From: Octopus bimaculoides
Lineage: Eukaryota
Assembly: GCF_001194135.2 (NCBI RefSeq)
Contig: NC_068986.1
Coordinates: 1,798,988 to 1,832,392, forward strand
Length of the DNA: 33,405 bases
Direction: 5' to 3'
Shown here: one piece after another, positions 1 through 33,405 of the stretch
Layout of the letters: every line of letters begins with the position of its first letter
Position numbering within the stretch: position 1 is the first letter of the stretch
Position numbers and translations under genes: made by a program
Notes under the pieces: generated by a model
What the model saw: the letters and a program-made list of their open reading frames with translations, nothing else
What the model was told of the DNA's origin: nothing
The model's database searches: none

Positions 1-63
<63 letters not shown>

Positions 64-100
64 GCGTGTGCGTGCATGCGTGTGCATGTACGTATGTGCG
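1..100. repeat. (TG)n microsatellite decaying into TGCG/TGCA units
   Basis: Direct: uninterrupted TG run 1-58, then degenerate units. Confidence 0.97.
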
Positions 101-480
101 TAGGTGTAGTGTATTTAATTTTGCAGAATCGTTACAAGAAGGCAATGAAAGAGTGTTTGTAAAAGAAAGGTGGTAACAATGAAAAAGTTAGCAAAGCACT
201 AGATGAGACGAAACTAAGGTTTCAGACAGAAAAAAATGATCCCACCAATCGAGCTGAACTCAATATCTGTCATATGAAGAGCAGCTTTACTAGCGTCGGC
301 ACCAAATATATTCTGCTCGATTAGTCCGTCAAATTAGCACTTAAAAGCATTTTATTGGATAAACTAACAATATTACTCGCCCTTATATCGCATGAAGATT
401 ATAAACAACTTCGTAGCCACCTCAACAGCCTTCAAACAAACTCTCCGTCCATCTATTGCCGTCTAACACATCCCAGTACT

Positions 481-753
481 ACATGTGCATGTAACTGAAT
501 GTGTCGGTGTATCTATGTGTATGCATATGAGAATGTATGTATATGCATACAAGCACTCACACACAAATAAACATGCAAACATACTTGCATACATACAAAC
601 GGACAGATAAGTTTCTGTATGCACATACATACATGCATACATGCATACATGCATACATGCATACATACATGCATACATACATACATATATACACACATAC
701 ATGCATACTACAAGCAGAGAGACAAATTTATGCATGTACATATATACATATAC

Positions 754-798
<45 letters not shown>

Positions 799-1008
799 NN
801 NNNNNNNNNNNNNNNNNNNNNNNNNNNNNNNNNNNNNNNNNNNNNNNNNNNNNNNNNNNNNNNNNNNNNNNNNNNNNNNNNNNNNNNNNNNNNNNNNNNN
901 NNNNNNNNNNNNNNNNNNNNNNNNNNNNNNNNNNNNNNNNNNNNNNNNNNNNNNNNNNNNNNNNNNNNNNNNNNNNNNNNATATATATATATATATACAT
1001 ACATATAT

Positions 1009-1041
<33 letters not shown>

Positions 1042-1120
1042 CATATATATGTATACTTACATACATACATACATAAACATGCATACACACGCACACACAC
1101 ACATACAGCATACATACATA
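481..1120. repeat. Compound (TACA)n/(CA)n/(TA)n microsatellite field spanning an assembly gap
   Basis: Direct: CATA/CA/TA arrays on both sides of the N run. Confidence 0.95.
799..980. other. Assembly gap (N run)
   Basis: 182 N flanked by (TA)n. Confidence 1.
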
Positions 1121-1421
1121 TTTTTGCTTTTTTGTTATTTTGTCTTGGCCCTTTGCTCGTGTTTCACTGTCAAAGGAGAAAAATAAAAAATAAAAAGCAC
1201 ACAAAAGAAACAGGAAATTACAAAATGAAGTAAGATTTAAAAAGAAGAAAAAGAAAGATGAAGGATTATAACATTTTTCATCTAATTTCACCCCCACACC
1301 CAACTCTACTCCCCGATATTGCCCCCTGAATTAAGAAGAAATCTCAGCATTCGAAGTGCGATGTTTACAAACGTAATAATGAATTGTTTATTAGGCGAGC
1401 TAATTTTATTATCCATGTTAG

Positions 1422-1496
1422 AGCAGTGAATTGTCTGCCACTATAATTGGTCCCCACAACGATTTCTGTTGTGTTGGAAATTGGATCACTGGTCAC
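1422..1496 (+). CDS. Candidate internal exon (SSELSATIIGPHNDFCCVGNWITGH), product unknown
   Basis: AG at 1420-1421 (alternative AG at 1425-1426), donor CAC|GTAAGT at 1497, one open frame. No homology recognised. Confidence 0.3.
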
Positions 1497-1670
1497 GTAA
1501 GTATCTGATAAATCATGTTTGAACCAAAAAAGGAAAGAAATAATTTGCGCTGGTATTATTTTCTTTCTGTTTAGGAAGAGAAAGAGTTTTATCTAAAATG
1601 CATCAGAAGGACTTTTCTTTTTTTCTTTTTTTTTTTCTTTTTTTTTTTTTTCTTAATCTGATAACAACAG

Positions 1671-1721
1671 AATCCAGACGTCACAACAGCTGAATGGATA
1701 AAATTACCGTCTCTTGATTGA
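1671..1721 (+). CDS. Candidate terminal exon (NPDVTTAEWIKLPSLD*)
   Basis: Long T tract (~1612-1655) then ACAG acceptor at 1669-1670. In phase with the 1422-1496 candidate across a 174-nt GT-AG intron. Confidence 0.3.
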   Translation, partial: NPDVTTAEWIKLPSLD

Positions 1722-1810
1722 AGTATCGGCAATCTTTGTTTGATGTTTATTATTTGGAAATGGATTTGAGAAATAAGGAAGCGTGACGGCTTTGCGCTTG
1801 TAGTATTTAT

Positions 1811-1885
1811 CGTTGCTTAGCTTCAGATCAAATCTGAGAAAGCAAACCTATGACAAGTATTCCAGCCTTGACCATCACGTCCTTT
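1811..1885 (+). mobile_element. Fragment of dispersed repeat family 3
   Basis: Shares GTTG.TTAG....AG.TCA...CT.A...CCTATGA...TTCCAGCC.TGACCA motif with 7384-7590, 25030-25192 and 32561-32710. Confidence 0.5.
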
Positions 1886-2274
1886 TAGAAGTATTTAGGG
1901 TTAACATAGAGTTTACTGACGTAAAAAAATGTGAAAGTAAATTGCCCTAACAAAATGAAAGTAAATGGTGGTAAAAACTGGAAGTGACGACAGTAACATC
2001 TCATAATTTCATGTAACATAACCAATGTATAGAATGTATATACATACTTAATATAGCATGAAGATCGTACATGTATTTTTTATATAAGAGGTAAACAATT
2101 ATATCTACAGGAAAGCATACCAGTCATTGATGCATGAAATGAGATCATTAATAGTTTTACATAATCTCTAAATTTGCTCCGCCAAACATGCCCATGAAGA
2201 TAAATCATCGCTAGTCCCACATTGTCGCTTCACTTTCTTCTTGGCGAGTGTGTTCCGGTTTCTTATCTTTTCAG

Positions 2275-2328
2275 GATATCATGTGACATTACGCATGATT
2301 TTGTTTTTATAAAGCGCCGTTCCGTTAG
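2275..2328 (+). other. Candidate 54-nt exon
   Basis: Acceptor TTTCTTATCTTTTCAG|G, donor TTAG|GTAATA. Open only in phase 2 (ISCDITHDFVFIKRRSV). Confidence 0.4.
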
Positions 2329-2385
2329 GTAATACACCTCCGCATATTTTTTAGGTGGTATGTCACCATATATAACAGTAACACT

Positions 2386-2400
2386 ATATGTATGTGTGTG

Positions 2401-2432
<32 letters not shown>
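2386..2432. repeat. (TATG)n/(TG)n microsatellite
   Basis: Direct. Confidence 0.9.
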
Positions 2433-2601
2433 GTCAAATTGAATAAACGAACAATAATAAGAGGACGTGCACATGGAATGTTTTGATTTGACGCTCAGTA
2501 AAAAGAGTTTTTGACGTTTCGAGCATAGCTCTTTGTCGGAAAGGAAAAAGGGAAAAGACCAAAGAAGGAAAAACCACCAACAGCACGTGTGTAATTACGT
2601 T

Positions 2602-2619
2602 GCTCTCTCTCACTCTCTC

Positions 2620-2679
<60 letters not shown>

Positions 2680-2680
2680 A
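2602..2680. repeat. (CT)n(CA)n compound microsatellite
   Basis: Direct. Confidence 0.95.
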
Positions 2681-2707
2681 CTTCACTTTAACTCTATGGA
2701 TTTCCAG

Positions 2708-2757
2708 GAATTCTGTAGGAAACTTATAGAGTGAATACACCGCACTGCCAACACAAG
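2708..2757 (+). other. Candidate exon, probably non-coding
   Basis: TTTCCAG|G acceptor, AAG|GTAAGC donor, stops in all three frames. An alternative AG at 2717-2718 gives an open 39-nt exon (ETYRVNTPHCQHK). Confidence 0.5.
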
Positions 2758-2856
2758 GTAAGCAGAGTATTGATTTGTAAACCTTTAATATACTTGGCAG
2801 TATTAAATGTTGCTTGGAAAGTTTGTTTTTTTTTTGTCAGGGAATGGATTAACTAA

Positions 2857-2934
2857 ATGTCGTATCTCACAAAATATGTTGAGTATAATCGTGAGGAACT
2901 TCTAAAGATTGGTGTAAAATCTTCAGCAATTTAA
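2857..2934 (+). CDS. Small ORF / possible first coding exon MSYLTKYVEYNREELLKIGVKSSAI*
   Basis: Lies in an exon that starts at 2841 after a strong 83-nt intron (GTAAGC...T-run GTCAG). Contains YNREELL, which fits YxxxxL-phi. Confidence 0.3.
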   Translation: MSYLTKYVEYNREELLKIGVKSSAI

Positions 2935-2941
2935 CTAGGAT

Positions 2942-3100
2942 CAGAGCCGGCCCTAGGGTTGTTGGCGCCCCGAACAAGCTGAACTTGAGCGTGTACAAGC
3001 TGACGGTCGTGGAAATTTCCTTGTTTGTGTCGCGCCCTCCTTGGCGCGCTCTGGTGTCCCAGGCAACTGCCCGAGTTCCCAGGACCGTGAGCCGGCTCTG
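2942..3100. mobile_element. hAT-type MITE (159 bp)
   Basis: Perfect 10-bp TIRs CAGAGCCGGC (2942-2951) / GCCGGCTCTG (3091-3100). 8-bp flanks ACTAGGAT / ACTAGAAC (6/8) fit a hAT TSD. GC-rich island. Confidence 0.85.
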
Positions 3101-3364
3101 ACTAGAACGTTCCTCCGTTAACTCGGCCTTGTTGAAGTTACACACCTTTGTATTTCTGAATTTTGGTTTTGTAATAATCTAACAAGTGACTAAATGTCTA
3201 CAATGTCTTTTGTATAATGTACTTGCTTCAGTTTCAGAACTTTTGGTTGGAATTAACAAATACCATGTGATTCTCAGATATAGCGCCGATAGAAGCAGAC
3301 AAGTTAGTAGTGATTCGCAGACTTTTTACAATAACTTTCTGGGTGTTTTTCTCTTTCTAGCCGT

Positions 3365-3373
3365 CTCTCTTCT

Positions 3374-3450
<77 letters not shown>
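3365..3450. repeat. (CT)n microsatellite
   Basis: Direct. Confidence 0.97.
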
Positions 3451-3453
<3 letters not shown>

Positions 3454-3589
3454 ATCGTCTCTCTTCCTCTCCTTTTTCTATTTGCTGCAGTATGAGGTTG
3501 CTGATCGCATAGAAGCCTCACAAATTTTATTTAAAAAAAAAACAAAAAAAGAGGAAAAGCACAAGCTTATTCTTGGATTAATAATCATA

Positions 3590-3636
3590 GCAGCAGCAGT
3601 AGCAACAACAACAGTAGTAGTAGTAGTAATAGTAGC

Positions 3637-3696
<60 letters not shown>

Positions 3697-3780
3697 GGTA
3701 GTGGTAGTAGTGGTGGTGGAGGGGGTAGCGACCGCGCTAGTAGTAGTAGTAGTAGTAGTAACAACAGCAGCAACAGCTGG
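3590..3780. repeat. Compound trinucleotide array (AGC/AAC/AGT/GGT)n
   Basis: Direct. Source of the poly-V/T/L pseudo-ORFs. Confidence 0.95.
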
Positions 3781-3903
3781 AGCCATATTAGAAACATAAA
3801 CATCAGAATCGACAGCAACCATGATGTATCTTATTCCTCAAGGCGTTTTATCTCTTTCGTACGCGCCTCTGTTTCATTAACGTTTCTATTTTAAAGTAGT
3901 TTT

Positions 3904-3906
<3 letters not shown>

Positions 3907-3934
<28 letters not shown>
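3907..3934. repeat. (CA)n microsatellite
   Basis: Direct. Confidence 0.95.
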
Positions 3935-3938
<4 letters not shown>

Positions 3939-4569
3939 CACTGATTATAATTGGGAATGGTGATATCTCAAAGGTTAAATTGCAATCTTTATCGACTCAT
4001 TGTTAGAAGTGGCTTAAAGGTTCCGCTTTCGTAAGTCGCTACACAAATATATTCCTGCTTTCAATTTGCATGCCAACCTGTACCATCAAAAGAATAAGAA
4101 CGGGTGACTTAGGTTATCAACCTTAACCGGATGTTTTAAGTTGACATTCAGCTTATGCTTCATAGAAAGGAATATGAAAAGTGTTCCATTTACGAAAGGA
4201 AAGCAGAACCTCCAGACTGAATGAAGAAGACGAAGAAGACCTCTATTGTTTAATCAGGAGAAAGAAGAATGCGCCCATAACTTTCCCAGGTTATTGAGAT
4301 TGATGTGGTTGATCTTCAGTTTGAAATTCTCTAACTTAATGTCTCCTGGAAAACGCGGATGCTCCGAAAGGGAAGGATTACGCGAAATGGTTTGCGAAGG
4401 ACTTTTAGACATTTTTATTTATTGTTATATTGCAATTGAACAATAGTGTGGGACGGTTCAGAATTCCAACAGACCAATCTGATTTAAGCTTTTGTTTGTT
4501 TGTTTTCGAAATTCCTTGTTAATATAATTGCACACTAATTGATTGTGTATCTTCAGAGAGATTTTAAAT

Positions 4570-4788
4570 GTTGGTCTCAAATTTTAGCACAAAGTCAGTA
4601 ATATCTGGAAGGGGGTAAGTCGATTACATCGACCCCAGTGTTCAACTGGTACTTATTTTATCGACCCTGAAAGGTTGAAAGGCAAAGTCGACTTCAGCGA
4701 AATTTGAACTCAGAACGTAAGGACGGACGAAATGCCGCTAAGCATTTTGCCCGGCGCTGTAACGATTCTGCCAGCTCGCCGCTTTGAG
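4570..4788 (-). mobile_element. tRNA-derived SINE, family 2, full length
   Basis: Minus strand reads GCGGCGAGCTGGCAGAATCGTTA (A-box-like)...GAGTTCAAATT (B-box-like)...ATAAGTACCAG...CTGGGGTCGAT. Perfect 15-bp TSD AGAGAGATTTTAAAT at 4555-4569 and 4789-4803. Confidence 0.9.
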
Positions 4789-4872
4789 AGAGAGATTTTA
4801 AATATTGAGCATAGATACATGAAAGAGTCATCCATTATGCAAATGTGTTGCTTTAATCTTAAAGATTTTAAC

Positions 4873-5246
4873 TAAAACAAGAGCGTTCAGAGAGCACAAA
4901 CCTCCGCCGAGGCAACACCAGCGTCTTCTCGCCGATTAACCGGAGATGATTTTTTAGAGTGAGAATATCTGAAATAAACTCCACTGATCTCACAAACGAG
5001 AATACTAAAAAGGAACCCGACCACTCTCAAAAATTAAGTATATAAAAAAAAGGAAAAATAATCCAGAATCCTTGACCGGTACCGGATCGATCCCAAAATC
5101 TAATCAGTTCTTGTCCGTCACGAGGCCAAATATCCCTGAAAGTTTCATCCGAATCTATCCAGCAGTTCTTGAGATATCTTGTCCACGGACAAACAAACAA
5201 ACACGACTGAAAACAATACCTCCGCTTTCGTTAAAGTGGAGGTAAT
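4873..5246 (+). mobile_element. Helentron-associated non-autonomous element (HINE/DINE-1/pearl-like)
   Basis: 5' AAACAAGAGC...ACCTCCGCC subterminal motif (4900-4908), (CAAA)n at ~5190-5203, 3' stem-loop TACCTCCGCTTT-CGTT-AAAGTGGAGGTA (5217-5244) complementary to the 5' motif. Class assignment comes from this architecture. Confidence 0.65.
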
Positions 5247-5594
5247 AAGCTTTTCTTCCATCACAAACTAATAACGTCTGCTTTGATCGTGTCACGATTT
5301 TTTCCTATCTCCAGTTACGACAGAAATTTCAATTAATTAAGACGTTTCTGGTTACAGTATTCACTGTTTCCTCTCTTGACTTATTTATTCATCCAAATTC
5401 ATATCATCGGTGCATTTCAGTTATTTCCTTTAGCTCATGTTATTATTTTAATTATTCATGTGGTATTGGCCAAAATAATCTTTGATAACTTATCAAGCAG
5501 CTTTAAGTAGACTGTACTATTATCTTGGTGAAGGCTCATAGGCCGAGATATGGCCATTGTTTACCCTTGACTGCAAAATCACACTATGCATGTA

Positions 5595-5788
5595 TCTTTT
5601 ATCTTTAATCTTTTGTTTGTTCTAGTCATTGGACTGCGACCATACTGGAGCATTGGTTTCAAGACTTTAGTCGAAGAAATCGACCCCAGTACTTATTTTT
5701 AAGTCTGGCACTTATTCTAACGGTCTCTTCCACCGAACCGCTAAGTTGCGATTGTCGAGCAATGGGAACGCAAACACAAGCACAACGC

Positions 5789-5844
<56 letters not shown>

Positions 5845-5987
5845 TACATACATAAATACATACGTACATACATACATACGTACATACATATGTTTCTGTC
5901 TCCCAAATTCACTCGTATGGCAGTGGTTAATCCGAGGGTATTGTAGAAGACACTGGCCCAAAGTGTCGTGCACTGGGCCTGAACTGT
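5595..5987 (-). mobile_element. tRNA-derived SINE, family 1, with internal (CA)n/(TACA)n expansion; extreme 5' end missing
   Basis: Colinear with 6462-6872 and 14551-14910. (TAAAAGA)-like tail at ~5595-5615. Confidence 0.88.
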
Positions 5988-6248
5988 GAGATATTAATTC
6001 CTAATTCATTGAAATTACCCCCCCCCCTTTAGGAAGCGTCGTTAATAATTGTCACTAAGTTTTATATTTTCTTTCTCCAACGAAGACAGAAATTTCATTG
6101 AATTAAGCTTTTTGTGAGCGGCAATCAGTTCTACACTCTTTAGTTTATTCACATTTCGACTCCTTTAGACCAATATATTCATATTAATGACAATAAAAGA
6201 TATTTAATTGGTGAAAATTTTCTATAAGCTTTTATAATATTCAGTTAT

Positions 6249-6446
6249 GGTAAGGCGGCGAGCTGGCAGAGTGGTTAGCACGCCGGGCGAAATGCTTAGC
6301 GGTATTTCGTCTGTCTTTACGCCGAGGTCGACTTTGCCTTTCATCCTTTCGAGGTCGATAAATTACGTACCAGTTGCGTACTGGGATCGATCTAATCGAT
6401 TAGCCCCTCCCCCAAAATTTCGGACCTTTTTCCTAGAGTAGAAAAG
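6249..6446 (+). mobile_element. SINE family 2 with B-box deleted
   Basis: 13-bp TSD AATATTCAGTTAT at 6236-6248 and 6447-6459. Lacks the TTCTGAGTTCAAATT segment present in 4570-4788. Confidence 0.9.
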
Positions 6447-6461
6447 AATATTCAGTTATAG

Positions 6462-6872
6462 TTGCAGGCGTGGCTGTGTGGTTGAGAAGCTTGCTTCCCA
6501 ACCATGAGGTCTTGGGTTCAGTTCCACGGCGTGTCACCTTGGGTAAGGGTTCTTCTGCTAAAGCTCCGGGCCGACCAAAGTCGCGTGAGAGGATTTGGTA
6601 GACGTAAAGTGAAAGAAGTCCGTCGTCTACATACATACGTGTGTGTGTGTGCACGTGTACGTATCCGTGTTTGTGCTTGTCGACTACCACTGCTTGATAA
6701 CCGGTGTTGGTTTGTTTATGTTTGCGTAACTTAGCGGTGCGGGAAAAGAAATCGATATAATAAGTACCAGACTTAAATTAAGTCCTGGGGGAAAGGCGAT
6801 TTGTTCGACTGAACCCATCAGATGTAGTGTCCCAGAGTGGTCGCGGTCCAATGACTGCAACAAGTAAAAGAA
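6462..6872 (+). mobile_element. SINE family 1, full length
   Basis: A-box-like TGGCTGTGTGG, B-box-like GGTTCAGTTCC, internal TG tract, ATAAGTACCAG...CCTGGGG core, ends ATGACTGCAACAAGTAAAAGA. Confidence 0.9.
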
Positions 6873-7383
6873 ACTGAAAGGTATTATTTTTATTTACCTT
6901 CTCATTTTGTCCTTTCCTAACTTATAAACTTTGCTTCTCTCGTTTATGTCACAGTAAATCAGTATAAATATATATTCACAGGTTTTAAGTCGTTGTAGCC
7001 GGCTTAATACATGGTCGGGATTATTTTCACGTGAATTTCTTATGCAACGAATATAACCGATTGTAATCACTTTTATTTGGCGAATAATTATTGTAATTTG
7101 TTCATTTCTAAGTTATTTCAGGCATATTAAGGTTCAGTATAAGAATAAAGAATGGTTTTGTTGAATTTATTATACTGCTGCAACTGAATAAACACTATGT
7201 CACTCATCAATTTAATCTTTTGATCAGTTGAAGAATTATATCGTTATCTTGCTGGCATAACAGTTGATTGATTGATCGTTGCCATAACAACGAGCAAATT
7301 CATAATGGCTCTATTTAATTTTATTTTATTTAGCTAATAAAACTATTGCTAGCAAATATCTAATTTCCTGTACTCCATGCGAT

Positions 7384-7590
7384 TGTTGTCGTTTCGCCCC
7401 AGGACAGCTCTGATTGAGAAGACTTAAGATCAAAAGCTTCTCAGTCGTAACCGCCCGTATTTTCCCAGACAAAATGTAGCGAAGTAACACATTATCAAAT
7501 ATAATTTTAGATACCATCTTTTTCTAAGACAACAGAATGTCATATAAGAGAAGTTTGGCTGCTATTTTTGTTGGGTTGAAGAGACTTCCA
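7384..7590 (+). mobile_element. Dispersed repeat family 3 copy
   Basis: GTTGTCGTTTCGCCCCAGGACAGCTCTGAT... and GAGAAGTTTGGCTGCTATTT motifs shared with the 25030 and 32561 copies. Confidence 0.55.
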
Positions 7591-7730
7591 TTAGCGTCGA
7601 TATAGCAGATTTTAACCGCATGGCAGATGGCAATCTGAGCATAAAGGGAAATTAGGACAGCTGTCCGAAGAACTAAATACGGGGAAACTTAGTCGCAACG
7701 GACTAAAGCGTATACCCACTAATGAATAAA

Positions 7731-7908
7731 AATATTGGTTTCAAATTTTAACACAAGGTCAGCACTTACTGGTACTTATTTTATCGATCCCGAAAAGCTG
7801 AAAGGTAAAGCCGAGCTTGGCGGAATTCAAACTCAGAACATAGAAACGGACGAAATGCCGCTAAACATTTTGTCCGGCGTGGAAACAATTCTGCCAACTC
7901 GCCGCTTT
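7731..7908 (-). mobile_element. SINE family 2, tandem copy A (3' internal deletion)
   Basis: Colinear with 4570-4788 but missing the ~45-nt CTGGGG-CGAT segment. Confidence 0.85.
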
Positions 7909-7920
7909 ACTAAATTAAAA

Positions 7921-8126
7921 ATATTGGTTTCAAATTTTTGTTCAAGGCCACCAAGTTCAAGGGAGGATTAAAGTCGATTACATCGGCCCCAGTGTTCAAC
8001 TGGTACTTATTTTATCGATCCCGATAAGATGAAAGACAAAGTCGACCTCGGCGGAAATTTGAACTTAGAACTACCGCTAGGCATATTTTGCTTGGCGTGC
8101 TAACGACGTTTCCAGCTCGCTGCCTT
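7921..8126 (-). mobile_element. SINE family 2, tandem copy B (deletion in head)
   Basis: Colinear with 4570-4788 but missing the GACGAAAT region. Confidence 0.85.
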
Positions 8127-8183
8127 ACTAAATAAAAGTATTAAACTCTGTATTTTTGCTTTGAGTTCTCTCTTGTTTAAAAG

Positions 8184-8255
8184 TGTTCACCGACGCAGGC
8201 AATACTCAGGGCACTCATCTGCAACTGTTGAAATCAATCCAACTGTCCACCAACG
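8184..8255 (+). CDS. Candidate 72-nt symmetric exon
   Basis: TTCTCTCTTGTTTAAAAG| acceptor, ACG|GTTAGT donor. Open in phase 1 (FTDAGNTQGTHLQLLKSIQLSTN) and phase 2 (VHRRRQYSGHSSATVEINPTVHQ). Confidence 0.3.
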
Positions 8256-8779
8256 GTTAGTTAGATAATTTCAATTTAATTTAGTTAATTTCAATGCTAT
8301 TCCATAATTATTACTGTCTACAATTTCACGGGTTTCGACTCTGATGCTTATTCTAAAGAATGCTTTTAATTTATCATAGTAGTAGTCGTAGTGTATGTGA
8401 CAGAGTTTCATTGCAGAGCCAAAGAAGTGATAGCCTGGAACAGTTTGGAAATCATTGCTTGAATATCTTGTTTAGTATTCTTCCGTTAATTAAAACCTTA
8501 GTATATTTTTATTAATTTAATTTAATTAAACCAACAAAGACACCTCTTTTAGCAGCACTTCGGCCAATAAATGCAATCGCTAATGTCACGTATTTTCTAT
8601 AGAACAACAATCTAAATGCAGATAAACAAAAATATATATAAAGTCGCCATTTTTTTTTTATTACACTAATTCCATTAAATCCATCAGTCAGTAAACCATA
8701 CAAATCTTGCATCTTTTTACTAGATCACGCTTAAGGGCCCCAATAGTAAACGTGATACTACTTTTAAATAATCATATAG

Positions 8780-8868
8780 TATCATCAACTTGGCGTACAA
8801 CCGAGCTTTTCTAATGATGAGGTTGTTTGGTCATATGACGTTCGTGCTATTCCCGAAGGCATCAGCGA
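8780..8868 (+). CDS. Candidate exon (YHQLGVQPSFSNDEVVWSYDVRAIPEGIS)
   Basis: TAG acceptor at 8778-8779, GA|GTAAGT donor at 8869, locally raised GC. No homology recognised. Confidence 0.35.
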
Positions 8869-10160
8869 GTAAGTGGAATATAATAGATTTAACTGAAAAA
8901 TAAAACTGTATTTTAGAATTGGCTTGTAGGAATTTATCTCTTACTCTCCCTTATTTCCAACGTATGTGTGTAAATGACTTCCCCAGCCTTCCACTATGAC
9001 AATCCACGCATCTTGATATTTTGGTGGTTTCTGCTTTTATTTCTCCTCTTTTTTATGTTTAGTATTTTATTCCTCATGTTTAGCATGCTATCAATCAACC
9101 GCCCCCTACAACAACAATAATCTTAATATATAAGAGTGAATGCATGAGCTCTCCAATTTTCTAGGCCACAGTTTTGCAAGTAGTTAGCTGAAATGTTGCA
9201 AGGGCTACATCTTTTCAATATAGTCAAATGCTTTGAGGTTTTTCAGAAATGTGTTCTTTTTTATGGCCAGACACAAAAATGAAGACTGACCTGACGATAT
9301 TGTGCACTATACTCTGTAATATTGCAATAGACAATGGAAAAAGTAGCTAATAAGAAAAATATAATTCGTTTAGAGTTATTATGTAAATTAGTAGTGTGTT
9401 TTTGGAGATAACTCATTGGTTTCCTTGAAAATGAAATTAAAGAATTTAAGAATAAAATTGCATTTTAGGTTCTATAGTTGGTTATTTATATCTCTTTGTG
9501 TACTTTTATGAAGCTCAGCCTTACCCATTTTTAAACAAAAATTGTTCGGGTGTAGCAATGCTTTATGAATGAATAAATACTCTCGAACCAATTGTAGATT
9601 GTCAGTAACTTTTTTAATGAATTTATTCAAAATATGCTGAATCTATGTGAGTATTATTTTAGCTATTAATAAACCAGTTGGTTGCTGCAAATGAATGATA
9701 AAAAGAAAGACATATTGGCACTCGTTATCGTTTGATAAAATGAAGAATTGCTATTAATTTCTAGAAATCTCAAAGAATATTACAATATTTTTCTTGGACA
9801 CTTCCAGATTCATGGACAATATTATATTATCTCTATGGATAGCTGTTATTCTTATCACTGTTGCAGGCATATTTAATGTGTATATTAAATAACTCAAAAT
9901 CAAATAAAAGGAAAATAGGAATGTGGTTGTGAGAATTAACACCAATATTCCTAGTCTTGCATTCTCAGAAGATTGGCCTTCTGGAACCTTCTCCTGCTCG
10001 TGTCTTTCTTGCAGTTGTTGATCTGCAGCTTCACCGTTCTGGTACCAACCAGCCTGAGACCGCCTTTGGCTCTAAGAGTCAGACTTCCTGTTTTAAAATG
10101 ACTGACATTAAAATTGTTCATCAAAAATTTATGTTGATTTAAGTTGCAAACATCGGCTTA

Positions 10161-10400
10161 ATATTTATTTTATTATTTCACCTGTTTCGGTCATTAGACT
10201 ACGGCCATGCTGGGATATTGCCTTGAAGGGTCTAGCCGAACAAACCAATCCCAGTACTTGTTTTTCATCCTAGTAATTAGTCTATCGGTCTCTTTTAGCG
10301 GAACCGCTAGGTTACAGAAACGTAAACAAACCAACACCGGTTGCCAAGCGGTGGCGGTTAACAGACACAAACACAAACACGCACACAGTTATATACACGG
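10161..10400 (-). mobile_element. SINE family 1, 3' half
   Basis: Colinear with 14551-14760, followed by (AT)n at 10405-10452. Confidence 0.85.
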
Positions 10401-10401
10401 A

Positions 10402-10454
<53 letters not shown>

Positions 10455-10501
10455 TTGCTATTATGCAAAAGTGTCCTAAGTCCCAGTCCAAAATGTTACT
10501 T

Positions 10502-10647
10502 TTTGAAGATGACCAAGGATCTGGAGATCCTGAAACTATTATCACCGAGGAAAACATTGACCGTATTCGCCACACGGTGAGGATGACAGGTGATTGATTA
10601 TAAATCAAATAGCTAATGCTATTAGCATATCCCTTGAGATCGTTGAG
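10502..10647 (+). mobile_element. Mariner transposase fragment (N-terminal HTH region), decayed
   Basis: FEDDQGSGDPETIITEENIDRIRHTV /fs/ DDR*LIINQIANAISISLEIVE resembles the mariner DDPRSGRP...EENI..V...V..DRR.T...IA....IS motif. Confidence 0.8.
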
Positions 10648-10730
10648 GCTATGATAGTAGAAGACATTTACCAAAGGTGCCATGCAGTGGGACTGAACTC
10701 AGAACCATCTGGTTGAGAAGCAAAAACTTT
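10648..10730 (-). mobile_element. SINE family 1 head fragment
   Basis: CTATGATAGTAGAAGACATTTACCAAAGGTGCCATGCAGTGGGACTGAACTCAGAACCA matches the heads of the 12933-13103 and 14551-14910 copies. Confidence 0.8.
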
Positions 10731-11207
10731 GTTGCATTTCAATAGAAATTTGTTAACAAAAGAGTTAAATGGAACATTGACGACATTAAGCCCACCTCTT
10801 TCGGAGAACTTGCAAAGGTCATGTGCACCGCTCCTTCCTCTAGAACAAAAACAAAAACAAAAAATACTAAAAGGGCCCATACAAATGGACCAAGGGTTTT
10901 AATGTTACTGACCCATCTGCTCCTAAGAGTTTACAGTACAGCACTATTTTGTAATATTTCTGGTTTTGCAATATAAGGATAATATTATTCGAACTGCTTT
11001 TAACTGCAATATCAAAAACACGTTGTATCTCTAAGCAGCTCTCCACAACAGATTGCTCGGATGTTACATGTTTCATAAGAAGAAATACCATTATAAAGCT
11101 GATCTAAGTGTCTTCCTTCTACTCGTGCTTATCTTAGGTTGTTTTCTTTTTTCAATGCTCCAGCTGATCTTGTTAGAGAAAGTGTTGGACTAATGGTTAA
11201 AATATGA

Positions 11208-11390
11208 GTGCAGACATGGCTGTGTGGATAAGAAATTCGCATCACAACCGTATGCTTCTAGGTTCTATCCAACTGTATGGCAGCTTGTGCAAATACCTTC
11301 AACCATAGGTTCGAGTTGGCTAATACTGTGTGTGTGAATGGAAGTTGGGAAATGGACACTGTACTGAAGTCTGTCACACTCAGATGCATT
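11208..11390 (+). mobile_element. Diverged SINE family 1 5' half
   Basis: GCAGACATGGCTGTGTGG...GGTTCTATCC head, followed by (CATA)/(CA) array at 11395-11503. Confidence 0.65.
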
Positions 11391-11503
11391 TACAAACATA
11401 CATACATACATACAGCCACGAATGCATACACACACAGCACGTACGCACAGTACGCACGCACGCACACGCGCGCACACATACATACATGCATACATTATAT
11501 ATA

Positions 11504-11625
11504 TGTAAGGCGGCCATCTGGCAGAATCGTTAGCACATCGGGCAAAATGCTTAGCGGCATTTCGTCTGTCTGTGCGTGATCGACTAGTTCCTTCCCCCAA
11601 ATTTCAGGCCTTGTGACTTAAGTAG
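11504..11625 (+). mobile_element. SINE family 2 with large internal deletion
   Basis: AAGGCGGCCATCTGGCAGAATCGTTAGCAC...TTCGTCTGTC joined directly to the GATCGACT...CCCCCAAATTTCAGGCCTTGTG tail. Confidence 0.85.
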
Positions 11626-12006
11626 AAATAATTATATATGTATGCCTGTTTGTGTTTGTACATTTATTTATTTGTATCTATAGATATTTTCGCTTATGAA
11701 TATCGACGAAAGATATAAACATCAAAAGGTAAAAAAAAAGCACTGTTTCAGCAACGAAATCTTTTGAAATATTTGTTCTGCATCGAATTATAGACATCTC
11801 CTTGTCATTGTCGTCGACAGAGATGTACCTAACCAGAGATTGCCCCATGGGAAAGCTTTAACCAATGTCACGCTATTGTTCACCGTTTCTAATATAATAT
11901 AAATAGCCTGGGATGTTTGTGTCGGACACCGCACTGTGTATGTAGCTAATATAGCTAACTACTTCTTTGTTGCTATCTCAAGAGAATCCATCACAGATTC
12001 AAGCTC

Positions 12007-12101
12007 CTGTAGGAAAACAGTAATATAATTAATGGAAACAGTAATACAAATGATGATTTATTACATTGACTGTATTATTAATGAACGTTTCATTAACTTA
12101 C
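12007..12101 (-). other. Candidate 95-nt GT-AG intron of a minus-strand transcript
   Basis: TTT|GTAAGT at 12101, ACTGTTTTCCTACAG|G at 12007. Downstream exon reads ELESVMDSLEIATKK* (12006-11959) in phase 0. Confidence 0.4.
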
Positions 12102-12414
12102 AAAGCTGAGTTAAAATCCTCTTGCGGATCTGCCTCATTATCGAAGTCCTCTCTGTGCAGCTCTTTCCTTAAACAATTCTCACACCTTCACTGCTCAATC
12201 AGGGAGTCATGGTCAACATACAGCTGAAAGACATTAAAGGCTGGTCGGCAAGCATTGCTGCAATAACATGCCATTTCCTCCTCGAATGTCCGTATCGAAT
12301 CAAAAAGCTATTTTTATGTTGGAAGTTAACTGCCATCTGACATGACCACATTTCAGAATACATAAATAAATAAATAAATAAATAAGTAAACTAACAAATA
12401 AAAAAAATATGTGT

Positions 12415-12555
12415 AGAGTGGCGAGTAGTCGGAAAAAATGTTCCTGGGTATTTATATAATGAGTTCAAATTCCGCCGAAGCCGACACTGCCTTTCATCAT
12501 TCTTAAAATAAGTACCAGTTAAGTGCTGGGAATCAACACAAATGACTATCCCCAG
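12415..12555 (+). mobile_element. Diverged SINE family 2
   Basis: GAGTTCAAATTCCGCCGAAGCCGAC...AAAATAAGTACCAGTT...CTGGG. Confidence 0.7.
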
Positions 12556-12740
12556 GGAAATGTTGCTGCTATTTCTATCAAGGCTCTCTCCTTGGTTCAG
12601 ATTTTCTCATAGCTGTTCTTGTTTAGCGTTAATGGAGCTACCATATGTTGAAAACCATTCCAACTACGACCATCTCACCTTTTTTCCTTTGCGCAAGGAA
12701 CCCAAAACTTTACTATCCTATTTCTAAGAGAAACAAATGT

Positions 12741-12850
12741 TAGAGCAAGGTCTGTCACCTGTCGATTATATAGACCAGTGCTTATTTTATCTACACCGGA
12801 CGTATCAAATGCAGAAAGCTCCCAAGGGAAGATTTGAACCCTGAACTTAA
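12741..12850 (-). mobile_element. Diverged SINE family 2 fragment
   Basis: GTCGATTATA..ACCAGTGCTTATTTTATC...GATTTGAACCCTGAAC. Confidence 0.55.
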
Positions 12851-12932
12851 AGTACATATATGTGTGTGTGTGTAATATATATACATGCGTGTGCGTGTGT
12901 GTGTGCGTAGACACACAGACACACGCAGACAC

Positions 12933-13103
12933 ACAACGTGCTTCCACGCAGTTTCCGTCTATAAATTCATTTACAAGGCATTGTGTCGGTCCGTCCAGAG
13001 CTATAGTAGAAGACACTTGCCCAAGATATTGCGCAGTGGGACTTAACCCGAAACCACGTGACTGCAAAGCGAGTTTCTTAAACACACGGTTATACCTGCG
13101 TCT
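12933..13103 (-). mobile_element. SINE family 1 5' half
   Basis: GCTATAGTAGAAGACACTTGCCCAAG...GCAGTGGGACTTAACCCGAAACCACGTG, with (TG)/(CA) tract at 12860-12932 on its 3' side. Confidence 0.85.
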
Positions 13104-13180
13104 TAAGTTGCCTGCAGTTAATTGATTTAACTCCGGCATTAAAGCCAATTCTCATTCTAACTTTTCTCTGTCCGCGTTAA

Positions 13181-13408
13181 CCCTTTCAACCCACGAGTTC
13201 ACTGTAGCAGGTGTGGTTTCGTTTGACTATATTCTTGGAAGGAGCAAAAGTGGGTGGCCACATGGTTTTGTGTTTACGGTTTAAAATAATGTTCCTGCCA
13301 ATTAACAAACTATAGACACAGAATCGTATGGCTGTCCGCTTTTATATCTTCCAGGAGTATAGCTATACGAAATCACGGCTACAAAAGTGTACATGCGAGT
13401 TCAAAGGG
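13181..13408. mobile_element. piggyBac-like MITE
   Basis: TTAA|CCCTTTCAACCCACG ... TGCGAGTTCAAAGGG|TTAG. TIRs 11/15 identical, CCC termini, TTAA-type target. Confidence 0.55.
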
Positions 13409-13569
13409 TTAGGTGTTTTAATAGACGACTCTGCTACATCGCCACAAAAATGATATTGGTAAGATATTTTTTAGCTGAAAAGAACTTGAAGCAAATAAAA
13501 TATTGTACAGCAGAATGTGAAATTATTGAATAATCAATAGTTTATTGTCTTATCTCCTAATCGATGCAG

Positions 13570-13780
13570 TAACTAATCAATATAGTGTCTCGCAAACAAT
13601 GAAAGAAATATAACCTCTCCTGAACGACAAATCGCAATTTTATAACTTTCTGCAAAAAAACTATTACTCGGAACGTGTTGTAAGTAAAAAAGTTGATATT
13701 TTTAGAGCTAACGGAATTAACTATATCGTTAGTAACTATGTGTGGAGAAAAGCAGATAATCCATATTGGTTTATCTACAG
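13570..13780 (+). pseudogene. Exon-like segment with one in-frame stop: TNQYSVSQTMKEI*PLLNDKSQFYNFLQKNYYSERVVSKKVDIFRANGINYIVSNYVWRKADNPYWFIY
   Basis: TGCAG| acceptor at 13569, CAG|GTAACA donor at 13781. 69 codons with a single TAA (13611-13613). Family not recognised. Confidence 0.3.
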
Positions 13781-14079
13781 GTAACATAAGTACAGACGAC
13801 AATCGCAAACGAGTATGACTTTTTAACATGTACCATGTTTTTGCTAGTTGTTTTAAGTCCCTGGGTAGTCAAGAGAAGACATAGATACTGTCTAGGTCCC
13901 TTTTCCCTTGACCCATCGGAACATCCATGATGTGACACCTGGAAAAGGAGAGAGCGGCACTAACGTGGTGACCTCAGCCGGATTTGTACTCAGAGTGCAA
14001 AGGGCCAGAACAAATATCGCAATGCATTCTAACCAACACTCCAATGACTGCCATCGGCGAGGTTTTCTAGATATAAGCA

Positions 14080-14080
<1 letters not shown>

Positions 14081-14139
<59 letters not shown>
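14081..14139. repeat. (TCTA)n microsatellite
   Basis: Direct. Confidence 0.97.
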
Positions 14140-14354
14140 GTGTGCGTGCGTTTGTTATATAAAAGACACCAACCGTGCTTTGGTTCGATCTTTTATATTA
14201 ACGATTTTTCATATTTCCTTATTAGTCTTTTATGGTTTTGTTTGGCTCAATAACATTCCTAAATAATTAATCTGATGTTTCGAGACTTTCACCATCTCAT
14301 AGTCACGTTTGTCATATAAGGTGCGTGAAGGAAAAGCTGTTCACTATTTATGCA

Positions 14355-14360
14355 TACACG

Positions 14361-14422
<62 letters not shown>

Positions 14423-14548
14423 TATGTATATGTATACAAACATACGTACGTACCTACCTACCTACATGCATACATACATACACTCACATGCAAACATACA
14501 TACATACATACATACATACATACATACATACATACATACAAACACACA
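14355..14548. repeat. (CA)n + (TACA)n compound microsatellite
   Basis: Direct. Confidence 0.95.
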
Positions 14549-14550
14549 TC

Positions 14551-14910
14551 TTCTGCTTGTTTCAGTCATTATTCTGCAGCCATCTTGGGGCATTGGCTCG
14601 AAGAATTTTTAGTCGAATGAATCGACCCCAGTATTTGTTTTTTAAAAGTCTAGTACTTCTTCTATCGGTCTCTTTTGCCGAACTGCTGTTACGGGGTCGT
14701 AAACACCAATACTGGCGGTCAAACGGTGGGTGGGGTGGGGGACAAACACAGACACAAAGATATATACATACGGCGGGCTTCTTTCAGTTTCCGTCTCCCA
14801 AATCTACTCACAAGGCTTTGGTCGGCCCAAGGCTATTACATTCGTCCAAGGAAACTGAACCCGAAACCATGTGGTTGGGAAGCAAGCTACTTACCACTGC
14901 CACACCTACG
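14551..14910 (-). mobile_element. SINE family 1, near full length
   Basis: Reverse-complement match to 6462-6872 throughout, with small internal deletions. Confidence 0.9.
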
Positions 14911-15154
14911 TTGTATATATATATCTAATATAATAAATGCGAAAACAAATTTCTGAGTGTCAGTGTGTCACACTTTTTCACCTTTACTCCTCGAGGCCGT
15001 AGCCCAACATATCATACCATTTTGGAATCAGGAAGACTCTGTGAGTAAATTAAAAACATTCCGGGCCGAATCCAGACCTGCAATCCTGAAATTTTGGATT
15101 CCCAAGTTTTCAATACTGCGATTGTTTTCGGCGATTTTTTTTTTACATGATTTT

Positions 15155-16123
15155 NNNNNNNNNNNNNNNNNNNNNNNNNNNNNNNNNNNNNNNNNNNNNN
15201 NNNNNNNNNNNNNNNNNNNNNNNNNNNNNNNNNNNNNNNNNNNNNNNNNNNNNNNNNNNNNNNNNNNNNNNNNNNNNNNNNNNNNNNNNNNNNNNNNNNN
15301 NNNNNNNNNNNNNNNNNNNNNNNNNNNNNNNNNNNNNNNNNNNNNNNNNNNNNNNNNNNNNNNNNNNNNNNNNNNNNNNNNNNNNNNNNNNNNNNNNNNN
15401 NNNNNNNNNNNNNNNNNNNNNNNNNNNNNNNNNNNNNNNNNNNNNNNNNNNNNNNNNNNNNNNNNNNNNNNNNNNNNNNNNNNNNNNNNNNNNNNNNNNN
15501 NNNNNNNNNNNNNNNNNNNNNNNNNNNNNNNNNNNNNNNNNNNNNNNNNNNNNNNNNNNNNNNNNNNNNNNNNNNNNNNNNNNNNNNNNNNNNNNNNNNN
15601 NNNNNNNNNNNNNNNNNNNNNNNNNNNNNNNNNNNNNNNNNNNNNNNNNNNNNNNNNNNNNNNNNNNNNNNNNNNNNNNNNNNNNNNNNNNNNNNNNNNN
15701 NNNNNNNNNNNNNNNNNNNNNNNNNNNNNNNNNNNNNNNNNNNNNNNNNNNNNNNNNNNNNNNNNNNNNNNNNNNNNNNNNNNNNNNNNNNNNNNNNNNN
15801 NNNNNNNNNNNNNNNNNNNNNNNNNNNNNNNNNNNNNNNNNNNNNNNNNNNNNNNNNNNNNNNNNNNNNNNNNNNNNNNNNNNNNNNNNNNNNNNNNNNN
15901 NNNNNNNNNNNNNNNNNNNNNNNNNNNNNNNNNNNNNNNNNNNNNNNNNNNNNNNNNNNNNNNNNNNNNNNNNNNNNNNNNNNNNNNNNNNNNNNNNNNN
16001 NNNNNNNNNNNNNNNNNNNNNNNNNNNNNNNNNNNNNNNNNNNNNNNNNNNNNNNNNNNNNNNNNNNNNNNNNNNNNNNNNNNNNNNNNNNNNNNNNNNN
16101 NNNNNNNNNNNNNNNNNNNNNNN
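15155..16123. other. Assembly gap (N run)
   Basis: 969 N. Confidence 1.
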
Positions 16124-16530
16124 AATAATTGAAACCTGAATGGCGTAACAAGTATGTAAATCTGAACTTAATGGAAACAAATTGATTTCACCAATTTTGA
16201 ATAGAACTTCGAACATTTTCCACGCACAGTGACTAATAACTAAATGTTAATAATTAACGCTGCTATTTTTAATATGGAACTTGTTGAATGAAGATTGCTT
16301 GCAAATGTACGAAGTCAGCATTGTCTACGTATAGCGAGTTCAAATCGAACATGTTCAGCTAGAATAAGTCCAATTATTAGCATTCCGTTATTTTTAAACT
16401 TATTTTTTTCCAGACGTATATTGCTTGTCAATGAATAAATTTCTTGTTGTTTTCTCAAGTTAGACAGGAAACTTAATGTTTTTTAGAGGAAGAAGAATAA
16501 AATTACGATGTTCATGCTTTTCCCTATGCA

Positions 16531-16665
16531 TAAGTGGTTCGTGGCAGAATCGTTAAAACAGCGGGTATTTATTCCACCTCTCTACATTTTGAGTTCAAAA
16601 CCCGTTGAGGACAACTTTATCTTTAATATTTCAAGAGACGATGAAATTACCATTCAAATACTGAG
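16531..16665 (+). mobile_element. Highly diverged SINE family 2
   Basis: GTGGCAGAATCGTTAA...TTTTGAGTTCAAAACCCGTTGAGGACAACTTT. Confidence 0.6.
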
Positions 16666-16755
16666 GACTACATAATTGCCTGTTTTCTTCTTTCAGAATT
16701 TGAAACCTCGTGTACATGTCAAAAAAACATTAATGTCATTCTATTCACGTCTTAA

Positions 16756-16891
16756 ATGCTTTATAGAAATTAATGATGTTTTATAAGTATCTAAGGTACT
16801 TTATAGGAATCTAAGATGCTTAATAGAAATTTATGATTCTTTTTAGGAACATAAGATGCTTTATAGGACTCAAAGATGCTTTATAGGAATC
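16756..16891. repeat. Degenerate 20-bp minisatellite, ~6.8 copies (consensus ATGCTTTATAGGAATCTAAG)
   Basis: Units start at 16756, 16776, 16796, 16816, 16836, 16856 and 16876. Confidence 0.9.
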
Positions 16892-17352
16892 AGTCCCAGT
16901 TCTAGTGTGTCATTCTATTGACCCCCTGGAAGATAAAAGCAAAACTATTAAAGCTTTGACAAGATTTGGACTCAAGCAACAATTTATTTACCTTACGTCA
17001 CTAATGCTCTTGAGAATGTCCCACCATCTCCTTTTCCCGCCACTAAAAGTACAAATATGTATAATAGTATGTTTTTATACCGTTGAACTGTTTTAACCGT
17101 TCATCCACGTAGATCATAACGAGATTCCTCAGATTTTGCTGTTTAAGTATGAGACCTCGAGTGTTTATTACAAATCGAAACATTAAAAACCAAAATTTCT
17201 AAATTTATGGTCAAGTGCGAGGCAAGTTCTTGTAGAAAATGTGTTATTGATTCAGTCGATCATAGTATGTTATTGGTATTTTATTTATTGATTCCAGAGG
17301 AATAAGCAATAACATCGATCCCGTATGGGGTTTGGACTTAGAATCTAGAAGG

Positions 17353-17457
17353 ATCATCATCATCATCATCATCACCATCATCATCACCATCATCACCATC
17401 ATCACCATCATCATCACCATCATCACCATCATCATCATCATCATCATTATCATCATC
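17353..17457. repeat. (CAT/CAC)n array, probable 3' tail of the adjacent minus-strand RTE remnant
   Basis: Direct. Reads (GAT)n on the minus strand right after the remnant's stop. Confidence 0.9.
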
Positions 17458-17670
17458 GTTTAGATCCGTTTTTCCAAGCTGACTGAATAGGTTCGCTGCA
17501 CAGCAAATTGCTGCCAATCTTGGTCTTTTGTCATCACATTTCTGAAGCACGATTTCATGATAATTAATCTTACCACTTGTTTTTGAACTTTTCTTAGTCT
17601 TCTTCTTCTTTTTCTATGGCCACTCCACCTCACATATTTTTCACTTAGCTCGTCGATCCACATCACGAGC
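17458..17670 (-). mobile_element. RTE-like LINE 3' remnant
   Basis: EKYVRWSGH...RKVQKQVVR...MTKDQDWQQFAV resembles RTE C-terminal LRWYGHV...GRPRKTW..VV..D....MT.DR..W, followed by a (GAT)n tail. Confidence 0.55.
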
Positions 17671-17721
17671 TCTTATCACTGTAGTTACCTATTCTTTACA
17701 ATTCGACTATTGCTTCTAATG

Positions 17722-18693
17722 TTGTCGGCTGAAAAGCCGTACATGTCTGTTCAAAGCCGAATAGCTCGCGCCCGTCTCGATCCGTCAGTGACCTGATCGT
17801 GGTTTTGTTTCCATATCGCGACTCCTCCGTTCGGCCCACCGGACAGCTTTAGGTCTTTCATGTTTGAGCGCACAGGCCTTAGCTGACTACGCAACATTCG
17901 TGTTTCGCTTCGAAGAAATAGTCAAGGGCCATTCTCACCACTAATACATCTGTCACGAAGCCCTTTCTAATCGCCTCTTCTAATTTGCTAGCTAGTTCAC
18001 CCTCTAATTTATTCCTTTTTCTTGCTAACACTTTGTTAAACGTTATTGATTCTGCTCTAATCGCCCTCTTCAGGGTGACCCACCACCGGTTGCTGACGAT
18101 TGCCCTCGTCAACTGCCGCTTAACTAGTTCACTAATCCGGTCCTGTAGTCTGTGTGTATTGGAAAGGACGCGTTTAACTTCTAGTAACGGGTCCCTATCT
18201 ACAAGTCCTATCTAATTCGACTGTGCAGATCACAAACTTGTGGTCTATGTAGCTGTCCAATTTAAACTGTAGACAACCTACGTCATCCCTATCCAATGAC
18301 CTAACAAATACTCTATCTAGATACGATCTGGATGACCCATTGTGGCTGCTCCATAACCACACTGGCACATCAAGGAAATCCAGTCGATACCTATCAGACA
18401 ATTGGAAGTTTCTGAGTAGGCTTTCAAGGAATTTGCACCCACTCCTTCCGTATGTCTAAAATCTCATTCCAATCCCCCTACTAGTAGTAAACTGCGAGAC
18501 GTTCCCAGGAATGTTTCTAGACACCTGAAGAATTCTGGCCTTCAAGCCTCTGTCGGGGCATATACGACCACCAGTCTAAGGGCCCACCTTTGCTATCATT
18601 CACATCTAGGACCACATACTTGCCGCTTGGGTCCAAGAAGATTGCCTTTACTTCGAGATCTAAGGATTTTCGGAATAGCACTGCTACTCCGCC
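17722..18693 (-). mobile_element. Tx1/L1-clade LINE ORF2 fragment (APE endonuclease + linker), frameshifted
   Basis: GGVAVLFRKSLD...LRLVVVYAPT...LLLVG/DWNEILD...WLWSSHNGSSRSYLDRVFV...YIDHKFV are APE motifs. WWVTLKRAIRAESITFNK resembles the Tx1 linker. Confidence 0.85.
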
Positions 18694-19140
18694 GCAAAGA
18701 TCCTATGGGACTTTATGATTCAGTGCGATCATTAGATAGAGAATAGGAAGCCAGAGATAGTCTTAACTGAGAAAGAAAACAAACTATACTGGATCATAGA
18801 TATAGCATGCTCGGCTGACAACAAGGTATGCGATAAGGAAGAAAGAAAAGTCGATAGATATGACAGGTTAGCTTGGGAAGTTAAGCAGTTGTGGTCGATG
18901 AAAAAGGTAGCAGTAGTACCAATAATTGTCGGAGGCCTGGGAACAGTGAGCAAAAACTCTCGAGAAGTACGTGGAACAAATAGGGGCTGCAATAAGAGTG
19001 GAGCACTTGCAGAAAACAACACTGCTTGGAACCTCTCTAATACTCCGGAAGGTGCTCGAAAAATAAGAGGTGTTACCTTAGTTCACTGGTTGTGAACAGC
19101 TGACACTGTAGTACGTCTCCAGCGTTAGAAGCTGTGCAAA

Positions 19141-19142
<2 letters not shown>
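18694..19142 (+). mobile_element. R4/Dong-like LINE 3' end (restriction-like endonuclease domain + 3' UTR), 5'-truncated
   Basis: AKILWDFMIQCDH*IENRKPEIV...IIDIACSADNK...E.K..RY..LAWEVKQLW...VVPIIVGGLGTV...LQK..LLGT..ILRKVLEK* (stop 19064-19066), then a (TAA)n tail. Confidence 0.88.

Positions 19143-19218
<76 letters not shown>
19143..19218. repeat. (TAA)n array, tail/target of the Dong-like element
   Basis: Direct. Dong-type elements are known to associate with TAA repeats. Confidence 0.95.
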
Positions 19219-19504
19219 CAGTAACAAAGACTATTCTTGGTAATACTTTGTCGCCATAGAAACAGAAATGTATTTGATTCGTGTCAAACTGATTATTGAA
19301 CTGATGGAATTCGATGGGTTGTCAGTTCTTTTGTGAATAGTTCAATGAATGGTTTCGTGCGCTTTACTGTTTAGATGGCATATTTCGTTTTTACCTGTAC
19401 ATTGATAAACTCTTTAATCGGAGAGAAGTTCGATTAACAATAGCTGCCAGCTCTTTTATAACTGCGATGATAACATTTGCATACAATCAATAGCTTCATT
19501 GATA

Positions 19505-19594
19505 ATTTGCTGTTGTTGCTGTTAGTGTTGTTGCTTTTGTTGCCTGTCTGTGAGTGCATGTGTATGTGTATGTGTGTGTTCGCGCGTGCGCGTA

Positions 19595-19627
<33 letters not shown>

Positions 19628-19630
19628 ATC
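19505..19630. repeat. (GTT)-like and (TG)n low-complexity tract
   Basis: Direct. Confidence 0.85.
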
Positions 19631-20379
19631 CTGGGGTTTGTTTTAGTTTGCAAAGACAATCTTTGATATGAGAAAAGCTGTTGCTGTTCCACTGATGATA
19701 ATCTTCGATGATCTTAACACAAACCTGGACTAAGAAGTATTTATGAAAGATAACAACGTCGTATACACCTCGGTTGATATTCTGTCCGTGGGATTAAGAT
19801 TCAGGCAGAATACGATGGAGAAACTGTACCTAAAAATAATATTTTGACAATCTTTCGAACTAGGTACATAAAATGGATGAGCACAAAGGGAAAGAATGTG
19901 AGTAAAAGAAAAGTATTATCGTTCATAATCGGCAATGTAATTAGAGGGGAATATACCTGATTTAACTATATCTGTATTTAAATTTTTGAAGGAAAATTAC
20001 TAGACTGGATGTTAATGAGAAATACTTATTTGTGAGTTTTTTGTTAAAATCTCTGAAATAAAATAGAATATTTATATAGAGTAATAAGCAATTAATGCAT
20101 TTACTGAATGACATCAATGCATTATTACGGTGACGAAAAGAAATGTCACCGTAATAATCATCCGATGATTGTTGAAAAACGGCAGCTCTCTTTTGGTACT
20201 AATAAAAAAAAATATGCTAGTAAAAGCGTTTTCTAAGAAAATAAGGTGTAACTAATTAAATAATAAATATAAGAGAAAAATAGAAATTTCCGTTTTTGCT
20301 TTTAGTATCACAAATAGCATTTTTTAGCGTCCAGTTTGTACAATGTTTCTTAATACTGTGAATATAGTGAAACTATTTC

Positions 20380-20382
<3 letters not shown>

Positions 20383-20468
<86 letters not shown>
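20383..20468. repeat. (TG)n microsatellite
   Basis: Direct. Confidence 0.98.
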
Positions 20469-20473
<5 letters not shown>

Positions 20474-20876
20474 GTTTCAATGTCTTTTGTTTATTTGTTT
20501 TCTAAAATCAAATTATCGTCGTCATTTACCTTGTTTGTCAAACTGAAAACTTGGATTTTTAAGTTTGCATAAAGCGGGGTTATAAGTAGATCCAAGATCC
20601 ACGTATTAAATTAATTAGTTTTTACTTCATTATCATTGAAAGTATTTACATTTACATTTACTAGAGGTTGTTCTTTTGCGACTGCGTTTTACTTACTCCC
20701 AGGCCATAAAAAATATTTTAAAAACTCTTTTGTTTTAATTATAGGATGCATACACGCACATATTTATTTTTTCAGAGCTTGGATGTCTTTATTGTAAATG
20801 ATTTTGTTTTGTAATTTTAGTTTATTGTTGCCGTTTATCTTTTCTAAACAGATATAACAGAAAAAGCCCTTACATC

Positions 20877-21888
20877 ATGGCAAGTACAAGGAGCGATAGA
20901 AACAATGGACAAAAAGATTTGAGTGGCAATCGGAAACGAGCACTTGTCAAGGCTAAGGCAACTGAGAAAGAACAACGAAGAGGTACTATAACGAAATTTC
21001 TTGTCACTCCAGTTTTGAAGCGACAACGTATTGAGGATAAAGAAAATAAGAACAATTTGTTTTAAATGAGATACTCAAACATATAAAAGCAGCTAAATAC
21101 TACGCCATAATTTTAGACAGCATATCTGATATGGGTCGCCAAGAGCAAATGTCTCTAACGGTCAGGTATGTGTGTCTGATGGTCACTTGGCTCCACCAGG
21201 TGTTTATGAACATTTCATAAAGTTTATGAAAGCTGAAAGCAGCACAGGAGATTTATATTATACATTATTAAATTCACTGAAGGAATTAAATTTAGACGTG
21301 AAAGACATTCGAGGCCAAGGCTGTGACAACGGTTGTAACATGCTGGTCATATCTCTGGAGTAGAAGCCAGGCTGTTGAAGGATAATTCAAGAGCTTTGTT
21401 TGAGGCTCCACCGTTAGTCACGATGGTCTATTAAAAATTGAAAGCTCACATGACAGTTTTGATGCTTTATTACAAGTCAAGATAATCACTGACATATTGT
21501 TTGTGAAGAGGTCTTCTAAAACCAGTCTTTTCTGGTCTTTTTATCTGAGAAGTCTTTCAAAATCATTTCAAGATCAAAGTTTTTTGCAATGTCATTGAAA
21601 GACTTCTCAGATAAAAAAAAAAAAAAGACCAGAAAGGACTGTTTTTAGAAGACCTCTTCACAAACAATATGTCAGTGATTATCTTGACTTGTAATAAAGC
21701 ATTAAAACTTTCATATGAGCTTTCAATTTTTAATATACCATTGTGACTAATGGTGGAGCCTCAAGCCATCGACGCTTGAGACGGGCATACTACACCAAGC
21801 ATAAAACATCAATCTTCAGCTTTTGTAGAATAGAGGGCTCCACTAGCAATTCTCTAATTTAGCACCGCACTTCATAGCGCCGGCCCTG
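20877..21888 (+). mobile_element. Internally deleted and rearranged hAT transposon (Tip100/ZMYM1-like); left TIR not found
   Basis: MASTRSD...LSGNRKR...TITKFL N-terminus; LNEILKHIKAAKYYAIILDSISDMGRQEQMSLTVRYV; VYEHFIKF...DIRGQGCDNGCNM/GHISGVEARLLKDNSRALF. Right TIR GCGCCGGCCCTG ends at 21888. Confidence 0.88.
21400..21764. repeat. Long inverted repeat: arms 21400-21560 and 21595-21764, 34-nt spacer
   Basis: Manual alignment: 8 substitutions plus one A-run indel (5 vs 14 nt), with 60 bp of uninterrupted identity at 21462-21521. Confidence 0.97.
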
Positions 21889-22771
21889 TCTGGAAGTACT
21901 AATAAAAATTATATTTAGTTGATGAAATCTAATTAGACTGAAACATGCACTCAATACTGTGCTGTCAAATATCACATCCGCTTTCTACTACATTCTATTT
22001 TTAATACAATTTCATTTAAATTTCAGGATTGCCACTCCTGTCTCTTTTTTTTTTTTCTTTCTTAACCACAATTAATCATACGGTTAACTTTTTTTCTCTT
22101 GACTACAAATGTAATTTTGAATAATCAAAATGCCCTAATTCTCGCCATAAAATAAATTAGCGTTGACTTTACTATAAATTTTGCAGTAATTTGGTTGTTT
22201 GCACTAGCATAGCTGTATGAAATGCCTGCAACAAGTGTAAAACAGCAAAACGGAGTCTTGCATGATGGTGCACTATTTTCAATTTGTATTGTGATATATC
22301 GAGAGCAAGCTGTGTCACTTTATGTTTATAGTTTAAGATATTGCCGGTTATGTACTGCAGTTTTCTAATGTAGTGGTGTGCGAAACTGGTTCTTCCAATT
22401 CTATTGAAATCATAATTCTTCCAGTGGTGCACTCTCTTTGCTTTAATAGTACACTGCAAATTATGCCAAATATGTCAAAGACATTACTTTGCAATTCCCA
22501 GTTTGTGCTATAGAAATATAATTTAGGAAGACTATTGATTAACAGCGGGTTTCCGATGTGGACAGATTGCGCTACGTGACTGCAACATCCTGTAAACTTA
22601 GGCTATTTCTGCTACATCTAATGGTCTCATTTGCAAAGATGTATATTTAATGTTTATTCAGACAGAATAAAATGATCTATTTGTAATGGATGATTTAATA
22701 GACAAATCCGTTTTAAGAATTACCATACGAGTTTATACTTATAACATGGATTAACAGATATATTTAACATT

Positions 22772-22790
22772 GATATATATATATACATAC

Positions 22791-22821
<31 letters not shown>

Positions 22822-22830
22822 TGTATGTAC
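22772..22830. repeat. (TA)n/(TATG)n microsatellite
   Basis: Direct. Confidence 0.92.
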
Positions 22831-23844
22831 AATATCACTGCTTGGAATTGTGATGCCTTCAGCGAAGTGCCTCATTAATCACTGACAAGGAAATAAGTTC
22901 ATTGCTTTTTAACTTTTTCTAATAGATAACATCTATTCTTTAAATGAGACAGACGGAACTGATTGTTCCAGGATCAAAACCACTAACTTCTGTTTACTTC
23001 CCATTTTTCCAGTGGAGTGGTGGTGAGAGATAAATAAATACTAGTAAGGTACGGCAGTTGATTCAATTGACCCTAACCCTAATCCTCTACAAAACAAGAA
23101 CATGTATTCTTATAATATGAAGTAGCGGGACCCGAGGAAAACTCACAGTGTAAGTCAGCATATTTGAATATCCACTTAGCCTTCTGCCGATCTATGTATT
23201 TGTCTGCTCTCGTAATACCGACGAGCATTTAAACTTAGTAACTATATATATATATATATCGCTCGCACTTTCTCTGGTGTTTTCTCTTCCCATGGTTCTC
23301 ACTATTTTCGTTTAACTCTTTGTCTCCCCGTCTCCCCCTTTCTTCTCTGTATTACCTTTCTCCATTCCAGTTATTAATTCTGTTAGCGTAACACATGTAT
23401 GTACGTAAGTATAATATCGCAGAAGCAAGTAAATAATATTATAATGATTTAATTATGGAAAAGCACATTCACACACGCGCGCATACAATTTGAACATTTT
23501 GACTACAAAACAGTGTCAAAATTACAGATAAAAATGTTTTGTGAGACAAATGAAAGTGAATGTCATGTTGAAGGATATAATGCGACACTTGAACTTGGAT
23601 ACGCATTCTTCTTGATGGGTTATAAGGCGTACTTTTTTGTGCGCCTAATGAAATGTCTCAGAAAATCAGCTTACGTCTTTTCAAGACAAGATCGAAGCTT
23701 GGGTCATAGGAAAGTGGTGGTTCGAGGAAATCTGTCAAATAGAGCAAATGAATTATTAAATAAGGGTGCGAAGAGAGCGTGTGTATGCGTCCGCTATGTT
23801 ACACCGTTGCCTATTGTACTTCATGCAGCAATTCTTTCGACTGT

Positions 23845-23915
23845 AGGAACAAGGCTTGAAATACTATGGGAAGGGGTAAGTCGATTACATCGACCACAGT
23901 ACATAACTGATACTC
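23845..23915 (-). mobile_element. SINE family 2, 3' fragment
   Basis: GAAGGGGTAAGTCGATTACATCGACCACAGT matches 4608-4640. Confidence 0.75.
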
Positions 23916-24331
23916 TCGTTTTTCTTTCTCCTTGCTTTCTCAACTAATCACTTGAAAACGTTACATTTACATTCCCTCGACCTCAAGCTTCTCTCTCCCT
24001 CCTTTTCTTTCCCTCCTTTTCTCTCCCTCCTTTCTTTCTACCTCTTTTTCTCCGCCTCTTTTCTCTTTCCCTCTTTTCTTTCTCCCTTTTTTTCTCCAAT
24101 CACGTGAAAGTGTTACCGATGGGCTAAGTAACGGAATGACAGGCAGAATTATAATAGCATTCTTGTTTATTTTTTTCAAATTCATTAACAAGCCATTAAA
24201 AGTTCAATTTACGCTTTTATTTCTTATATTTTTACTGTAATGTAGCTACATCTTTCGGTATATTTAATATAATTTTCTTTGAAGTTCGTTCATTCGATCG
24301 CATTTCAATTGTTGTGGCATAAACTGTAGAT

Positions 24332-24624
24332 CAGTGGTTCTCGACCATTTTTTATCTATAGATCCCTCTGATTACTATATTATTCTGGTGAACTCCCATA
24401 GCCATTTGATGTTTTAAAACTAGTTTTATAAATACTTCTTTCAAAATAACTATTTTGTTTATCATACATTCATTTGTATAAGCTGAACTGTGTAAAACGT
24501 TAGAGAAAGACACCTAGGTGATTCTTGCAGAAAATACAACTAAAGCAAGAGATTTTCATGAATCCATAAAATACTACTGTGGACCCATAAAACATCATAT
24601 ATGGACCTCGGCTGAGAACCATTG
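24332..24624. mobile_element. hAT (Charlie-like) MITE, 293 bp
   Basis: TIRs CAGTGGTTCTCGACC / GGCTGAGAACCATTG. 8-bp flanks CTGTAGAT (24324-24331) / CTGTAGAC (24625-24632). Confidence 0.88.
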
Positions 24625-24764
24625 CTGTAGACTAAAGCTTGGACACAAACCTATACCATAATTAACTTCAATAAGAGTCTATCTATTTGTGACTGGTCTG
24701 TAATTTAATCTAACCAGATTTTCCTTGTAACATTCTCACCGATACGAGCAGATTTACCAGATCG

Positions 24765-24993
<229 letters not shown>

Positions 24994-25029
24994 GCGCTGA
25001 TATTATTTGTTTTGGTTGTTGTTCTATGG

Positions 25030-25192
25030 TTGCTGTCCAGTCGCAACCATCCCCACTTTTTTTCTCAGAAATATTGGAAAGTTCTACATTATCCAATGTG
25101 TTTTTTTTTTTCGTTTCTTAAGGCAGTAGAGTACAATTTGAGGAAGATTCAGCTGCTATTTCTTGCTCGTCGACCGACCACTTAGAGACTCA
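25030..25192 (+). mobile_element. Dispersed repeat family 3 copy
   Basis: TCCAGTCGCAACCATCCC...ACATTATCCAATGTG...GAGGAAGATTCAGCTGCTATTTC...CGACCAC. Confidence 0.6.
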
Positions 25193-26026
25193 CTCTTTGG
25201 TCCTTTGTTTCAGTATTACTTAAAAGAACAACTATAAAAATTATGAAGAACAGATAATAAAAATAAACGTAATTGGTGCAATCTGAAACAATTGTTTATG
25301 AAGTTCATTAGACAAAAGTCGATAACAGTTTACAAATAAATAAACAAATAAGTTATTCTCTTCCTCGACCGGCACGATCTCTGCTTTCAATACCACTTCA
25401 GATTGAACGTAACTCAATGTTAGATTTCCAACAAGGTTTGAAAATATCGATGAGACGTCGCCGTCAAAAGGGCGATGTGCATCGATCAGTATATAATAGT
25501 ATAAGCTTCTCGGGATCAAACGCTAATTACATTTGTTCTGATAAATGTAATTACGCAGGGGTGATTAGTTTTTCAGAATTAATTCATCGCATACAATTTT
25601 CGAAGATTCTTCACGACTTGAATAATAAGTAAAACGTTCTTCAATTTTAATAGACAACACGAGTAAATTTGCCAACACTTCGCTTCGTTGGTAAAATGGC
25701 CGATCAGTAGTCTTGTGTCGACTGTTTCAATATCTTTTCTTAATCTTTTGATAGATTTGCTAAAGTTCAATGTGCTTTGAAATCGATTTCATTGATTTCT
25801 TTTTTTATATATATATTATGAATTACAGTTGACCTTAGCAATAACTTTGGTCACTGACCTCAGGAATGCACAGAGAAAACTTTATTTATTTATCTTATTG
25901 CTAATGGATACTAGTGATGGATCATGTCTTGTACATTTTAATCCCAGCGAAGCTCATCCCTCTCCAGGTCTAAATATAGCCAAATTCTTCCGGAGAGAAA
26001 GCTTAAGAGAGGGGCAGGGACTGGGA

Positions 26027-26028
<2 letters not shown>

Positions 26029-26063
<35 letters not shown>

Positions 26064-26100
26064 TGTGTGTATATATATATACACACACACACACATGTAT
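26029..26100. repeat. (GA)n(GT)n(TA)n(CA)n compound microsatellite
   Basis: Direct. Confidence 0.93.
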
Positions 26101-26221
26101 GTATCCAATAAATTTTCATTGTAAAAGATGTTCGTTCTCTCGTTAGTTCTATTTTTTACAACAGAATAAATTATCGGCTTTAACTCCGATGATGATCATA
26201 TACATAGTGAAAAGTTTTCTG

Positions 26222-26289
26222 ATACTAGCTTCCATACATACTAGCTTCCATACATACTAGCTTCCATACATACTAGCTTCCATACATAC
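26222..26289. repeat. Perfect 16-bp tandem repeat ATACTAGCTTCCATAC x4.25
   Basis: Identical units start at 26222, 26238, 26254 and 26270. Confidence 0.97.
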
Positions 26290-26371
26290 CTTCTTGAGAC
26301 TGAAGTTATGAGTTGCTATAAAATATGAAGCGCTCAGTTTTAAACTGACTCAACTGGTTAAGAGACTCCAG

Positions 26372-26482
<111 letters not shown>

Positions 26483-27212
26483 ATATGCACAATGGTCCCG
26501 AAGATTTTGGAGATTCAGTTCATAAATATTTGAATATTGAAGAGGTTGTTCGCCTTGTAAGATAACTTAATATTAAACCTTAAATATTAAGCCAATCACT
26601 TCAAAGAAAGAGTAATTTGGTATAGTTAGCAAATGTTTTATTAGACTCATTACGCAGCTAATGTTACTGTAATGGCATTGCAGTAACATTACTACTAATG
26701 GGTTTAATCGCATGGAAGACATTCACAATTGTTGATATATCCAATTCGATGGAGTAAAATTCTATCCTTACCCTTCACGATGTTTTCTATAGGATTCGGT
26801 AAAATAAATAATCCTATGACCAACACTGATATCGATATCATAATAAACTCAAGGAAATAATTATTTCATGATAATTTCTTTTGGGTTATGAAACACGGAT
26901 ATGAACTTTTCGATGTATCCATCACATCAAGGATGTTTTGTTGGGTCAAAAGAGGAGGGGTATGAGAAGGTGTCTTTGTCTGCTCAGGACTACATAAGAA
27001 CCGACAACAATTAGCAAAAGTATAGAACATGAATAAGTCATACTCAGTCATAAGTGACTGTTGGCTGTACTTCGTATTCAATGTTAAAAGCAGCTCCGGC
27101 AACGTCGGTAGTTTTATCTAATGGGTTTCCTCTACTCAAGTCTAAACGATAGCTGTAATTACTTGTCATGGGAAACGAATTCTGTGAAAAGCTGTTAATA
27201 GCTTTTGTTTAG

Positions 27213-27373
27213 ATAATGAATTGGTGTTCACTAAAAAGACTCCAGTGGATTTATTGAGCTTTGTTGGGGATATAAACTGGATTTCTAGTGACACGAGTTT
27301 AAAATCGAGAAAGAGACTGCACACTGCTGTTAAATTGTCATCACTCTTGGATATTTTATTCGTGGCTGGCATG
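27213..27373 (+). CDS. Candidate exon (NELVFTKKTPVDLLSFVGDINWISSDTSLKSRKRLHTAVKLSSLLDILFVAGM), product unknown
   Basis: TTTTGTTTAG| acceptor, ATG|GTAATA donor, 161 nt open (phase 1 to 0), protein-like composition. No family recognised. Confidence 0.4.
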
Positions 27374-27888
27374 GTAATATATGCATGGTTGATAACAATT
27401 TCTTTTTATCATCTTCTATGCCGTTTAACGGGCTGCTTTTTAACTCTTGTTTTATGAGATATCGAGTAAATTAGTCGTGTGGTTGTCAATAAGTTGACGT
27501 CTCGCTGTAAAATTTCCCATGAGAGAGCAAATACAGATAGGAAAATCGTTCAAATGTTTCCAATGGCAACAATAAGAGACTTTGGTTTTTATACGGCAAT
27601 GAAATCAAATGAATTACTAAAAGGAAAAAGAAAACATAGAATTGGCTTGTCGAAAATGTCCTTTCATATTTCTTCTTATTTCATCTACCTACAATTTTGA
27701 AGTATAGTGTCAGGCCAAGTACTTTCTTCTAACAATTTCACAGTTTCACAATTTCAGCTGTAAAGATGGGAAAATAAAATAAAATAAAATAAAAGGGGAA
27801 CAGAGAAATAACAAAAATACAGATAAGGTAGAAATGAAAGAAAAACAGCAAGACATGGATATATATATATATACATATATATATATAT

Positions 27889-28237
27889 NNNNNNNNNNNN
27901 NNNNNNNNNNNNNNNNNNNNNNNNNNNNNNNNNNNNNNNNNNNNNNNNNNNNNNNNNNNNNNNNNNNNNNNNNNNNNNNNNNNNNNNNNNNNNNNNNNNN
28001 NNNNNNNNNNNNNNNNNNNNNNNNNNNNNNNNNNNNNNNNNNNNNNNNNNNNNNNNNNNNNNNNNNNNNNNNNNNNNNNNNNNNNNNNNNNNNNNNNNNN
28101 NNNNNNNNNNNNNNNNNNNNNNNNNNNNNNNNNNNNNNNNNNNNNNNNNNNNNNNNNNNNNNNNNNNNNNNNNNNNNNNNNNNNNNNNNNNNNNNNNNNN
28201 NNNNNNNNNNNNNNNNNNNNNNNNNNNNNNNNNNNNN
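27889..28237. other. Assembly gap (N run)
   Basis: 349 N. Confidence 1.
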
Positions 28238-28400
28238 GGGAGTAGGAGGAGGAGAAGGGGAGTAGGAGGAGGAGAAGGGGATGAGGAGGTGGGAAGGAGA
28301 AGAAGAAGAAGAAGAAGAAGAAGAAGAAGAAGAAGAAGAAGAAGAAGAAGAAGAAGAAGAAGAAGAAGAAGAAGAAAGGAAAGGGAAAGGGAAAGGGAAG
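28238..28400. repeat. Purine tract with (GAA)n core at 28298-28376
   Basis: Direct. Confidence 0.96.
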
Positions 28401-28509
28401 AAGTTTTAAGATTATTATTCATTTTTATAAGATTGTGGTTTATTATTAATTATCCCGCTTGGGCCGAAGAAAAGGACATTCGAATGACAGCCCTATTTTC
28501 ACCAATCTT

Positions 28510-28812
28510 TCCCCTACAAAAGTCGGAAGTTGATCTGGACGTTTTTTGAAGGTCAACACTGGTGACGAAAGCCGGTGTCATGGAATTTGCAGATGTGGAA
28601 GAAGTGGAGAAGGAAAAAACGGCAGAGGCGTTAAAAGGCATCACTTTGCAAGAGTTCCAGGACTGCTTCGAATAGAGGAAAATGCGCCTGGATCGATGCA
28701 TTGCTTCAAATGGAGAACACTTTGACGGCGACAAAAGGGAAAACGTGTAAAACTAAGTGAATAGAATAATATTGCAAAATTCCAGTTTCTTTTGGGTCCC
28801 CCTCCTCGTGTA
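28510..28812 (+). mobile_element. Internally deleted mariner 3' remnant with probable right terminus
   Basis: KVNTGDESR (cf. ITGDESW, first catalytic D) sits almost directly before FADVEEV.KEKTAEALKGITLQEFQDCFE*RKMRLDRCIASNGEHFDGD. AAAATTCCAGTTTCTTTTGGGTCCCCC-type end. Confidence 0.82.
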
Positions 28813-29070
28813 TATGGTGGTGGGGGTCCCGTAAAACCCTCTGATTATTTCAATGGTTTGTTCAGAATAAAAGTGCAACAGCGGTAACCCTTTTCAACTC
28901 CTCCAAGACTGGTAGCTGAAAGGGAGAAGCTTATCCTTTGATAGGGAGACTTGATCTGAATGCTTGCAATCAGAGTGGATTCTTCTGGAGTCACCCAAAA
29001 GCCAGGTGGTGGTATTAAACTGAGTGATGGATTAAGACTATTCCCTGAGAACAGAAATGATGTTTGCGTC

Positions 29071-29230
29071 AGGCTTCCACACAATTTCCATTTACCAAAT
29101 TTCACTCACAAGGCACTCATCTACCCGCGACTTTTGTAGAAGACATTTTCCCAACGTGTCATTCAGTAAGATCGAACCAGAAACCAAATGGTCGTGAAGT
29201 GAACGCTTTAACCACACAGCTATATCTGTG
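29071..29230 (-). mobile_element. Diverged SINE family 1 5' half
   Basis: GGCTTCCACACAATTTCC...ACTCACAAGGCA...GTAGAAGACA...GAAACCA...TTAACCACACAGC. Confidence 0.8.
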
Positions 29231-29779
29231 ACTACCAAGTGAATGTAGATCAAAAAGCAGAAACATTTCTGTTATCAGAACAAGGTGGGAAACTGAAGGA
29301 GAAACGACTTTGTTAGAATTACTAGAATTCAATGTTTTTGCACAATCAAAGTTGTTGCAAGAAAACTTAATAAGTTGTATTGCTTTGATTAAATTCTCTT
29401 TGATTTTGCTATATTAATCCATTCAAACATTTTAAAAAATCTTGATTAAAATGAATTTATCATCAAAAAAGAACGTGAACTATCGATTCTTCTGGTGTCC
29501 TCGACAGTATACGTACAGAAAGTTGTGAAGACCAAGTTTAGCTTAATTATTGAAGGCTACTCTAAGTATATACGGCGTAAGATTTTCAAATAAATATTGA
29601 TACCTACCCTTTTTGTGAAGTAATATTAAGGTAATATTTTATATAACTATAAAAGAAAAAAATATTTTCCAAAGATTTATATTTATTTGTTTAATTATTT
29701 TATCTATTTATTTATCTATTTTCACACACTTGTATGTGAAATATGAAAAATAAACATTCGAAACGATGCAGGGCTGGTA

Positions 29780-30150
29780 TACGTGCAGACAACCTAGATC
29801 CCATTGAAAATGACCACCCAGTTGATTGCCAGTAACTCGCTTACGTGCTCCAACCTTAGACCCATACACGGCTTCTCTTTTCACTCTGATTCCTCTACTG
29901 CTACTACAGAGGCCACTGCTTCTCGCACTCGGCTTGTGTTGTACCACTTCCACTCAAGCACAGCTAACTCACTCGTCTCATCCATCGTCATACATATTGA
30001 GTCCATCTCCACACCGCAGAGTCAACATTAACTACTTCGCACAGTCATTTCTTCCCAGAACGTCAGTCATCTGGAATTTCTTCCCTTCCTCAATTACTCA
30101 TTTACGTGTAGCTATTAATTTGTAACTCTTCAGGAGGAATATTAAACAAG
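29780..30150 (+). mobile_element. CR1-like LINE 3' remnant
   Basis: Across frameshifts: TTQLIASNSLT, ASL, YCYYRGHC, and NYFAQSFLPRTSVIWNFFPSSI...INL*LFRRNI, typical of the CR1-group RT C-terminus. Confidence 0.75.
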
Positions 30151-30494
30151 TCTATATCACCATTGTCAGATATTCAACAAAGATCGTGGACATAGTTCCT
30201 CCTTTTTAATGTAACCCGTAATATCCTGTTTCATTTTCCTAAAGGGAGAGATGTAAGAACTGATTGGAGAACCTGGTTTTGCTTCTTACCAAAGATACTG
30301 AACACTTAATTCTGTAACGTAGCATCAATTTAACTGCGAGATAAGATGAATTATTAATGGTAAATGACTTTAGTTGAACTTTAATGGCGCAATGATGAAT
30401 AATTAATTGTATTAGTTAAAAACTACTAATTATTCACTTTATTAGACTACCGGCACAATTCATTTAATATTTGCATTGATATAATATTCATTTC

Positions 30495-30730
30495 ATTACA
30501 CACACATACACACACACACATACAAACATACGTATATACATATATGCCTATATATATATNNNNNNNNNNNNNNNNNNNNNNNNNNNNNNNATATATATAC
30601 ATACGTATATGCGCATAGACATGTATGTATGTCTGCACGTGTGTCTACATATATTTGTAATTATATATGTATGTATGCATGTATGTATGTATGTATGTAT
30701 GTATGTATGTATGGATGGATGGATGGATGG
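30495..30730. repeat. Compound CA/TA/TATG/TGGA microsatellite with gap at 30560-30590
   Basis: Direct. 31 N. Confidence 0.95.
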
Positions 30731-31720
30731 ATTTATGGAAGCATATCTGTGAGTATCACGTGTTTGAAGGGCCATGTACAATACTCTTCAGTTATTAATA
30801 GCCGTTGAGACCAAGATGTAATTAAGTTAACATTTTAATTTGGTAAAGTGCTAACGATAATATCAATTAATATCAGAATTGTAAAAGAATTTTTATGACG
30901 AAGGCTTGTGCAATGGATTTTGAAATTAAATTTCAATGTTTTAAAAACCGTCTTGGTATATTTGACAGAAATAGAACCGAAACAGTTTAACTATTTCTCT
31001 TTTGTAATATGAACGTTAAATCGCATTGCTCTGTAATTTTACGTAGATGGAGTTTTTGTCTGAATCAAATCTGATAGAATTTATTAGGCATGATATATTT
31101 TGTAGAAGTAGTGTTGTATTGTAAAATATTGATCAGTCCATGTTAAATGTAAATATACACGTGGTGACAAATCTGAATAAAATCTGTAGGTTTGCATGCT
31201 TACCTGTACGTTAACCATATTCAATGGTGATGTAGTTCCCATGTTCGAAAACCTCTTTCATTTTCTCTCTTTTTATAATCTCACCGATCACCCTTCGAAT
31301 AAGCATTAGCAATATCACACGGTACGCTCACACAAAACAACACTGTCGCTTATCAGATGCAAACGTATTGTTCGCACTGGCTTCTTCACACAATAATATT
31401 TAATACTTTACAGATTAAATATCCAGAATAACAAAAGAACGAATACTTTGGTATTTTGTCCACTTTATCGTCGACCAGAACCGATAGAATGGAACCAAGA
31501 GGAGTAAATCGATTGATAGTATGAGAATAATCGATTACCATACTTCTTTTGCGGCAGCCTTCATGGCTACTAACAGTTGATATGATAATGTTGTAGCTCG
31601 GTAGTTTTCGAGTTTCACATTTGGTATATTAAGTACTATATTACTGTACATCACCACAATTTAAGAACTGCTTTATGATCCGGGAATACAGAAGGCGGAT
31701 TAATTTAATTTCCTTCTCAG

Positions 31721-31872
31721 AGCTTGAAGACTATAACAATCCATCTTGGTTGGTTCCAAAAACGTTTACAAAATTTATTGAGCTAGCAGCCAGAAAAAAT
31801 AATAAAACAAATCAAAACGAAACTCTTTCACGATTCCAAGTAGTGAAATACACAAACAATAAAAAAACATAA
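31721..31872 (+). CDS. Candidate (terminal?) exon LEDYNNPSWLVPKTFTKFIELAARKNNKTNQNETLSRFQVVKYTNNKKT*
   Basis: Strong acceptor TTAATTTAATTTCCTTCTCAG| at 31720, open in phase 1. No family recognised. Confidence 0.33.
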
Positions 31873-31914
31873 ATTGTCTACATTTGTAGATTTATTAGAA
31901 AGGGGGAGCTTTAG

Positions 31915-32020
31915 AGCTTTAGTCGAATATATTATCTGCAGTACAAGTTTGGTAATATTTTATTCAATCCTGAAAGAAGAAAAGTAAAAACGGATCGCTT
32001 CAAGGTTTGAACTCAAAAAT
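31915..32020 (-). mobile_element. Highly diverged SINE family 2 fragment
   Basis: AGTCGAATATAT...GGTAATATTTTATTCAATCCTGAAAGAAGAAAAG...TTTGAACTCA. Confidence 0.5.
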
Positions 32021-32226
32021 ATTTTTATGGTTAAGCTAGAAGAGAGAGAATCTCTAGCCTGGTCGTGGGGCGGGGGGGGGCAGTTATCTTTTAATCAGAA
32101 ACTTGGTGGCCAGCATTCTTGTTTGTCACCAAGTGAACTCCATAAAAGGACACAAAAGATACGTAACAGAGTGGAACCAGGACAGATTATGCCTACCAGC
32201 CAAAAACATGAAGAGTTCCTCAGCTA

Positions 32227-32392
32227 GGCTTGCACACAGTTTTCATCCACCAACTGTTATTCACAATAAGTTGGACAACCAGAAGCTACGGTTGAATGCA
32301 CATGTCCAAAGTGTCGCACTGTGGCATGCAGTGAAGTTGTACCCGAAACCATTATGCTGCGAAGCGTACTCAGCCACACAGCTGTGTCTGCG
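32227..32392 (-). mobile_element. Highly diverged SINE family 1 5' half
   Basis: GGCTTGCACACAGTTTTCATCCACCAA...CCCGAAACCA...CCACACAGCTGTGTCTGCG. Confidence 0.6.
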
Positions 32393-32560
32393 AAGACAGA
32401 AATAGATGAAATAACGCAGCGCAGCACTACTAGTTCGATCGATTACATGTCAGCCGAAGAACTGTTAGGTTAGAGCTGACCTTGGGCTACATAAGGACCA
32501 CAAATTAATAATTTCTACGACAGGCACAAAACTAAAACCAGAAGTTAGTAGGTTTGGTGT

Positions 32561-32710
32561 CGATGTTTAGCCATAGGTCATTCCAGCCTTGACCAATCCA
32601 CTCATTTTATATATCTTTGTTCAATGTGTCCTTCCTGTTTTGACATGTTATTGTTTAGTTTCGAGGGATCTGGCTTATATTTCTTATAATTCGAACGACC
32701 ACGTAGGTGC
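32561..32710 (+). mobile_element. Dispersed repeat family 3 copy
   Basis: ATTCCAGCCTTGACCA...CAATGTGTCC...GAGGGATCTGGCT...CGACCACGTAG. Confidence 0.55.
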
Positions 32711-33405
32711 TTCTTTGCTACGGTGGACTGAATCCATCAGAGGACAGGGCTGCTATTTATAGTATCGACCCAGAAGGAATGTACTGCTCCTTCTCCCAGG
32801 TCTAGTAAATAGAAAAAAAGATCTTTTCTGCAGTAAGTTGGTTGGTTGTCTCTAAGAAGTAAATATATATTTTTAATGTTCTTGACAAGCAAATGTAATC
32901 ATGTTCCTCTTTTATTCAATTATAAGTTAGTTTTCCCAGAGGAGCGTCTTTATAAAAGCTATCATTAATTCTATTTACAAGACAATTCATTGATAACATC
33001 ACACAATTTTCCTATCTATTTAATAATTTGATTTCCTTTTACAAAGAGTTCTCGGTCAAATTCGTAAGACATTATGATCGGTCATAATGTCTTACGTTTA
33101 AGATGATTCCCATGCTTTCCCTGATGAGAAGGTTACAATTTTAATATCAAAGATCCCTATGGATCACACAGGTTGTAATCCTTTGAAACATATGTAGGAA
33201 TAAAGTATGCAATTATAACATGCGTTTTCTCCATTCCTTAAATTCTTAAATATACTCAAATACCCAAAATTTCAAGGAGTTCCTGCCTTAAAAACAGGAA
33301 CTAAACCACAGTTATTTTGTGTTCTTTGCTACATTGGTTTCTATTAACCCATTTATTCTATCAGAAGAATTTTTATTCATTAAGATAGAAGAAATACACA
33401 TAATT

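What the first reader, a model, noticed from the sequence alone, without database searches (positions are those of the whole stretch)
21400..21888. Fold-back hAT derivative: a potential hairpin-RNA 'transposon killer' locus or ADAR substrate
Seen: the + strand transposase breaks off at ...DNSRALF (21399), just before the expected CxxH motif. It is followed by a 161-bp arm, a 34-nt spacer and a 170-bp inverted arm (8 substitutions, 60 bp perfect), then the right TIR. Read on the minus strand, spacer plus left arm give NDIAKNFDLEMILKDFSDKKTRKDWF*, which resembles the hAT C-terminal dimerisation-domain end. So the structure is RC(spacer+arm) followed by arm: the element's middle was replaced by an inverted copy of its own 3' end, with TT microhomology at both junctions. 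Established: inverted-duplication derivatives can make hairpin RNA that silences the parent family in trans (maize Mu killer), and long dsRNA is an ADAR substrate, with A-to-I editing abundant in coleoids. Inference: transcription from the retained transposase 5' region or host read-through would give a ~160-bp duplex against this hAT family.
Basis: partly seen in the sequence, partly recalled or inferred. Interest (0 to 1): 0.75.

Follow-up and report, generated by a model that had tools for sequence, protein, structure and literature searches.

The report
Fold-back rearranged dead hAT transposon
A decayed, immobile copy of a hAT DNA transposon had its middle replaced by a 197-bp backwards copy of its own tail, most likely an ordinary DNA-repair scar; it would form a long RNA hairpin if transcribed, but no use of that hairpin could be tested here.

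Summary
Arms 21400-21560 and 21595-21764 are inverted copies (8 substitutions, one 9-nt A-run indel, a 60-bp perfect run) around a 34-nt spacer. As RNA they fold at -265 kcal/mol (z = -37).

Three fuller relatives from other public assemblies (L001-L003) have TIRs starting CAGGGYYGG (one end of L003 is decayed), 8-bp target-site duplications and DUF4371 plus hAT-dimerisation domains. Each carries this 3' region once, in direct orientation. The fold-back is therefore derived in the window copy.

A 197-bp inverted copy of the element's own 3' end (21400-21596) replaces about 1.1 kb. Its junctions show TTG and TT microhomology. The copy is also a wreck:
- about 100 bp at the left end, including the left TIR, is missing;
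- a second internal deletion of about 0.9 kb lies at 21057/21058;
- the reading frame has frameshifts and stops, and a (GT)n run is inserted.

Best explanation: a microhomology-mediated template-switch repair scar in a dead hAT element, a known kind of event.

Only one quarter of the duplex is coding sequence. No intact close relative was found. A survey reports that molluscs lack a dedicated endo-siRNA pathway, which matters if the host is a cephalopod. Passive ADAR editing, if the locus is transcribed, is plausible but generic. Interest is low.

The parts
20318..21057 (+). 5' part of the hAT copy: 5' UTR-like region plus the first 62 codons. The left roughly 100 bp, including the left TIR, is absent. 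Homology to relatives begins at about 20318.
   Evidence: BLAST and alignment to L002 5700-6292 and L003 5549-6234 at 79-81%. The left TIR motif CAGGGYYGG is not found upstream.
20384..20474 (.). (GT)n microsatellite that interrupts the 5' region of the element and is absent from the relatives.
   Evidence: Alignment to L002 and L003 shows a gap in both relatives at this point. Repeat families D3 and D4 cover it.
20877..21065 (+). Remnant N-terminal ORF (62 aa). Its ATG corresponds to the family's start codon. Its end runs across the internal deletion junction at 21057/21058.
   Evidence: It is 48% identical over 33 aa to the ORF at L001 8715-8852. Deletion junction.
21058..21399 (+). Fragment of the DUF4371 / RNase-H-like transposase core. 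It needs two frameshifts to read and breaks off at ...DNSRALF, just before the (V/I)PCxCH motif of the relatives.
   Evidence: Pfam DUF4371, E = 4.5e-4, below the curated cut-off. Relatives P0001-P0006 are 68-81% identical and carry PF14291 and PF27073. DNA is 86-88% identical to L002 7202-7543 and L003 7088-7433.
21401..21403 (.). Junction A: TTG microhomology shared by the transposase parent (...CTTTG|TACC) and the reverse-complemented 3'-region parent (GGC|TTGAGG).
   Evidence: Alignment A3. BLAST segments overlap at 21400-21402.
21400..21596 (-). Inverted 'filler' copy of the element's own 3' region (left arm 21400-21560 plus spacer 21561-21594 plus the 2-bp junction TT). On the minus strand it encodes the last 26 codons of the transposase (21596-21519), the stop codon (21518-21516) and about 116 nt of 3' UTR.
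   Evidence: Reverse-strand match to L002 12830-12636 (83%) and L003 8741-8573. Translation and BLASTP to the L001 C-terminus.
21561..21594 (-). The 34-nt hairpin loop (spacer). It holds C-terminal codons present only in the inverted copy.
21595..21764 (+). Right arm: the native 3' end in direct orientation. It holds the last 13 codons with a 9-nt in-frame A-run expansion (KDFSDKKKKKTRKDCF, stop codon at 21646-21648), then 3' UTR including AATAAA at 21693-21698.
   Evidence: Direct match to L002 12659-12961.
21765..21888 (+). Unduplicated subterminal region and the right terminal inverted repeat (the element ends ...CCGGCCCTG at 21888).
   Evidence: Alignment to the right ends of L001, L002 and L003, each followed by an 8-bp target-site duplication.
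21889..21896 (.). TCTGGAAG, the expected right copy of the 8-bp target-site duplication. No partner is found upstream, which fits loss of the left end.
   Evidence: the only other occurrences are at 4604 and 9801.

Best explanation
This is a dead, non-autonomous relic of a DUF4371-type (TTF zinc-finger / ZMYM1-like) hAT DNA transposon. About 1.1 kb of its interior, running from just before the CxxH motif to 13 codons before the stop, was replaced by a 197-bp inverted copy of its own 3' end.

The most likely origin is one error-prone repair event. This could be abortive gap repair (synthesis-dependent strand annealing) after excision, or repair of a break or stalled fork inside the element. In that event the growing 3' end switched template twice at tiny microhomologies. 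It first annealed through TTG onto the opposite strand of the 3' region, copied 197 nt back towards the interior, and then rejoined the native 3' end through TT.

Shown here: the anatomy, the derived state relative to three relatives, the microhomologies, and the decay of the copy. Inferred: the repair pathway, and that the arms were identical at birth and have since drifted apart by about 5%.

The locus has no demonstrated function. If an RNA polymerase crosses it on either strand, the RNA will fold into a duplex of about 160 bp with 8 mismatches and a 9-nt bulge. The duplex would be about 125 bp if a + strand transcript ends at the native AATAAA (21693-21698). In an animal such a duplex would be expected to be hyper-edited by ADAR as a passive by-product.
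For: - Inverted repeat geometry and its significance.
- Family identity. The stitched fragment hits DUF4371. Relatives P0001-P0006 carry PF14291 and PF27073. The L001 copy carries DUF4371, FAM200-ZBED5 RNase-like and Dimer_Tnp_hAT ORFs in order. Full-length relatives of 822-856 aa have DUF4371 plus Dimer_Tnp_hAT and are named 'TTF-type domain-containing protein'.
- Element limits in relatives. TIRs begin CAGGGYYGG (the right end of L003 is decayed), with 8-bp duplications: CATCTGCC in L002, GTGCTATG in L003 and TTTGTGAT in L001.
- Derived state. All three relatives have the 3' region once, in direct orientation, with no long inverted repeat there.
- The inverted segment stops 131 bp short of the terminus, so it has no TIR or target-site duplication of its own. 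Both junctions lie at microhomologies. A survey of metazoan TIR elements found a median of 2 bp of microhomology at template-switch fillers (PMC8277862).
- Decay of the copy: left TIR absent, a deletion of about 0.9 kb at 21057/58, frameshifts and stops, and a (GT)n insertion.
- The two arms share about 11 derived states against L002 and L003, so they are each other's closest relatives.
- Nothing else points to a function: no Rfam family and no Pfam domain in ten of the longer neighbouring ORFs tested.
Against: - No read data could be examined, so transcription, small RNAs and editing are simply unknown. 'Inert' is a default, not a result.
- The arms differ by 5%, and 6 of the 7 polarisable differences are derived in the inverted copy. 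That would also fit copying from a different family member, or a nested second insertion. The asymmetry falls to 4:3 if the two CpG(left)/TpG(right) sites are parallel CpG decay, and 6:1 is not significant anyway (binomial p = 0.125).
- The copy number of this junction in the host genome is unknown, because the host genome is not in any searchable collection. An amplified fold-back subfamily cannot be excluded.
Confidence: 0.72

Rival explanations
1. Passive ADAR substrate. The locus lies in a transcribed region (an intron, or read-through), and its RNA hairpin is hyper-edited A-to-I like other inverted-repeat pairs, with no specific function. This is compatible with the best explanation for its origin.
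For: The predicted duplex is long and nearly perfect. Most hyper-editing in metazoans occurs in such structures formed by neighbouring inverted repeats, and Octopus bimaculoides has one of the strongest signals (PMC5625713).
Against: No gene was recognised in the window: ORFs of 90 aa or more are mostly low-complexity, and the ten ORFs tested have no Pfam hits. The host organism was not verified.
Confidence: 0.25
2. Mu-killer-like trans-silencer. Transcription through the fold-back gives a hairpin RNA that is processed into small RNAs, which repress active members of this hAT family.
For: The structure is analogous to maize Mu killer (PMC3440606). It is also analogous to the Ac/Ds composite insertions whose inverted duplications are transcribed into dsRNA and siRNAs that silence Ac, itself a hAT element (bioRxiv 10.1101/2020.01.07.897926). 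The arms keep a 60-bp perfect run.
Against: The duplex covers only the last 13 codons plus 3' UTR. The longest exact match to the nearest relatives is 21 nt. The close relatives found are all decayed, and the nearest full-length proteins are about 50% identical. The element's left end is missing. Mismatches and a 9-nt bulge have accumulated, as expected without constraint. Molluscs are reported to lack a dedicated endo-siRNA pathway (PMC12479628), which applies only if the host is a mollusc. No expression data are available.
Confidence: 0.05
3. Nested insertion plus deletions. A second copy of the same family inserted in inverted orientation into the first, as in maize 'double Ds', and two later deletions trimmed it to 197 bp.
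For: The arms differ by 5%, and most polarisable differences sit in the inverted copy. That would follow naturally if the arms came from two different copies.
Against: The inverted segment has neither a TIR nor a target-site duplication, and it ends 131 bp short of the terminus. This model needs three events (an insertion and two deletions) whose end points happen to give an inverted copy of exactly the sequence next to it. The arms share about 11 derived states against L002 and L003.
Confidence: 0.08
4. Assembly or library artefact, such as a fold-back chimeric read or a mis-join of two copies.
For: The window is a gapped draft scaffold with four N runs. Palindromic chimeras are a known artefact of some libraries (my own knowledge).
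Against: Chimeric fold-back reads give identical arms, whereas here there are 8 substitutions and an indel. A graph mis-join would switch inside shared sequence. Here both junctions are novel sequences with only 2-3 bp of microhomology and must exist in reads. No N run lies within 5 kb of the structure.
Confidence: 0.03

Closest known systems
Internally deleted DNA transposons with templated 'filler' DNA from abortive gap repair or template switching (maize Ds from Ac, Drosophila P-element derivatives, metazoan single-copy Pack-TIRs; PMC8277862)
   Same: It is an internal deletion of a TIR element. The missing part is replaced by a short templated copy of nearby sequence. The junctions have 2-3 bp of microhomology, and the native terminus is kept.
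   Different: The filler is an inverted copy of the element's own adjacent 3' end rather than foreign or direct sequence, so it makes a long near-perfect hairpin. The repair pathway is inferred, not observed.
Maize Ac/Ds composite insertions with inverted duplications that trigger siRNA silencing (bioRxiv 10.1101/2020.01.07.897926)
   Same: It belongs to the hAT superfamily and has an inverted duplication of part of the element that could be transcribed into dsRNA.
   Different: The maize cases arise by alternative transposition with re-replication, span TIRs and much more of the element, and have demonstrated dsRNA, siRNAs and heritable silencing. Here the inverted piece has no TIR and nothing is shown about RNA. 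The host is an animal, reportedly of a clade without a dedicated siRNA pathway if it is a mollusc.
Maize Mu killer (PMC3440606)
   Same: It is a partial inverted duplication of an autonomous element's transposase gene that could form a hairpin RNA by read-through.
   Different: [quoted passage not shown] The arms here are 161-170 bp, mostly 3' UTR, in a different superfamily, with no functional data.
Inverted-repeat ADAR substrates and palindromic transposons, such as the hyper-edited palindromic Harbinger repeat of Xenopus and inverted SINE pairs (PMC5625713)
   Same: It is a long intramolecular duplex made of transposon sequence, the typical target of hyper-editing.
   Different: As far as could be tested, it is a single rearranged locus rather than a repeat family that is palindromic by design. 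Editing was not examined.
Drosophila hpRNA loci that give endo-siRNAs (PMC10317233)
   Same: It is a genomic inverted repeat with a short loop that is derived from the sequence it could target.
   Different: The Drosophila loci are defined by Dicer-2-dependent siRNAs and known targets. Neither is available here.

Membership tests
hAT superfamily DNA transposon (DUF4371 / TTF-type, ZMYM1-like branch) | Transposase with an RNase-H-like core (DUF4371 / FAM200-ZBED5 RNase-like) and a C-terminal hAT dimerisation domain | tested here: met
   The window fragment hits DUF4371 weakly (E = 4.5e-4, below the curated cut-off) and is 68-81% identical to P0001-P0006, which carry PF14291 and PF27073. The syntenic ORFs in L001 carry PF14291, PF27073 and PF05699. 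The window's minus-strand peptide aligns to the end of the PF05699-bearing ORF. The window copy itself keeps only fragments.
hAT superfamily DNA transposon (DUF4371 / TTF-type, ZMYM1-like branch) | Short terminal inverted repeats and an 8-bp target-site duplication | tested here: inconclusive
   Met in relatives L001-L003: TIRs begin CAGGGYYGG (the right end of L003 is decayed), with perfect 8-bp duplications. In the window only the right TIR (ending at 21888) is present. The left TIR and the left copy of TCTGGAAG are missing.
Mu-killer-type / hairpin-RNA transposon silencer | Inverted duplication of part of an autonomous element | tested here: met
Mu-killer-type / hairpin-RNA transposon silencer | The inverted duplication is transcribed into a hairpin RNA | not testable with these tools
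Mu-killer-type / hairpin-RNA transposon silencer | Small RNAs arise from both arms | not testable with these tools
   Same reason. Background: molluscs are reported to lack a dedicated endo-siRNA pathway (PMC12479628); the host was not verified.
Mu-killer-type / hairpin-RNA transposon silencer | Active family members exist and are repressed in trans | tested here: inconclusive
   There is no second family copy in the window. All close relatives retrieved are fragmented. The nearest full-length proteins are about 50% identical. The host genome itself could not be searched.
Template-switch / abortive gap-repair deletion derivative | Internal deletion with a native terminus kept, and the missing part replaced by templated filler | tested here: met
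   Map against L003 element coordinates: 106-791, a gap, 1645-1990, then RC(3130-3298), then about 3165-3428.
Template-switch / abortive gap-repair deletion derivative | Microhomology at the filler junctions | tested here: met
   TTG at junction A and TT at junction B. Such short matches have little statistical weight on their own.
ADAR hyper-editing substrate | Long near-perfect intramolecular dsRNA | tested here: met
   Predicted only: -265 kcal/mol, z = -37.
ADAR hyper-editing substrate | Clustered A-to-G mismatches in RNA reads | not testable with these tools

The most novel reading that the evidence does not exclude
The fold-back is transcribed, from the remnant 5' region or by read-through, and its hairpin feeds a small-RNA pathway that represses living members of this hAT family. 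The small RNAs could be Dicer products loaded into a miRNA-type Argonaute, or piRNA precursors. This would be an animal counterpart of maize Mu killer or the Ac composite insertions, in a lineage said to lack canonical endo-siRNAs.
Probability: 0.04. Interest if true: 0.75.

Novelty: new member of a known kind. Interest (0 to 1): 0.22.

Why it matters
As it stands, this is a clean textbook example of how DNA-repair template switching reshapes a dying DNA transposon and, by accident, creates a long hairpin-forming locus. Such accidents are the raw material from which hairpin-RNA silencers (Mu killer, Ac composite insertions, Drosophila hpRNAs) and ADAR hyper-editing targets arise.

It would matter only if RNA data showed processing into small RNAs that act on live copies of the family. 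That would be notable in a mollusc, where no dedicated siRNA pathway has been reported. Without such data it is an ordinary relic.

Tried and rejected
- **Read mapping.** I therefore did no RNA-seq, small-RNA or long-read mapping, and I did not try read laying or any way round the closure.
- **An independent copy of the locus.** Eight exact ORF sequences from the element and its flank are not in the 15-billion-protein collection.
- **Junction copy number.** The exact junction-B string was searched in metagenome contigs and the junction-A string in prokaryote genome contigs. Both gave 0 hits. This is uninformative, because neither collection holds the host genome.
- **The N-terminal 62-aa ORF** as a handle on copies sharing the 21057/58 deletion gave no homologue.
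- **The left end.** A hypermutated left TIR in 20222-20318 was considered. The differences from relatives are not transition-biased and identity is about 52% in AT-rich DNA, so I read it as non-homologous and the element as truncated.
- **Error-prone synthesis.** I considered this as the source of the excess of derived, AT-to-GC changes in the inverted copy. The 6:1 split is not significant (p = 0.125) and becomes 4:3 if the two CpG/TpG sites are parallel CpG decay. I left it as an unexplained minor point.
- **Known RNA family at the hairpin:** none.
- **Host gene context.** ORFs of 90 aa or more are mostly low-complexity, and ten tested ORFs have no Pfam hits. I could not say whether the locus is intronic.
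- **Host organism.** It was not identified.
- **The third homologous-protein search** was not spent on the short junction-spanning ORFs, because the host genome is evidently not in that collection.

Full report

Yes. The gapless repeat finder reports arms 21400-21542 and 21622-21764 at 94% complementarity. A gapped local alignment extends them to 21400-21560 (161 bp) and 21595-21764 (170 bp). There are 8 substitutions, one 9-nt difference in an A/T run, a 60-bp perfect run and a 34-nt spacer at 21561-21594.

It is the longest local inverted repeat in the 33-kb window that is not made of microsatellite or N runs. Folded as RNA, 21380-21790 gives one continuous hairpin of -265.4 kcal/mol. Dinucleotide shuffles give -84.1 +/- 4.9 (z = -37; 0 of 100 shuffles as good).

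**2. What element is this?**

The + strand pieces between 21066 and 21399, stitched across two frameshifts, hit Pfam DUF4371 weakly (E = 4.5e-4, below the curated cut-off). They find six proteins from two ENA assemblies at 68-81% identity, all carrying PF14291 and some PF27073.

The contigs encoding three of these proteins were fetched as L001, L002 and L003. Each holds a fuller copy of the family:
- The ends begin CAGGGYYGG (the right end of L003 has decayed to TAGGCCTGG).
- Each is bounded by a perfect 8-bp target-site duplication: TTTGTGAT, CATCTGCC and GTGCTATG.
- In L001 the ORFs carry, in order, DUF4371, the FAM200-ZBED5 RNase-like domain and Dimer_Tnp_hAT.

An exhaustive HMMER search with P0001 finds 6057 representative clusters. 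The nearest full-length proteins (822-856 aa) are about 50% identical. They have DUF4371 plus Dimer_Tnp_hAT, and one source names them 'TTF-type domain-containing protein'. The family is therefore a hAT transposon of the DUF4371 / TTF-zinc-finger (ZMYM1-like) branch, about 3.4 kb long when complete (L001 and L003).

**3. Anatomy of the window copy**

Coordinates below are those of the L003 element.

| L003 element | Window | Note |
|---|---|---|
| 1 to about 100 | absent | Holds the left TIR. Window homology begins near 20318. No left TIR motif or second copy of the presumed target duplication TCTGGAAG lies upstream. |
| 106-157 | 20326-20377 | |
| (none) | 20384-20474 | (GT)n run, absent from relatives |
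| 201-791 | 20483-21057 | Includes the family's start codon at 20877 |
| 792-1644 | deleted | Blunt junction at 21057/21058 |
| 1645-1990 | 21058-21402 | Transposase core, ending ...LLKDNSRALF. Relatives continue with (V/I)PCxCH. |
| 3298-3130, reverse complement | 21400-21596 | Inverted copy |
| about 3165-3428 | 21597-21888 | Direct orientation, through the right TIR |

Read on the minus strand, 21596-21519 gives NDIAKNFDLEMILKDFSDKKTRKDWF followed by a stop. This is 54% identical to the last 26 residues of the L001 ORF that carries the hAT dimerisation domain.

The right arm keeps only the last 13 of these codons. Its A run is expanded in frame by 9 nt (KDFSDKKKKKTRKDCF, then a stop at 21646-21648). 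The 3' UTR follows, including AATAAA at 21693-21698. About one quarter of each arm is therefore coding sequence and three quarters is 3' UTR.

**4. The fold-back is derived, and how it probably arose**

L001, L002 and L003 carry the 3' region once, in direct orientation. They have no inverted self-match longer than 15 nt there. The window has no second copy of the family.

The inverted segment is bounded by two novel junctions:
- **Junction A.** The transposase parent reads ...AGAGCTTTcTTTG|TACC. The reverse-complemented 3' parent reads GGC|TTGAGGCTCC. The window reads AGAGCTTTGTTTGAGGCTCC. The three bases TTG (21401-21403) could come from either parent.
- **Junction B.** The inverted parent would continue ...GCAATGTCATT|TTCC. 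The direct parent reads ...GATTTT|GAAAGAC. The window reads GCAATGTCATTGAAAGAC, so TT is shared.

The inverted piece ends 131 bp short of the terminus. It has no TIR and no target duplication, so it did not arrive by transposition.

One repair event with two microhomology-primed template switches explains all of this. It could have been abortive gap repair after excision, or repair of a break or stalled fork inside the element. Templated fillers with a median of 2 bp of microhomology are documented for TIR elements across 100 animal genomes (PMC8277862). Abortive gap repair as the origin of Ds from Ac is established knowledge (cited from memory, not re-read here). The pathway is my inference. 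The anatomy is shown.

**5. Divergence of the arms**

Both arms share about 11 states that differ from L002 and L003, so they are sister sequences.

I polarised the 8 differences with L002 and L003 as outgroups. Six look derived in the inverted copy, one in the right arm, and one is ambiguous. Two of the six are CpG in the left arm against TpG in the right arm and the relatives. If these reflect parallel CpG decay, the split is 4:3. Even 6:1 is not significant (binomial p = 0.125).

About 5% divergence plus a bulge-forming indel is what neutral drift after an old duplication would give. Nothing suggests that the duplex is being maintained. An alternative is that the inverted copy was templated from another family member, or is the remnant of a nested second insertion. 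This cannot be excluded without the host's subfamily consensus, but it needs more events.

**6. An artefact?**

Unlikely. Fold-back chimeric reads give identical arms, and a mis-join in an assembly graph switches inside shared sequence. Here the arms differ at 8 sites and one indel, both junctions are unique sequences, and the nearest N run is more than 5 kb away. Confirmation with long reads is still the proper test, and I could not run it.

**7. Function**

No RNA-seq, small-RNA or long-read data could be laid on the locus, and I did not try to get round the closure.

What bears on the 'killer' reading indirectly:
- (a) The left roughly 100 bp of the element is missing, so whether the remaining 5' region can still drive transcription is unknown.
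- (b) No gene was recognised around it, so read-through cannot be assumed.
- (c) The duplex targets only the extreme 3' end of the family's mRNA. The longest exact match to the closest relatives found is 21 nt.
- (d) Every close relative retrieved is itself broken into short ORFs, and the nearest intact proteins are about 50% identical. No live target is in evidence, although the host genome itself could not be searched.
Its authors suggested that RNA editing may handle long dsRNA instead (PMC12479628).

For the ADAR reading: most hyper-editing in metazoans falls in long, near-perfect duplexes formed by neighbouring inverted repeats, and octopus is among the most heavily hyper-edited species (PMC5625713). 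If any transcript crosses 21400-21764 it should be edited. That is a generic property of such duplexes, not a specific function. A + strand transcript ending at the native poly(A) signal would still pair over about 125 bp (inference).

**8. Comparison with known systems**

Structurally the locus belongs with internally deleted DNA transposons that carry templated filler. In potential it resembles two maize cases. One is Mu killer (PMC3440606). The other, closer because Ac is a hAT element, is the set of Ac/Ds composite insertions whose inverted duplications are transcribed into dsRNA and siRNAs that silence Ac (bioRxiv 10.1101/2020.01.07.897926).

It meets only the first defining feature of that class, the inverted duplication. 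Transcription and small RNAs were not testable, and the evidence on live targets was inconclusive. I therefore do not file it as a silencer. No Rfam family matches.

**9. Verdict**

The functional reading is an untested speculation with a low prior. The locus is a new instance of a known kind of rearrangement. Interest is low unless RNA data show otherwise.

Noticed in passing
window 20384-20474: A (GT)n microsatellite of about 90 bp sits inside the 5' region of the hAT copy. Relatives L002 and L003 have about 40 bp of unrelated sequence at that point, so the repeat arose or expanded after insertion.
   Followed up: partly
window 20100-20320: The hAT copy lacks its left roughly 100 bp. The AT-rich DNA that replaces it contains a perfect 14-bp palindrome pair (20121-20134 / 20145-20158). 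What truncated the element was not determined.
   Followed up: partly
window 21413-21528 versus 21636-21751: At 6 of the 8 sites where the arms differ, the inverted (left) copy has G or C where the right arm and the relatives have A or T. Two of these sites are CpG in the left arm against TpG elsewhere. The asymmetry is not significant and may be parallel CpG decay, but it is unexplained.
   Followed up: partly
window 799-980, 15155-16123, 27889-28237, 30560-30590: Four N runs (1531 N in total), each next to AT/GT/CA microsatellites. The window is a gapped draft scaffold, 36% G+C and very rich in di- and tetranucleotide repeats.
   Followed up: no
window 5943-6016, 10657-10730, 13006-13079, 29136-29209; also 4615, 5666, 10231, 14608, 23876, 31918: Dispersed short repeat families (74-nt and 35-nt cores, 61-89% identical) that look like SINE-type elements. 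One pair is inverted (4567-4702 / 6317-6452; 136 nt, 74% complementary), so the hAT fold-back is not the only potential dsRNA former nearby.
   Followed up: no
window 26222-26301 and 16716-16911: Two minisatellites: a 16-nt unit (ATACTAGCTTCCATAC) repeated about 5 times, and a 20-nt unit repeated about 9 times.
   Followed up: no
L002 7544-12635: The L002 relative has about 5.1 kb between the transposase core and the 3' end, where L001 and L003 have about 1.1 kb. This is probably a nested insertion of about 4 kb. It was not examined.
   Followed up: no
window 21693-21698: The family's canonical AATAAA lies inside the right arm. A + strand transcript that uses it would still include about 125 nt of the duplex.
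   Followed up: no
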